Notes: generated by a model from the sequence alone, not told the origin. A stretch of 64,000 nt of DNA from an uncultured Actinomycetes bacterium (GCA_963706025.1 CAVPLM010000004.1:1-64000), one strand, 5' to 3'. Numbered from the stretch's first letter, positions 1 to 64,000 are shown. Made by a program: numbers and translations.

Positions 1-1153
1 GTCGATGAGATCGTCCTGGGCGACTGGGATGTCGGGCGGGCCGAGGAGGTCAAGGCCGCCTGGGGCGCGGGCAAGACGACTGCCGTGCAGGTGGACGCGC
101 GCGACATCGAGCACGTGGCCCGGCTGGCCGAGGGCGCCGATCTGATCATCAACGCGGTGATCCCCGAGTGGGACGACCCGCTGATGAAGGCCGCTCTCCA
201 GGCCAAGACCCACTATCTCGACATGGCGACCCGGGTCGAGGGCGGCACCATCGACGACGGCTATCTCCTGCAGATCGCGCTGGACGAGGAGTTTCGCGCC
301 ATAGGGCGCACCGCGCTCATCCACACCGGCATGACCCCGGGCGTCACCAACACTCTGGCGGCCATCGGCTACGAGGAGATGGAGCGCTGCGAAGCGGTGC
401 GGATCAAGGCCGGGAGGCTTCTTCAAGTCGGAGGTCCCCGTCCAGGTCTGGTCGCAGGAGACCTACTACATCGACTCCCAGACGCCCACCCTCTACTTCG
501 ACGAGGGCAAGTTCCTGCGGGCCGAGCCGTTCGCCGGTTGGGAGTACGTGGACTTTCCCGCCCCCGTGGGCCGTTTGGCCGCCGTGCTGCACGAGCACGA
601 GGAGTGCTCGACCCTGCCTCGCTTCCTGCCCAAGCTGGGCGAGAAGGGCCTCAAGCACATGGACTTCAAGCTGGCGGGCGGCGAAGAAGGCATGAAGAAG
701 GCCAAGATCCTGGTGGAGACGGGCATCGCCAGCCCCATCCCGCGCAAGATCCGGGGCCAGGATGTGCGGCCGATCGACGTGCTGGTTTCGGTGCTGCCGC
801 CTCCGCGCCCAAGGAAGAGATCGCCAGGCTGGCGGCCGAAGGGCCGCATCGTCGACGAAGGCGCCTACATGATCGATCTCTATGCCGTGGAAGGGGAGCC
901 GGCTACCGAGACCTTCTACGTCTTTCCCCCCAACATCCAGAAGGTCACCGCGATGATCCCGGGGGCCAACCGCATCTCGTACGGGACTTCGACGCCTGCC
1001 GCCATCTATGCCGGCTACCTGCTCGACGGCACCATCACGCAAAGGGGGGTGCTGCCGCCGGAAGGGCTGGAGCGAAAGGTGCGTCTGGCCTATGTGGAGG
1101 ACCTGAAACGCGCCGGACTGAGGATAGCTCGGCGCAGCACCCGTTGGCTGTGA
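1..1153 (+). CDS. Saccharopine dehydrogenase / carboxynorspermidine dehydrogenase-like NAD(P)-dependent oxidoreductase (5' truncated by window, frameshift near 415)
   Basis: Frame 1 gives VDEIVLGDWD...ADLIINAV...HYLDMA...GMTPGVTN; frame 2 continues FKSEVPVQVWSQETY...HEHEECSTLP...ISYGTSTPAAI...GVLPPE, typical of this family. Confidence 0.75.
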
Positions 1154-1199
1154 CACTAGCCTATCCGAGATCTTGGCGAGCAAGGACGTGAAGGGGCCT

Positions 1200-2701
1200 A
1201 TGGTGACTCCGAGCGGCGAAGTGCGGATCCCAAAGAGCTGGACGGCAACACCAACCTGATCGCGGGCCGTTGGGTGAGCGCGCGCTCGGGGGCCCGGTTC
1301 GCGGTACTCAGCCCGGTGACCGGGGCGCTCTTGGCCGAAGTGCCGAAGAGCGATGCCTCCGATGTCGATGCCGCCGTGGCCGCGGCCAAGGCGGCGTGGC
1401 CGGCCTACCGGGCCATGCCGGTGTTACAAGCGGGCGGAACTGATGCTGCGCATGGCCGAGCTGATGCGTGAGCGCGCCGAGACCATCGCGCAGGTGATGA
1501 CGGTGGAGCAGGGCAAGCCCTACGCCGGCGAAGCCCTTCCCGAGGTGCTGGAGACGGCTCTCAACTTCCAGCTTGCCGCCGAAGACGTGGTCCGCATGGA
1601 GACGCCCATCATCCCCATGCGGGACCCGGCCAAGCGGGTGCTGACGTTTCGCGAGCCCTACGGGGTCATGGCGGTGATCACGCCCTGGAACTTCCCTACC
1701 GTCATCCCCTCGGAGTACCTGGGCCCGGGTCTGGCCGTGGGCAACTGCGTGGTCATGAAGCCGGCGTCGACCACTCCGCTCTCCATGATCTTGACTGCTC
1801 ACTGCATCCAGGAGGCGCTCGACGAGTTCGGGCTGCCGCCAGGGGTGTTCAACCTGTTGACCGGTCCCGGAGGAGTGGTCGGGGACTATCTGGTGGCTCA
1901 CCCCGATGTGGCCCTGGTCGGCTTCACCGGCGAGACGGTGACCGGCGAGGCCATCTGTTCGCGGGCCGGCATCAAGCAGACCCTCATGGAACTGGGCGGC
2001 AACGGTCCGCAGATCGTCTGCGCCGACGCCAATCTGGAAGAGGCGGCGAAGGCGGCCGCAACCGGCTGCTTCTTCAACGCCGGTCAGGTGTGCTGCGCGA
2101 CGGAGCGTATCCTTGTCGACAAGAAGGTCCACGCGGAGTTCGTCGATCTGCTGATGAAAGAGGCGAAGGGCTGGGTCCTGGGAGATCCCATGGATCCGGC
2201 GACCACCATGGGCCCGCTCAACAACGAGCCCACGGCCGTCAAGACCGAGCAGCATCTGGACGACGCGCGGGCCAAAGGGGCCCAGATCCTCCTGGGTGGG
2301 GCGCGGCAATCCGGGCGGCCGACCGCCCTCTATTTCCCGCCCACGGTGATAGACGGGGTGAAGCGCGACATGTTGCTCAACATGGAGGAGACCTTCGGGC
2401 CGGTGGCGCCTGTCATCGAGTTCGCGACCGACGCAGAAGCCGTCGAGATCGCGAACGAGACCGGGTACGGTCTGCAGATGTCGGTCTTCACCTCATCCAT
2501 CAAACGTTGCTTCTGGTACGCGGACCAACTCCGCACCGGCAACATCGTGTTCAACGACACCACCGACTACTGGGAGGCCCACGAGCCTTTCGGGGGTGGC
2601 GGAGGTACCAAGAGCGGCCACGGACGACTGGGGGCCGCTATACCCTGGATGATGTGACCCACCTGAAGACGGTGGCCATCGACGTAGAGAAGACGCTCTA
2701 G
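1200..2701 (+). CDS. Aldehyde dehydrogenase (about 3 frameshifts)
   Basis: Motifs ITPWNFP, MKPAS, FTGET, MELGGNG, NAGQVCC, EETFGP, PFGG; the C-terminus HLKTVAID lies in another frame and ends at 2701. Confidence 0.9.
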
Positions 2702-2718
2702 GAGGAGGGGGAAGAAAG

Positions 2719-4024
2719 ATCAAGAAAAAGACCACAATTCTGATCGTGCTCCTAGCGGTGCTGGTGTCCTCGCGCTCGTCGTGTTCGCGGCGGCGTGCGG
2801 AGGCGAGAAGAGGCGGCCACCACCACCGCCGGCGGCACCGGACACCGCGGCAGCACTGGACCACCGCAGCCGCCCACCGGCGAACCTATCAAGATCGGGG
2901 CCCCACTGCCGCTGACCGGGGCCTATGCGGCCGACGGTGAGCATATGCAATATGGGTCAAGATGGCAGTGGCCGACCTCAACGCGGCCGGCGGGCTGTTG
3001 GGCCGCCCGGTGGAGCTGGTGACCTACGACATCGAGGAGTTGCTGCCCGAGACGGTGGCTGCCTCCAAGGACTACCTCATCGAAAAGAAGGAGGTCGACT
3101 TCGTAGTCGAGGGCTACGGTGGCTACGGCCCGGACTTCGAGGCCTTCGGGGCCCAGAGCGACGTGCCCTTCATCCACGGCAGCGGCTCGGTGCGGGCGGC
3201 CCAGATGGTCGCCGACGATCCGGCGACGTACGGCAACATGTTCCAGGTGTTCTCCATCGAGGCCGACTACGGCAAGCGCGCCTGGGAGGGCATGATCCAG
3301 TTCGAAGACAAGTACACCTATCCCAACAAGAAGATCGCCATCCTGCACGGCGACCTCGAGTGGGACCTGAACTACACTGCCGCCGTGGCGGCGGAAGCTG
3401 AAGCCGCCGGGTGGGAAGTGGTCATGAACGAGACCTTCCCCTACGGCACCACCGACTGGGGCTCGATCCTCACCCAGATCCGGTCGGTGAAGCCGGCGGC
3501 CATCGTGTGCTCGGTGCTTTCGGTGGCCGACATCTCCTCGTTCGTGAAGCAGTTCATGGAGGACCCCACCCCCTCGCTGCTCGACATCTCCTACATGGTG
3601 GTGTTCACCGAGACCCAGGAGGCCGTGGGTGAACGACCTCATCGGGCGTCATGGGCTACGTGACGAGCTTCGTACCCCCAGCGCAGAGCACGATGCTTGG
3701 AAGGCCCGTTTCAAAGAGATGTTCGGCATGGACGTGCCCCTGACCACTCCTCCGTCCACCTACGACTCGGTGATGATCTGGGCGGAGGCGGTCAAGGCGG
3801 TGGGCGATCCCACCAAGTACGCGGAGATCGCGACTACATGCGCGCCAACCCGTACACGGGGCTGCTGGGCGTGTACGACTTCAACAACCCGGAACAGACG
3901 GTGAAGGCCGGCCCGACTTCGCCATCGCCTACGCGCAGTACAGGGCGACGGTAAGCTGGCGTTCTTCGGCACCGACGCGTTCATCTTCCCGCCGTACATC
4001 GAACCGGCCTGGGAAGCCAAGTAG
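2719..4024 (+). CDS. Branched-chain amino acid-type (Liv) ABC substrate-binding lipoprotein (frameshifted, start approximate)
   Basis: Lipobox-like AAC-GG then a Thr-rich linker, PIKIGAPLPLTG, DLNAAGGLLGRPVELV, TDWGSILTQI, YDSVMIWAEAVKAVG; lies upstream of Liv ATPases. Confidence 0.8.
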
Positions 4025-4111
4025 CACCCCGCCCGATGAGGCGGCGCGGCGGCGCGACGTGTCCCCCCGCGCTCCGGACCACACGGTGCGAAGGGATCGA
4101 GGACCCACCAG

Positions 4112-4843
4112 GTGCTGCTCACTCTGGAACATGTGACCCAGCGGTTCGGCGAACTGGCCGCGGTCAACGACCTCTCCTTCGACGTGGAGGAGGGGGAGGT
4201 CTTCGGCATGGCCGGACCGAACGGGGCCGGGAAGACCACGGTGTTCAATCTGATCTCGGGCTTCTTGCACGGTTCCGGTCGCATCTTTCTCGACGGTAAG
4301 CGTATCGACGGTCTGCCGCCCCACCGGGTCACCCACCTGGGCGTGGCCCGCACGTTCCAGCTCGTCCAGCCTTTCCATTCCATGACGGTGGTCGCAGAAT
4401 CTCCGCATCGGTGAGTACTACGGCGGCGAGAGGCGAGCCGGCCGCTCCATCGGGTCCCCTGGCCCGACCTCCGCGAACTCATCGCCTTCGTCGGTCTGGA
4501 GGGCAAGGAGGACCGCCCCATGAGCACTCTGAAGCTCTACGACAAGAAGCTGACCGTGCTGGCCTCCGCCCTGGCCACCAGGCCCCGGCTGCTGATGCTG
4601 GACGAGGCCCTGGGTGGGCTGAGCGCCGTGGAGGCCGAGCAGAGCCTCGATCTGGTCGGGCGCTTGAACAAGGAATGGGGTCTTACCATCATCATGATCG
4701 AGCATCTCATGAGTGCGCTGACCCGCCTGTGCGATCGCATGCTGGTTCTCAACTACGGAGAGATGCTCTGCATAGGCGAGCCCCGGGCAGTGGTAGAAGA
4801 CCCCGCTGTGATCGAATGCCTGGTCGGGGGTAAGCGTGCTTGA
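4112..4843 (+). CDS. livG: ABC transporter ATP-binding protein, LivG-like (frameshifted)
   Basis: GPNGAGKTT Walker A, GVARTFQ, LLMLDE Walker B, IMIEH. Confidence 0.85.
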
Positions 4844-5544
4844 GGTAGAGAGCATCAACACCTTCTACGGCGAGTACCAGGCTATCCACGACGTGTCACT
4901 GCGTGTGGAGAGCGGCACGTTGGTGTCGATTTTTGGACCCAACGGCCACGGCAAGAGCACCCTGCTCAAGACCATCTGCGGACTCATGAAGCCGGCCAGC
5001 GGGATCATGCGCTTCGAGGGTCAAGAGATACAGGGTCTGCCTTCGCATAAGATTGGTCGAGATGGGGGTCGTGCTCATCTCCGAGGAGCGCCATCTGTTC
5101 CCCGAAATGACGGTGATGGAGAACCTGCGCTTGGGGGCTTACAACAAGAACGCTCGTGGGAAGGAAGCCGAGAATCTCGAACTGGTCTTCGGTATGTTCC
5201 CTCGACTGAAGGAGTTCGCAAAGAAGACCGCCCTTACTCTGAGCGGCGGCGAGGCTCGGATGCTGGCCATCGGGCGGGGTCTCATGTCAAACGCGGGTTT
5301 CTTGGCCATCGACGAACCCTCGTTCGGTCTGGCGCCCATCCTGCGGACGCAAGTGTTCGAACAGATCGTGGCTCTGCGGGAACGGGGGCTCAGCATACTC
5401 CTGGTGGAGCAGACCACCGGCGACATCGCGGAGCAGTCGGACTACATCTACCTCCTCGAAGACGGGCGCATCGCGTTCTCGGGCAGCAAAGACGAGGCCC
5501 TGCGCGACGACGCGGTGCGCAAGGTCTTCCTGGGGATCACCTAA
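4836..5544 (+). CDS. livF: ABC transporter ATP-binding protein, LivF-like (frameshift near 5055)
   Basis: GPNGHGKST, LFPEMTVMENL, LSGGE, IDEPSFGLAP, LLVEQ. Confidence 0.85.
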
Positions 5545-5569
5545 GCGCGAGAGGGGATCGGAGACCTAG

Positions 5570-6449
5570 GTGCGAGAGTTCATAGAAGTACTCATCACCG
5601 GGTTCACCATCGGCATCGTCTACTTCCTGGTGGCGGTGGGGTTCACCCTCTGCTATGGGGTGGGCCGGGTACTCAACTACGCCTACGGCTCCTTCTTCAC
5701 CTGGGGCGCGTATCTGGCCTGGGTCATCGCGGTGGGCTACGCGTCGCTCAACTACTTTCTTAGTGTTCATCGTCGTGCTGCCGATCATGTTCCTCATGGG
5801 GTTGGCGGTCGACCAGGTGATCATCCGGCCTCTGCGCAGCCGCCCGGAGTTCGAGTTCAGCGTGCTGCTCGCCACTCTGGGCCTGGCCGTGTTCCTGGAT
5901 AACCTGGTGCTCGTGATCTTCGGGCCGCGCACGAAATCCCTGCCCGCCTTTCTGGAGGGGAGCGTCAAGATCGGGGGCTTCACCATCAGCTGGCAGTTGC
6001 TGGCGATGTTCGCCTTCGCTCTGGTGGTGGCCGTTGTGCTCTTCGTATTCATGGCCAAGACCCGCACCGGCATGAGCATGCGGGCTGTGGCCCAGGATCC
6101 CGTGGGGGCCCGCATCGTCGGGATCCCGCTGTACCGCGTCTTCGCTATCACGTTCGGTATCTCCACCTTGCTGTGTGGGGCGGGGGGCATCCTGCTCGCG
6201 CCGCGGTTCTTCATGACGCCGTTGGGCGGCTGGACCTTCCTGGTCAAGGCTCTCATCATCGTCATCGCCGGGGGCTTGGGCAGCATCAAAGGCACTCTCT
6301 ACGCTTCCTTCATTCTGGGCATCCTTGAAGCCATCGTGGGCTGGAAGCTGGGTCTCCTCTGGGTGATGCCGTTCTGGTTCCTCGTCCTGTTCCTGATCCT
6401 TCTGGTGCGCCCGGCCGGCCTGTTCGGGGCCACGGCGAGGAAAGGATGA
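5570..6449 (+). CDS. livH: Branched-chain amino acid ABC permease, LivH-like (frameshift near 5760)
   Basis: YFLVAVGFTLCYGVGRVLNYAYG, TRTGMSMRAVAQD, GGLGSIKG, LLVRPAGLFG. Confidence 0.85.
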
Positions 6450-7531
6450 CCGCCCATATGCCGGATATGAACGACGGAAGGACGAGCGGCCGAACGAAAG
6501 AGCCGCCACTGCCGGGCGACCGGCCCAAAGCTCTGCGGCTTAGTCGCCAGACCGGCATGGTGATGGGCATGATCGTCATCCTTGCGCTATTGCCCCTTGC
6601 CTTGGGTGACAGCAACTACACCATGCGGCTGCTGGTGGTTTCCATGATCTGGGGCGGCGTAGCCATAGCTTGGGATCTCCTACTCGGCTACGCGGGCATC
6701 TTCAATCTGGGCCAGATCGGGTTCTTTGCCATCGGCGCCTATACGTCGGCCATGTTGTCGGAGAACGCGGGCATAAACCCGTGGTGGGGCCTCTTGGCCG
6801 GCGCGGCCACCGGCGGAATCATCGCCGTACTTATCGGTCTGCCCTGTCTGCGGTTGGCCGGCATCTACATCGCCCTTCTGACCCTCGCCTTCTACGAAGT
6901 GTTGGCTCCTCTTCTGACCGTGGGCGCGGCAATCGGGACCGGAGGCAAACGAGGCATCTCACCTGTGACCCCGTACAGCATCGGCGGCTATACTTTCAGC
7001 GGGTCGAATCAGATCCCCTGGTATTACCTCGCTCTGGGGCTTTTCATCGTCTGCCTCGCGGTCGGTTTCTTCGCCATCAATTCCCGTTTCGGCACCAGCT
7101 TCGTCGCCCTGCATGATTCAGAGTCCTTCGCCCAGAGCCTGGGTATCTCCCGGTACAAGGTGTCGCTTCTCATCGTGGGGCTGTCTGGGCTCATGACGGG
7201 CCTGATGGGCGCCTTCTACGCGCACTACACGGGGGTGGTATCCCCTAGGGTCTTGGGGCTCGAAGTCTTCATCTACCTTGTCATCATGGTGCTTCTGGGG
7301 GGCATCGGGAAGTTTCCCGGCCCGGCAATCGGCGCGTTCATCATCATCTTCGTCAACGATTGGCTACGTGAATTCGACCGCTGGCGCTTACTCATCTTTG
7401 GGGCGCTGGTCGTGATCATGGTGATGCTGGCTCCTCGCGGGATGATGGGAGCCATCGACTCGGTCCAGGCGGCTGTTCGCCGCCGGCGCGAGTCCCGGCC
7501 AGTGGAACCCGGCGCGGAGGAGACCCCATGA
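6446..7531 (+). CDS. livM: Branched-chain amino acid ABC permease, LivM-like
   Basis: WDLLLGYAGIFNLGQIGFFAIGAY, LRLAGIYIALLTLAF, MVLLGGIG, APRGMMG. Confidence 0.85.
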   Translation: MTAHMPDMNDGRTSGRTKEPPLPGDRPKALRLSRQTGMVMGMIVILALLPLALGDSNYTMRLLVVSMIWGGVAIAWDLLLGYAGIFNLGQIGFFAIGAYTSAMLSENAGINPWWGLLAGAATGGIIAVLIGLPCLRLAGIYIALLTLAFYEVLAPLLTVGAAIGTGGKRGISPVTPYSIGGYTFSGSNQIPWYYLALGLFIVCLAVGFFAINSRFGTSFVALHDSESFAQSLGISRYKVSLLIVGLSGLMTGLMGAFYAHYTGVVSPRVLGLEVFIYLVIMVLLGGIGKFPGPAIGAFIIIFVNDWLREFDRWRLLIFGALVVIMVMLAPRGMMGAIDSVQAAVRRRRESRPVEPGAEETP

Positions 7532-8340
7532 CCTCTTCCCCACCGGAAGCCACCACGATTGGAGCCGCGCCCGCTATCGCAGCAGCGACCGCGACCGGAG
7601 CCGCGTCCGTTCCCGTGGCGCCCACGGCCCCCGCCCCGATCACACCCTCGGCGGCCACCGCCCCCGGCACGGCAGCCGCGGAGGTCCACGAGCTCCTGGG
7701 GTTCCCGGTAGAGGACCCCGCGCTTTCGTTGCCCGACACTGCGCAGAAGCTTCTGGAAGCCGCTCGGCGCTTGTTGCTCGCGGGCGGGTTCGATGCGCTA
7801 CGGCTGGATGCCATCGCGGCCGAGGCGGGCAAGAACAAAGCCTCCATCAAGTACTACTTCGGCAACAAAGATGGACTTATCCTGGCCATCCTCGACTCTC
7901 TGGACTATGACGATTGTCTCGCCCTGGCCGAGCACACTCGGGGGACCACCGGCGACGAGCGGCTGCAGCGGTACATCGAGGGCCAGACCCGGCTGGCGGC
8001 CGACGCGGACGGCTTTCTCGTGTTCTTCGACCTCCTGCCTTACGTAATACGCGACGAGCGGCTTCGCCAGCGAGTCGCCGCCCTGTATGAGTGGTACTAC
8101 AAGATGAACGTCGAGTGGCTTGGGCTGGCGGAGCGGGTGCGACCGGAGAATCGAGAGCGATACATAGGCTTCGTCTCTCTGATGGTCGCCGTGGTGGACG
8201 GACTCGCGCTGCAGGCTGCCCTTAGACCCAAAGGCTTCGAACTGGAACGTTCCTTCGCGGCCCTTGAGTTCTTCCTCAAACGCTGCTTGAGCGACTTTCT
8301 CGACTCGTTGGACGAGCCCGAAGGGGTGCCATCCAACTGA
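7528..8340 (+). CDS. TetR/AcrR family regulator with Ala/Pro/Thr-rich N-terminal extension
   Basis: KLLEAARRLLLAGGFDALRLDAIAAEAGKNKASIKYYFGNKDGL HTH; C-terminal AVVDGLALQ. Confidence 0.9.
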   Translation: MTSSPPEATTIGAAPAIAAATATGAASVPVAPTAPAPITPSAATAPGTAAAEVHELLGFPVEDPALSLPDTAQKLLEAARRLLLAGGFDALRLDAIAAEAGKNKASIKYYFGNKDGLILAILDSLDYDDCLALAEHTRGTTGDERLQRYIEGQTRLAADADGFLVFFDLLPYVIRDERLRQRVAALYEWYYKMNVEWLGLAERVRPENRERYIGFVSLMVAVVDGLALQAALRPKGFELERSFAALEFFLKRCLSDFLDSLDEPEGVPSN

Positions 8341-8365
8341 CGCGGCCTCGAGGGTGTGGACGGCC

Positions 8366-9835
8366 TCAATCCTGGTAGACCAACCGTCCCTCGACCTTGC
8401 TGCTCACGTTCTGGTGCGCAAGCAGCCACTCGCGTAGCACCGTCTGAGCTGAGGTAGCCGCGACTTTGCTCGGCCCGGCAGCCGTGAGCTCATCCGGCGC
8501 CAGATCCAGATACGGCTCGGCGTTCTTGGCGTGGTAACCCTGCAGGACGAGCGTGTAGGTCTGTCCATCGTCCACCGGGATGCCGTTCACCGAAAGCGAT
8601 ACCAGTCCGGCGCTCGCGTTTGAATAGACTGCTCGGACGGCGGAGTTGACTTGATAGCACTCCCCCTCCCCATCGCGGTTCTCGGGACGCATCCAGTGAG
8701 CAAACGCCTTCTTGAGGGCCGCGCCGCTCAACGTGTAGCGCGTGAGCGAGTCGTCGTAGGGGAAGCAGGAGACGAAATCCATGAGACTGACCGCAGGGCC
8801 CATCTCCCGCACCCGCACCGATCCGGCCCCCAGCAGCACCACGTCGCTCTGCGTTCCTTCGGCCAGAGCGTCGGCCAACAGGTTTCCGAGCGTCGTCTCC
8901 TCCTCCCGCCGCGGATGGGTGAGGGTCTCGGCAAACTTGGTGATGATCACGCTGTACTTGCGGTCGACCACCGACTTGAAGGACTCGATGAACTCGGCCA
9001 TGCGCAGGTCGGGCTCGGCGATGTGCTCGTCGATGGGGATGAGCTGCCACTTCGACCCCACGATGGAGTTGGTGTCGTCGTCCACCACGATGTCGAAGCG
9101 GCCGATCTGATTGGTGCCGGTGCCCGCCTGGGTGATGAGGATGCCGTTGACCCGCTCGGGCTCGGTAAGCAGGGTGTGGCTGTGCCCGCCGATGATCATG
9201 TCCACGCCCCATTCGGGCCGGAGCATGGCGGCCAGCTCCTTGTCCGACTCGAAACCGATGTGGGTCAAGAGGATGGTGAGGTCGACGTCGTCGTTCTTGA
9301 AGGCGTCGCAGATCTTGCCCACCTCCAGGCCGGCTTCCTCGAGGGTGACGAACGTACCGATGAGCTCGTCCAGCTTGATGGAGTCCATGACCTTCTCGGT
9401 GAGGATGCCGGTGAAGAGGATGTCGAACCCGGCCTTGGAGACGATGTGATAGGGGCGCATCATGCGCTTCTCGAACGGTTTGATGTAGAGGTTGGCGTTG
9501 ACGATGGGGAAGTTGGCGATCTTCTCCAGGAACAGCAGGTGCGGCAGGCCGTAGTCGACCTCATGGTTTCCCAGAGCCACCACGTCGGGGGCTAGGTAGT
9601 TCATGATCTGCATGGTGGAGGTGCCCTTGAAGTCGGAGTCGATGATCGACCCCTGCACCATGTCGCCCGAGATCACGTAGAGGACGTTCTCCTCCTCGGC
9701 GCGCACCTTGTTGATGTAACCGGAGAGCAAGGGCAGGCCGCCGATGAGGTCTCCCCCGCCTGCCTCCTGCTCGGCCAAGAAGTCCCCGTGCATGTCGTTG
9801 GAATGCAGGATGGTGAACCTGCGCGTAGCGCCCAT
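8366..9835 (-). CDS. Bifunctional metallophosphatase / 5'-nucleotidase (no signal peptide)
   Basis: ILHSNDMHG, SGDMVQGS, LGNHEVDYG, LLTHIG, IIGGHSHT, ETTLGNLLADA; GGGAGG RBS upstream of ATG 9835. Confidence 0.9.
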   Translation of the reverse strand: MGATRRFTILHSNDMHGDFLAEQEAGGGDLIGGLPLLSGYINKVRAEEENVLYVISGDMVQGSIIDSDFKGTSTMQIMNYLAPDVVALGNHEVDYGLPHLLFLEKIANFPIVNANLYIKPFEKRMMRPYHIVSKAGFDILFTGILTEKVMDSIKLDELIGTFVTLEEAGLEVGKICDAFKNDDVDLTILLTHIGFESDKELAAMLRPEWGVDMIIGGHSHTLLTEPERVNGILITQAGTGTNQIGRFDIVVDDDTNSIVGSKWQLIPIDEHIAEPDLRMAEFIESFKSVVDRKYSVIITKFAETLTHPRREEETTLGNLLADALAEGTQSDVVLLGAGSVRVREMGPAVSLMDFVSCFPYDDSLTRYTLSGAALKKAFAHWMRPENRDGEGECYQVNSAVRAVYSNASAGLVSLSVNGIPVDDGQTYTLVLQGYHAKNAEPYLDLAPDELTAAGPSKVAATSAQTVLREWLLAHQNVSSKVEGRLVYQD

Positions 9836-9862
9836 CTGTACCTCCCATCGGACATAGGACAG

Positions 9863-9916
9863 GTGTGGCCGGTGAGACCTGTGTGGCTGGCGAGACCTCT
9901 GCGGCCGGTGAGACCG
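9863..9916. repeat. Three degenerate 18-bp tandem repeats upstream of the nucleotidase
   Basis: GTGTGGCCGGTGAGACCT / GTGTGGCTGGCGAGACCT / CTGCGGCCGGTGAGACCG. Confidence 0.75.
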
Positions 9917-10082
9917 GTGCGGGGCATGCTCGGATGCGCCGGCCGACCCCGCCCATCCTAGCATCGTCGCAACGTCCGCCGGGCGCGTTTGCGGTATCTT
10001 CATCGGGGTAAGAATGTGGCGATCCCGCGGTGAGGCGCAGGGCCGATGCGATTCGCCCTCTAGATCCCACGAAGAGGCGCCC

Positions 10083-10905
10083 ATGTCGAGATGGACAGAC
10101 ACTCTGCGCAATCTTGCGGCCATGGTAGGTGGCGGCGGGCCGCGCGAAGCGGGCCCGCCCCGCTCGCCGAACGGGGCCTCCTCGTTCCATCTCGTCTGGG
10201 AGCTGCCCGCAGCGGCGCGGTCGGCCCGGCTGGTCGAGGTATCGGCCGTGCTCGAGATCGTGGTCCCTCCCGCAAGTGCCGGCCCTCTACTTCTGGGCCC
10301 TGCAGGTGGACTTCCTCGCAGGGGACCGTTTCCGCGGGGGCGCTCATACCGGCCTGCAGTGGAACCGGCGCTACCCTGGGTACACCGCCGTGAATTGGGG
10401 CGGATATGCGTCGCAAGAGGACGGGGGCGGGATACTCTCTGGTTCGATCTCCGATCTGCCCGGCTTCCCCGACGATCCCCACACGCTTGGATACTCCTGG
10501 GAGCCAGGCCGCCCGTATCGTCTTCGGATCTTTCGCTCGCCGGACCGGCCGGGGGCGTGGCGCGCAGAGGTGACCGACGTGGCCGCGGACGAGATCTCAG
10601 TGATCCGAGACCTCTACGTGGATGCCGGCAACGAAGGTGGACACCTTGTCCGCCCCCTCGTGTGGTCGGAGGTGTTCGCCGATTGCGACGCTCCGTCGGT
10701 CACGGTGCGCTGGAGCGATCTGGAGGCGGTGGATGAGACGGGCGCTTCACTGAGGCCCGCAGCGGTGAGGGTCAACTACCAGTCCGTTTCAGCAGGCGGC
10801 TGCACCAACACCACGGCGACCATCGATGCCGCCGGGGCCGTCCTCCAGGTGACCAATACCCCGCGTACCGTCAGGCAGGGGGCTTTGCTTGACATCGGGC
10901 TCTGA
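10083..10905 (+). CDS. Hypothetical protein, beta-rich and aromatic-rich (frameshift near 10272)
   Basis: MSRWTDTL...SSFHLVWEL...EVSAVLEIVVPP joins LYFWALQVDF...GGAHTGLQW...AVNWGGY...LVWSEVFADCD; codon usage fits a real gene. Confidence 0.7.
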
Positions 10906-10943
10906 GGCGCCACGCTGCATCGCGCACGCGCTTTTTCCTTTCT

Positions 10944-10965
10944 CTTAACTTCCTGGTAACACAAG
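10944..10965 (+). promoter_or_regulatory. Candidate PHO box (two 11-bp direct-repeat units)
   Basis: CTTAAC-ttcct-GGTAAC-acaag; same units and 11-bp spacing as ATTAAC-gtacc-GGTAAC-acgca in the phoP-pstS intergenic region. Confidence 0.55.
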
Positions 10966-11020
10966 CGGTCGAGTCCTGACCTAATCTGGATGCAGGTTCG
11001 ACCATTCCAGGGAGGGAGCG

Positions 11021-11293
11021 GTGAGCGCAACGGTGGAGATCCTGCTTCGGCCGGTCGACGACGGAGAGCGCCACCTGATCCCCACGGGACCCACTCTCGC
11101 CGGCTATCTGCTGGCACTTGCGCCCGGCTCCCCCTGTTTGTGCTGCGGGAGCCCCCTCCAAGGGCCGCCATTAGCATGCTGGCCGCCTGATCCGCCTGCG
11201 CTTTTCTGTTCGCGGTGCAACGCAGCGATCGGCTCGGAGAGGACTCCCGCTTGGCCCAGGACCGAGCCGGAACCACTGGTCGAGGCAGCCTGA
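11021..11293 (+). CDS. Small Cys-rich (zinc-ribbon-like) hypothetical protein
   Basis: GGGAGGGAG RBS; CLCC...CSRC pair of CxxC motifs. Confidence 0.6.
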   Translation: MSATVEILLRPVDDGERHLIPTGPTLAGYLLALAPGSPCLCCGSPLQGPPLACWPPDPPALFCSRCNAAIGSERTPAWPRTEPEPLVEAA

Positions 11294-11344
11294 CGATGAA
11301 CTGGTTGCCCGCACGAAGACGTCCGCCTGGACCTAGGCCGTGCA

Positions 11345-11685
11345 TGGGTTCCGAGATCCTCCAGCAGTTGCTGGCGGACGAGAAGTCGGCCCACATGCTG
11401 GTCACCGATGCTTCGCCCGAGGCTTCCCACGAGGAGCCCGGTGTCCGCGGACGCCTCACCCGGCGCGAATGGTTGTTGGCCCATATCATGATCTTCTTGA
11501 TCGGGGCCTGGAACCTCTTCATCGTGAATCTGGCCCGAACGCCCGACAGATGGTGGTTCTGGCTGCCGGTCGCGGTGTGGGCTGGGGGTCTCATTGTCTA
11601 CGCGGCGTGGACCGTTTGGACAACCAAACGCCCTCGCCCTCAGACCGCAGGCCCGCGGAGAGCGGGGCTCAGACGGTCGGCATAG
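11345..11685 (+). CDS. 2TM-domain small membrane protein (start uncertain, 11297 or 11345)
   Basis: LLAHIMIFLIGAWNLFIVNL...WWFWLPVAVWAGGLIVYA pattern typical of the 2TM family. Confidence 0.65.
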
Positions 11686-13534
11686 TCGGGGCGCCGGGCA
11701 GGGTCACCGTGAAGGTTGAGCCCACGCCCACCGTGCTCTCCACTTCGACTCGTCCCCCGTGGCGCTCGGCCACATGCCGCACGATGCTCAAGCCGAGGCC
11801 GGTCCCGCCTGTCTCGCGCGAACGGGCCTTGTCCACCCGGTAGAAGCGCTCGAAGATGCGTTGCTGGTCCGCTTGGGGTATGCCCACTCCATCGTCGCGC
11901 ACGCTGAGCGCCACTCGGTCCCGGCCGTCGGCGCCGGTCTGGAGACGCAATTCCAAGGCGATGTTCCCCCCTGGCTCGGTGTAGCGGACGGCGTTGTCGA
12001 GTAGGTTGCGGATGAGGGTGCGCAGCGCGATTTCGTCGCCGATCACTAACGCCGCCGCCGGCGCGTCGACCGTCAGCTCCTGGTGCTTCGCCGTGGCCAG
12101 CGGTCTTACCTCTGCCACCGTTTCGGTTGCCAAGGGCACCAGGTCGACTTCGACGAAAGCGGTCTCCGTCGAGATTCCCGGTTCCTCGAGCCGGGACAGA
12201 GTCAGCAGGTCGTTTACCAGGTCGGTCAGGCGTCCTATCTCCGCCGAGAGCCTGTCGACGAACTTCTCAGCCTGCTCGGGATCCTCGTGGACGGCGTGGC
12301 CGAGGGTGCCCGCCAGCAGGGAGAGTCCGGCCAGTGGGGTCTTCAGTTCGTGAGACACATTGGTGGCGAAGTCCCGCCGCATGCGTTCGGTGACGCGGCG
12401 GGCCGTCTCGTCCCTGATGACGAACAGCGTTTGGCCTCCGAAGGTTTGGGGCGCGCCGCGGGGTGGCGCGCCCGCGGCTCTCGTCTCCGTCGACTGCAAG
12501 GGGATCACTTCCACCGCTAGCGAGCGTCCTCCAGGAAGTTCGAGCACCTCGGTGATCGCCCCTCCGGCCTCCTGGGCCTTGCGCGCCAAAGACTGCGCTG
12601 GGAAAGAGCGAGCCGCTAGGACCAACGGTGTACCCTCTATCCCCTGTAGATCAGCGCCCAGGATCTTGCCTGCGGCCGGATTGCCTCGGAGCAGGCGCCC
12701 GTCGGCGTCCACGAGCAGGACCCCCTCGCTCATGGACGCCAGAACTTGACCGGAGCGCTCCATCTCCGCGCCGAGCTGCCCGGCTCGCACCTCTAGTTGG
12801 GCGGCCATATCATTCAGAGACCCGGCCAGATCTCCCAGCTCGTCCTTCGTGCGCACGCTGGTGCGGTAGTCCAACTCACCCGCGGCCACCCGCGAGGTCA
12901 TGTGCTGCAGCCGCTCGATCGGTCTGGTGATGGAGCGGGTAAGGAAGTAGGCAACAGCCAGCGTCGGAAGAAGGAGGATCGCCCATACGATCAAGGGGAT
13001 CAGCCACGACGCCTGCAGCATCGCGTCTATGCGCGCGGCAGGCACGGCGGCCCGCAACACGCCCTCAGACCAGGCCGCTTCGCCCGTAGGGAGCGGAACA
13101 GCAACGTAGACCTCCTCTTGTCCCAGAGTGGCGGACTGGCGGCGTTCCCGACCTTCGTTCCCGGCCAGAGCTTGAGCCACTTCCGGCCGGTCTGCATGGT
13201 TGTCCAGATTGGCGGGATCGGCTTCCGAATCGGCGAGCACGGTGCCATCGTCAGCTATGAGCGTGAAGCGCACTTCGCCGTCTACGCCGGCTTCGCGGGT
13301 GAGGTCCTGCAAGGTGGCGGTGTCGCTTCCCACCGCCAACCCGGTGTTGCCGTCCCACCCTGCCGCTGTCTCCAGCACCGCGGCGTACTGATAGGCTTGG
13401 CGGGCCATATCGTCCTGGAGGCGGTCGAGAAAGACGTCGCGAAGAATCAGGGCAGAGGCCAGAGCTACGATGCCGGCGAACACGAGGGTAGTGAGGGCGA
13501 GGACTAGGGGGAGCCTCCAGCGGATGCGCATCAC
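11669..13534 (-). CDS. phoR: Phosphate regulon sensor histidine kinase (PhoR/SenX3-like; TM-Cache-HAMP-PAS-HisKA-HATPase)
   Basis: NHADRPEV, RDFATNVSHELKTPL, NLLDNAVRY, DDGVGIP, IFERFYRVDKARSRETGGTGLGLSIV; adjacent to the pst operon. Confidence 0.9.
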   Translation of the reverse strand: MMRIRWRLPLVLALTTLVFAGIVALASALILRDVFLDRLQDDMARQAYQYAAVLETAAGWDGNTGLAVGSDTATLQDLTREAGVDGEVRFTLIADDGTVLADSEADPANLDNHADRPEVAQALAGNEGRERRQSATLGQEEVYVAVPLPTGEAAWSEGVLRAAVPAARIDAMLQASWLIPLIVWAILLLPTLAVAYFLTRSITRPIERLQHMTSRVAAGELDYRTSVRTKDELGDLAGSLNDMAAQLEVRAGQLGAEMERSGQVLASMSEGVLLVDADGRLLRGNPAAGKILGADLQGIEGTPLVLAARSFPAQSLARKAQEAGGAITEVLELPGGRSLAVEVIPLQSTETRAAGAPPRGAPQTFGGQTLFVIRDETARRVTERMRRDFATNVSHELKTPLAGLSLLAGTLGHAVHEDPEQAEKFVDRLSAEIGRLTDLVNDLLTLSRLEEPGISTETAFVEVDLVPLATETVAEVRPLATAKHQELTVDAPAAALVIGDEIALRTLIRNLLDNAVRYTEPGGNIALELRLQTGADGRDRVALSVRDDGVGIPQADQQRIFERFYRVDKARSRETGGTGLGLSIVRHVAERHGGRVEVESTVGVGSTFTVTLPGAPTMPTV

Positions 13535-13544
13535 TCGTCGCCGG

Positions 13545-14258
13545 TCATCGGGGGGCTAGCCGGTAACCCACGCCGCGCACCGTCTGCAACGATACCTCGG
13601 CTTGCACTTGCTCGAGCTTCGCCCGCAGCCGACGCACGTGGACGTCGAGGCTTCGGGAAGCGGGCAGATACTTGTGGTGCCACACGCGTTCGACGATCTC
13701 CTCTCGCGGAAAGAGATGCCCAGGTCGGGAAAGCAGTAGTTCCAGGAGGTCGTGCTCCTTCGGGTTGAGGGCGACCTCGCCGTGGCTGGTGCGGATGGCG
13801 TGCGTGTCCCTATCGAGCACGAGATCACCTGTGCCTATAGTACCTCCATCCGCTCCCAACCCGCCGACCGTGATACCCGCGGGGGTCCGCCGCAGGCGCG
13901 CCTGGATCCGGGCAAGCAACACATCGATATCGAAGGGCTTGGTGATGTAGTCGTCCGCCCCGGAATCAAAGCCCTCGAGCATCGTCTCGCGCTCGCTGCG
14001 GGCAGTAAGCATGATTATCGGGAGACTCGGTTTCCGGCGAATGATCTCCCTGCTTGCCGCCATGCCGTCCAACGCAGGGAGCATGAGGTCCATGAGGACC
14101 AGGTCGACGTCGTGTGAAAGCGCGGTCTGCAGACCGGCCCGGCCGTTGTATTCCTGCAGGACCTCGTAGCCCGCACGACGCAGGTTGTAAGCGACAAGAT
14201 CGGATATGGTGGCATCGTCCTCCACGAGGAGGATTCTCTTCTTGTCAGACTCCGGCAT
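13545..14258 (-). CDS. phoP: OmpR-family phosphate response regulator (PhoB/PhoP/RegX3-like)
   Basis: LLVEDD, MDLMLP, GADDYITKPF, LDVHVRRLRAKL, TVRGVGY; divergent from pstS. Confidence 0.85.
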   Translation of the reverse strand: MPESDKKRILLVEDDATISDLVAYNLRRAGYEVLQEYNGRAGLQTALSHDVDLVLMDLMLPALDGMAASREIIRRKPSLPIIMLTARSERETMLEGFDSGADDYITKPFDIDVLLARIQARLRRTPAGITVGGLGADGGTIGTGDLVLDRDTHAIRTSHGEVALNPKEHDLLELLLSRPGHLFPREEIVERVWHHKYLPASRSLDVHVRRLRAKLEQVQAEVSLQTVRGVGYRLAPR

Positions 14259-14323
14259 GCCGACTCCAGGATCCAGAATGTGTCCGCTCTATGCTAACGC
14301 CTTCCCATCCCGGTTTGCCCCGG

Positions 14324-14367
14324 GTGAACGCACAATTAACGTACCGGTAACACGCAGTTAACATCAG
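14324..14367. promoter_or_regulatory. PHO box array, four 11-bp direct-repeat units
   Basis: GTGAAC(14324), ATTAAC(14335), GGTAAC(14346), GTTAAC(14357) at exact 11-bp period; reverse strand reads GTTCAC/GTTAAT/GTTACC/GTTAAC, like actinobacterial PhoP repeat units. Confidence 0.8.
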
Positions 14368-14471
14368 GCATCATACCCGCTGTTAGCCTGTGGGCGAGAT
14401 TCGCGATCTCCTTTGGAGCGAACTAGAAGAGAAACGAGCATTGGGAAATGAGAAAGGCGAGGGAGACAGGG

Positions 14472-15602
14472 ATGATTCTAAGAAGCAGGCGTGCACGCTG
14501 GGTCGCCGTCCTGGCGGTTGCGCTCGTCGCGGTGGGGGCCGTCAGTTTCGTGGCCGTCGGCTGCGGCGACGAAGAGACCACGACCACAATGGCGCCCGAA
14601 ACCACGACCACAATGGCGTCCGAGACCACTGTGCCTGCCCTGAGCGGCAGCCTGAATGGCGCGGGCGCTACTTTCCCCAAGCCGCTTTACATTGAGTGGA
14701 TCGGGGAGTTCCAGATAGTCAACCCGGATGTCAAGATCGACTATCAAGGCATCGGCTCCGGTGGCGGCATCGAGCAGTTCACGCAGCTTACGGTCGATTT
14801 CGGAGCCTCCGACGCTCCTATGAAAGACGAGGAAGTCGCTGCGGCCGAGACTGCCGGCGGCGCCAAAGTCCTGCACATCCCCACCGTCTTTGGTGCGGTA
14901 GTGTGTGCTTACAATCTGGAGGGCGTCCAGGAGCTGAATCTGGACAGTGACACCGTGGCTGCGATCTTCCTGGGCAACGTCACTAAGTGGAACGACCCCA
15001 TGATCGCTGCGCTCAACTCGGGGGTCACCCTTCCCGATTTGGAAATCGCGACGGTTCATCGCTCGGATTCGTCCGGCACCACCAGCATCTTCACCGGCTA
15101 TCTAAACGACGTTAGCGCCGAATGGGCTGAGAAAGTCGGCAAAGGCAAGGAAGTCCAATGGCCGGTAGGCGTCGGTGGCCAAGGCAACGACGGTGTGGCC
15201 GCGGTCATCCAGCAGACCGCCGGAGGTATGGGCTACGTCGAACTCTCCTACGCCATCGAGTCCGGCCTGCTCATGGCCAATCTGAAGAACGCGGCCGGCA
15301 GCTTCGTGACCCCGAGTCTGGAATCCACGTCTGCGGCAGCTGCCGGAGCCGAGTTCCCCGAGGACCTGCGCTTCTCGGTCGCCAACAGTGACAATCCCGA
15401 GGCGTACCCCATAGTCGGTGCGACCTGGATCCTCGCTTACGATAAGATGAAAGATGCAGCGAAAGCCGAGATCCTCAAGGCTTGGCTCACGTGGTCTCTC
15501 AATGAGGGTACCGCTCTCGCTGCGGAACTAGGGTACGCTCCTCTTCCCGAGGACCTGAAGGCAATGGCTCTCGACAAGGTTAATGCGATCGGCACTTTCT
15601 GA
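14472..15602 (+). CDS. pstS: Phosphate ABC transporter substrate-binding lipoprotein
   Basis: Lipobox VAVGC, ETTTTMAP repeat linker, GAGATFP, GSGGG, DFGASD, RSDSSGTT, YPIVGATW. Confidence 0.95.
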   Translation: MILRSRRARWVAVLAVALVAVGAVSFVAVGCGDEETTTTMAPETTTTMASETTVPALSGSLNGAGATFPKPLYIEWIGEFQIVNPDVKIDYQGIGSGGGIEQFTQLTVDFGASDAPMKDEEVAAAETAGGAKVLHIPTVFGAVVCAYNLEGVQELNLDSDTVAAIFLGNVTKWNDPMIAALNSGVTLPDLEIATVHRSDSSGTTSIFTGYLNDVSAEWAEKVGKGKEVQWPVGVGGQGNDGVAAVIQQTAGGMGYVELSYAIESGLLMANLKNAAGSFVTPSLESTSAAAAGAEFPEDLRFSVANSDNPEAYPIVGATWILAYDKMKDAAKAEILKAWLTWSLNEGTALAAELGYAPLPEDLKAMALDKVNAIGTF

Positions 15603-16548
15603 TCCTCCCGCCGGGACTCTGTCCGCGCGTCTCCGGCAGCGCAAGGGAGTCGGCCGTCGAGCCGACTCCCTGTTTGCGTTTGTTGCCGCCGGATGTGGTG
15701 TGCTCGTACTTCTGGCGCTGGCCTACATGGTCTTCTCGACCACCAGGACGGCCCTCCCCGTCTTCCGTTTGGAGGGCATCTCTTTCGTCACCGATAGCGA
15801 CTGGAATCCCAATGTCGGCACGTATGGCATATTGGCATTCGTATACGGCACGGTGGTTACCTCCGTCATCGCGCTGGTCATCGCGGTGCCGCTAAGCCTG
15901 GGGATCGCCCTCTTCTTGACCGAGTACTGTCCGAGGCGGCTGAAGGGCCCCATCGTGTACGCGGTGGACCTGCTCGCAGCGGTCCCCAGCGTCATCTTCG
16001 GGTTGTGGGGGGTCTTCGTGCTCCTGCCGCTGTTCTTGCAGCCGGTAGCAGAGTTCTTCAGCAAGTATCTGGGCTTCATACCGATCTTTGCCGGCCCTGC
16101 CTCGGGTCTATCCTACTTTGGCGCCGGAGTCATACTGGGTATCATGATCACGCCCATCATCAGCGCCTTGAGCCGGGAAGTCCTGAGTACTGTCCCGCAG
16201 GCAGACCGCGACGCCGCGTATGCGCTTGGCGCCACGAAATGGGAGATGATCCGGCAGTCGGTTCTCCCCCGCAGTTGGGGGGGCATCACCGGCGCGACGA
16301 TGCTGGGTCTTGGCCGGGCGCTGGGTGAGACCATCGCGGTGGCGCTCTTGGTCGGCTCGGTGCCCAGAATAGACCTGTCCGTCGTCAGACCGGGCCATAC
16401 GATGGCCGCTGTGATCGCGAACACCTTCGCCGAGGCAAGCGCAATGGATATCCCGGCCCTAGTAGGCATCGGGGTGGTCCTCTTCGCGATCACGATTGTC
16501 ATCAACATGGTCGCCCGCGCGATCGTCTACCGCTTCGTTCAAACATGA
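15583..16548 (+). CDS. pstC: Phosphate ABC permease PstC
   Basis: DLLAAVPSVIFGLWG, AYALGATKWE, LGLGRALGETIAV. Confidence 0.95.
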   Translation: MRSALSDPPAGTLSARLRQRKGVGRRADSLFAFVAAGCGVLVLLALAYMVFSTTRTALPVFRLEGISFVTDSDWNPNVGTYGILAFVYGTVVTSVIALVIAVPLSLGIALFLTEYCPRRLKGPIVYAVDLLAAVPSVIFGLWGVFVLLPLFLQPVAEFFSKYLGFIPIFAGPASGLSYFGAGVILGIMITPIISALSREVLSTVPQADRDAAYALGATKWEMIRQSVLPRSWGGITGATMLGLGRALGETIAVALLVGSVPRIDLSVVRPGHTMAAVIANTFAEASAMDIPALVGIGVVLFAITIVINMVARAIVYRFVQT

Positions 16549-17501
16549 GCGCGGACCCAAGAATCAGCCCCAACACGACTGCAACTGTCGCGTTAGATAG
16601 CCTCAGCGACCGCTGGTCCGGCGACCGGGTCGGACCGGGAGTCTCTCTTAAGGACTGCCGCCTGGCCCGCAGACGGACCTTACGGAATCGAAGGAACACA
16701 GGTTTGATCATCTTGGCGGTGGTCCTGACCCTGATCCCGGTGGTCATGATCCTGGTTCAGATCACGCAGAAGGGCCTGGCCACGATGAGCTGGGAGTTCC
16801 TTACCAGCCCCGAGCCCCTTAGCGTGCGGAAGGAAGGGGGCGGCTTCCTCAATGGCTTCGTGGGGACTGCCATCATGGTAGGTATCGCGACGGTCATCTC
16901 GATCCCCCTCGGCATCCTGGCGGCGGTCTACTTGGTGGAGTACGGCAAGAAGAATTGGTTGGCGAAGCTCATCCGTTTCTTCTCCGATGTGATGACCGGC
17001 GTGCCCTCTATCTTCGTCGGTCTATTCATCTATACAGCGCTGGTGCTCGAATACGGATTTGGCGGTCTAGTGGGCGCCTTGGGTCTGGCTCTCATCATGA
17101 TGCCGATCGTCGTGCGATCCACCGAGGAGATGCTGAAACTGGTGCCTCAGGATCTGAAGGACGCGAGCTATGCGTTAGGCGCGGCGAAATGGCAGACGGT
17201 AACCCGCGTAATTCTGCCTGCCGCGGCGCCCGGCATCGCGACCGGCTCTATGCTGGCGGTGGCCCGCGCCGCGGGCGAGACGGCGCCCCTCATCCTTACG
17301 GCTCTAGGCTCCCTCTATCTGACCGCGCAACTCTGGGGAGTGAACATGCAGTCCCTCACTCTCGCGATCTGGAGCGGGGCGCGGCAACCCTTTGCGGCAG
17401 GCCAAGGGCGGGCCTGGGCCGGTGCCCTCCAGCTGCTCGTCATTGTGCTCGTTTTTACTGTCCTGGCCCGAATAGTAGCCTCAAGGAGTAGAATCTCTTG
17501 A
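16545..17501 (+). CDS. pstA: Phosphate ABC permease PstA
   Basis: [39 protein letters not shown]. Confidence 0.95.
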
Positions 17502-18442
17502 TGAACGCCGATACCCAAGCCGGTGCGAACCCTACCCTGGTGCTGGAGAACCCGATGTCCGAAGACGTGACAGCGGAAGCCGCTTATCCGTCGGTCGTGG
17601 TCGTGGCTCCACCTGTTCCCGAGGTCAGAGCGATGCCGGGCCAACAGGCGAAGGATCCGACCGAGCAGCCTGTCTTTTCCGTGCGCGATCTGGACTTCTA
17701 CTACGGCAAGAACATAGCCCTGAAGGGCATCAATATGGATATCCGGCCTCGCCGGATAACCGCGATCATCGGACCGTCCGGTTGCGGCAAGAGCACGTTG
17801 ATCCGTTGCTTCAACCGGATGAACGAGCTCATACCTGGTGCCAGGGTATCGGGCGAGATCCTCTATCACGGAGAGAACATCTACGCCCCGGAAGTGGATC
17901 CCGTGGTTGTGCGGCGGCACATCGGCATGGTATTTCAACGACCCAACCCCTTTCCGAAGACGGTTTACGACAACATCGCGTTCGGGGCGAGGATCAACGG
18001 CTACAAAGGAGACATGGACGAACTGGTCGAGCGTTCTCTGCGGCGCGCGGCCTTGTGGGACGAGGTGAAGACCGAATTGAAGAAGAGCGCCCTCGAGTTG
18101 TCCGGCGGTCAGCAGCAGCGGCTGTGCATAGCTCGGGCGATTGCGGTGGAGCCCGACGTCATTCTTATGGACGAGCCTGCTTCGGCCCTGGACCCCATAT
18201 CGACCGTCCGCATCGAAGACCTCATGGCGGAACTAAAGCAGGACTACTCCATCATTATCGTGACCCATAACATGCAGCAGGCGGCGCGGGTGTCAGATGA
18301 GACAGCGTTTCTCTACACTGAAGTGGATGAGAAGACGTCTGCCCGCTGGGGGACTCTTGTGGAGATGGACGAGACCAGTCAGATTTTTACCAAACCGCGG
18401 GACAGGCGTACCGAGGACTACGTATCCGGTCGCTTCGGATAG
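17498..18442 (+). CDS. pstB: Phosphate ABC ATP-binding protein PstB
   Basis: [51 protein letters not shown]. Confidence 0.95.
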
Positions 18443-18469
18443 GACGTCAGAAAAGGCGGAGTGTGACCG

Positions 18470-19120
18470 ATGCGAGATGCCTACCTAAGAGAACTCGAGA
18501 GCCTCGACCAAGAAGTCGTGCGCATGGGCGCACTCGTGGAGCAGAGCGTCCAGATGGTGACCACTGCGCTCATGGAGGCGGACAGGGACCTAGCGCAGAA
18601 GGTACGCGACGGCGACCAGCAGGTCGACGAAACGGTCCTGGATATCGAGAAGCGCTGTCTGGTCATTTTGGCTCAGCAGGCGCCAGTCGCAGGCGATTTG
18701 CGCCTGGTCGTCGCCATCCTGAGGATAGTTGGCGATCTCGAGCGGGCGGGTGACCTTGCCTATAACATCGCCAAACTGGTTCAGCTTGACGACTTCCGCG
18801 AGCAGTCCGTGAAACCCGTCCGCGGCCTGGTCGCCGAACTGGGGCGGGCATCAGCTTCTCTGCTGGGCAAGGCTATCGACGCCTGGGCCACGAAGGATGA
18901 GAGCCTCGCGGCCGATCTGGCTCTCCAAGACAACAAGCTGGATGAACTCCATGCGGAACTCATTAGAAGACTCATCGACCTTGACGGCGAGGAGAACATC
19001 GGCCCAGCTCTCCGCCTGGCCATGGTCGGCCGCTACCTGGAGCGCATCGGCGATCACGCCGTCAATCTTGGTGACCGAGTTCGCTACTTCATCACCGGCG
19101 ATGCGGAGTTCCTTACCTAG
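18470..19120 (+). CDS. phoU: Phosphate signalling protein PhoU
   Basis: QAPVAGDLR, DLERAGDLA, RYLERIGDHAVN. Confidence 0.95.
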   Translation: MRDAYLRELESLDQEVVRMGALVEQSVQMVTTALMEADRDLAQKVRDGDQQVDETVLDIEKRCLVILAQQAPVAGDLRLVVAILRIVGDLERAGDLAYNIAKLVQLDDFREQSVKPVRGLVAELGRASASLLGKAIDAWATKDESLAADLALQDNKLDELHAELIRRLIDLDGEENIGPALRLAMVGRYLERIGDHAVNLGDRVRYFITGDAEFLT

Positions 19121-19315
19121 GAGCTCATCCTCTGCTCCCCCTATGTCCGAGCGATTCCCGCAGCATGGGAGGGAAGTAGACTTCGGATGCGGCGAAGAAG
19201 CACACCATCGGAGATCTGCTTAGCACTTTTGTCGCGGTTCTGGTGCTCAGCGTTAACGCCCGGTCCTCTCCTCTTCGGTACGGTAGGGGTGTCACTGGTC
19301 TGATAGGAAAGGACC

Positions 19316-19609
19316 ATGAAGCCTTCACGGGCAGCGGATGCGAGGGAGGGGCCAGGAGAGCCCGTAACGTTCGCCCTGCTGCCATCGGGGTCGTCGGTCG
19401 AGGCTGCCGGCTCCACAACTCTGGGGCCTGCCCACATGCACATCTTCGAGGTGATAGCGGCCCAGGACCAGCCTCTCACCGTGCGACAGATCGCCTGGCT
19501 CACGAAGCTGCCGGCGGAAGATCTGCGGACGGTCGTCGAGAATCTCTGTGAGCTGCGTCTGCTCAGGCGACTGAACACCGTTATCGAGAGCTATATTGCT
19601 GTGCTCTGA
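19316..19609 (+). CDS. Small stand-alone winged-HTH protein
   Basis: AGGAAAGGA RBS; IFEVIAAQDQPLTVRQIAWLTKLPAEDLRTVVENLCELRLL resembles an IclR/MarR-type wHTH. Confidence 0.6.
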   Translation: MKPSRAADAREGPGEPVTFALLPSGSSVEAAGSTTLGPAHMHIFEVIAAQDQPLTVRQIAWLTKLPAEDLRTVVENLCELRLLRRLNTVIESYIAVL

Positions 19610-19719
19610 GCCTTGGTCTGAGGGGAAGCGGACCACCGAAGCGTGGCTCTGAGGAGTTCGACCTCTCCCTGGTCAAAGCTCTCCAGCTCGCCCTCTGCCA
19701 GAGTCTAAGACCGTCGAGA

Positions 19720-22206
19720 CTAAGGCTGTTTGTTATACAGCGGCGCCGGATGATGCCAGCCCGGCGGACCGTTGTCAAACACACCCGCGAGGTCACCGCT
19801 CGGTACCGGCGAGAACGCGGGGTGCCTGCGGACCCCCGGCGTCTCGGTCAGACCGCTGCCCAGTCGCATGTCTTCGAGGTACTCCGCCAACTCCTCGGCG
19901 GGCATCGGCCCGCCGACGTAGTAGCCTTGCGCCTTGTCACAGCCCAGGGTCTCCAGAAGCCGCAACTGCTCGCTGTATTCCACTCCTTCGCCGGTGACCT
20001 TCAGGCCCAACGTGTGGGCCAGGGCGATTATCGAGCGCACGATCTCGAAGTCGGTCTTGCGGTTGGCGATGTTGGAGATGAACGAGTGGTCTACCTTGAG
20101 CTCCTGGACAGGGAACGCGGTCAGGTGTTGCAGTGAAGACGAGCCGGTGCCGAAATCGTCGAGACACATCTTGATGCCCATTCCCCCCAGCTCCCGCATC
20201 ACTTGCCTAGACTTCTGTGGGTCCCGGATGAAAGCGGTCTCGGTGAGCTCGATGATGAGGCTGTCGGGCGCCACCCGCCATTGATCGAGGCATTCATGGA
20301 GGCTGCCTATGAAGTCGCTCTCGGTGAGCTGGCGTGCGGAAAGGTTGAAGCTCACCGGCATCCCTGCGAGGGGATCGCCGGGGACGCGCCAGCGGCTCAG
20401 TTGGCTGCATAACTCGTCGAGCACCAGGGCGCCCAGAGGGATGATCAGACCGCTGTTCTCGGCGACGGTCATGAACTCATCGGGGAAGACCAGGCCTCGT
20501 TCTGGGTGGCGCCAGCGTACCAGGGCCTCCAGCGACGAGACCGCCCCGGTCTTGAGGTCGACGATGGGCTGATACATCAACGAGAAGTCCCTGCACTCGA
20601 TGGCTGCGCGAAGGTCGTTCTCATCTTTCATGGTGCGGAGCACCGATTTGTGCATCTGTTCGTCGAAGATGCGATAGCGGTCTCTGCCCGCTTCCTTGGC
20701 CTGGTACATGGCAGTATCGGCGGCGCGCAATAGATCGTCGGGATCCTGGTAGGAGTCGTCCCAGATAACTACGCCGATGCTCGCCGTGGTGCACATCTCC
20801 TGTTTGCGGAAGTGCACCGGTACGCGGAGTTCCTCCTTTATCCGTTCCAGGATCGGAAGTACGTCACGGTAGCTGGTGATCTCGTGCAGCAGGATCATGA
20901 ACTCGTCGCCCCCCATCCGGGCCACGGAATCCGCCTCCCGCACGCAGGTCTTGAGCTTCGCGGCGACGCCTTCGAGCAACACGTCTCCGGCCAAGTGTCC
21001 GATGCTGTCGTTGATGAACTTGAAGCGGTCGAGATCGAGCACGATCACGGCGAAGAGCGCGTCTGCCTGCCTCCGCGCCCGCTGTATGGCGTTCTCGAGC
21101 CTGGCCATGAAGAGGAGGCGGTTGGGAAGCCCGGTGAGGTTGTCGGTGAGGGCCTGGTCGCGCAGGCTCTTCTCCAGCAGGGCGCGTTCGGTCACATCAT
21201 GCACCACTAGGAGTCTTCCCAGTGCGCGGTCCCGTTTGTTGAGGTGAGTGATGGTGACCTCGTATTCGCGCTGGTCGCCATTTGGTCCCCAGGTGATCTG
21301 AGCCTGCTCCGTCCCGGCGGCATAGGGTGCGGCCAGTTGAGGCCAGGCGTCCCAGGTCTCCGCGAGCGGGTGTGCCACTATGTGCGCGGCCGGCTTGTCG
21401 ATGAGGCGGCGGGCGGCCTCGTTGAGGTCCACCACTCTATCGGTCTCGTCGAGGACCAGAAGGCCGTCCTTCATGTTGTCTACCAGCGCTCGCCGGGCCA
21501 CGGGGACCAAGGTGAAGAGATGGAAGCGGAACAACCCCCAGGCTACGATAATCCCCGCCACCCCGAAGACGGCGGGGGTGAAGTCGTGTCGGGGCAGCGC
21601 GTCGGGCGCCAGCACGTAGACCATGTTCCAGCCGAGAGTGACCAGGAGGCCGAGAAGAAGCACCAAAGGCCGGCCGCGTTGGGATCGTGGTGCGGATAGG
21701 AGCGCCTTCAGCAGGAGGAACGCTGCCAGGAGCGCCGCGAGATAGCTGTAGGCCGAATGCACCCAGAACCAGGTGCCGAAGGTGCGGCCTACCACTGCAT
21801 AGGAGCCGCTGGTATCCAGCCACGCCTCAGCCCGCATCAGGTGGTGGAAGCCGTTCGTCCACACGAGATACAGCGAGACGAGCGGAATGACGCTCAGCAG
21901 AAGAAGGTTGCGACGCGTGAGCCAGGACCGCCGTCCTGTGTAGTCGAGCGCCATCACCAGCAAGGCTACCGGGATGGACACGATGGCGACGTACTCGAGA
22001 TCGGCCCAGAAGAGTTTCGCCTGCAGGCCTACCGCGGCCAACTCCAGGGCGCCGGTCAGCGACCAGAAGGCCGCCAATCCGGCGATGACGGCGAACGGCA
22101 GCGCTCCCGCCAGGGAGCGATTGCGCCAGGCGTGCCACGCCAGCCCCAACGCGAGCGGGACGACGGCGGCAAGCAGCAGCAGGCTAGGTGTGAATTCGAA
22201 TCGCAC
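19720..22206 (-). CDS. Membrane-sensor diguanylate cyclase/phosphodiesterase (7TM sensor-PAS-GGDEF-EAL)
   Basis: Seven hydrophobic segments with WTNGFHHL; LTGLPNR, DLDRFKFINDSIGH, RxxD (READ), GGDEF; EALVRW, ELTET, DDFGTG, QGY. Confidence 0.92.
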   Translation of the reverse strand: MRFEFTPSLLLLAAVVPLALGLAWHAWRNRSLAGALPFAVIAGLAAFWSLTGALELAAVGLQAKLFWADLEYVAIVSIPVALLVMALDYTGRRSWLTRRNLLLLSVIPLVSLYLVWTNGFHHLMRAEAWLDTSGSYAVVGRTFGTWFWVHSAYSYLAALLAAFLLLKALLSAPRSQRGRPLVLLLGLLVTLGWNMVYVLAPDALPRHDFTPAVFGVAGIIVAWGLFRFHLFTLVPVARRALVDNMKDGLLVLDETDRVVDLNEAARRLIDKPAAHIVAHPLAETWDAWPQLAAPYAAGTEQAQITWGPNGDQREYEVTITHLNKRDRALGRLLVVHDVTERALLEKSLRDQALTDNLTGLPNRLLFMARLENAIQRARRQADALFAVIVLDLDRFKFINDSIGHLAGDVLLEGVAAKLKTCVREADSVARMGGDEFMILLHEITSYRDVLPILERIKEELRVPVHFRKQEMCTTASIGVVIWDDSYQDPDDLLRAADTAMYQAKEAGRDRYRIFDEQMHKSVLRTMKDENDLRAAIECRDFSLMYQPIVDLKTGAVSSLEALVRWRHPERGLVFPDEFMTVAENSGLIIPLGALVLDELCSQLSRWRVPGDPLAGMPVSFNLSARQLTESDFIGSLHECLDQWRVAPDSLIIELTETAFIRDPQKSRQVMRELGGMGIKMCLDDFGTGSSSLQHLTAFPVQELKVDHSFISNIANRKTDFEIVRSIIALAHTLGLKVTGEGVEYSEQLRLLETLGCDKAQGYYVGGPMPAEELAEYLEDMRLGSGLTETPGVRRHPAFSPVPSGDLAGVFDNGPPGWHHPAPLYNKQP

Positions 22207-22224
22207 GCTGATTCCTCACCCGTT

Positions 22225-22251
22225 TTGTCGGCATAACGGGGTCGGAACTGA
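22225..22251 (-). promoter_or_regulatory. Candidate sigma28/WhiG-type promoter of the GGDEF-EAL gene
   Basis: Minus strand TCAG-N15-GCCGACAA, ending 18 nt before the GTG start with a GAGGA RBS in between. Confidence 0.5.
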
Positions 22252-22265
22252 AGCGAGCGACGGGG

Positions 22266-23082
22266 CTACGAAAGGATGTCTTTGCGCCGGAAAACGTACC
22301 AGGCGATGCCCGTCATTCCCACGATCCAGACCACGAAGTTGATGAGCGCGTCGCGTATCGGATCCCAATCGACGGGATCTCGGAAGAAGTTCACCCACGC
22401 CGCGAAATGACTGGTGAAGAGGTATGGCTGCAGGAAATCGAACACGCTCAGGCTTCCAAGGACCAGCATGATGATGACCAGCACCAGTGCGGCGCCCACG
22501 GCCGTGAGGCTGGAGTTGGTAAGGGTCGAGAAGGCGACGGCCAGCGAGACCACCGTGGCCATGCCCACCAAGACGAACGCGTAGGCCAGGAAGATGAGCC
22601 AGATGCTCTCCCCCACGCTCACGGTCTGCCCGGTGAGAAGGGTCAGAGGCTTCAGGCCGTAGATGGCTCCCCCGGCGATGAGCGAGCCTATCGCCAGGAT
22701 CACGAGGCCTATTGCGATGTAGAGATTGGCGACGAACCACTTGGCGAGAAGCAGGACCCCACGGTGCACGGGCTGCATCAGCACCGTCCGCAGCGTGCCG
22801 GTTCTCCGCCTCACCGGCGATGGTCTGGCTCCCCGCCATGGAGGCCAACAGGGGCAGGAGGAAGGTCACCAGGGCGAAGAGCGACGCCACGGCCACCAGC
22901 AGCCCGTTATTGGCGATCAGGTCGAAGAACTCCGGTCCCCCCTGCTCCGCGGGCGGCGGGCCCTCGCCGGAGAGGCGCAAGGCCACCGTGATCAGGAACG
23001 GTATCAAGAAGAGACCGGCCCACCCGAAGTAGGTACGCCGCAGAAAGAGGATCTTGGAGAACTCACGGCGGATGTGACTCAT
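22266..23082 (-). CDS. ABC-2 type exporter permease (frameshift near 22805)
   Basis: IRREFSK, IAGEAE..GTLRTVLMQPVHRGVLLLAKW, FRRKDILS C-terminus. Confidence 0.85.
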
Positions 23083-24137
23083 CGGCGCTCCTCTTCCTCT
23101 TCGCGCGCGGTGAGCTCGAGGAACATGTCCTCGAGTCCCTGCTCGATCGCGGGGACCACGGCCAGTATGTCGACCTGGTCGGCCACCAGTCTACGCACCA
23201 TCTCGGGCACCAGTTCCTCGCCGGCCTCCACTACCAGGTACTCCTCGTCCTCCTTGACGCCGGTGGGCCCCAGGAGCCCCCGCAGGACCTCGAGGGCCTT
23301 GCCCTGATCGCGGGTGAGCACCTTGACGGCGTTGCTCGTGGGATGCAGTTGCGAGACCGGCCCCTGGGCGACCAGCCTTCCCTTGCGTACGATGGCGGCC
23401 CGGTTGCACACCAGCTCCACCTCGTGGAGCAAGTGCGACGAGAGGAACACCGTGGTCCCCTGCCGACCCAGCTCCCTGATCAGCTCGCGCACGTCCTTCA
23501 TGCCTTGAGGGTCCAAACCGCTGGTGGGCTCGTCGAGGATGATCAGTTCGGGGCCGTGGATCAGAGCCAAGGCGATCCCCAGGCGTTGACGCATGCCGTG
23601 GGAGTAGCCGCCGACCTTGGACCCACCCCGCTCGGAAAGGCCGACCATCTCGAGCACCTCAGTGATCCGTTCCTCGGTCACGAAACCGTTCATACGGCCC
23701 AGCATGCGTAAGTTCCGCCGGGCCGTCATGTTGCCGTAGAACACTGGGTCGTCTACGAAGCCCCCCATGTGACGGAGAGCCTGCTGACGCTGTTCGGGGA
23801 CCCGGTGGTCGACCACCTGGGCGTGGCCGCTCGTGGGGTAGATGAGGCCGAATATCAGGCGGATGGTAGTGGTCTTACCGGCCCCGTTAGGCCCAAGGAA
23901 GCCGAACACGTCTCCTCGGCACACGGAGAGGTCGAGATTGTCAACGGCCCTCAGCCGCTTGAAGTCCTTGGTAAGGCCGTGCGTGGAAAGCACGACCGTC
24001 TCGTCGCTGCACCTGTCGTGCAACGGCCCCGCCGGGCCCGCGGTCGGGCCCACGGCCGGGCTCGAGCCCGGCGGGGCGGCCGAGCTCGCGGGTTCCTGCA
24101 CCGTCGTGGCTTCGGTGTCAGCGGACACTAGCGGCAA
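23079..24137 (-). CDS. ABC exporter ATP-binding protein (BcrA-like)
   Basis: GPNGAGKTT, YSHGMRQRLG, ILDEPTSGLDP, SSHLLHEVE. Confidence 0.9.
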   Translation of the reverse strand: MPLVSADTEATTVQEPASSAAPPGSSPAVGPTAGPAGPLHDRCSDETVVLSTHGLTKDFKRLRAVDNLDLSVCRGDVFGFLGPNGAGKTTTIRLIFGLIYPTSGHAQVVDHRVPEQRQQALRHMGGFVDDPVFYGNMTARRNLRMLGRMNGFVTEERITEVLEMVGLSERGGSKVGGYSHGMRQRLGIALALIHGPELIILDEPTSGLDPQGMKDVRELIRELGRQGTTVFLSSHLLHEVELVCNRAAIVRKGRLVAQGPVSQLHPTSNAVKVLTRDQGKALEVLRGLLGPTGVKEDEEYLVVEAGEELVPEMVRRLVADQVDILAVVPAIEQGLEDMFLELTAREEEEERR

Positions 24138-25488
24138 AGGCGGTCAGGTCGGCGGACGAGACACTGCCGACAACGATAGCGGTGATGGCGTCCTTCGGCC
24201 CGGCGCTTCCAGCGGAGCTCTGTTCGATATCTTGCTGCCAGCCCATCAACGACAGAAGCGGGGTGGCGAATCGGAAGGCCACGGCATCGTTAACAGTGGT
24301 CTTCTGAATGAAGGGCAGCTCGCCCAACATCGACTGGAGGGCCTCCGGCGGGACCGAGGCGGTCTTCGCCTGCACCATCACCACGGTCCCAAAACCTTGT
24401 CCGTAGACCTGGACCACAACCGGGCCTTCGAGCACGCTGCCCAGCGCACCGGCGGCGTCACCAGCGGCTCCACCAGCGGCGCCACCAGCGGCGTCGAGCG
24501 CCTCCTGGGGCAGATCGAACACGTACGCGCCCTGGAATGCGTAGTCGGGCTCGGTCGTCTGGGCGGCGAGCACGTCGAAGCCGGCCTTGGCGGAGGCTTC
24601 CTCGATCGTCAGAGCCTCGAGGCCCGCGTGGGCAGTCTCCGCGCCTCCCATGACGCCCGCACCGGCGTCCGCCCAATCGGAGGGCCATTGCAGCTGCTTC
24701 TGCTCGGTCTTGGCTCCAGCGGGAGCCGGCACCACGAAGACGCTATCGTCGATCGGGTCGTAGGAGATGCTGGAAAACCCTGCCAGGAAGGCCGGCTCGG
24801 AACTGCCCTTGGCGAAGACCGCCAGCTCCAGGGGCAGATAGGTCTGTCCGTCCACGGCTACTCGTAGTGAGCCGAACAGGGTGTTCTGAGCGGTGGGAGT
24901 GAGGGTGAGGACGTAGCAGTCACGACCCGCCACCTGCTCCTGGCCGGTCACGGCGAGCGTGGCGACCGGAGCCAGCTTCTCGATCATCTGGGGAATGACC
25001 GTCTGGGGATCGAAGGGCGTACGGTCGCCCCAGGTACCTTCGTCGGTTGCTTCTTTCATGGGCGGTGCCGGCAGCGAGTATACGGTGAGCGTGTTCGCGG
25101 TCGAATCGTACAGGGTCGCCTTCTCGCCATCGAAGTAGAGGACGGTGTCATTGAACGCTCCCTGGGCCTCTATGCGGGCCTTCCCGTCCTGGATCCAGAA
25201 CCGGCCACCGCCGCTCTGCAAGAGAGCAGCCGGGCCGCTGCCACCACCTAGGTTGAGTTCGGCCGGGAAAGCCCCCAGGAGTTGGTTGGTCACCGAGATG
25301 TCCCCGCTCACGGCCGTGGGGGTCGAACCGCGGTCCACCATCCTTGTAAGCAACTCGGCCGGGGTGATAGGGGCGAGAGCGGAATCGCCCTGGGCATAGG
25401 CCTTGACCAGGCCGAACGATAGTGCGGAAGCCACGATCACCGCCGCCAGGGCGATCACGAGTACTCTCTGATATCTGCGCATGTTCAT
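24118..25488 (-). CDS. Secreted LolA/RseB-fold (DUF2092-like) protein
   Basis: Signal peptide; LAPITPAELL, DGEKATLYDSTANT, VAGRDCYVLTLTP, VAVDGQTYLPL, YGQGFGTV. Confidence 0.7.
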   Translation of the reverse strand: MNMRRYQRVLVIALAAVIVASALSFGLVKAYAQGDSALAPITPAELLTRMVDRGSTPTAVSGDISVTNQLLGAFPAELNLGGGSGPAALLQSGGGRFWIQDGKARIEAQGAFNDTVLYFDGEKATLYDSTANTLTVYSLPAPPMKEATDEGTWGDRTPFDPQTVIPQMIEKLAPVATLAVTGQEQVAGRDCYVLTLTPTAQNTLFGSLRVAVDGQTYLPLELAVFAKGSSEPAFLAGFSSISYDPIDDSVFVVPAPAGAKTEQKQLQWPSDWADAGAGVMGGAETAHAGLEALTIEEASAKAGFDVLAAQTTEPDYAFQGAYVFDLPQEALDAAGGAAGGAAGDAAGALGSVLEGPVVVQVYGQGFGTVVMVQAKTASVPPEALQSMLGELPFIQKTTVNDAVAFRFATPLLSLMGWQQDIEQSSAGSAGPKDAITAIVVGSVSSADLTAFAASVR

Positions 25489-25678
25489 TCCTTCCGAGAC
25501 CATTTCCGAGGCTGTGTTCCAGGACACGCGATTGACAGTCTGTCGAAGTCAAGTGCGTCGACCCAACCTGAGGCGCGTCGACTACCTGTGACGTCCTCCG
25601 CCTCTTCGAGGTTGCCTCCTGGGCACTTTACCACGACTACAGGAGCCGCAAACCCTGCCCGCCGGACCTGCGCACACG

Positions 25679-25695
25679 TTCAGGATTCATTCAGG
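25679..25695. promoter_or_regulatory. Candidate OmpR-family direct-repeat operator
   Basis: TTCAGG-attca-TTCAGG (11-bp period) between the divergent LolA-like/ABC operon and the two-component system. Confidence 0.5.
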
Positions 25696-26001
25696 AAACT
25701 AATGCGAATATACTGCCATGGAGTCACACAGCATTGCTCAACCCCCCTCCTGAGCTGTGGCCCCAACCCTGTCCGGTGGATGTTGGACCCGACCGGGGCG
25801 AAACACCACCACGCCCACACGGCGGAGACGGCGTTTGTGGCGCCCGGAACATCCGGGCGCCACGCCCGCCGTGTGACTCTCGACAAATCCCCGCTTCGTT
25901 CCCCCTCTCGTACTGATTCTGCCGCTCCCTGATCGTGCTCGCGATAGCGCTGCGGGCTGACGCTTGTCCGGAGCCGCGTGGCGGGTGATACTACTGGCAC
26001 C

Positions 26002-26670
26002 ATGATGGAGTTGCGCATCTTCGTTCTCGAGGACGACCCTCAGATGCGCTCGTTGCTGGTCCGCGGTCTGCGCGAGGAGGGCTACGAGGTGCAGGGCTAC
26101 ACCACGGGCTCTGAGCTGTTGCGCAAGGTGGCCGACGTGGTCCCCGACCTCTTCGTGATCGACATCGGGTTGCCGGATACCGATGGGCGCGACGTGTGCC
26201 AGGCCATCAGAGCCCAGGGCGTGTCGGCCCCGGTCCTGTTCTTGACGGCCCGCGCCTCGTTGCCGGACCGTCTTTCGGGCTTTCGGGTGGGGGGAGACGA
26301 CTATCTCACCAAGCCGTTCGCCTTCGCGGAGCTGCTGGCCCGTTTGGAGGCCCTCACCCGCCGGAGCGGCGCGGAACGCGTCATCGAGACCGGCGGTCTG
26401 ATCCTCGATCCGGCCAAGCACGCGGTCACGTGCGGGGATGAGACCGTGCCTCTTACTCCCACCGAGTTCCGCTTGCTGGCCAAGTTGGCCGCCGCTCCAG
26501 GGGAAGCGATACGGAGAAAGGCTTTGATAGAGACCGCCTGGCCCCACGGGGCCATCGTCTACGACAACACGCTGGATGCATACATGGCGCGCCTGCGGCG
26601 CAAGGTGTGCTCGCTACCGGGGGCGCCGCAGATCGTGACCGTGCGCGGCGTGGGCTACTCCCTCCAATGA
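26002..26670 (+). CDS. OmpR-family response regulator
   Basis: VLEDD, IDIGLPD, GGDDYLTKPF, LTPTEFRLL, TVRGVGY. Confidence 0.92.
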   Translation: MMELRIFVLEDDPQMRSLLVRGLREEGYEVQGYTTGSELLRKVADVVPDLFVIDIGLPDTDGRDVCQAIRAQGVSAPVLFLTARASLPDRLSGFRVGGDDYLTKPFAFAELLARLEALTRRSGAERVIETGGLILDPAKHAVTCGDETVPLTPTEFRLLAKLAAAPGEAIRRKALIETAWPHGAIVYDNTLDAYMARLRRKVCSLPGAPQIVTVRGVGYSLQ

Positions 26671-26760
26671 GGTCGGCGCGCGCCACCCCGCTGCCGCGGA
26701 CGGCCTCGCTACCGGGGGTCGCCGGGGCGCGGGAGGCCAGCTGGCCGCTGGGCTCCGGTA

Positions 26761-26804
26761 GGGCGTCGGGCACTGGGGCGTCGGGCACTGGGGCGCCGGG
26801 CACT
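26761..26804. repeat. 15-bp tandem repeat x3
   Basis: GGGCGTCGGGCACTG x2 then GGGCGCCGGGCACT. Confidence 0.8.
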
Positions 26805-26845
26805 AACGAGCCGCCGCGGGTCGACCGCTCTGGTTGGAGCCTATC

Positions 26846-28207
26846 ATGAGGCGCCTGTTCTCCCGCATGGGCGTCCGTGACCGCCTCCTGCTGGCGGTCC
26901 TCGGCACCGTCGCCGTAGCCCTTGTGACCATGACCGTGGCCTTCAACCTGGTGTTGGATGCCAGCCTGAGCTCCGATGCCGACGAGCGTCTCCAGGCGAT
27001 GGCCCTCGACGAGAGCCGCACCATCACCTTCTCGAACGGTCAGGTGAGCCTGGCCCGGCCCAGTGGCGACATCAAACAACTGGGCTCGCAGATCTGGGTC
27101 TTCGTGAGAGGCATCACTTTCTCCGCGCCCACCGTCGATCCCGCCATCGAGGCGGCGGCCAGGGCACTCGACGGTCAACCGGCCCAGTTCGCCGACGTAC
27201 CGGAGTACGAAGTGCGATTGTACGGCATCCCCCTCGAGTACGAAGGTGAGCGCATCGGCACCATCGTGGCAGGGTTGTCCACGGCTTCCTATACCCGCAC
27301 TCAAAGGACGACTCTGGTAGGCACGGTGGCGTTCACCGCGGTCCTGTTGGTCATCGTGGGATTCGCCGGCCGCTGGGTGCTCAACGCCGCCTTCCGTCCG
27401 GTGATGAAGATGACGGCCGAAGCCGAAGCCTGGAGCACGGAGGATCTCGACCGCCGTTTCGAAATGGGGGAGCCCCACGACGAGGTGACCCAGTTGGCGC
27501 ACACGCTGGACGGAATGCTCGACCGCTTGGCCGCCAGCCTTCGCCGGGAGCAGCGGTTCTCGGCCGAAGTGTCGCACCAGTTGCGGACTCCCGTGGCCAA
27601 GATCAAGACCGAGGCCGAACTGGCCCTGCGCCGGGAGCGCGATCCCGACTACTACCAGGAGGCGCTCGGCTCGGTCCTTCACAGCGCCGATCAGATGGCC
27701 CGTACGGTGGAGGCCTTGCTGGCCGCGGCTCAAGAAGAAGGCAGCCTGGCCCGGGGTCGTGCCGACGTCTGGCAGATCCTGGCGGACGTGGTGAGCTCCA
27801 TCGGGGTGTTGGCCGACGAGCACGAGGTGGAAGTGAGGGTCCAACCCCCGCCCCGCAATCTGCGCGTGGGAGTGGAGCGCGACATCGCCGTGCAGATCCT
27901 CAGGCCGGTCGTGGAGAACGCCTGCCGCTTCGCGCGGGCGGAGGTGCTTCTGGGAGCCGCCCGCAACGGCAAAGAGGTGTATTTTCTGGTGGAGGACGAC
28001 GGCCCGGGAGTCACCGAAGAGGAGAAGGAGCGCATCTTCGAGCCCGGGGTGCGGGGCAGCGCGTCCGAGAAGAAGACTGATGGATCCCGAGGCACCGGGT
28101 TGGGCCTGCCTCTGGCCAGGCGTCTGGCCCGGGCCGCGTCCGGCGACGTGGACGTCAGGCCGGGGGAGGCCGGGGCCCGTTTCGTCGTGCGGCTGCCGAG
28201 CGGGTAG
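26846..28207 (+). CDS. HAMP sensor histidine kinase (could start at 26667 via a frameshift)
   Basis: Two TM segments, HAMP, FSAEVSHQLRTP, VENACRF, DDGPG, GTGLGL. Confidence 0.9.
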   Translation: MRRLFSRMGVRDRLLLAVLGTVAVALVTMTVAFNLVLDASLSSDADERLQAMALDESRTITFSNGQVSLARPSGDIKQLGSQIWVFVRGITFSAPTVDPAIEAAARALDGQPAQFADVPEYEVRLYGIPLEYEGERIGTIVAGLSTASYTRTQRTTLVGTVAFTAVLLVIVGFAGRWVLNAAFRPVMKMTAEAEAWSTEDLDRRFEMGEPHDEVTQLAHTLDGMLDRLAASLRREQRFSAEVSHQLRTPVAKIKTEAELALRRERDPDYYQEALGSVLHSADQMARTVEALLAAAQEEGSLARGRADVWQILADVVSSIGVLADEHEVEVRVQPPPRNLRVGVERDIAVQILRPVVENACRFARAEVLLGAARNGKEVYFLVEDDGPGVTEEEKERIFEPGVRGSASEKKTDGSRGTGLGLPLARRLARAASGDVDVRPGEAGARFVVRLPSG

Positions 28208-28352
28208 GGGCCGCGCCGCGGGGTGCCGGGGCCGCGCGGCTACTCGCCACAGGCGGCGTAAACGGTCGCCGGCATCCTCGCGACGTGCACGCCGGCCGCG
28301 CGCAGACGTGCGCGGGGCGTGACACCGGCGCGGCTGCGGCCGCGCAGCAGCG

Positions 28353-31300
28353 CTATCGGTACCAGAGGATGTGGTTGGCCTCCAGGGGCACGGCGACACC
28401 CGCGTGCCATGGCACCACCCGGGGCGTGTAGTCGCTCGCGGGCCGGTTGGCCGGTATGAGCGTTCGTAGCGTCCAGGATCCGCGAGAACGGGGCCCCTTC
28501 TTGAGCGCGCTCACGTCGGTGATGAGGACATGCCGCTCCGGGACGTCTCCCTCCACCGGCTCGGCGTAGAGCTCGACCGAGACCGCGCCCGGCGGGATGT
28601 TCCCCAGGGCGACCTCGACCCTGAATGAGTGCGTCTGGCCCTTCGGCCCGGCGACGGTCTCCACGGAGTAATCCAGGAAGGCGATCTCACTCCAGTGTCT
28701 GTCGAGGAGCGTGCGCCAGGCCTCGATGTCGACGGCGACCGTGTTCACAGCGAGACCCTGCACGGCCGGCGCGGGCGCTTCCACGGTCGCCTTGTGCGAC
28801 GCGGTCTCACTGGGCTCCGCGGCCGCGAGGCCAGATGCGGTCTCACTCGGCTCGGCGGCCGCTTGGCCCGATGCGGTCTCGCCCGGCAAGGCGGCCGCGA
28901 GGCCGGCCGGCAGGGAGCGGGCGCCGGTGCGCTCCCGATAGGCCGCTGCCCCGGGCAGGTAGTATCGCTCCAGGTAGTCCTTCATCATCCGGTTGGTGGA
29001 GTACTCGGGCGCCAGGCGGGCCATGCTCTCCCGCACCCGGGCGATCCAGCGCCGGGGGATCCCCTGCTCGTCACGATCGTAGAACTCGGGGATGATCTCG
29101 TTCTCCAGCAGATCGTAGAGACGCTCGGCCTCGATCGCATCCCAGGCTGGGTCGGAGTCATGCTCCAGGCCATCTCCCAGAGCCCAACCCACATCGGGGG
29201 CATAGGCTTCAGCCCACCAGCCGTCCAACTCGGAGAGGTTCAGACCACCGTTTGCAAGGACCTTCATGCCGCTGGTGCCGCTTGCTTCCCAGGGGCGGCG
29301 GGGCGTGTTGATCCACACGTCGGCCCCGTGAACCAGGTGCTCGGCGATGCCCATGTCGTAGTCGACCAGGAAGATGACATGCGGACGTACGTTGCAGCGG
29401 CGGATGAACTCGGTCCACTGCCTGATCATCGCCTTACCCGCGGTGTCGGCCGGATGGGCCTTGCCGGAAAGCACCAGCTGCACTTTGCTCTCTGGGGCAC
29501 AAAGCATGCGCTCCAGCCGGTCGGGATCGTGCAGCAGCAGGTTCACCCGCTTGTAGCTGGTGAAGCGCCGGGCGAAGCCCAGGGTGAGCACGGCCGGGTC
29601 GCACAAGCAGGTGATATCGGAGGTCAGGGTCTCGAGACTGCCTGCGACCGGGCCCTGTCGTTCGACGTGCTCGCGCGCTACGGTGATGAGCTTCCGACGG
29701 TTGGCGTCACGGAACTCCCACAGTTCCTCGTCGCTGGCCTGCCGGATCAGGTCCCCCAGACCCTCCAGTCCGGAGAGCCAACGGCCCTTCTCGCAGATCC
29801 TGGTCCAGAGGGTGTCGGCTTCCTTCGAATCCCAGGAAGGGACGTGGATGCCGTTCGTGACATGGCCCACCGGGACCTCGCGGCGCGGCCAACGGGGGAA
29901 TAGCGACTGGAACAGGCCGCGACTCACCTCGCCGTGGAGGCGGCTGACCCCATTGACGGCTCCACTGCCCCGGATGGCCAGATAGGCCATGTTGAAGGGC
30001 TCGGCGCCGTGGCCGTCCGGCGCGCCCTGGACCGAGGCGCCGTCGCCCGAGAGGCCGCTGATCGAGGAGCCGCCACCCGAGGTCTGGGCGTTCGGCGAGC
30101 ACTCAACTGAGGCGGCGCCACCCGGGGCACCGGGGCGGTACACCGGGCCGCAGATCACCGGGGCCGGGCATCGACCCAATGCCAGCAGCTCATCGATTGT
30201 GATACCAAGTTCGCTCGCATACTCTGAAAGGTACTCGGACACCAACCCGGGCGGGAAACGATCGAAGCCGGCTTCCACCGGCGTATGGGTGGTAAAAAGG
30301 TTCCCGGCTCTCGTGGCGGTGAGGGCCACCTCGAAGCTGACTCCCTGGTCCTCCATGTAACAGCGCGCCCGCTCCAGGACGGCAAGGGCGGCGTGGCCCT
30401 CGTTGAGGTGGCACACTTCCGGCTCAATCCCCAGCTCGCGCAGCAGGCGCCAGCCGCCGATGCCCAGGATCATCTCCTGCTGCAGGCGCATCTCGGGACC
30501 GCCGCCGTAGAGCTCGCTCGTGATGCCCCGGTCGGCCGGGCTGTTCATCAGATCGTTGGCGTCGAGCAGGTAGAGCTCGACCCGGCCGGCAAGGACTTTC
30601 CACACGCGCAGGTGCACCGGTCGCCGGGGAAACTGGAGGTCGACGCTCACCCACTCGCCGTCGTCATCGCGCAGCGGCATGATGGGGAGCTGTCCGGGAT
30701 CGTTGTAAGGGAAGATCTCGATCTGGTCGCCATCCGCGCTCAGTGCCTGCCGGAAGTAGCCCTGCTGCCAGAGCAGCCCCACACCCACCACGGGGACACC
30801 CAGGTCGCTGGCCGCCTTGAGGAAATCGCCGGCCAGGATGCCCAGGCCGCCGCTGTAGATGGGCAGGGCCTCGCTCAGGCCGAACTCCATGCTGAAGTAG
30901 GCGACGGGGCCGAGGGGTGGACCCGCGGCAGCGCCCGGCCGACGGGCGCGGCCGCCCGGCACGGCGGCGCCGCCCGTTACGGGCGTGGGGGCGCCGGGGG
31001 CCGACGCCGGCCGCTTCGGCCTCTGCCGGGCCGAGGCCGGCCATTGACGCCGACTTGGGCGAGCCCTCGACTGCGGGCGGGGCGGCGCCGAGGGCCGACG
31101 CCGTCCGTTCGGCCTCTGCCGGGCTGGTCGAGGGCGGCTCGGCCGGAGGGGCGCCGAGCTGGCCGGCCGGCCGGGGGGCCGCCGGACTGCTTGGGGCCTC
31201 GGCTGAGAGCGCCGTCGCCCCGTAAGTTTGCTCGAACCAGGTGGAGGCCTCGAGGGTCTCGCGCCGCGACTGCAGGTGTCGCTCGAGTAGCTCGAGGAAC

Positions 31301-31515
31301 TCGGGATTGGCTGCGAACTCCTCCAACCTGGTCTGGGCGATCGTCTGCAGGATATGCCAAGGGTTGTGGGTCGCCTCCCACAATTCGGGCGCCAGACGCT
31401 CCCACAGCTCGTCGGAGGAGTGGCTCCACGACCAACGCATATCGAGGGCTAGGTCCACCAGCCCTTTCAAGGCGTCAGGCACGGTGGGCAGCGCGTAGCG
31501 GGGTTGAGCGGTCAT
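28353..31515 (-). CDS. glgP: Alpha-glucan (glycogen/maltodextrin) phosphorylase with low-complexity insertions (frameshift near 30960)
   Basis: LALDMRWSW...HNPW N-domain; VAYFSMEFG, YSGGLGILAGD, HLNEGH, NGVSRLHG, FARRFTSYKR, EASGTSGMK PLP site; AGGAGG RBS. Confidence 0.92.
28798..28882. repeat. 36-bp coding tandem repeat inside glgP
   Basis: Encodes ETASGQAAAEPS-ETASGLAAAEPS-ETAS. Confidence 0.75.
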
Positions 31516-31712
31516 CTTGGACCTCCTGGGTGCGGCCGCCGGGCAGCCCACCCGGCCGCCGCCGATCGGAGCACGGTCGACCACCGGGCGCGGTGGCAAA
31601 GAGCTCGGGTGCACCGTGGACCTTCACGGTGGCGGGGGACTTGGCCGTATCGCGCACCTTCACGGTGTACCAAGCCTCGGAGCGCTGAGTCGGGTAAGCT
31701 GGTCACACGACG

Positions 31713-34040
31713 ATGGTAACCCATAACCGACATCCGCAATCCCCGGATCCGCTCTTGGCGGAGCTTGCCCGCCTGTATGGGGTTCAGTTGGCCTATCGGG
31801 ACTCCAAGGGCCGGTGGCGCGAATCGCCGCTGGAGAGCGTGGTGCTGGTGCTGCGCGCGCTGGGGGCGGAGCTGGGCGATGGGGGCGCCGCCGACCCGCT
31901 TCGCGGCGTGACGCCGGCTCGGATGGCTGCCGCCATCGCGGAGCGGAAGCGGGAGCTCTGGAGCCGGGTGGTGGAGCCGGTGATCGTGGCCTGGGAGGGG
32001 AAGCTGCCGCCGATGACTGTGCGGCTGCCGGTGGGTCCGAGCCGCTCGGCAGCTTCCAGCGGGCTCAGAGGAGGGGGCCTGAAGGTCACACTGCTTCTGG
32101 AAGAAGGCGTCCGAGCTCCTGGGATGTGCCCTGGGACACTCTGGAGACAGTGGGAGAGGAGGCGGTCGGCCGAGCCGGTTCGCGGCTTACCGGCTACCCA
32201 ACCTCAGAGAGGAAGCGAGGCGATTGCCATATGGCTATCACCGGCTGATCGTCGAGGCAGCCGGACGGGTGGCGGAGGCGACAGTGATCTCGGCGCCGCG
32301 GCGGTGTTGGGGACCTGGGTCCCGCCGGGCGGAGGGTTTCATGGGGGGGGAGACCCTGCGAGTGACCACCTACATGCCCTGCCGGATATCATGGTCTCGC
32401 GGGCGGGAAGACCTGGGGATGTTCGCCCCCCTCTATGCTCTGCGGAGTGAACGCGACTGGGGGGCAGGTGATCTTGCCGATCTGGGAGGTTTGGCCGCTG
32501 GGTGGCCGAGCAGGGAGGGTCGGTTGTCGCCACTTTGCCTCTAATGGCAAGCTATCTTGATCGTCCCTTCGATCCGACGCCCTATCGACCTGTCAGCCGC
32601 CTTTTCTGGAACGAGTTCTATCTGGCTGTCGGACGAGATCGAGGAGTGGGACATTTGCCAAGCTGCGCGCCGAGCTGTGGGGCAGCAGCGAGGTGCAGGC
32701 TCGACTAGGCGTCCTTCGCGGGGAACCTATGGTCGATTATCGCGGAGGTCATGGCTCTCAAGCGACGGGTGTTGGAGGAGTTGGGCGCGTGTTTCTTCAG
32801 AGCGGGACCCGCGGCGGCAAGAGGGCTTTTGTTGCCTACCTGCGCGACCATCCACTGCCGAGGAATACGCGGCTTTCCGGGCCCGGTCGGAGACGGTCGG
32901 CCGGGAAGGAGAACGTGGCCGACCATTGGGCTCTGAGCGGGCGGGGACCCGGCCGAGAGGTTCGCCGCGGCGCACTATCATCTCTACTGTCAATGGCAGA
33001 TGGAGGAACAACTAACCCAGCTTTCCGGGGACCGCGGCTCGCGTGGGCCGAGCGCGTCATGCCCGATGACGGCCCCTCGCAGGATCCGCCGCGGGGTGGT
33101 CCCGCAGCCGGGCCTTACCCGGGGCTCTGCTTGGATCTGCCTCTGGGCGTACACCCGGTGGGTTCGATACCTGGAGGTGGCCGGAGCTGTTCGCCGAAGG
33201 GATGTCGATCGGGGCTCCACCCGACGACTTCTTCGCTCGTGGTCAGGATTGGGCCATCCCCCCCCTTCATCCTGAGCGGATCCGCGAACAGGGTCACCGC
33301 TACTTTGCCTCCTGTCTCCGGACTCAGATGCGCCACGGCGGCTACCTGCGCATCGATCACGTCATGTCTCTACATCGTCTGTTCTGGGTCCCCGCGGGAG
33401 CTGAGCCGGTCGATGGCGTCTATGTCGAGTACCCAGCGGATGAGCTGTACGCGGTGCTGTGTCTGGAATCTCAGCGACACCGCACGATGGTCACGGGCGA
33501 AGATCTGGGGACCTTCCGCCCGGGGTGCGCCGGCCATGAGGCGACACGGGGTACTCCGCACCTGGGTCTTCCAGGCCTCACTTCGACCCCGAACCGTTGC
33601 GCCTGTGCCCCGTGCCACCGAGAGCCGTGGCCGTTCTGAACACGCACGACATGTTCCCGCTGGCAGGGTTTCTGCGGGGAGAGGACATCCTTGCCCGTTT
33701 GAGACAGGACAACTCGACCGCGAGCGCGCGCGCCGCGAGCTGGCGGCGCGCGCCCGCCTGGTGGCAAGGCTGAGGTCCTTGTTCTCCAACCGACCAGGGT
33801 GAGGCTGGTCTCCTTCGTGCGGTGCTGGCCTGGCTCGCCGTCGGCGATAGTGAGCTGGCACTGGTGAATCTAGAGGATCTCCTCTCTGGAAGCACGTCCT
33901 CAGAATATGCCTGGTACGGGCTGGGAGACAGGGAATTGGCAAAGGAAGCTGGGGGTCGGCCTAGAAGGCCTCTTCGCCGCAGATGGGATCCTGACGCGGA
34001 ATGCGCGCGTCTCAAGCAGAATGGCCGGATGGACGAATAA
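31713..34040 (+). CDS. malQ: 4-alpha-glucanotransferase (amylomaltase), heavily frameshifted
   Basis: LARLYGVQLAY, PYGYHRL, PLYALRSERDWGAGDLADL, PYRPVSRLFWNE, LDLPLGVH, GAPPDDFFARGQDW, LRIDHVMSLHRLFWVP, GEDLGT, NTHDM, VNLEDL. Confidence 0.85.
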
Positions 34041-34090
34041 AGGTATCATCTAGCACAGTGATCCAGGGGAAACAGGGAGCTAGGCGGGGA

Positions 34091-35700
34091 ATGGTCGATT
34101 CTTCCGCAGATCAGACTGCACAGAGCGTTGACATCGCGCGAGCTCTGCGCACCTTCAGGGACCGAAAGTGGGTCATCGTCGCTTTTGGGCTCTTGGTCTC
34201 GCTAGTGCCCTTGTCCTTTCGCTGCTGACCACTCCCCAGTATGAGGCGACGGCGAAGATACTGTGGCAGAACACCACACTCGATCGGGCGTTGTTCGACG
34301 CGCAGATCTTCCAGATCAGTGATCAAGAGCGGGCGCTACTCACGGGCGCGGACCTCGTCGAGCTGGACCAGGTGGCGGAGAAGGTCAAGCAGGAAACCGG
34401 GAGCTCACGATCGATCGAGTCCTTACAGCGCATGGTGACAGTCAAACCGAACTCATCCGCGAATATCATCGATATCTTGGCGCGGAGTGCAATCCGGTCG
34501 AGCCTGCGGACGTGGCGAATTCGTTCGCTCGTCAATTCATCTTATACCGTCAGCAGGCTGATCGGGCGGTCTTGGCCAATGCCAGGGCACAGGTTGAGGC
34601 CAACTTGAGGCCATGACAGAGGCCGAGGCTGCCTCAGCGAGGGGCCAGACCCTCAGCCAGAAGGTGGAAGAGCTGGCCGTTCTTGAGTCGATGCAGACCG
34701 GTGGATACGAGTTGGCCGAAACCGCAAAGGCGCCAACCGTCGCTTTCAACATACACACCAATCGCAACGCTGTGATCGGGCTCATCTTGGGTCTTGTTCT
34801 CGGCGTGATTGTGGCCTCGATTCTCCAAGTCTTCGACAAGCGCATCAAAGATGAAGACACCTTCGAGACAGAGTTCGGTGTTCCGGTTATCGCGAGCATC
34901 CCGTTGGTCGGCAAGAAGTGGAGCCGGGTCACGGAAAGCGTTCACGTGCTGCGGTCGGGTACGAGAGCGTGGCTATCTTTCGCTCGAGGCCTTTCGAACG
35001 CTGCGTTCGAATCTCAAGTTCTTCGAGGTTGAGAAGGAACTGAAGACGATCCTCGTTACGAGTCCCTTGCCGCGTGAAGGGAAGTCGGTGACTTCGGTGA
35101 ACCTTGCTCTAGCCCTGGCAATGTCGGGTTCCCGGGTGATACTCCTCGAGGCCGATCTACGGAGGCCGATGCTCGACAAGTACCTTGGCCTGGACAGCGG
35201 CAGGGGCTTCACAGATTTGTTGGCCGGCACGCGCTCGATCGCCGAGGTCGTCCAAATCGTGGAGACAGATCGGTTCCTTCCTCGAGCATGATGCCCGCAT
35301 CGGTAGCGCTGGAGCGAACGCTGAACGCTCATCTAAGAGAGACCTTTTGTACGTGGCAGCCGGTCCTTTTCCCCCAACCCGGCCGAGTTGCTGGCAACAT
35401 GTCGAACGACCGAGGTGTTGAAACAACTCATGGCCGTCTGCGATCACGTCGTGATCGATGCTCCGCCGATCCTGCCGGTGTCGGACGCGCTGGAGATCGC
35501 CAAGAAAGTGGACGGCGTCATGGTGGTCGGCCGGATGCGGGCTACTCGTGTCGATGAGGCGCGAAGACCGACAGAGTCTGGAGAGGATCGGCGTCAAGCC
35601 CTTAGGCGTCATCGTTGCCGGAGTGCGGGGCGCCAAGGCTTACTATCGCCGCTATCGGGGGCTACTACGCAACCGGGCCTAGGATCCGCGTTCGTTCGCG
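34091..35700 (+). CDS. Polysaccharide chain-length regulator / tyrosine autokinase (Wzc/CpsCD-like), frameshifted
   Basis: TPQYEATAKI, GLILGLVLGV, EAFRTLRSNL, VTSPLPREGKS, LEADLRRP, VIDAPPILPVSDA, Tyr-containing tail. Confidence 0.85.
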
Positions 35701-35728
35701 CGAAGGACGCAGCTGCAAGGGAGAGAGC

Positions 35729-36946
35729 ATGCGCCGACTGAGCCTCTTCTTGTTTCTGATCTTCGTGTTCACCGTGCCCTGGGAAAAACGCCCTGAGCCA
35801 TCGGCGGAAGCAAGACTTGACAGTCTCATCGGTATTGTTGCCCTGGTGGTTGCCCTCATCACCTGTCTTCTCGAAGGCAAGGTGGCGAAGCCTTCGGCCT
35901 TCGTCTTCGCCTTCGGTGTACTCGTAGCATGGCAATTGGCGACCTACTTCTGGAGCGTGGATCCGGTCTCGACGCTGGCTAGAACGATCACGATGGTCCA
36001 GTTGCTGGCCATGGTTTGGCTCGTCTCGGAACTGTGCACCAGTGAGCGGGAGAGGCTGCAGATGATGCAGGCTTTCGTCGTCGGGTGCGTCGTTGTTTGC
36101 CTGGTGCTCATCCAGGCTTACCTCTCAGGTCATTCTGGGGGAGGATTCCGCTACGCGCCCGCCAACTTCAACCCGAACGAGTCCGCGGATATGATCGCAA
36201 TCGGGATACCCATGGCCCTGCTCGTCGCGACTTCACGCAGCGGCGGTATCCTGCGATGGCTCAACCTCGCCTACATTCCTTTGGGCATCTTCGCCGTCGT
36301 TCTTACCGCGTCGCGGAGCGGATTCATCGCTACATGTCTGGGTCTATGAGCGTGTTCTTCGCGCTACGTCAAGCCAGACCGGTATACCGACTGGTCTGGT
36401 CGGCGATAATCCTCGCGGCGTTTGCAGCGCTTGTTCTTCGGCTTGCCGGTCAGCAAGGGTCTTGAGACCAACATACAGCGCATAACCTTCTCTGCAGACA
36501 CGGAGTCACTGAGCACGCTCACCGGTCGCACAGAAATATGGTCGGCAGGTCTGGAGATGTTCGCTGACCATCCGGTGGCGGGTATGGGGGCAAACACTTT
36601 CACGAATGCGGCAGAGTCTCTTCTGGGGAAGCGGCACGCGGCGCACAACATCTGGGTTCAAACTGCGGCCGAGACCGGGATCATCGGTCTGGTCCTGCTG
36701 TTCACGACTCTGGTGACGGCTTTCTTACCTGCTGTGAAGTGGCGGGACTTCCGTCTGGGCTTCCACGTCGTCCTCTTCCTCGTTCTGATGACAGCCTCAT
36801 TCGTTGCCAATCTGATTGATGACAAAGGCGTCTGGATCGGGCTGGCCATTCTCTCTGCTACCGCGGCACTTCCTGCGAGACAGCGTGTCGCCGAACCCAG
36901 CCACGAGGAGGTCGACACCTCGACCCCCGTCATGGAAAGCGGTTAG
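35729..36946 (+). CDS. O-antigen ligase / Wzy polymerase family membrane protein (frameshift near 36340-36435)
   Basis: Multi-TM; NPNESA, LTASRSG, LTGRTEIW, HPVAGMG, AHNIWVQTAAETGIIG. Confidence 0.85.
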
Positions 36947-36973
36947 TCCGACTATGGCGATTCGACCCGGCTG

Positions 36974-38566
36974 CTACAGCAGGGTCACGTTTGTTATCTT
37001 GACGCCCGGTGCCGCACCGATCTCCGGTCCGTCGTAGGTGCCGTTCTTGATGATGCAGTCTGTCGGGATGCGGTCTGGAGCACTCGTGCACGCGAACAGA
37101 GAAGAGCCTCCTCTGGCCACGATCCCGTCGATGACAACGTTGCTCGGATCCGAGAAGGATATGCACGGGCCCGAGGCGTCAGTCTGAGTGATGGCCAAAG
37201 TGTCAAAGGTGATGTTCGCGAACCGTCCCCCTACGACCACCCCATAGCGTCCGTTCGTAGCATCTATCACCGTGTTGGTGAACGTGATGTCTCCTGACTG
37301 CCCGTCAGAGGCGTAGAGATGGAGACAATAGCCTCCGCTTCCGCTAAGGGAGATGTCCGTGAAACTCACTCGGTAGCACTCTCGCTCCACATAGACGGAG
37401 TGGTACTGATTACTGTACTCCACGGCCTCGAGATCCAGATCGACAAAGCTGGAGTCCTTGATCTTCGCCATGAACAGCGGCTGCAGACAGTCGCGGGCTA
37501 CGATATTGGTGACGACCCAGCCGCTGGCCATGGGACCAGAGCCGAGTTTCAGGCCGTAGTAGAGCCCTTCCAAGCGCAGATCGTGAGCCAAGCAGTTTTC
37601 CCCACCGGAAATGAACATGCCGCCAACTTTGCTCGCGAAGCTCGAAGCCTTGAAGATGATGCCTGAGATCTCCACGTTGGAAATGGTACCTCCCGGCCAG
37701 GAGCTCATGATAAAAGCCTCCGAGGACTGTGCCGGCATGGTGAGCACGGTCTGATCGGGGATCCCCTGAATCGTGATGTTGGACTCCAGCATCACAGTAG
37801 AGTCGACCTCGTAGGTGCCCGCTGGGATGATGATCGGACCTCCGGATTTACGGGCTCTTATTGCCCTTTGTATCGCCGGTCCGTCGTCGGTGGTCCCGTC
37901 GCCTTTGGCTCCGTAGTTGAGCACCGTCAGCGGGGGCCGATTCTCGGTCTTGACGAGGAGGTTGTACAGGATCTGTGCCACCTCGCCCCGTGTGGCTGCC
38001 CTCCTGTGTCCCAACTTGTCAGATTCTGAATGCCCTACAGGAGGCCGCTGTATTCCGCCCACCTTATGTTCCTGCCCGTGTGTCGGATTAGAACTATCCA
38101 CTAATCCGTGCCAGTCGTCGGGCGGCTTCCGGAGTAGTGACCCCGTTGCGCGGGCGACTATAGTAATCAGCTGCATCCGGGTTGTCTGCTCGAAGGGTCT
38201 GAACGAACCATCGTCGTGGCCCAGCATCAAGCCGTTGTTCGCTGCCGCTGCCGTAGTGGTACGGGTAGAGTTCTGAGAGGCTGTCGGGCACATCCGAAAA
38301 CACATGTGAGTCTTGTTCGGTTACTGCGAAACCCATGGCCAGGACGATCATCTTCGCGAGTTGCTGACGCTTGACAGGATCAGACGGCCCAAATTGCCAT
38401 TGCTGTATCCTCCGATGATGCCCAAATCCGCGATCTTGTCGATCGCGGTGAAGTACGGATGATCCGACGGAACATCGACAAACGACTGAGCACTGGCCTG
38501 ATGACCCACAACCAAGGACAGAACGAGACCTGCGAGAACCGGGGCGATTAGTCGTGTGATTCTCAC
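36974..38566 (-). CDS. Secreted SLH (x3, N-terminal) + pectate-lyase-3-like right-handed beta-helix protein (paralogue 1; frameshifted in the SLH part)
   Basis: Signal peptide ...QASA; FVDVPSDHPY..IIGGYSNG, GHDDGSFRP..TTRMQ, ATRGEVAQ; VLNYGAKGDGTTDDGPAIQRAI. Confidence 0.8.
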
Positions 38567-38689
38567 GGTCGGATCTCCTCCCTTCCTCTCAATAGCTTGG
38601 CCTGATTCGAGTCGACTGGGGGATGCAGATTCCCTCGGTGCCCCTGACCTTCTTGCGGCCGTGCTGGTCTTCATAGGCGGCCCGGTCCA

Positions 38690-39583
38690 GACGGCGCCCC
38701 CTTGGCAAAGACCCCGAAAGAACTGAAGACCACGTACTCTCCTATTGGGGGATTCGGGAGATCGCGTTGCTTATCGGATAGACGAAACCCCCGAGCCTTT
38801 CTTGAATTGATAGTTGCGTCTCCCAGGCTATCACGGTCAGTCCTGATCGAAGATGGCCTGTATGTACGCAGACAGAGTATAGTGGGTCAGTCCGCCGCGA
38901 ATGTCATCAAAGCTTGTAGCCGGGTCGGTCGGCCGGTACTTCTTGCGACGGACCGCGAACAAGGCTTCCTCGTTGAAAAGGAGTTGACACCAGGGTATAG
39001 GGAAGCGCATATAGCCGTCGGCATGGTCCGCGCCGATCGGCCCCAGCCGGAAGCCCGCCGCGAAGTTGATGATTCTGCCGTCGTCCTTGGTCAAAGCGGC
39101 CATCTTCTGAAGCGTTGCTCTCGTGTCAGGAATATGGTCGAGGGCTTCGTATGAAACGACATAGTCGAATTCTTCGCTCGTGGACCAATCGTGAAAGCTA
39201 CTCTGTACGAACTCGACGTTGCTGACCCTCAATCTCTCCGCGACAGCCCTCGCTACGGTTAAGCGCTCCCGGTCGACGTCGATCCCCACGACCCGTGCAG
39301 CCCCTCGCGTTGCAGTGTGGACGGCGAGATCACCAGTTCCACAGCCGACGTCGAGGACCGTCTTGCCTTCCCAATGAAAGTAGTCGCCGGCGTTCTCGGT
39401 GAACTTTGCGAAATCCTCGTTTGTGCAGACATAGGTCTTCTCCGAAACGGCGGATTGCGCCTTCGCGACGATCTGTTCCTCGGTCATCTTGTTGCGGTCG
39501 TGAGACAGGAGGCTCAGGATCCTCTCATCCAGGAATCTGCCGAACACCGCTTGCCCCCCGTTGTGTCGCCGCAGCACGACCAT
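38690..39583 (-). CDS. Class I SAM-dependent methyltransferase (C-terminus continues past 38837 via frameshifts)
   Basis: VLDVGCGTG, VGIDVD, FDYVVSYEALDHI; downstream frames read GLTVIAWET...ISRIP.IGEYVVFSSFGVFAK. Confidence 0.8.
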
Positions 39584-39712
39584 TCTGTTCGGCCATGATA
39601 AAGCATAATGTTCCAGTGGTCAGAATAGAGCGATTGTGGGAAACTGACAGCATGCCGGGAATGCCCTTGGCTGCTTGCACTCGTCAGTCAATAGGATCGG
39701 GACTAGTCTCAA

Positions 39713-41035
39713 ATGGCTCAGATCAAACAGATTGCAAAAGCACCTCGAGAGCCTGGTTAAGTCCTTTGGCGATTACGCCTGAGCCCACGGGATCCTCATG
39801 CAGTTCACTGCTTCTTCGACACTCTTCGGCGTGATCGGCATGATCTCAAGTTTCGTGATACTCAGGTGGGTGGCTCCGGAGGAGATGGGCCTTTGGTCCT
39901 CCCTCTTGCTCGTTCAGACCTATTCCACGTTCGTCGCAGTTGGGGGTCTTCAACGGTCTTAATCGCGAGTTGCCTTTCAGGCTAGGGGCGGGGAGACCCG
40001 CAAGCGCTCGAGCTTGTGTCGACTGCCCAAGGATTCTCCATCGTCGTTGTCTGGCCTGTGTCATGGCCGCTGCCGTGGCATCTGTCTTCGTATCCTCGGA
40101 CCCGAATGTGCGATTCGTCCTTCCGGCGGTCTTCATCGCCTCCGCGGCGCGATCTACCAGCAGTTCCTGGCGGCCACCTACAGGTCCGCGGGATCCTTTC
40201 GAAAGCTATCGACCATACTTGCTAATTGACGCCGGCGTCAGCCTGGCGACGTTGCCGCTCGTCTACTATCTCGGATATCCTGGACTTCCTTTGCGCTATC
40301 TGGTCCTGGCCTTCGCGGCCACGGGTACAAGGCATCTGTGGAGACCGTATCGGGTACCGATCCGTCTCAGACCCCCGCTATTTCTGGTTCGCTCCTGAAG
40401 GTGGGGTCCCTTTGTATGGCTTCGCATACGTTCTCGTAGTATCGGACTCGCTCCCCCGGGTGGTGCTACTTCCCCAGGGGACATTGGAGATGGTGGGGCT
40501 CTGGGCCCCGGCTGCGGCCATGATCACGCTGATGTCTCTTCTGCCGCAGTCCCTGGCCCAATACGTCTATCCCCGTATGACACATCGCTTCGGTGAGACC
40601 GGCGATCCCGGGTCTATCTGGCCGACCGCCTGGAAGACGTCGTTCGGCTTCATGGCTTTTGCCGTACCCGTGTTCTGTGGTCGGGTTCTTCTTGGTGCCT
40701 CCCCTTATCGAGGCATTCCTCCCTGAGTACGTTCGGGCGCGATTGACGCCGTGCGATGGACTCTGCTTGCAGGATTGTCTCTCGGGGCATCGATATCCAG
40801 CATGGCGTTGAATAGTCTGAAGGCCTGGCGGTGGATGTCTGTCTTCGCTGCCAGTCGCGCCTTGACCAGCTTCATGCTCCCCCTTCTGTTCTTTGGCCTA
40901 TTTATAACAAGGTCGAGGGCGTGGCATGTCGGCTACGCCATAGGGACCATGATTAGTGTTCTTTGTTGGCCTAGCATGCATTCACAGGGCGACGATGTGT
41001 CCGAAGGAGGGCCCGGCGGGTGTTCAGCCGTGTGA
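39713..41035 (+). CDS. wzx: Wzx-type oligosaccharide flippase (heavily frameshifted)
   Basis: LGVFNGLNRELP, continuous hydrophobic segments, LPQSLAQYVYPRM, position in the polysaccharide locus. Confidence 0.65.
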
Positions 41036-42367
41036 GTTCAGTGGTTGTTGGCGTCGTTGATCGAGTCGCGGCCCTGGTGACAGGGAGCCCTTCCTCCCCT
41101 GTTCTTGTCGACGGCCGGCCCTGGGACGGATCGTCGCTGGCCGACGTGGCCTTCGTGATGACACCGAACGAGAATGTCGTCAAGCAGCAGAGGAGGGTGG
41201 TGCGGGCATGTGTCGCCGAGGGCCTTAGGGTCGCCCTGCTCTATGTTGAAATCGGCGGTTCCTGGACAGCCGTGATCGAAGACTACTCTGATCTCGGCGG
41301 CCGCATCATCCGGCTTCCGCTCGGGGACCTGGCGAAAGAGGTCTGATGAGTTTCCCAAGTCCGTTCGTGATGTTGGGTAAGCTAGCCTGCCTCGAAGCCA
41401 TCTTCCCCGCGGCCGCCGTTTCCCGTGCTTGTCCTCCACCAAGACAACCATGGGCTCTGCAAGCTGCTCTGTTATTGGGCGAGAAGGTCCGGGGTCGCAT
41501 CCGTTGTGATGCAGGAAGGAATGATGGTCGTGCGTGACGACGATGAGCTGACCGACAGAAGGGCTTGGAACGCCGGGTCCTTATGCCGCGGCCAGCTGGG
41601 TCGTCCAACAGGTACCGCACGATCTGTTCGGACCTGGATGCCCTACAGCTACGCGGACTACCTCTTGGCATACGGTCAAGCAGCCAAAGATGAACTTGTT
41701 CGCCATGGCCGCTCAGGGGAATCGATCTTCGTCGTCGGCAGTCCGAGTTTCGACCATCTCACAGAACGGCCCAGTCGACTGCCCGTCCGTCAGGGTCATC
41801 ATACTGTGATGTACGTACAGGCTGATGTCGTTGAGCCAGAAGTGGAGCTCAAGTTCTACGATGAATTGGCGCGGATCTGCTGCGAGGTGAGTGGCGACCG
41901 GTTGCGCATAAAGCTTCACCCCCGTTCTGCTCGCAAGGTGGAACCACTGTCGCGACTGTTACTCCAGTCCGCTCCCAGGCGTTCGCTGGTCGAGATCGTC
42001 AAGGACGGTGACGCCACGGAGATGTTGGATGACGTCGACGTCCTGGTGACCGTGAATTCGACAACGGCCTACCATGCGCTGGTGAGAGGCATACCGGTCG
42101 TCACCGTCAACTATCTCACCAAGGGCTTTGGGCAATTCGACGCCTATCGCTATGGTGCGGCGATAGACGTTCGTGATCGCACGGGATCTGGAGAAGGCCA
42201 TTCATGACGCCACCCAGAACGAGAACGTCCAACGGGAGCTGCACGAAGGCGCGATGTGCCTGATCGAAGACCATCTCTTCAGGCTCGACGGTCTTGCCTC
42301 CGCAAGAATCGCGGGGGTCTTGGGGGGACTCAGCCGGGCAGGCGACGACCGCAAGGACGTGGCATAG
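41020..42367 (+). CDS. GT-B surface-carbohydrate transferase, candidate nonulosonate transferase (frameshifted)
   Basis: VMQEG, ADYLLAYG, VVGSPSFD, IKLHPR, VTVNSTTAYHALVRGIPVV, DGLASARIA; directly upstream of legB. Confidence 0.6.
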
Positions 42368-42502
42368 GCGAGCGGGCCGTCGACAAGGCCTGATCCATTG
42401 GAGCGAACCTTCGGCCGCGAGACACGCTCCGCCTCGTGAGCTGCAGGTCGTCGTGACAGTACTGATAAACTACGAGCAGAACCGGCTTTCTGTGGAGGGC
42501 AG

Positions 42503-43498
42503 ATGCGTCTAAGAGGCAAGAGAGTACTGGTCACCGGCGCAGACGGCTTTATCGGAAGCCACCTGACTGAGGCGCTGGTCGCCCTTGGGGCAGACGTCTC
42601 AGCCTTCTGCTACTACAACTCCTTCGATTCACGCGGGTGGCTCGACAGGATTCCGATCGAAGTCATGGACCAGGTCAGGGTCTTCATGGGTGATGTTCGA
42701 GACCCGAACGGAGTGCGCACCGCCCTAGCCGGAAACGATGTGGTCTTTCATCTTGCCGCACTGATTGGGATCCCCTTTTCGTATCATTCGCCGGACTCCT
42801 ATGTAGACACGAATGTCAGGGGAACTCTCAATGTGCTCCAGGCATCGCGTGATCTTGGGTTGGAGCGCGTGATAGTGACGAGCACCAGCGAGGTATATGG
42901 AACCGCGCGCTATGTGCCTATCGATGAGCAGCATCCTCTTCAGGGACAATCTCCCTACTCGGCCTCCAAGATCGGTTCCGACAAGCTCGCCGAATCGTTT
43001 CATCTCTCGTTCGGCCTGCCGGTCGTGACCGTACGACCGTTCAACACGTACGGTCCGAGGCAGTCCGCTCGAGCCGTGATACCGACGATTATTCTGCAGC
43101 TGTTGGCTGGGGCCAAGGAACTGTGCCTGGGATCACTGCACCCGACTCGGGATTTCAACTATGTCGACGACACTGTGGGCGGTTTCATCGCCTTGGCAGA
43201 ATGTGATCAGGCGCTCGGCAAGACGGTCAACATCGGATCGGGGCGTGAGATATCCATCGCTGATTTGGTCACTTTGCTCCTGGGCACTGCTGGTTCTGAC
43301 GCATGTCCGGTCCAATGCGCCGATCGTGTTCGCCCGGCGGGGAGCGAAGTGGACCGACTGCTGTGCGACAACGGTTTGATCAGTTCGCTTACAGACTGGA
43401 TGCCACGCGTGTCGCTCGAGACTGGATTGACGCGCACTGTGGAATGGTTCCATGCAGCCTCCGGTGCCGGCGGGTACCGGCTTGGATATGTCAAATAG
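42503..43498 (+). CDS. legB: NDP-GlcNAc 4,6-dehydratase LegB
   Basis: VTGADGFIGSHL, YYNSF, HLAALIGIPFSYHSP, TSTSEVYGTA, QSPYSASK, GPRQSARAVIP, RPAGSEVDRL. Confidence 0.9.
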   Translation: MRLRGKRVLVTGADGFIGSHLTEALVALGADVSAFCYYNSFDSRGWLDRIPIEVMDQVRVFMGDVRDPNGVRTALAGNDVVFHLAALIGIPFSYHSPDSYVDTNVRGTLNVLQASRDLGLERVIVTSTSEVYGTARYVPIDEQHPLQGQSPYSASKIGSDKLAESFHLSFGLPVVTVRPFNTYGPRQSARAVIPTIILQLLAGAKELCLGSLHPTRDFNYVDDTVGGFIALAECDQALGKTVNIGSGREISIADLVTLLLGTAGSDACPVQCADRVRPAGSEVDRLLCDNGLISSLTDWMPRVSLETGLTRTVEWFHAASGAGGYRLGYVK

Positions 43499-43553
43499 AT
43501 TTCACGGACCCGGCCTCACTAATCGGTATGGACTATCTTGACTGGACTCTAGA

Positions 43554-44697
43554 ATGATCCCGCTATCCGAGCCCGTCTTGCAGGGCAAAGAACTCGAGTA
43601 TGTGACTGACTGCCTCGAAAGTGGCTGGATCTCCTCCAATGGAGACTACGTTCAGCGTCTGGAAAAGGCACTCGCGGAATATGTGGAGGTGGATTTCGCC
43701 GTCGCGTGTCACAGCGGCACCTCTGCCATACATGTCTCGCTCATCCTTTCGGGAGTGCAGCCTGGAGCAGGAGGTCATTGTTCCCACCGTAACGTTCATC
43801 GCTCCCGTGAACGCTGTGCGGTATGTCGGCGCCTTCCCCCGTGTTCATTGATTGCGATGAGTACTGCAGCATCGATGTTCCTGCCCTACGGCCTTTTTCT
43901 CGAGTCTGAATGTGCCTTCCGCGACGGGATGACCACCAACGAGACTACGGGCAGGCGGATCTCGGCAATAGTCCCCTGTGCACGTCTTTGGCACTCCAGC
44001 CGACATGGATCCTATCCTGGAGTTGGCTGACGAATACCATCTCGCGGTGATCGAGGACGCCAGCGAATCGCTGGGCATCGCTCTACAAGGGCAGGAAGTG
44101 CGGGGGATGTGGCCCCGATCGGCTGCCTGAGATTCAATGGCAACAAGATAATCACTGCGGGCGGGGGCGGAGCTATCCTGACGAATGATGAGACGGTCGC
44201 ACGCCGGGCCCGATACCTCACAACGCAGGCGAAAGAAGACGGCATGGAGTATATCCACCGTGATATCGGCTACAACTACCGCATGAACAATGTGCTTGCC
44301 GCACTGGGATTGGCCCAGTTGGAGACCATAGAGGAACGGGTCGCCATCAAACGCAGCGAACTTTTCACGATACGAGCAGCGCTTGGGTCCGGACAAGCTG
44401 CTTCAGCAACCGCCCTGGAGCGACTCCAACCGGTGGTTCTACTGCATACGTGTGCGCGGACCCGGCGGGCCAAGCGGAGACTGCTTGCAGGCCTGCGTTG
44501 CCGCCGATATCGAGGTGCGCCCGCTCTGGTATCCCAATCACCTGCAGCAGCCCTATATGGAAATGCAGTCCTACCGGATCGAGAATGCGCTGTATTTCTA
44601 CGATCGTCTGGTGAATCTGCCCTGTTCTGTCAGCTTGACTCCCGGGCAGGTCGAGCAGGTGGTGACCGCCATAAGACAAGCAGAGCCGGGTCGGTAG
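43554..44697 (+). CDS. legC: LegC-family PLP aminotransferase (frameshifted)
   Basis: IPLSEP, SGWISS, SGTSAIH, FIAPVNAVRY, FNGNKIITAGGGG, GYNYRMNN, RPLW, NLPCS. Confidence 0.85.
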
Positions 44698-44741
44698 GCT
44701 CCGGGACGTTGACGCGTGTCGAGCCGGGGGGACCTTAGACA

Positions 44742-45396
44742 ATGACTCATACGCCGGCAAGATAGTCGTCGTCGGGGGCGGGGGCCACGCCAAGGTCCTC
44801 ATCAGCGTGCTCAGGAAGCTCCCGTGGGATGTCGTCGGTTACACTGACCCGCGGGATCGCGGCGTCATCCTGGGCGTACCGCTATCTCGGGAGCGATGCC
44901 GTCCTCCCGGAGCTCCTCCGCACCTGCAAAGGCTGCCGGGCGATCCTCGGACTAGGGAAGATCGATGCATCCTCGACAAGGATCCAGCTGCAGGAAGAGA
45001 TCGAGGCTATGGGCTTCGAATTCCCTGTGGTTATCTCGCCGAAAGCGGTGGTCAACGATGAAGTGGAGCTTGGGCCGGGGACTGCCGTTCTAGATGGCGC
45101 GGTCGTCAACACCGGAACGGTGACCGGGAGGGCGTGCATCCTGAACACCAATTGCACGATCGAGCATGATTGCCGGGTTGGGAGATAACGTGCACGTCGC
45201 GTCCGGAGCCACGATCAGCGGCGGAGTCGCTATCGCCAGCGGGTGCATGATCGGAGCCGGAGCGACCGTCATCCAAGGTCTGGTGATCGGACCTGACACC
45301 GTGGTCGGTGCGGGTGCTCGGTGGTCACGAAGGATCGACGTTCCTGGAACCTATGCGGGCACCCCCGCCAGAAGGAGCGGACAAGACGGGCGCTAG
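44742..45396 (+). CDS. NeuD/PglD-type hexapeptide acetyltransferase (frameshifted)
   Basis: IVVVGGGGHAKV, ILNTNCTIEHDC, left-handed beta-helix repeats, YAGTPAR. Confidence 0.85.
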
Positions 45397-45551
45397 TGTG
45401 AACGGGCTACACACCCTCCTCGCCCGTCGTCTCAAGGTGGCATGCGCAGTTGACTACTTCTACAGGATTGCCGATTACCTTGGAGTAAGTCTTGGTGCAT
45501 CTAGCATCGTTCAAGTTCCACCCTCAGGGGAGTTCTGGAGAGAGAACGCAC

Positions 45552-46578
45552 ATGATCCCTCAGGATCGGGTATTCATAATCGCCGAGGCCGGCGTCAATC
45601 ACAACGGCTCGATCGACCTCGCCTAACGGATGGTCGAAGAGGCCCGTCGGGCCGGCGCCGACTGCGTCAAGTTCCAGAGCTTTCCACGGAGAGACTGGTC
45701 AGCCGCTCCGCTGAAAAGGCGCTGTACCAGAAGCAGTCCACGGGAGATGCTGACGACCCAGTTCGAGATGCTCAGAGCGTCTCGAGCTGAGCGAAGAGGA
45801 CCATCGGCCCTCGGTCGCCTGCTGCCGCGACAACGAATGCGGTTCCTGTCCAGCCCATTCGATGACCAAAGCGCCGATATGCTCGAAAACTGGGAGTGGT
45901 CGCCTACAAGGTCCCTTCAGGCGAGATCACCGACCACGGATTCCTGCGTTACCTCGCAGCAGAAGAACAAGCCACATCATCCTCTCGACCGGGATGTCGA
46001 CCTTAGCCGAGGTGGCCGAGGCGGTCGATGCGATCATCGTGCGGGCGGGAACCGGCAGCTCTATCTGCTGCACTGCGTGACCGAGTACCCCGCCCCGTTC
46101 GCTGAGGTAAACCTCCGGGCGATGCTCACGCTGGCCGATGCCCTCGGCTTCCCGGTGGGTTATTCCGACCACACGCCGGGCAGCGAGATCGCCGTCGCGG
46201 CGGTGGCCCTTGGCGCGCGGATCGTCGAGAAGCACTTCACACTGAGCAGGAACATGGCGGGTCCGGACCACAGGGCCTCGTTGGAGCCCCAGGAGCTGAA
46301 GTGCCATGGTCCGCGCGATCCGGAACGTCGAGCAGGCGCTCGGGAAACGGCGTCAAGGCCCCGGCACCGTGCGAGAGCAGGAATCTGGCTGTTGCCCGAA
46401 AGAGTGTCGTGGCGAGCGAGACATCATGAACGGAGAGCGAATCACCACTGAGAACGTCGCCATCAAGCGACCCGGGGCACGGCATCCAGCCAAGCGATCT
46501 GGAGAAGGTGATGGGTCTGACAGTCGCCAGTCGACATCAAAGCCGGGAGTGTCGATCACATGGGAGGATCTGAAATGA
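45552..46578 (+). CDS. neuB: Nonulosonate synthase NeuB/LegI with C-terminal SAF domain (frameshifted)
   Basis: IIAEAGVNHNG, ADCVKFQ, FLSSPFD, ILSTGMS, LHCVTEYPAP, GYSDHT, EKHFTL, GPDHRASL, IKRPG. Confidence 0.9.
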
Positions 46579-47780
46579 GCCGAAGGCGCATCTGCGTCGT
46601 CACCACGTCTCGCGCCGACTACGGATTGCTCCGCTGGCTCATGCGGGCGATCAGGAGGACACGGAGTTGGAACTGCAAGTGATCGCCGCAGGCATGCACC
46701 TCTGTCCGGAGTTCGGTCTGACCTACCGAGAGCATCGAGCAGGACGGCCTTCCGATCGACCGCAGGGTGGAGATGCTGCTCTCGGCCGACACCGACAGCG
46801 CGGCGACGAAGTCCGTGGGGGTAGGTCTCATGGCGATTTTCGGACGCCTTCGACGATCTGCGCCCCGACATCTGGTCGTCCTCGGGGACCGTTTCGAGCT
46901 GCTGGCCGCGGCATCGCCGCGCTGATCGCTCGCATACCGATCGCTCACATCCACGGTGGCGAGACCAGCCAGGGCGCGATCGATGAGGGCGTGAGGCACG
47001 CCGTGACCAAGATGGCGTCCTGCATTTCCCCGCCACCGAGGCCTACCGCTGCAGGATCATCCAGATGGGCGAGAATCCCGGCTCCGTCTTCGCCTACGGC
47101 GCTCCCGGCCTGGATGCACTGCAGCAGTGACGCTGCTCACCAGAGCAGGAACTGGAGTCGCAGCTCGATTTCAAGCTCTGAGCAGCCCGACGCAATCGTG
47201 ACCTATCACCCGTCACGCTGGAGAGGGACGCCGCCGAGGGGCAGATCGAGAGCCTGTCTACAGGCGCTGGTGCAGGAGAACGTGCGAGCCGTCTTCACCA
47301 AGTCGAACGCCGACATGCAGGGGCGGCTCATCAACGAAAGGATCGCCGCGTTCTGCCGGGAACATCCCGCCGACTACCGGCTCTACGACAATCTCGGCCA
47401 GACGGTCTACCTGAGCTGCCTGCGCCACCTCGATCTGATGATCGGCAATTCATCGAGCGGGCTGATCGAAGCGCCCTCGTTCCGACTCCCGGCCGTCAAC
47501 ATCGGCGACAGACAGCAAGGCCGCATCAAGGCGGCGAACGTGATCGATGTCGGATACTCCGGCTGCCGAGATCGCGAGCCGGCATCCGGCAGTCGCTGTT
47601 CGAGCCTTGGAGAGGAGGGCTGCAAGGGTCTGGAGAACCCTTACGCCGGTGCGGCGACAGGACCGTGAGCTTCCGCATCAAGGAGCGACTCAAGGCTGCG
47701 GAGCTTGGCGAGTCGCTCCTGAAGAAGAGGCTTCCACGACTACCTCGGACTGGGAGGGTACGCCGTGGGCGACACCGTGA
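46575..47780 (+). CDS. neuC: Hydrolysing NDP-sugar 2-epimerase NeuC/LegG (frameshifted, end approximate)
   Basis: VVTTSRADYG, GMHL..EFG, GDRFE, HIHGGE, DEGVRHAVTK, VTYHP, GNSSSGLIEAP, NIGDRQQGR. Confidence 0.9.
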
Positions 47781-48854
47781 ACGACGGGTACAGCCTTCCT
47801 CGTAGGGACGGGGACGACCGTCCTCAAGCCATGCGGCAACTGGAGGACACGGCCCAGAAGATCCTCTTCGTCGTGGACGAGCGAGGGTACCTGGTGGGCT
47901 CTCTCACCGATGGGGATATCCGGCGGTGGATTCTCGCAGAGGGGGATCTCCAGAAGGGTCGTGGAGGTGTCTGCAACCGGGAGCCCTTCGGGTCGGAGAA
48001 GGACTATGATCTCGCGTCCGTCCGAAGTGCTCATGGTCGGAGAAGACGATCGGCTGCGTCCCGGTGGTCGAACGGCAACGACGGGTCATCGACCTGCTGT
48101 TCTGGGAGCACGTATTCACGGACGGCAGCGAACACAAGCCAGCCAGCCGATCGATATTCCGGTGGTCATCATGGCGGGCGGGAAAGGGACCCGCCTCGAC
48201 CCCTTCACGAAGGTGCTTCCCAAGCCCCTCATACCCCTGGGGGACAAGACGGTGATCGAGCGCATCATCGATTCGTTCCTAAGATTCGGCGTGTCGACCT
48301 TCTACCTGTCGGTCAACAACAAGTCGCGGATCATCAAGTCCTACTTCGAGGAACTCGAGCCCTTCCTACACCGTCAATCTACATCGAGGAAGACAACCAC
48401 TGGGTACGGCGGGGAGCTCTGAGCTAGCTACGCGGTAGTCCAACGGATCCCTGACTGGTGACCAACTGCGACATCATCCTCGACACCGATTACACAGAAC
48501 TCGTCGCATTCCACCATGAGGAATCCCAACGATATCACCATCGTCGGCTCGCTCAAGAACTACCATATCCCCTACGGGATCTGTGAGATCATGAACGGGG
48601 GAGACACTAGTGAAGATCACGGAGAAGCCGGAATACAACTTCCTGGTCAACACGGGCATGTACGTACTCCAGGCCGAAGACACTCGACCTCATTCCCGAA
48701 GATCGAGCTCTTCCACATGACGCAGCTCATCGAGAAGGTGAAGGACGACGGAGGCAAGGTGGCGGTGTTCCCCGTAAGCGACAAGGCCTGGCTCGACACC
48801 GGCGAATGGGCGGAGTACCGGAAGGCACTGAAACAGTTCGAGGTAGATACGTGA
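47765..48854 (+). CDS. CBS-domain sugar-phosphate nucleotidyltransferase (PtmE/LgaF-like), frameshifted
   Basis: LVGSLTDGDIRR (CBS), VIMAGGKGTRL..T..PKPL, VTNCD, IPYG, WLDTG. Confidence 0.85.
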
Positions 48855-48884
48855 GCATCGAGGGCGGCAACGGAGAGATGATCC

Positions 48885-49593
48885 ATGATCGGCGAGCGGG
48901 TCATAGCCGTGATCCCGGCTCGGGGCGGCAGCAAGGCCGTTCCGCACAAGAACATCGTGCCCCTCGGCGGCAAGCCGCTCGTCGTCTGGTCGATCGAGAC
49001 CGCCCGAGACGGTCGGACTCATCGACCGCGTCATCGTCTCGACCGACGACGAAGCGATCGCCGCGGTGGCACGGCAAAGGAGCGCTGAGGTATACCGCGG
49101 CCCGCGCACCTTGCCTCCGACACGGCCCTCGTGATCGATGCGCTGCGGGACCTCATCGAGACACTGAAAGCGGAGGGCGAGACCGGGACGCATCATGGTG
49201 CTTCTGGAGCCGACTTGCCCTTTCCGATCCGGCGACGATGTGAAGGCATGCATCGAGAGAGTGGTCAGGGAGGGAAGGACTCGGTCGCGACCTTCAAGCA
49301 GGCGGATCTGAATCCCCACCGCGCCTGGACCATCACGGAAGGGGGCCCGTCGAGCTTCATTGCGTGGTGCGAATCCATGGCTTCCCCGGCAACAACTGCC
49401 GCGAAGCATACCAGCTGAACGGCGCCGTGTACTGCTTCAGGACCGACGGCTGCGGCCGAAACGGAGCAAGGGCTGCTGTTCGGGGAGACAGGGCGCGATG
49501 ATCATGCCGCGCGGAGCGTTCCGTCGACATCGACACGAGGACCGACCTCCTCTTCGCCGAGATGGTGCTCGCGAGAACAGGGGGGCGCAGTGA
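48885..49593 (+). CDS. neuA: CMP-nonulosonate synthetase (NeuA/LegF family), frameshifted
   Basis: [51 protein letters not shown]. Confidence 0.88.
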
Positions 49594-50331
49594 AGGCGAA
49601 TGAGGTCGTCCTGGTAACGGGGGCGAGCAGTGGAGTGGGATTGTCTCTGGCCCACCATCTTGCCGGCAGGTTCCACGTCCTGGCGGCCGCTCGGCGCTGG
49701 AGAAGCTGCAGGCGGAGTTCGGCGCAGAACCCCGACGTCTCGGTCTTCGGCGTCGACCTCGCTGATCCCGATTCGCGACAGGAACCTGCTGGACACGGAT
49801 CGTCGCAGAGCATGAGTCCATCGCCTACGTGATCAACAACGCCGGCGTGAACATAGCGGCCGACGCTCGAGGAACTGGATGAAGACGACATGGTGCGCTC
49901 GCTGCAGGTGAACGCCATCTCGCCGGCGATGATCATGAGGCGGCTTCTGCCCCAGATGAAGACCCGCGATTTCGGCCGGGTGATCAATGTCACATCCGGC
50001 GCCCCGCTGAACTGTTACCCAGGTACGGCGCCTACAGCGCCTCCAAGGGCGCGCTCAACGCCTTCACGGTGACCGCCGCGCGGGAGTGCGCCGAGTACAA
50101 CATCAAGATCAATCTGATGAGCCCGGGGCCGGTGAAGACCAACATGGCCCCCAACGGACCATGGACCCCTCAGTTTGTCACCCGACCGTGGACTACCTGC
50201 TTATCGCTGGACGCGGATGGACCGACAGGCCGGTTCTTCTGGCTGGGCTACGAGATCCGCTCTTTCCCGAGTCTCGAGGGGATCGAGTGGCTCGAGGGCC
50301 GCGCAGATGAGCGCTACGAGGGTCTTCTGAG
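49590..50331 (+). CDS. Short-chain dehydrogenase/reductase (frameshifted)
   Basis: VTGASSGVG, INNAG, GRVINVTSGA, YSASK, INLMSPG, DGPTGRFF. Confidence 0.8.
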
Positions 50332-51262
50332 ATGGCGACAATGCGCGTCGGAATAGTGGGCATGAGCGAGGGCAACGGCCATCCGTTCTCGTTCTCCGCG
50401 ATCATCAACGGGTACGACGACGTCCGGGCTGGCCGACGTCGGGTTGGCCGGGCATATATGACTACGTGAGCCGGCGTGACCCTTCCGAGTTCGGCATCGG
50501 CGACCTGCAGGTCACCCATGCCTGGACCCAGGACGAGGAGGTCACCCAGAGCCTGTGCAGGGCCTGCTCGCATCCCCCACGCCGTCGCACGACTCGAAGA
50601 TATGCTCGGCAACGTGGACGCCGTCATCATCGCCCGAGACGATCATGAGACGCATCTGGAACTGGCGCGGCCGTTCCTGGAGGCAGGCCTGCCCGTCTTC
50701 GTCGACAAGCCCCTCTCTCTCGACCTTGAGGCATTGCGTTTCTTCAGGCCCTATCTCGAGGCGGGCAAGCTCATGTCCTGCTCCGGCATGAGGTATGCGC
50801 GCGAACTGGACGAACTGCGTGCCACATAGCCGAGTATGGGCGTCTGAAGCTGCTGCGCGGGGCCGATCGTCCTTTCCTGGGAGAAGTACGGGATCCACTT
50901 GATAGACGCCCTGTTCGGGGTCGTATCCGCGCGGCCCTCGTCCGTTATCGCCCTGGACGCTCCGCACAGCTCGATGGCCATCGCCATGGACGATGGCTCC
51001 TTGCTGCAGATCGACGCACTGGGCGACGGTGCTCCCCACATTCCGGGTCGACGTCTGGGGCGAGAAGTACGAAGTCGAGCTGCGAGATCACTGACAACTT
51101 CTCCATGTTCAGGCGGATGCTCTGGCGGTTCGCTGAGATGATTCGGACCGGACGAGCCGGTGGTGCCTGCTCAGGACACGCTGGACGCGATGCGACTGCT
51201 CATCGCCGGCAGAGGGCTAGGGAGCGGGAAGGAGAGTGCTGCTCAGTGAAATCCAGTTATAG
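50332..51262 (+). CDS. Gfo/Idh/MocA family oxidoreductase (frameshifted)
   Basis: RVGIVGMSEGNGHPFSFSAIINGYD, VDAVIIARDD, PVFVDKPL, WEKYGIHLID. Confidence 0.8.
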
Positions 51263-52076
51263 GGACCTGTTCGACCTCACCGGTAAGGTAGCCATCGTCA
51301 CCGGCGGGCTCGGTATTCTTGGCCGCGGCTTCTGTCGCGGACTGGCAGAGTATCGGCGCGAATGTCGCGGTGGTCGACCTCGACGAAGCTGCCTGTGTCG
51401 GTTTTGCCGGAAGAACTCGCCGGCGACACCGGACTCAAAGCCATCGGCGTCGGCTGCGACGTCGCAGATCCGCAGTCGGTCGAGGCCATGGTCGCGCAGG
51501 TGGTCGACCGGCTGGGCGGCGTCCATGTCCTGCACAACAACGCGGCGTCGAAGTCGGCCGAATCTCGATGCCTTCTTCGCGCCGTTCGAGGAGTACTCGC
51601 TCGACGAGTGGCGCAAGAGTCATGAGCGTCAACATCGATGGGATGTTTCTCGTCGCGCAGGCGGTGGGTCGCGAGATGATGAGACAGGGAACCGGTGGGA
51701 GCATCATCCAGACGGCGTCCATCTACGGCATCCGCGGTTCTGACAAGAGGATCTACGAGGGCTCCTTCTACATGGGCCGGCAGATCAGCAATCCCGGCGG
51801 TGTACTCCGCCTCGAAGGCGGCGGTGGTGGGGCTGACAAAGTACCTTGCCGCCTACTGGGCCGACCAGGGGATCAGGGTCAACACCCTGGTTCCGGCGGG
51901 TGTGGAAAGCGGACAGAACGAGAGGGTTCATGGCGCGCTATTCCGCCCGCGTCCCGATGGGCAGGATGGCTCGGGCCGACGAGATGGTGGGAGCCCTGAT
52001 CTTTCTGGCCTCGGATGCCTCGAGCTACGTGACCGGTCAGGAACTCGTCGTCGACGGCGGACTGAGCGCGTGGTGA
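51246..52076 (+). CDS. PtmA-like SDR oxidoreductase (frameshifted)
   Basis: [59 protein letters not shown]. Confidence 0.85.
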
Positions 52077-52113
52077 GATCTGCTATGGGAGCGAGCCCTA
52101 TGACGCAAGAGAC

Positions 52114-53119
52114 GTGAAACAACAAACGACTCGCCGCGTCACGGTCGTCATGTACCACTTCGTCCGGGACCTGAAGCACAGCAGATACCCCGAGATCAAG
52201 GGACTCTCCCTTGAAGAGTTCGCGGGCCAGATCGCATATGTCCGGCGGCACTACAACGTCATCGGCTGGGGTGAGTTGCTCGACGCGCTCGGAACCGTCG
52301 GAGCAGGCGCTTCCTCCGCGGGCGCTTCTGCTGACCTTCGATGATGGTTACCGCGATCACTTCGACAATGTGCTTCCGTCCTGTCGAGAACGGGCTGACC
52401 GGATGCTTCTTTCCGCCGGCGAAGGCGGTAACGGAGCATGAAGTGCTGGATGTCAACAAGATACACTTCATCCTTGCCGCCGTCCCCGACAAGAGACGGA
52501 TCTTGCATCGCTCTTCGGCCTGATGGATGAGGCGAGGGGAGAGTTCTCACTGCGGGAGCGCGACCAGTACTCGGGAACTGGCGCATCCCAATCGATTCGA
52601 CACCGCAGAAGTGATCCTCATCAAGCGGATGCTCCAGAGGGAACTGCCGAGAGGCTTCGCAAGAGAATCACCCATGAGCTGTTCGTGCGGTACGTGACGG
52701 ATGACGAAGCCGCTTTTTCGGGCGAACTCTACATGGGCCTCGATGAGTTGGGCCTCATGGTGGAGGCTGGCATGCATATGGGAAGCCATGGCTTCGACCA
52801 CTACTGGCTCGATGCTCTCGACGAACCAGGGCAAAGGAACGAGATCGATCGCTCTCTGGATTTCCTTCGGGAGCTCGGAAGTGATATGGACAATTGGACA
52901 ATCGGTTATCCCTATGGAGCATACAATGAGTCGCTTCTTAGCATCGTCAGGGAAAAGAATTGTAAAGCCGGTTTCACGACCGAGGTCCGCGTGGCGGACG
53001 TCGGAGTCGATGATCCCCTGACGTTGCCCCGGCTGGACACGAACGACCTTCCCAAGCAGGGGAAGGCGCCCCCCAACGAATGGACGATGAAGGTGTCGCG
53101 GGAGGATGGCACGTTGTGA
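52114..53119 (+). CDS. Polysaccharide deacetylase (CE4/NodB-like), frameshifted
   Basis: VMYHFVRDL..SRYP, LTFDDGYRDH, GSHGFDHYW, YPYG, LPRLDTND. Confidence 0.85.
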
Positions 53120-53125
53120 GCTACG

Positions 53126-54482
53126 ATGATGGATCTCCTTAGGGATCTTACGCCGCTGAACAGAGTGATGTGCTCCTCCGACTACGACCGCACAGTGGAT
53201 TACCTCCGTGAGTTGCTGCCTATGGCGGTCGTGGAATACCCGGACGCGGACGAGCACAACGGCTGGGTCATCCCGCCGAAGTGGGACGTTCTGGAGGCTA
53301 CCATCTGCCGGAACGGTGAGATCGTCTATGAGGGCACCAAGCATCCCCTCGGCGTGATCGCTCTCTCCGCCCCCTTCGAGGGCCGAGTGACCTTGGATAA
53401 GCTCAAGGAGCATCTTCACTACGACCACCGCTACGGCGACTCGCTCACCTTCCACTTCCGACAGCAGTTCCGCAGCTGGGATCGAGACTGGGGATTCTGC
53501 GTGCCCAAGGACCTCTACGATAGGCTCGAACCAGGGGAGTACGATGTCCGCATCTTGACACGGGAAGCGCCTGGCGTCCTCAAGGTACTGGTGGGCACCC
53601 ACCCCGGCTCGCTGCCCCACACCGTCGTCCTGTACGCGAATCTCGATCATCCCGGAGTCGCCAACGACGGGCTGGCCGGAGTCGCCGTCGGTTTCGAGGT
53701 CCTTCGGCGCTTGCAGACTCACCCGACCAAATACACCTACAAGCTGGTAATTGGGCCCGGCATCATCGGCACAGAATACTACCTTGGCAAGCTCGAATCT
53801 GAGGAGCGACGTCTCGATCCTCGAGTGCGTCTGTCTCTGGATGCTGGGTACGCGGACCCAGCTCGCGCTGCAGGACTCGCGTGAGTCGCGCTCTACTATC
53901 GAGCACGCCATCGCCAGAGCCATGGCTGATAGGCGCATATCGTTTCGTCGCGGCGATTTCGAGAGCATCATCATAAACGACGAGTACATCTGGGAAGCAT
54001 ATGGTATCCCCACCTGTTCGCTATCCCGTTTCCCGTACCCGGAGTACCACTCGTCGCGTGACGATGTCTCGATCATGAGTGAGGAGAGCCTTGAGGAGGC
54101 CGTGACGATCATCCTCGCGGCGATCCAGGATCTAGAGTCCACTCCACTGGTGGAAAAACGCTTTGACGGGACTGTCTGCCTATCAAACCCGCGCTATGAC
54201 CTGTACATCGATCCCGGCCAGGTTTCTTTTGGTCAACAGATCAGTGAGGAACAACATCAGCTCCGCCGTCTGCAGGATTTCCTTCCGTCGCTCAGGTTTC
54301 CCGTCACGGTTCGAAGTCTTGCGCTTCGTTTTGCCCTCCCCGAAGAAGCTGTGCTGGATTATCTGCGGAAATGGGAAGGCAAGGGCCTCGTAAGTCTTCG
54401 AGGGGGAGGGACGAGCGCGGACTCCAGATCGGCCACGGCGCCGCTGGCTGCGGAGGGCGACAGCGAGACGATGGCTCGGTGA
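53126..54482 (+). CDS. DUF4910/DUF2172 M28-peptidase-like protein with C-terminal HTH (frameshift near 53810)
   Basis: LTPLNR, GWVIPPKW, WGFC, DHPGVANDGLAG, YPEYHSSRDD. Confidence 0.8.
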
Positions 54483-55780
54483 AGGTGCTGTTCATCAACG
54501 ATTCGACCACAAACCCCAACTGGGGTGGGCGCGCCGCGACGATCTCGCTGAGGATGATGATCTGCCAGTCGGGCGGCACCATCTTCAGGACCATCACCAT
54601 AGAGGATATCTGTCATTCCTCCCTCGACCGTCACGTCGCCCTGGAAGCGCAGGGACCCAGCTCGAGGGAAGTCATCAAGGCTCTTGTCCCCGATTGGGCG
54701 CTGAAGCTCAGGAGGAGACTCGCGCCCGACTTTCTGAGAGCCCGCGAGGAGTCACTAATACCGAGGGAATGGGGAGACTACGACAGGTGCGCTCGCGAAG
54801 TCCTTGGCAAGACGACTCCCTGGCCCGGGCTGCTGGAAGCCATGGAGGAGTTGGACGTGGCAGTCGTCTTCGGTGACGGCGACATATACGGCAACGGCAT
54901 AGTTCCGCGCACCCTGCTTTTCCTGTCTTTCCTCATAAAGAAGCGCTTCGAAAAGCCGGTAGTCATGCTGAATCACACGGCCGATTTCGACGATCCAGAC
55001 CTTCTGGACGTGGCCAAGAGAGTCTATCCGCTGTTCGACGACGTGGTGTTCCGCGACCAGATGTCGGTGCAGCGATACATGGATTTATGCGCGGGAAGGT
55101 TCGCGCCAGACACGGCCTTCCTGTTCAAACCGGCCTCGCGGCAGACCTGGGCGCCTCTGGCGGGGCGCCCGACCTACTTCGATGTCTGGCCGGACTCTGC
55201 CTCCTTCGATCCGTCCGCGCCCTATTTGTGTGTGGGTGGTTCGTCCATTTTCGGTCCCGTGGAGAAACGGGACGCGCTCGTCACCGACTATCTCCGGTTC
55301 ATCGAGCACCTACGCGGCGTATACTCAGGACAGATCGTCCTCACTGCTTCGGACCGCACCGATCTGACCGTCTTCCGCCCGGTCTCGGCACGCTCGGATC
55401 TGCCTTTGATCGGTCCCACGATCCCGGTTCAGCAGGCGGTGGACATCCTCGGCAACGCAGATGCATACATCGGAGGCAGGTGGCATCCGGCCATCTTTGC
55501 GCTGCGGGGAGGGACGCCCGTCCTCCCTCTGTCGTCGAAGACTTTCAAGATGCAGGCACTGACCGATATGGCCGGGTTGTCATCCGCCACGTTCGGCGCC
55601 CTCGAAATGTCGGGCGAGACGAAAGCAATAGGGAGGCAGCTGCAGTCCTATTTGGAGCAGGGCGAAGACCTGAGACGCAGGCTCGACTCTTGGGCCGAGG
55701 AGATGGCGAAGAACAGTTGGGAAAACGTATCTCGCATCGGACCGACCTCTCGAAGCGTCCAAGAACCTGACCGGTTGTGA
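54479..55780 (+). CDS. Polysaccharide pyruvyl transferase family protein
   Basis: N-terminal NDS..NPNWGG, FGDGDIY, VFRDQMS, APDTAF, IGGRWHPAIFAL..GTP. Confidence 0.75.
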   Translation: MKVLFINDSTTNPNWGGRAATISLRMMICQSGGTIFRTITIEDICHSSLDRHVALEAQGPSSREVIKALVPDWALKLRRRLAPDFLRAREESLIPREWGDYDRCAREVLGKTTPWPGLLEAMEELDVAVVFGDGDIYGNGIVPRTLLFLSFLIKKRFEKPVVMLNHTADFDDPDLLDVAKRVYPLFDDVVFRDQMSVQRYMDLCAGRFAPDTAFLFKPASRQTWAPLAGRPTYFDVWPDSASFDPSAPYLCVGGSSIFGPVEKRDALVTDYLRFIEHLRGVYSGQIVLTASDRTDLTVFRPVSARSDLPLIGPTIPVQQAVDILGNADAYIGGRWHPAIFALRGGTPVLPLSSKTFKMQALTDMAGLSSATFGALEMSGETKAIGRQLQSYLEQGEDLRRRLDSWAEEMAKNSWENVSRIGPTSRSVQEPDRL

Positions 55781-55832
55781 GCGCTGCCTTGTGCAATCTG
55801 ATGCTCCTGACCGTCTGAGGGACGAGCAGAGC

Positions 55833-56900
55833 TCAGCAGGTGCGCGGCGGCTCGTCGTTATCGCTGTCGCCCAAAGTCCAATACAACGGAGCCCGAAAGA
55901 GCTGTTCCTGAACCACCGGATCGCTGGCCGTCCAGCAGAGATTGGCGTTTCGGCGTCCCAGGAAGCCAACGCGATGCAGTGAACGAACAAGCTCGGGAGC
56001 GCACGCCATGACCGTCAATTGAGTCGCTCCCTTCGCGTCCGCATCGCGCGCGATCGTTCGGAATAGGTCATTGCAGATTCCCTCATCCTTGAGATCTCCG
56101 AAGATGTCCAGGATGCGGGACCTCGACTGCCCGCCCGACATCACACACCTGACTATGGCGTAGCAGGAGGGCTTGCCTGCTCGGCCGGCGACGTAGAACG
56201 AGAGTTCGGACCGGTATGGCGCCTCAAGATAGCGCCACCGGAGGAAGTCCTCGCCTCTGACGGTTGTCACCAGGCCCGTGCTCGTGTAGTTGCGAAAGAT
56301 CCCCTCGAGAATCGCCGGATCCGGTTCGCCCATGATCTCAGTGTACCGGGGTCTGTAGTGTGCAACGCGGGACCAATACGTTCTGGCAAGTGGCGTCGCA
56401 ACTGCCGCGCCGGCCCGCAGAAGCGCTCCTGCAGGGCCTTCCGCTCGCTTGACGGCCTCGACTTCCCTGGGACGCAGAGGGAGAATGAGTACTCCGAAAT
56501 CACTTCGCACTCGACCGCCACGCTGTTTGCGGTAGATCTGGGCACTCAGATCGTTCGCGAAGGCCAAGTGGAGCTCGGTCATACCGTGGACTACGTCTGT
56601 AATGACTCGCTGCAGTCCCAGGCCGCGAAAACGAGGTGACACGTAGAGATCGACTGCCCAGAGGGCGGGTAGCTCTCGGCCCTCAACGAGACATGTCGTG
56701 GGAATGACGCCGCTGTATCCTGCGACCGAACCATCGTGCAAGATCACGAGGCGCTCAGTCCCGCGATACCACCAGTCCCCGTGCTCGATCAGAAACCGCC
56801 GCTTGGCGGGCCCGTAGGCCTCGTCAAGCATGGCGGCAAGCTCCCTGGGGTCGACCCGCGCTGCATCCACGATCTGTGTTCCCGATCCCACTGGAACCAT
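55833..56900 (-). CDS. GNAT-family acyltransferase (tandem-GNAT type)
   Basis: VDLYVSPRFRGLGL acyl-CoA motif, FAN, FLRWRY, C-terminal TLGDSD; GGAGGA RBS. Confidence 0.75.
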   Translation of the reverse strand: MVPVGSGTQIVDAARVDPRELAAMLDEAYGPAKRRFLIEHGDWWYRGTERLVILHDGSVAGYSGVIPTTCLVEGRELPALWAVDLYVSPRFRGLGLQRVITDVVHGMTELHLAFANDLSAQIYRKQRGGRVRSDFGVLILPLRPREVEAVKRAEGPAGALLRAGAAVATPLARTYWSRVAHYRPRYTEIMGEPDPAILEGIFRNYTSTGLVTTVRGEDFLRWRYLEAPYRSELSFYVAGRAGKPSCYAIVRCVMSGGQSRSRILDIFGDLKDEGICNDLFRTIARDADAKGATQLTVMACAPELVRSLHRVGFLGRRNANLCWTASDPVVQEQLFRAPLYWTLGDSDNDEPPRTC

Positions 56901-57110
56901 TCCGATCCTCCGGGTCGCTAAGGTAGCATGCCGAGAGCCGGCCCAGAAACTATGCACTGAAGCCCTTTCCGCAGTCAAGGGGCAAACTGAAGAGTAGGCC
57001 CTTCGCGGCGTGATTCTGGCGCGGAAAGAGCATGAAGGAGACGACGGTCTGCATCGCTTCGCTTCCCAGACTGCTCTCCGACGATATTCACCCTGAGTGC
57101 AACGGCTGCT

Positions 57111-57137
57111 TAAGTATCAGTGCTTCTAGGCCGATAC
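57111..57137 (+). promoter_or_regulatory. sigma28 (FliA/WhiG)-type promoter
   Basis: TAAG-N15-GCCGATAC versus consensus TAAA-N15-GCCGATAA; lies about 30 nt upstream of the riboswitch. Confidence 0.65.
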
Positions 57138-57164
57138 AAGCCTTCGACAGCACATAGCAGTTCG

Positions 57165-57248
57165 CCAGGCGCGAAAAGGCAAACCCGCCGCGAGGCGGGG
57201 ACGCAAAGCCACGGGACTCTCTCCGAGTCAGCCGGGTTACCGAAGTCT
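57165..57248 (+). ncRNA. c-di-GMP-I (GEMM) riboswitch aptamer
   Basis: AAAAGGCAAACCCGCC-GCGA-GGCGGGGACGCAAAGCCACGGGACTC-tctcc-GAGTCAGCCGGGTTACCGAA: GGCAAACC, GNRA-capped P2, GACGCAAAGC, P3 and GGGTTACC; G at the Vc2 G20-equivalent position. Confidence 0.92.
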
Positions 57249-57250
57249 CC

Positions 57251-57296
57251 AGGCCTGACCTGGGGCATCAAGCCTTCTCGGGTCAGGCCTTGTTCA
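57251..57296 (+). terminator. Terminator-like hairpin (riboswitch expression platform)
   Basis: AGGCCTGACCTGGGG...TCTCGGGTCAGGCCT stem of about 15 bp with G-U pairs, followed by TGTT, just before the GGAGG RBS. Confidence 0.65.
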
Positions 57297-57308
57297 TGGA
57301 GGCGACCG

Positions 57309-59636
57309 ATGAAACTGCAGGCTATCCTCGTGCGATTTGACGGGTCTCGTCATATCAGAGCCCCCCGACTCTTGGCGCTAGTGTTGCTGGCCCTGGTCAT
57401 GATCCTTGCCGTGGGGTCGCAGGCCGACGCTGCGACCTTCAACGTCATGGACTATGGCGCTCGCGCAGACGGCACTACCGCCGATCAGGGCGCATTCAGC
57501 AACGCCATGAACGCGGCGGTTGCTCAGGGCGGATCGGTTTACGTTCCCGCCGGGACCTATCGCTTCACTTCTTCGCTGACCCTGGTCAATGGGGCCAAGT
57601 TCGTAGGCGACGGTCCCGAAAAGAGCATCATCCTGGGGACGGAGGACTTCGGCTTCATGATGGTCGCCATCGACCGCTCTGGGATCTCCATCTCCGGTCT
57701 TGGCTTTCGTTCCCCCGCGTACGGGAACGATGTCTACGGGCTCTTCCTAAGTGGGTGCGATAGTCCGCGCCTGTCGAACCTGAAGATGACCAACCTCGAG
57801 TATGGCATCAAGACCGGCTCGGGCAACATCGGCAGGAACTACCTCTTTGAGGACATCAAGACCGCCTCTTGCATAACAGGTCTCTACATCAGCCACATAA
57901 ACGGCGGTACGTTCAACACAATGGACATCAATGCCGTCAATGTTGGTTCCAACCAGTATCACGGTATCTACATGGAGCGCGAGTGCCGTAACCTGGAGTT
58001 CAACAGTCTCAAAGCTTCAGGAGGCGGGGGGTACGCGCTTCAGATATACCTTTCCAGCGGGACTTCGAGTGGCATCACGTTCAACCGAACGACCCTCGAC
58101 GCGACCACTGGTCGGTATCCCCTGGTCATCGGCGACGGCTTCTCCAACGTTGTCTTCAAGGATCTGACACTCATCAATCCGCGCACAGACTATTACCTCA
58201 TCAAGTGGTACTCGCCCTCCAACGTGACAATCGATGGTATTACTGCCTCGGGCGGTTCGCGGTTGCACGGAACCGAAGGAGGGACGCCTACCAGTTGCGC
58301 CATCCGAAACGGCACCTACGGGGGAGCGAACATTGGGAGCGTAGGTGGGGTGATGGTCGAGAATGTGGCACTGGGCGGCGGCGCGCCATCGACCACCACG
58401 ACCACGGCGGCTCCGGCGACGACTACCACGCTGCGCCCGACCACCACGACCCTGGCACCGACCACCACAACGACCAGGCCGCCGACCACCACGACCCTAG
58501 CACCGACCACCACAACGACCAGGCCGCCGACCACCACGACCCTAGCACCGACCACCACGACCCTAGCACCGACCACCACCACCCTGGCACCGACCACCAC
58601 CACCCTGGCACCGACCACCACGACTCTGGCGCCGACAACCACGACCACGGCGCCTCCGAGGACGACTACCACTCTGCGCCCAACGACCACCACCACGTTG
58701 GCGCCGACCACCACTACTACTGTAGTGGAGCCTCCGGAGGAACAGCTGGCGGCCGGATTGGCGTTCGCGAGTCCGTCGGAGGGCGCTACTGTCTCGGGGA
58801 GGGTCCCCGTAAAGGTTTCTGTCGATTCTGGGGCAGACGTGCGCAAAGTGAGACTGTTTGTCGGGGGGAGGCTGCTGGCTAACGACTTCAGAGCCCCCTA
58901 CGCGTTCACGTGGAATACGAATTGGGTCGCGGCGGGCAACACGTACACGCTGACTGCTGTGGCATATGGCAGGACGGGTGTGGAGATCGCTCACGACAGT
59001 ATTCAGATAAAGGTCGGCGAACCCAGTCCTGCGCCCCTCAGATCATTCCGAAGCGTGCAACTAACAGCGAGCACGTTTGCGGACCTGCAGGTGGACGATC
59101 CCTATGCCGACGCGATCGGGCGCCTAGCTGAAGCCGGGGTCGTGGCAGGCTTCGAGGATGGGAGCTTCAGGTCCGGGGCGACTGTAACCAGGGCACAGCT
59201 TGCGAAGATGATGGCTCGGACACTCGGCATCGCGGATGAGGGCGTGGCGCCTCAGAATCCGTTCGAGGATCTCGGTCTCGCCGATGCCGACTCATATCCC
59301 CACAAGTACGTGGCGCTACTCCACTCGGTAGGTGCGGTCGAAGGCATACAGCCGGGCCAGTTTTCGCCATGGATGACGGCAACCAGGGCGCAAGTCGTCA
59401 CGATCATGGTGAGAGCCGTACAGACTGTCGCCCCCGGGTCTCTGGCCAAACCACCGGCAGAATATGTCAGCTCGGTGGGTACCTTCGATCCAGATCACGA
59501 TTATGCGATGGCAGTGGCGGAATACAACGGTCTGCTCGAGGGTCTCGAAGGTTATGGTCCATCGTACGAGCCATGGGCACCGGCCAGCCGTGGTGAGATC
59601 GCGCAACTGCTCTCCAACCTGGTATGCCTGAACTAG
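57309..59636 (+). CDS. Secreted beta-helix + Thr/Pro linker + Ig-like + SLH(x3) protein (paralogue 2)
   Basis: Signal ...QADA; FNVMDYGARADGTTADQ; TTTTLAP repeats; FASPSEGATVSG...APYAFTWNT...YTLTAVAY (Ig); VAGFEDGSF..VTRAQLAKM, ATRAQ, ASRGEIAQ (SLH). Confidence 0.88.
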   Translation: MKLQAILVRFDGSRHIRAPRLLALVLLALVMILAVGSQADAATFNVMDYGARADGTTADQGAFSNAMNAAVAQGGSVYVPAGTYRFTSSLTLVNGAKFVGDGPEKSIILGTEDFGFMMVAIDRSGISISGLGFRSPAYGNDVYGLFLSGCDSPRLSNLKMTNLEYGIKTGSGNIGRNYLFEDIKTASCITGLYISHINGGTFNTMDINAVNVGSNQYHGIYMERECRNLEFNSLKASGGGGYALQIYLSSGTSSGITFNRTTLDATTGRYPLVIGDGFSNVVFKDLTLINPRTDYYLIKWYSPSNVTIDGITASGGSRLHGTEGGTPTSCAIRNGTYGGANIGSVGGVMVENVALGGGAPSTTTTTAAPATTTTLRPTTTTLAPTTTTTRPPTTTTLAPTTTTTRPPTTTTLAPTTTTLAPTTTTLAPTTTTLAPTTTTLAPTTTTTAPPRTTTTLRPTTTTTLAPTTTTTVVEPPEEQLAAGLAFASPSEGATVSGRVPVKVSVDSGADVRKVRLFVGGRLLANDFRAPYAFTWNTNWVAAGNTYTLTAVAYGRTGVEIAHDSIQIKVGEPSPAPLRSFRSVQLTASTFADLQVDDPYADAIGRLAEAGVVAGFEDGSFRSGATVTRAQLAKMMARTLGIADEGVAPQNPFEDLGLADADSYPHKYVALLHSVGAVEGIQPGQFSPWMTATRAQVVTIMVRAVQTVAPGSLAKPPAEYVSSVGTFDPDHDYAMAVAEYNGLLEGLEGYGPSYEPWAPASRGEIAQLLSNLVCLN
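58391..58722 (+). repeat. Coding Thr/Pro-rich tandem repeats (21-bp GCACCGACCACCACGACCCTA/G units)
   Basis: Encodes about 110 aa of (TTTTLAP/TTTTTRPP)n. Confidence 0.9.
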
Positions 59637-59681
59637 GTCCCGGATACCATCAGAGCACTACGGAAGCCCTGTTAGAGACGT

Positions 59682-59711
59682 TGTCGCCCGGGGGTCATCC
59701 CCCCGGCGACA
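59682..59711 (+). terminator. Hairpin after SLH paralogue 2
   Basis: TGTCGCCCGGGGG-TCAT-CCCCCCGGCGACA. Confidence 0.6.
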
Positions 59712-59766
59712 GTATTCGCAGCCGGGGATCTCGCGGGTTCTGAGGGGGATTTGTCATGGCGCCGCG

Positions 59767-59793
59767 CACGGCATAGAATTCCTGTGCCGACAG
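59767..59793 (+). promoter_or_regulatory. Weaker candidate sigma28/WhiG-type promoter
   Basis: CACG-N15-GCCGACAG, after the hairpin and 30 nt before ATG 59824. Confidence 0.35.
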
Positions 59794-59823
59794 TCATGCG
59801 CCGCGGGCGCGCCAATGTGAGGA

Positions 59824-60957
59824 ATGCCGCTGCCAAGTCGCCAAAACCCGCGGGAGCGATTTCCCCGGACCGTCAAGATCGTCTTATACGCGATCGCGTT
59901 AGCAGTGTGTGCCGCCCTTCTGATTCTCGGCACAACGGAAAGCCGGCGTGTGTTCGACGTTATGGATTACGGCGCCACGGGCAATGGTGCAGCTGACGAC
60001 GCCGGCGCCATCCAAGCGGCGATCGACGACGCGGCGGCGGTGACCGGCACTGTCACCATCCCGGCAGGCACCTTTATGCTCGGCTCCCCCCTATATCCGC
60101 GAAACGGCATCAGCCTTGCTGGTACGCCGGGGCAGACGATCCTCACCATGTCGGCCCAGTCCTCCCAGACCTTCATGGTGCAGGGCAGCGACCTGAGCCA
60201 GGTGAGCTTCTCCGATCTTACCTTCCGGGGCGGTGGTTACACCCAGAACGTCAATGGTCTCTACATGGTGGGAGCGCAGAACTGTAGAGCGAGTTCGTTG
60301 CGCTTCGAGGGTCTGTACTACGGCATGAAGCTGGGTTCGGGCAACATCGGCAGCGGCTGGGTGGTAAGCGACATCGTGGCTCGGGACTGCCTGGATCCCC
60401 TCTACGCCTCCCACATCCGCGATTCCAGCTTCACCCGTCTCGATCTCCAGGCCGCGAGGATCTCGGACAACCAGGACCATACCATCTACCTGGAGCGCGA
60501 GTGCCGCAACCTTAACTTCACCGACTGCACTCTCAGCGGCGGCTCCGGTTACACCCTGCACCTCTGGGTATCGGGAGGCAGTTCCGGTGACCTCACCTTC
60601 ACGAACCTCACCTTGGACGCCCGTCCGGGGAGGTACCTGCTGGTGATCGGGACCGGGTGGTCGGACATCGTCTTCACAGACAGCACCCTGTTCGCCAATC
60701 CAGAAGGTGCGGTAGCCTCGATCTACGGGGCTTCCGACGTCACGTTCGACGGCTTTTGGGCCTCGGGAGGGGATTCGCTGGTGGGGCCTGGCGGCGCCCG
60801 ACCCGACGGAGTCGTCTTCCGTAACGGCGTCTACGTGGGGTCGGAGCTGGGCAGCGGCGCGGTATTCGAGAACGTGACGCTCGTGAGTCCCGATGGGACG
60901 CCCGGCACAACAACACAGCTAGCGTGTTCTCGGGGCGAGTCTTGCTGCCCGGCTTAG
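59824..60957 (+). CDS. Secreted or membrane-anchored beta-helix protein without SLH (paralogue 3)
   Basis: N-terminal hydrophobic segment; FDVMDYGATGNGAADDAGAIQAAIDDA; shares YGMKLGSG, NQDHTIYLEREC and GRYLLVIG with the other two. Confidence 0.85.
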   Translation: MPLPSRQNPRERFPRTVKIVLYAIALAVCAALLILGTTESRRVFDVMDYGATGNGAADDAGAIQAAIDDAAAVTGTVTIPAGTFMLGSPLYPRNGISLAGTPGQTILTMSAQSSQTFMVQGSDLSQVSFSDLTFRGGGYTQNVNGLYMVGAQNCRASSLRFEGLYYGMKLGSGNIGSGWVVSDIVARDCLDPLYASHIRDSSFTRLDLQAARISDNQDHTIYLERECRNLNFTDCTLSGGSGYTLHLWVSGGSSGDLTFTNLTLDARPGRYLLVIGTGWSDIVFTDSTLFANPEGAVASIYGASDVTFDGFWASGGDSLVGPGGARPDGVVFRNGVYVGSELGSGAVFENVTLVSPDGTPGTTTQLACSRGESCCPA

Positions 60958-60960
60958 CTC

Positions 60961-61840
60961 CTACTTGCCGGTTGACCTGACCGACCGAACGGGGAGTGGC
61001 CGTCGATGCAGGCCGCTCAGCTTCGAGGCTCCGATAGGCGGTCGACCTGGATATGCCCACCCTCGGGAGTTCAAAGGCCGGGCACTCCCACCGCGCTCGA
61101 GTCTATGGCGAAGGCCTGCGTGTATCCGGCCGCCTCGGTCTGTCGCACCACCCGCGCATCGTAGGCCCCGTGGGGATAGGCAAAACAACCGGACGGCTCT
61201 TTCCGTGACCTCCTCGAGGAAGGACTTGGAATCCCTCAGTTCTTGCTTCAGCCAAGCATCATCGCACTGGGTGAGAATAGGATGAGTCACGCCGTGAGAA
61301 CCGATGGTGATCAGGGGGTCGCCGGCGCACTGTCGGAGCTCTTCTACAGTCATGCCATCGTACCAGTCGCGCGCCACCGTGTCTGGGACGACATCCATGC
61401 TGCCCCAGACCTCCGCGGCGTGAGCGCGGACGAAGGGCAGCCAGTCGCGAGGGTCAAAAACGTGCTGAGCGCTGACGAACAGCACGGCAGGCACGCCGCG
61501 CGAACGCAGCACGGGCAGGGCGTTACGGAAATTGTTGGCGAAGCCGTCGTCGAAGGTGAGCAGCACTCCGGCTCTCTCACCGGCCAGATACTCCTCCGGG
61601 GTCAGGAATGCGAACCTCCGCCTCAACCAGTCAAGCAAGAAGGCCAGTTCACTAGAAGTCAGATGCGGTTGGGCCAGCCGGTCGATATCCGGCAGTCGGT
61701 GGGTGGAGATCCCGTGCAACAGCAGGGCGAACCTTCCTCGACTTGCGTAGACTCTCGTGGCGGCCGCGGCGATCCCTGTTGCCCGAGCAGGTTACCGATC
61801 GCGCTCCGCGCGGAGCCGTAGCTCTTTCCGTCCCTTTCAT
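60961..61840 (-). CDS. Polysaccharide deacetylase (frameshifted at both ends)
   Basis: LLLHG, LLTFDDGFANN, IGSHGVTHPIL, ELRDSK. Confidence 0.8.
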
Positions 61841-62996
61841 CGTAGGTCGCCCGCTTGCATCAGATCGATGTAGCCACGCACGGCCCTATCTACGTGGAAT
61901 CGCTTGGCGTGCCGTCTCAGGACGTCGCGATCGCGGTCGGTCGCCAGCTCTTGCAGGATCCCTGCAGATAGGGCCCCCGCGTCGCCGGGCGGCACGAGCG
62001 TCCCAGACGTCCCGGCCCATAGTCGGAGGCCTCGAGGATCTCTCGCGGTCCGCTTGGGCAATCGGTACTGACCACCGGTAAGCCGCAGGCCATTGCCTCG
62101 ATCAGAGCGTTCGGGAGACCCTCCCAAGCTGAGGAGAGGACGAACAGGTCGGCTCGAGCCATATAGGCGTACGGGTTTTCGACGAACCCCGGTAGGGAGA
62201 CGAAATGCTCGGCGCCTTGGTCCCGCACCACCGCTTCCAATCGGTCCCGTTCTTCTCCGTCCCCGAGAATAACGAGGCGGATGGGCCGGTGGCGCCGAGC
62301 AGCCGCCACGGCTTCGATCAGAAGGTCGTAGCGTTTCGGTGGGCTCAGTCGACCGGCGGAAAGAACGATCGGCGGACCTCCGTCACCAAACCAGGGGTGA
62401 GGTACGGGCTCCTGCATCAGGGCGGTCATGTCATCGCTGAAGGCAGGGTTGTATATCACTCTGACCATGGCTCGAGGTACGCCCGAGCCCTCGACAAGGT
62501 CCGTTGCTGCACCCTGCGAATTCGCGACGACGACGTCGGCAGACGGATAGAACACCCTGACCAGCGCGGGGATCGCCCGGAGCCGAATGCCAACCGAGTC
62601 CGAAGTAGCCATGCTCATCGTGGTCGCCTCCCTCAAGATCAGTCTGGGTGAGCTTGAAGCCATCGACCGAGCCCAGACGGCCACGATGTTCGCGAAATGC
62701 AGGGTGGATATCAGAACATCAGGCTTGGCCCGGCTGATGTGTCGGGCAAGTGGTACCGTGGCGGCGATGGTCCGCTCGCACGCCAGATCGACCACTCGTA
62801 CTGCCGGTGACAGACCGATGAGATTCGTCCCGGTGGCGCTGGCCAGCACAAGATCGACGGACAGTCCGGCCTGGGCGAAGCCGGTCGCGAGACGTGCGAA
62901 CATCTTCTCCGCACCGCCCCATCTCATGGAGGAAGCGAACATGCTTACCTTCAGCGGCCCGGGGGGCCTAGTGGCCGGCGAGGCGCCGCCCTTCAT
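61837..62996 (-). CDS. GT4 glycosyltransferase (frameshift near 61995)
   Basis: GGAEKM, ANSQG, IYNP, GRLSPPK, GFVENPY, SSAWEGLPNALIEAMACG. Confidence 0.9.
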
Positions 62997-64000
62997 CTTG
63001 CCATCGCCGTTGCGGTCAGAAGCTCCTCCCAGTGCGAGAGGACGGTCTCGTAGTCGTATTCAGCAGCATTGAGCCGAGCGCGCCTTGAGAGCCGCGCTGC
63101 CAAGCCCGGATCCGACAGTATCTTCCGTATCGCCTCAGCCATGGCCTCGGGGTCCGCCTTTGGAACAAGCAGCGCGTCCTGTCCGTTCTCGACCAAGTCG
63201 GGTACTCCACCTGCGTCGGTACTCACGACACACAGACCGGAAGCCATCGCCTCCACAACGGTCATCGGCGCGTTGTCGACATTGGTGGTGTTCAAGAAGA
63301 TGTCCCCTTCCTCGAGTACCCGCGGTACCTCTGTCTTGGGGACCGGTCCCATTATACGCACTCTGTCCTCAACACCGAGCCTCTGCGCCTCGTCGCGGGT
63401 CTGAGCCGCACTCCAATCGCCTGTGTCGGGACCGACCATCAAGAGTCTCGATGTCCGGGAACTCACCGGCAAGTCTTCTGACCACCTCTAGGGCCAGGAC
63501 CGGGTTGTAGCGCTGCTCGTAGGCCCTGATCCACACCAGTCTCGGCTTTGCCTCGGTGATGGTGCGGGCAGGGTAGCGGTCGAGGTGCAATCCGTTACGG
63601 ATGACTCGGATGTCCGGACGTAGGCGCAAGAACTGCGCGCGCAGGAACGGCGACGGGGAGGTCACCACTGCGGCGGCGGATAGCAGTCGCCGGAATCTGG
63701 ACGGCCATCGCTCGCGCGAATTCCGGGAACGCGCCGGAGTGCAGGGTGATGACGTAGGGGCAGCGCAGCGCAGTGAGGCTGGCCCCCACGGCCTCCGCCC
63801 AAATGAAGGCAGAGCCGCCGTAGACATCCAGTTGCGCGACCTTGTAGCTGCGACGCTTCGTCCAGACGGTGGTGAGCATATCGGCAAGACGCAGGCCCCG
63901 GTTCCTGACGCTGGAAGTGGTGGTCACAGACCACCCGCGGGCATCAGGCCCTCGGCGATGTCCTCGCAGATGAAACGGATGCCGGTCGAGGCAGACAGGA
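62993..64000 (-). CDS. GT4 glycosyltransferase (5' end outside window, frameshifted)
   Basis: DVYGGSAF, SPSPFL, YNP, MVGPD, NTTNVDNAPMTVVEAMASG. Confidence 0.85.

Follow-up and report, generated by a model that had tools for sequence, protein, structure and literature searches.

The window analysed here, a 64,000-nucleotide stretch of DNA from an uncultured Actinomycetes bacterium (GCA_963706025.1 CAVPLM010000004.1:1-64000), contains a gene at 57309..59636 that encodes a protein of 775 amino acid residues on the plus strand, as do all the features described below. The start codon is the ATG at 57309, not 57310, the stop is at 59636, and a Shine-Dalgarno (SD) sequence, GGAGG (57298..57302), lies 6 nt 5' of the ATG. 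The N-terminus, judged by eye from the translation, resembles a signal peptide, and the protein is predicted to be secreted. Pfam domains are a PF12708 beta-helix (residues 44-260, 61.6 bits), Big_7 (485-550) and SLH (590-632, 55.0 bits), with a Thr/Pro-rich linker between the pectate-lyase-fold beta-helix and the Big_7/SLH anchor; the protein has both of the domains, PF12708 and SLH, that an SLH-anchored pectate-lyase-fold protein requires. Comparison with the PDB sequences gave weak matches to pectin lyase, the C5-epimerase AlgE4 and rhamnogalacturonase A. The neighbouring genes encode, according to Pfam, a pyruvyl transferase, NeuB, UDP-GlcNAc 2-epimerase, a polysaccharide deacetylase, GT4 and a second PF12708 protein, so that translation and Pfam bear out the original prediction of an SLH-anchored beta-helix gene within a glycan locus. 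The second PF12708/Beta_helix gene (59824..60957) is 187 nt downstream of the first and is possibly a member of the same transcription unit.

Homologues of the beta-helix gene in genomes of the same genus are only 28-42% identical, and a search of contigs for related loci returned one distant locus. Because of this divergence and an assembly contamination of 7.3%, the contig (C4) could stem from another member of the family. Most family members also carry the sigma factor WhiG and its anti-sigma factor RsiG.

The Rfam covariance models identified a c-di-GMP-I (GEMM-I) aptamer at 57170..57245, upstream of the gene. The parent model, RF01051 (c-di-GMP-I), scores 67.6 bits against a gathering score of 35 (57168-57244), and the variant model, RF03167 (c-di-GMP-I-GGC), 68.0 bits against 59 (E 6e-14). 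In the cmscan alignment the positions equivalent to ligand contacts are G57178, A57205 and C57240, which we take to be the counterparts of G20, A47 and C92 of Vc2; these are the canonical letters, and the covariance model confirms the GEMM-I call of the original prediction. Because RF03167 outscores RF01051 by 0.4 bits, clan competition in cmscan labels the aptamer GGC, and it does share the scaffold of that variant. The GGC of the variant name presumably denotes the G at the junction position (model position 37), after Weinberg et al. 2017. Here, however, A57205 occupies position 37, where the variant consensus is a conserved G, and A57239 occupies position 74, where it is also G; these are the letters of the parent class. 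Position 37 is likewise A in the other two copies in this genome, the middle contact position is A in 135 of the 140 aptamers of the clade, and the aptamer scores 32 bits above the RF01051 gathering score. A specificity variant sensing a ligand other than c-di-GMP is thus highly improbable; by its sequence it belongs to the c-di-GMP-I parent class, and binding of c-di-GMP is predicted.

A match to a promoter of the sigma-28/WhiG type, reading CTTAAG-N15-GCCGATAC, is found upstream of the aptamer. The -35 element can be read as C-TTAA-G (57109-57114) or as TAAG (57111-57114) and the -10 element is GCCGATAC (57130..57137; consensus GCCGATAA), giving a spacer of 15 nt with TAAG and equally one of 16 nt with C-TTAA-G. 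The criterion described in PMC8325347 is a -35 TAAA and a -10 GCCGATAA at 15-16 nt spacing, with no more than two mismatches and no more than 200 bp from the start codon; TAAG-N15-GCCGATAC has two mismatches and its -10 element ends 172 nt from the ATG. No sigma-70-like site was found on the plus strand in a promoter scan of the leader region. Going by the usual sigma-28 spacing, transcription would start at about 57144-57147, and the predicted 5' leader (57144..57169) includes the extension of the P1 5' strand (A57167-C57170). The paralogous C19 leader has CTCAAG in the same -35 register and a -10 element, GCCGATAG, at an equal distance from the aptamer, while the spacer has diverged. Homologous leaders, as their logo also indicates, keep both elements while the spacer varies: a WhiG-type promoter precedes 15 of 17 beta-helix leaders, with the -10 element ending 25-31 nt before the aptamer, and the promoter match of the original prediction is thereby confirmed. 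The present leader has a motif, ACAnnAUAGCAGUUnGCCAG, in common with the C19, L041 and L110 leaders.

Searches of 101 related genomes revealed 140 GEMM-I aptamers, 69 of which have a WhiG-type promoter within 150 nt upstream. The same promoter criterion gave 1/137, 3/137, 2/136 and 1/137 in control windows and 0.75/137 in shuffled windows, an enrichment upstream of the aptamers of about 40-fold over controls, and pairing of promoter and aptamer by chance is unlikely. Of 71 genomes, 50 contain at least one of the 69 pairs, as do 23 of 32 genera. The -35 flanks were left free by the search; among the 69 promoters a C precedes the tetramer in 54 and a G follows it in 61, and these flanking letters agree with an extended sigma-28 -35 element. 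The remaining 71 of the 140 riboswitches have no promoter match. The third aptamer copy in the present genome has a different upstream region. Besides the beta-helix leaders, the promoter is present ahead of 24 of 30 type IV pilin leaders; 22 of the 30 have canonical terminators and 15 an antiterminator complementary to the aptamer GGCAAACC, and by sequence these leaders resemble OFF switches of the classic terminator type. On this comparison, the pairing of a WhiG-type promoter with a predicted c-di-GMP riboswitch recurs across a group of uncultured actinobacteria.

The genome encodes a WhiG equivalog (NF004935, 350.7 bits, cut-off 343; TIGR02479, 282 bits), whose best PDB match is 6pfj_A (287.7 bits, compared with 169 for FliA). 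Neither FHIPEP nor FlgM was found, and the pilin gene of this genome carries TAAA-N15-GCCGATAT, a perfect match. Motif scans demanding Q at the fourth position gave no convincing RsiG in the genome; when Q or H was allowed the gene was found (G000:C5:366175-366459; 95 residues). The motif E-x3-S-x2-R-x3-H-x3-D is intact (ENELSKRRHLLHGQID) and occurs once, which makes the protein the single-motif type, and the H alternative is included in the published motif, E-x3-S-x2-R-x3-[Q/H]-x3-D, as given in PMC8325347. The homologue also scores 55.8 bits with PF22802 (cut-off 27) and matches the RsiG chains 6pfj_T (E 1e-8) and 7lq2_B (E 1.5e-5) in the PDB. A predicted RsiG-WhiG complex scored 0.61, compared with 0.00 for the best control. 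Among solved complexes 51 of 78 attain the mark of 0.61, as do 2 of 108 mismatched pairs; a like complex has already been solved, so the score speaks for likeness only and may reflect memory. Agreement between the modelling runs is 74% of contacts or better, and the partner pLDDT is no lower than 70. RsiG is present in 94 and WhiG in 95 of the 101 related genomes. The presence of a WhiG equivalog bears out the original prediction, to which the single-motif RsiG is an addition, and together with the intact RsiG motif it makes a second, protein-level input of c-di-GMP through RsiG-WhiG plausible.

Between the aptamer and the SD sequence lie two mutually exclusive hairpins. H1 (57245..57266; GUC.CCAGG/CCUGG.GGC) shares bases with both the P1 3' strand and the H2 5' arm. 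It is the minimum free energy (MFE) structure of the nascent RNA when transcription has reached 57268, with a stability of about -10 to -12 kcal/mol in isolation. H2 (57251..57290), which has an inner stem and resembles a terminator, pairs AGGCCUGACC (57251-57260) with GGUCAGGCCU (57281-57290) and has a stability of -28.2 kcal/mol. A hairpin folds at the H1 place in 12 of 12 homologous nascent leaders. Co-variation was judged by duplex permutation tests, since the alignment is poor within the platform; with relatedness uncorrected and the genomes not independent, 0 of 5000 permutations reach the observed mean for H1 (self versus non-self duplexes) and 1 of 5000 for the H2 arms among 18 leaders. 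H2 is followed by a pyrimidine-rich tail, UUGUUCAU (57290..57297), which may serve as a weak U-tract or else form the loop when a hairpin sequesters the SD sequence, as GCCUU (57286-57290) can pair with GAGGC (57299-57303). The tail has 4 U in its first 7 nt, below the U-tract criterion of at least 5 U in the 7 nt after the hairpin, and the terminator scan called no terminator on the plus strand at H2 and the tail. Of 17 beta-helix leaders, 5 have an H2-equivalent hairpin with a tail that passes this U-tract criterion.

The co-varying competitor of H2 is the local hairpin H1 and not the element first proposed. All the sequence elements named in the original prediction do exist. That prediction, sound as to the promoter, the aptamer, WhiG and the SLH beta-helix gene in its glycan locus, had GUCAGCC (57227-57233) acting as an antiterminator by pairing with GGCCUGAC (57252-57259); the letters are complementary, but folding gives this helix a summed pair probability of 0.0 (full leader) or 0.0005 (nascent RNA), and it is rejected as the switching helix. 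Long-range pairing of the leader/P1 5' strand with the H2 3' arm gives the best duplex there in about 11 of 18 leaders, yet it is no better than in shuffles (self versus non-self, 635/5000). Extension of P1 by AGGC/GUCU shows compensatory-looking changes in L110, L080 and L121, but at 768/5000 these are non-significant and provide a lead only.

In the proposed mechanism, a sigma-WhiG (sigma-28 family) promoter would drive the beta-helix/SLH gene, the 5' leader of that gene would form a canonical c-di-GMP-I riboswitch, and RsiG loaded with c-di-GMP would, by homology, sequester WhiG. Since WhiG is encoded together with an RsiG that is sequestering by homology, the same messenger most likely would act at two levels: the protein switch would convey it to the initiation of transcription, and the RNA would respond to it in cis. 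The platform would be a three-way competition, the P1 3' strand overlapping H1 and H1 overlapping the H2 5' arm, so that P1 stabilised by the ligand would disfavour H1 and let H2 form just upstream of the SD sequence. With H2 as a terminator-like OFF element, both layers would permit expression solely at low c-di-GMP, in parallel with the type IV pilin genes in the relatives, and a wall-anchored glycan-active enzyme would be made alongside pili in a surface-exploring or matrix-remodelling state at low c-di-GMP. When nascent leaders were folded, H2 required enforcement of the aptamer in 3 of 9, was present in both states in 6 and showed the reverse in none. Several observations go against this explanation. 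The tail falls short by both terminator criteria; at equilibrium H2 is present in this leader with or without the aptamer; and H1 would be a poor kinetic antiterminator because it is far weaker (about -10 kcal/mol) than H2 (-28). Taken whole, with WhiG promoter, GEMM-I riboswitch, double c-di-GMP input and H2 as OFF element, the explanation seems to us evenly poised between right and wrong, and an OFF sign through H2 is slightly favoured for this leader, with translational ON control as a live rival.

The same parts could, with a lower though appreciable probability, form a translational ON switch. GUCUCC (57245-57250), 3' of P1, or the pyrimidine-rich end of the H2 3' arm would then pair with the SD sequence when ligand is absent, and formation of P1 and H2 with ligand would free it. 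The ligand-free MFE structure of this leader does pair GUCUCC with the SD sequence, and in most of 12 homologues the MFE structure of the whole platform likewise joins the strand after P1 to it. Enforcing the aptamer raises the unpaired probability of the SD sequence from 0.01 to 0.48 here, which points to an ON switch and against the OFF reading. Of the 12 homologues, 7 show a rise of 0.2 or more and 1-2 a fall, with no change in the others. The anti-SD pairing is, however, within chance in a narrow test (332/5000), and a wide test that gave 30/5000 overlaps the base of H2. Similarly, when the H2 5' arm is unavailable the end of the 3' arm pairs with the SD sequence in 12 of 18 leaders, yet this sequestering hairpin is equalled by 9-43% of shuffles in the leaders forming it. 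The position of the SD sequence, about 8 nt after H2 here and about 7-12 nt in the leaders read, with pilin terminators lying farther from theirs, speaks for translational control, as does the U-tract, weak here and wholly absent after H2 in three close homologues (L040, L080 and L121); against it, the 5 of 17 homologues with H2 and a real U-tract would terminate exactly when ligand is bound. The simplest ON version also gives H1 no role, although H1 co-varies. Combined with RsiG-WhiG, an ON switch would make the gate incoherent, with mRNA made at low c-di-GMP and translated only as the level rises, giving a pulse or band-pass; this is conceivable but doubtful, and it is less easy to see what an ON switch would achieve at steady state when c-di-GMP turns off the sigma factor ahead of it. 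It would, with similarly restrained confidence, sort pilin genes (OFF) and beta-helix genes (ON) inside one sigma regulon.

The double input itself has an improbable alternative, in which the riboswitch alone senses c-di-GMP. The match would then be a real sigma-28-type promoter, with WhiG set by another input or with an RsiG homologue working unlike that of Rubrobacter, or else it would not be the active promoter; either way one c-di-GMP gate would be joined to a second input unrelated to it. The function of RsiG is predicted solely from homology and from a structure model whose score memory may explain, and the start site is predicted from spacing; the clade riboswitches that have no promoter and the differing third copy also fit this alternative. 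The H at the fourth motif position would fit it too, but belongs to the published alternatives (PMC8325347), and RsiG and WhiG co-occur across the related genomes. The promoter enrichment and the free flanking positions, which fit an extended sigma-28 -35 element, likewise favour the double input. A rather speculative extension of the double gate is a two-tier regulon throughout this class of actinobacteria, in which RsiG would gate WhiG and many WhiG transcripts (pilins, wall-anchored beta-helix enzymes and subtilases) would carry their own GEMM-I, with signs that may differ, pilins being OFF and beta-helix genes possibly translational ON. If so, one messenger would both open the regulon and sort its sub-programmes, with pili produced while c-di-GMP is low and a pulse of matrix or wall enzymes drawn from pre-made mRNA as it rises.

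The known systems closest to the double gate are the RsiG-(c-di-GMP)2-sigma-WhiG switches described in Rubrobacter radiotolerans and Streptomyces venezuelae (PMC8325347, PMC7005675). As far as these are described there, the likeness extends to a WhiG equivalog with a small, single-motif RsiG of the E-x3-S-x2-R-x3-[Q/H]-x3-D type, TAAA/GCCGATAA-type promoters, type IV pilin among the targets and the finding of no flagellar export gene. The difference is that here, and in the 23 of 32 related genera, a GEMM-I riboswitch follows the WhiG-type promoter in the same leader; the word "riboswitch" is absent from the available text of both papers. Two serial sensing steps on one transcript are also a feature of tandem and two-input riboswitch gates (review PMC9481103) and can make the response sharper, but here the first step would fall to a protein, an anti-sigma/sigma pair at initiation, and the second to an RNA, both reading the same ligand. 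Like the Vc2 and Cd1 members of GEMM-I (RF01051), the aptamer has three helices, a GNRA loop (GCGA), the G/A/C contacts and surface and motility targets; it is unlike them in the H1/H2 platform, in the SD sequence so close behind H2 and in a promoter for an alternative sigma factor that would itself be controlled by c-di-GMP. Cd1 of C. difficile lies, we assume, upstream of the operon encoding SigD, where the riboswitch controls the sigma factor and does not stand behind its promoter.

RsiG-WhiG sequestration and GEMM-I riboswitches are each well known singly. The combination had been thought undescribed, in agreement with a literature search that returned no report of the two in series on one transcript. 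Serial sensors for one ligand would give a steeper, fail-safe response if their signs are coherent and a pulse or band-pass if they are incoherent. The pattern is frequent, in almost half of the clade riboswitches (69/140), and covers the type IV pilin genes that are the flagship WhiG targets in Rubrobacter. The limit of 200 bp between promoter and start codon, as stated in PMC8325347, would drop about 22 of the 24 riboswitch-bearing pilin leaders, which implies that published WhiG regulon predictions made with this rule systematically miss such leaders. Genome-wide maps of transcription start sites, made by Cappable-seq, exist for Rubrobacter, as described in PMC8325347.

The intergenic stretch at 56979-57308 carries, on the + strand, a -35 element (CTTAAG, 57109-57114) followed by a diverged spacer, a -10 element (GCCGATAC, 57130-57137), a 32-nt leader, a c-di-GMP-I (GEMM-I) aptamer identified with cmscan (57170-57245), two overlapping hairpins and a Shine-Dalgarno (SD) sequence (GGAGG, 57298-57302). 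The beta-helix gene begins at an ATG at 57309 according to the ORF reading. The element coordinates of the original prediction were correct within one base; the first base of the gene's reading frame is 57309 and not 57310. The promoter match, TAAG-N15-GCCGATAC, differs from TAAA/GCCGATAA at two positions and its -10 end is 172 nt upstream of the ATG, within the limits used for Rubrobacter in PMC8325347 (TAAA/GCCGATAA, start codon within 200 bp). A simple scan of the + strand for sigma-70 gave no match.

Searches of the window's own genome and 100 relatives revealed RF01051 matches in 71 of the 101 genomes. For all 140 matches above gathering, the 150 nt upstream were scanned on the sense strand (TAAA or TCAA and GCCGATAA, its CGA invariant, separated by 15-16 nt; up to two mismatches). 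The pairing of promoter and riboswitch is confirmed and is more general than could be known from the window, with a promoter match in 69/140 clade aptamers (no mismatches, 6; one, 35; two, 28), compared with 1/137 on the antisense strand, 3/137, 2/136 and 1/137 in three coding-region controls and 0.75/137 in mononucleotide shuffles. The matches are spread over 50/71 genomes, 23/32 genera and 6/7 families, with 67 of the 69 sequences unique; by kinship they were found in 2/3 aptamers of the own genome, 0/3 of the same genus, 43/87 of the same family and 24/47 of the same class. As related genomes are not independent, they represent a conserved architecture and not 69 separate events. At the unconstrained positions a C precedes the tetramer in 54/69 and a G follows it in 61/69, flanks that fit the extended sigma-28 -35 element.

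Pfam assignments of the first long ORF past each aptamer (138 ORFs) were crossed with the promoter matches, which precede 15/17 PF12708 beta-helix proteins, 24/30 type IV pilins, 5/6 subtilases and 25/87 others (glycoside hydrolases, DUF7402, camelysin-like, SdrD-like and no family). The distance from the -10 end to the aptamer is 25-31 nt in the beta-helix group and mostly 69-119 nt in the pilin group. In some relatives GEMM-I aptamers are clustered, at spacings from hundreds of bases to a few kilobases (genome:contig:position, G004:C72:436-515 and 915-989; G007:C6:2153887, 2156577 and 2167985; G087:C6:145319 and 146226; G045:C1:981780 and 984959), and two pairs of aptamer loci are exact duplicates (L037 = L048 and L103 = L104).

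Three GEMM-I copies are present in the window's genome (G000), an assembly of 3.66 Mb in 30 contigs with 64% G+C, 92% completeness and 7.3% contamination. The copy at C19:32475-32551 (- strand, locus L002/L004) is in a paralogous leader before a paralogous PF12708 beta-helix gene, consisting of GCTCAAG-N15-GCCGATAG, 31 nt, the GEMM-I aptamer, the same two hairpins, GGAGG and ATG. Between this leader and the window's, the letters of the two promoter elements (-35 and -10) are conserved and the 15-nt spacer is almost wholly different, as would be expected of a promoter footprint. The third copy (C5:675461-675547, + strand, locus L003/L006) has an upstream region that differs from the window's and is without a sigma-28 match; this region is AT-richer, with TTGACA...TAGGAT-like letters, and the downstream ORF, which begins MKKRYLVALIVVV, has no Pfam family.

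The major type IV pilin gene of this genome (MLSLIRKRMRGEKGFTLIELLVV..., start near C5:289,690) has a perfect TAAA-N15-GCCGATAT upstream, echoing the Rubrobacter WhiG regulon, and a leader of about 110 nt without a riboswitch. Two perfect sigma-28-type sites (TAAAG-N-GCCGATAT) are found at C5:289297-289493, one per strand in opposite orientation, and the + strand site precedes the pilin gene. Another perfect TAAAG-N-GCCGATAT is at C10:69977 (+), just 3' of a sigma-factor-like gene (C10:68863-69459) and 5' of a gatC/gatA-like ORF. A further sigma-28-type site, TAAG-N16-GCCGATAA, is found with an identical 252-aa ORF downstream on two contigs, at C8:206592 (-) and C9:6237 (-), which suggests a segment duplicated or, in an assembly with this contamination, redundantly assembled.

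In a cmscan of the whole window the sole match above gathering was RF03167 (c-di-GMP-I-GGC), with 68.0 bits at 57170-57245 (gathering score 59); beyond the aptamer, a permissive scan of 57000-57450 returned noise only. With the parent, RF01051 (gathering score 35), the stretch 57168-57244 scores 67.6 bits, so the models are tied and the variant was chosen by clan competition on 0.4 bits. In the alignment, A57205 occupies model position 37, a conserved G in the RF03167 consensus, and A57239 occupies position 74, also a G. Position 37 is an A in the genome's two other copies too, and across the 140 clade aptamers it is A in 135, G in 1 and unmatched by the search pattern in 4. We take the name GGC to denote the letters at three ligand-contact positions, G-A-C in the parent class; on that reading A57205 is at the variant-defining place and the aptamer would be canonical c-di-GMP-I, as originally proposed.

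WhiG is encoded at C5:240711-241490 and scores 350.7 bits with the NCBI WhiG equivalog model (cut-off 343) and 282 bits with TIGR02479; among solved structures it matches chain A of 6pfj/6pfv best (288 bits), compared with 169 for FliA. As read from translations, whiG is flanked by a tyrosine-recombinase-like and an rpsB-like ORF. FHIPEP (flagellar export) and FlgM were not found in the 92%-complete genome. RsiG is the anti-sigma factor that, in Streptomyces and Rubrobacter, sequesters sigma-WhiG when c-di-GMP-loaded. Motif scans of this genome with Q obligatory gave no RsiG. The published motif (PMC8325347) permits Q/H, and a scan allowing both revealed a 95-aa ORF (C5:366175-366459) with ENELSKRRHLLHGQID. 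This ORF matches Pfam PF22802 (RsiG-like) with 55.8 bits (gathering score 27) and, among solved structures, RsiG in 6pfj (E 1e-8) and in 7lq2/3/4 (E 1.5e-5). The single motif indicates the homodimeric type, to our knowledge so far known from Rubrobacteria and Thermoleophilia only.

WhiG modelled together with two copies each of RsiG and c-di-GMP scored 0.61 (best control, 0.00), a mark reached by 51/78 solved complexes and 2/108 mismatched pairs; contact agreement between runs is 74% or more, and the partner pLDDT is 70 or higher. Since a like complex has already been solved, the model shows likeness, not binding. PF22802 is present in 94/101 genomes and WhiG in 95/101 (84 above the cut-off), and GEMM-I was found in 0/7 of the genomes without an RsiG match. 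The pairing of a WhiG-type promoter with a GEMM-I riboswitch is an architecture conserved throughout a class in which single-motif RsiG is present too.

Both papers describing WhiG regulons (PMC8325347 and bioRxiv 10.64898/2026.01.14.699351) state, in their available parts, that the start codon must lie within 200 bp of the promoter; the word riboswitch is absent from these parts, and the supplementary tables could list relevant targets. By a rough estimate, 22/24 pilin leaders with promoter and riboswitch exceed 200 bp, and the published rule would miss most of them. Search listings gave no paper combining a c-di-GMP riboswitch with a sigma-28/SigD/FliA promoter or with Actinobacteria type IV pili.

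The 3' strand of the aptamer closing helix (P1) ends at G57245, with a possible extension pairing U57246-U57248 with A57167-G57169. Downstream on the + strand are the mutually exclusive hairpins H1 (57245-57266, about -10 to -12 kcal/mol), whose nucleotides overlap both P1 and H2, and H2 (57251-57290, -28.2 kcal/mol), and a tail (UUGUUCAU, 57290-57297) that separates H2 from the SD. In a duplex test of self against non-self pairing in 18 leaders (12 long-platform and 6 of a second subgroup), uncorrected for relatedness, H1 and H2 were supported, with 0/5000 and 1/5000 permutations, respectively, reaching the observed mean. The P1 extension (768/5000) and a narrow anti-SD pairing (332/5000) had no support in these leaders; a wider anti-SD window gave 30/5000, but overlaps the H2 base. 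The nascent-RNA minimum free energy fold is H1 in 12/12 long-platform leaders. When nascent transcripts of nine leaders, ending 5' of the SD, were folded with and without an enforced aptamer, H2 was aptamer-dependent in 3/9 (L134, L037 and L042), present in both states in 6/9, the window's among them, and oppositely dependent in 0/9. As the dependence is never reversed, the supported order is ligand, P1, H2; the antiterminator pairing first proposed, between the aptamer and the hairpin 5' arm, is not supported.

The main question is whether the window's riboswitch is OFF or ON. We lean slightly towards OFF, where ligand lowers expression through a terminator-like H2, because 5/17 beta-helix leaders have at least five U in the 7 nt after the H2 equivalent (e.g. 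UUUGUUU, UUUUUUG) and because expression at low c-di-GMP only is coherent with the RsiG-WhiG layer. The clade pilin leaders have plain terminators in 22/30 and, in 15/30, a GG[UC]UUGCC element with complementarity to GGCAAACC of the aptamer, which together make a textbook OFF design. In leaders such as L115, L138, L139, L125 and L065 the sigma-28-type promoter and GEMM-I are combined with a canonical terminator, and the complementarity to GGCAAACC lies in the terminator 5' arm and loop (GUGGUUUGCC); this predicts that the relatives' pilin leaders are OFF switches. Against OFF, only four of the first 7 nt in the tail after the window's H2 are U and it was called by neither of two terminator scans, the U-tract after H2 is absent in L040, L080 and L121, and H1 would be weak as a kinetic antiterminator because H2 is far more stable.

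A translational ON switch, in which ligand frees the SD, is a possibility to which we give distinctly less weight. The ligand-free equilibrium fold of the window's leader pairs GUCUCC (57245-57250) with the SD, and enforcing the aptamer raises the unpaired probability of the SD from 0.01 to 0.48; in 12 homologs it rose by at least 0.2 in 7, fell in 1-2 and was unchanged in the rest. The end of the H2 3' arm can sequester the SD when H2 is unformed in 12/18 leaders, but this is about as frequent in shuffled sequences. The proposed double c-di-GMP gate is supported as regards its parts (promoter, aptamer, WhiG and RsiG); its OFF/OFF logic is likely, not proven, for the window's beta-helix gene.

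The ORF at 57309-59636 encodes a 775-aa protein with a signal-like N-terminal segment, a PF12708 pectate-lyase-fold beta-helix (residues 44-260), a long Thr/Pro-rich repeat linker, Big_7 (485-550) and SLH (590-632), the domains being assigned by Pfam. The linker (~365-470; window about 58400-58720) is built of near-repeats of TTTTLAPTTTT / TTTTTRPPTTTT. Weak sequence likeness to pectin lyase (7chu), mannuronan C5-epimerase AlgE4 (2pyg) and rhamnogalacturonase A suggests that the protein is a glycan-active enzyme. A second PF12708 gene is downstream (59824-60957), and Pfam identified polysaccharide pyruvyl transferase, NeuB, UDP-GlcNAc 2-epimerase, polysaccharide deacetylase and GT4 among the locus neighbours; the genes for the first three adjoin the SLH-protein gene (54371-55780 and 45630-47668). 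SLH domains attach to secondary cell-wall polymers that carry pyruvate, and anchoring needs a pyruvylated wall polymer. The locus may for this reason build the polymer that anchors the SLH protein instead of a capsule.
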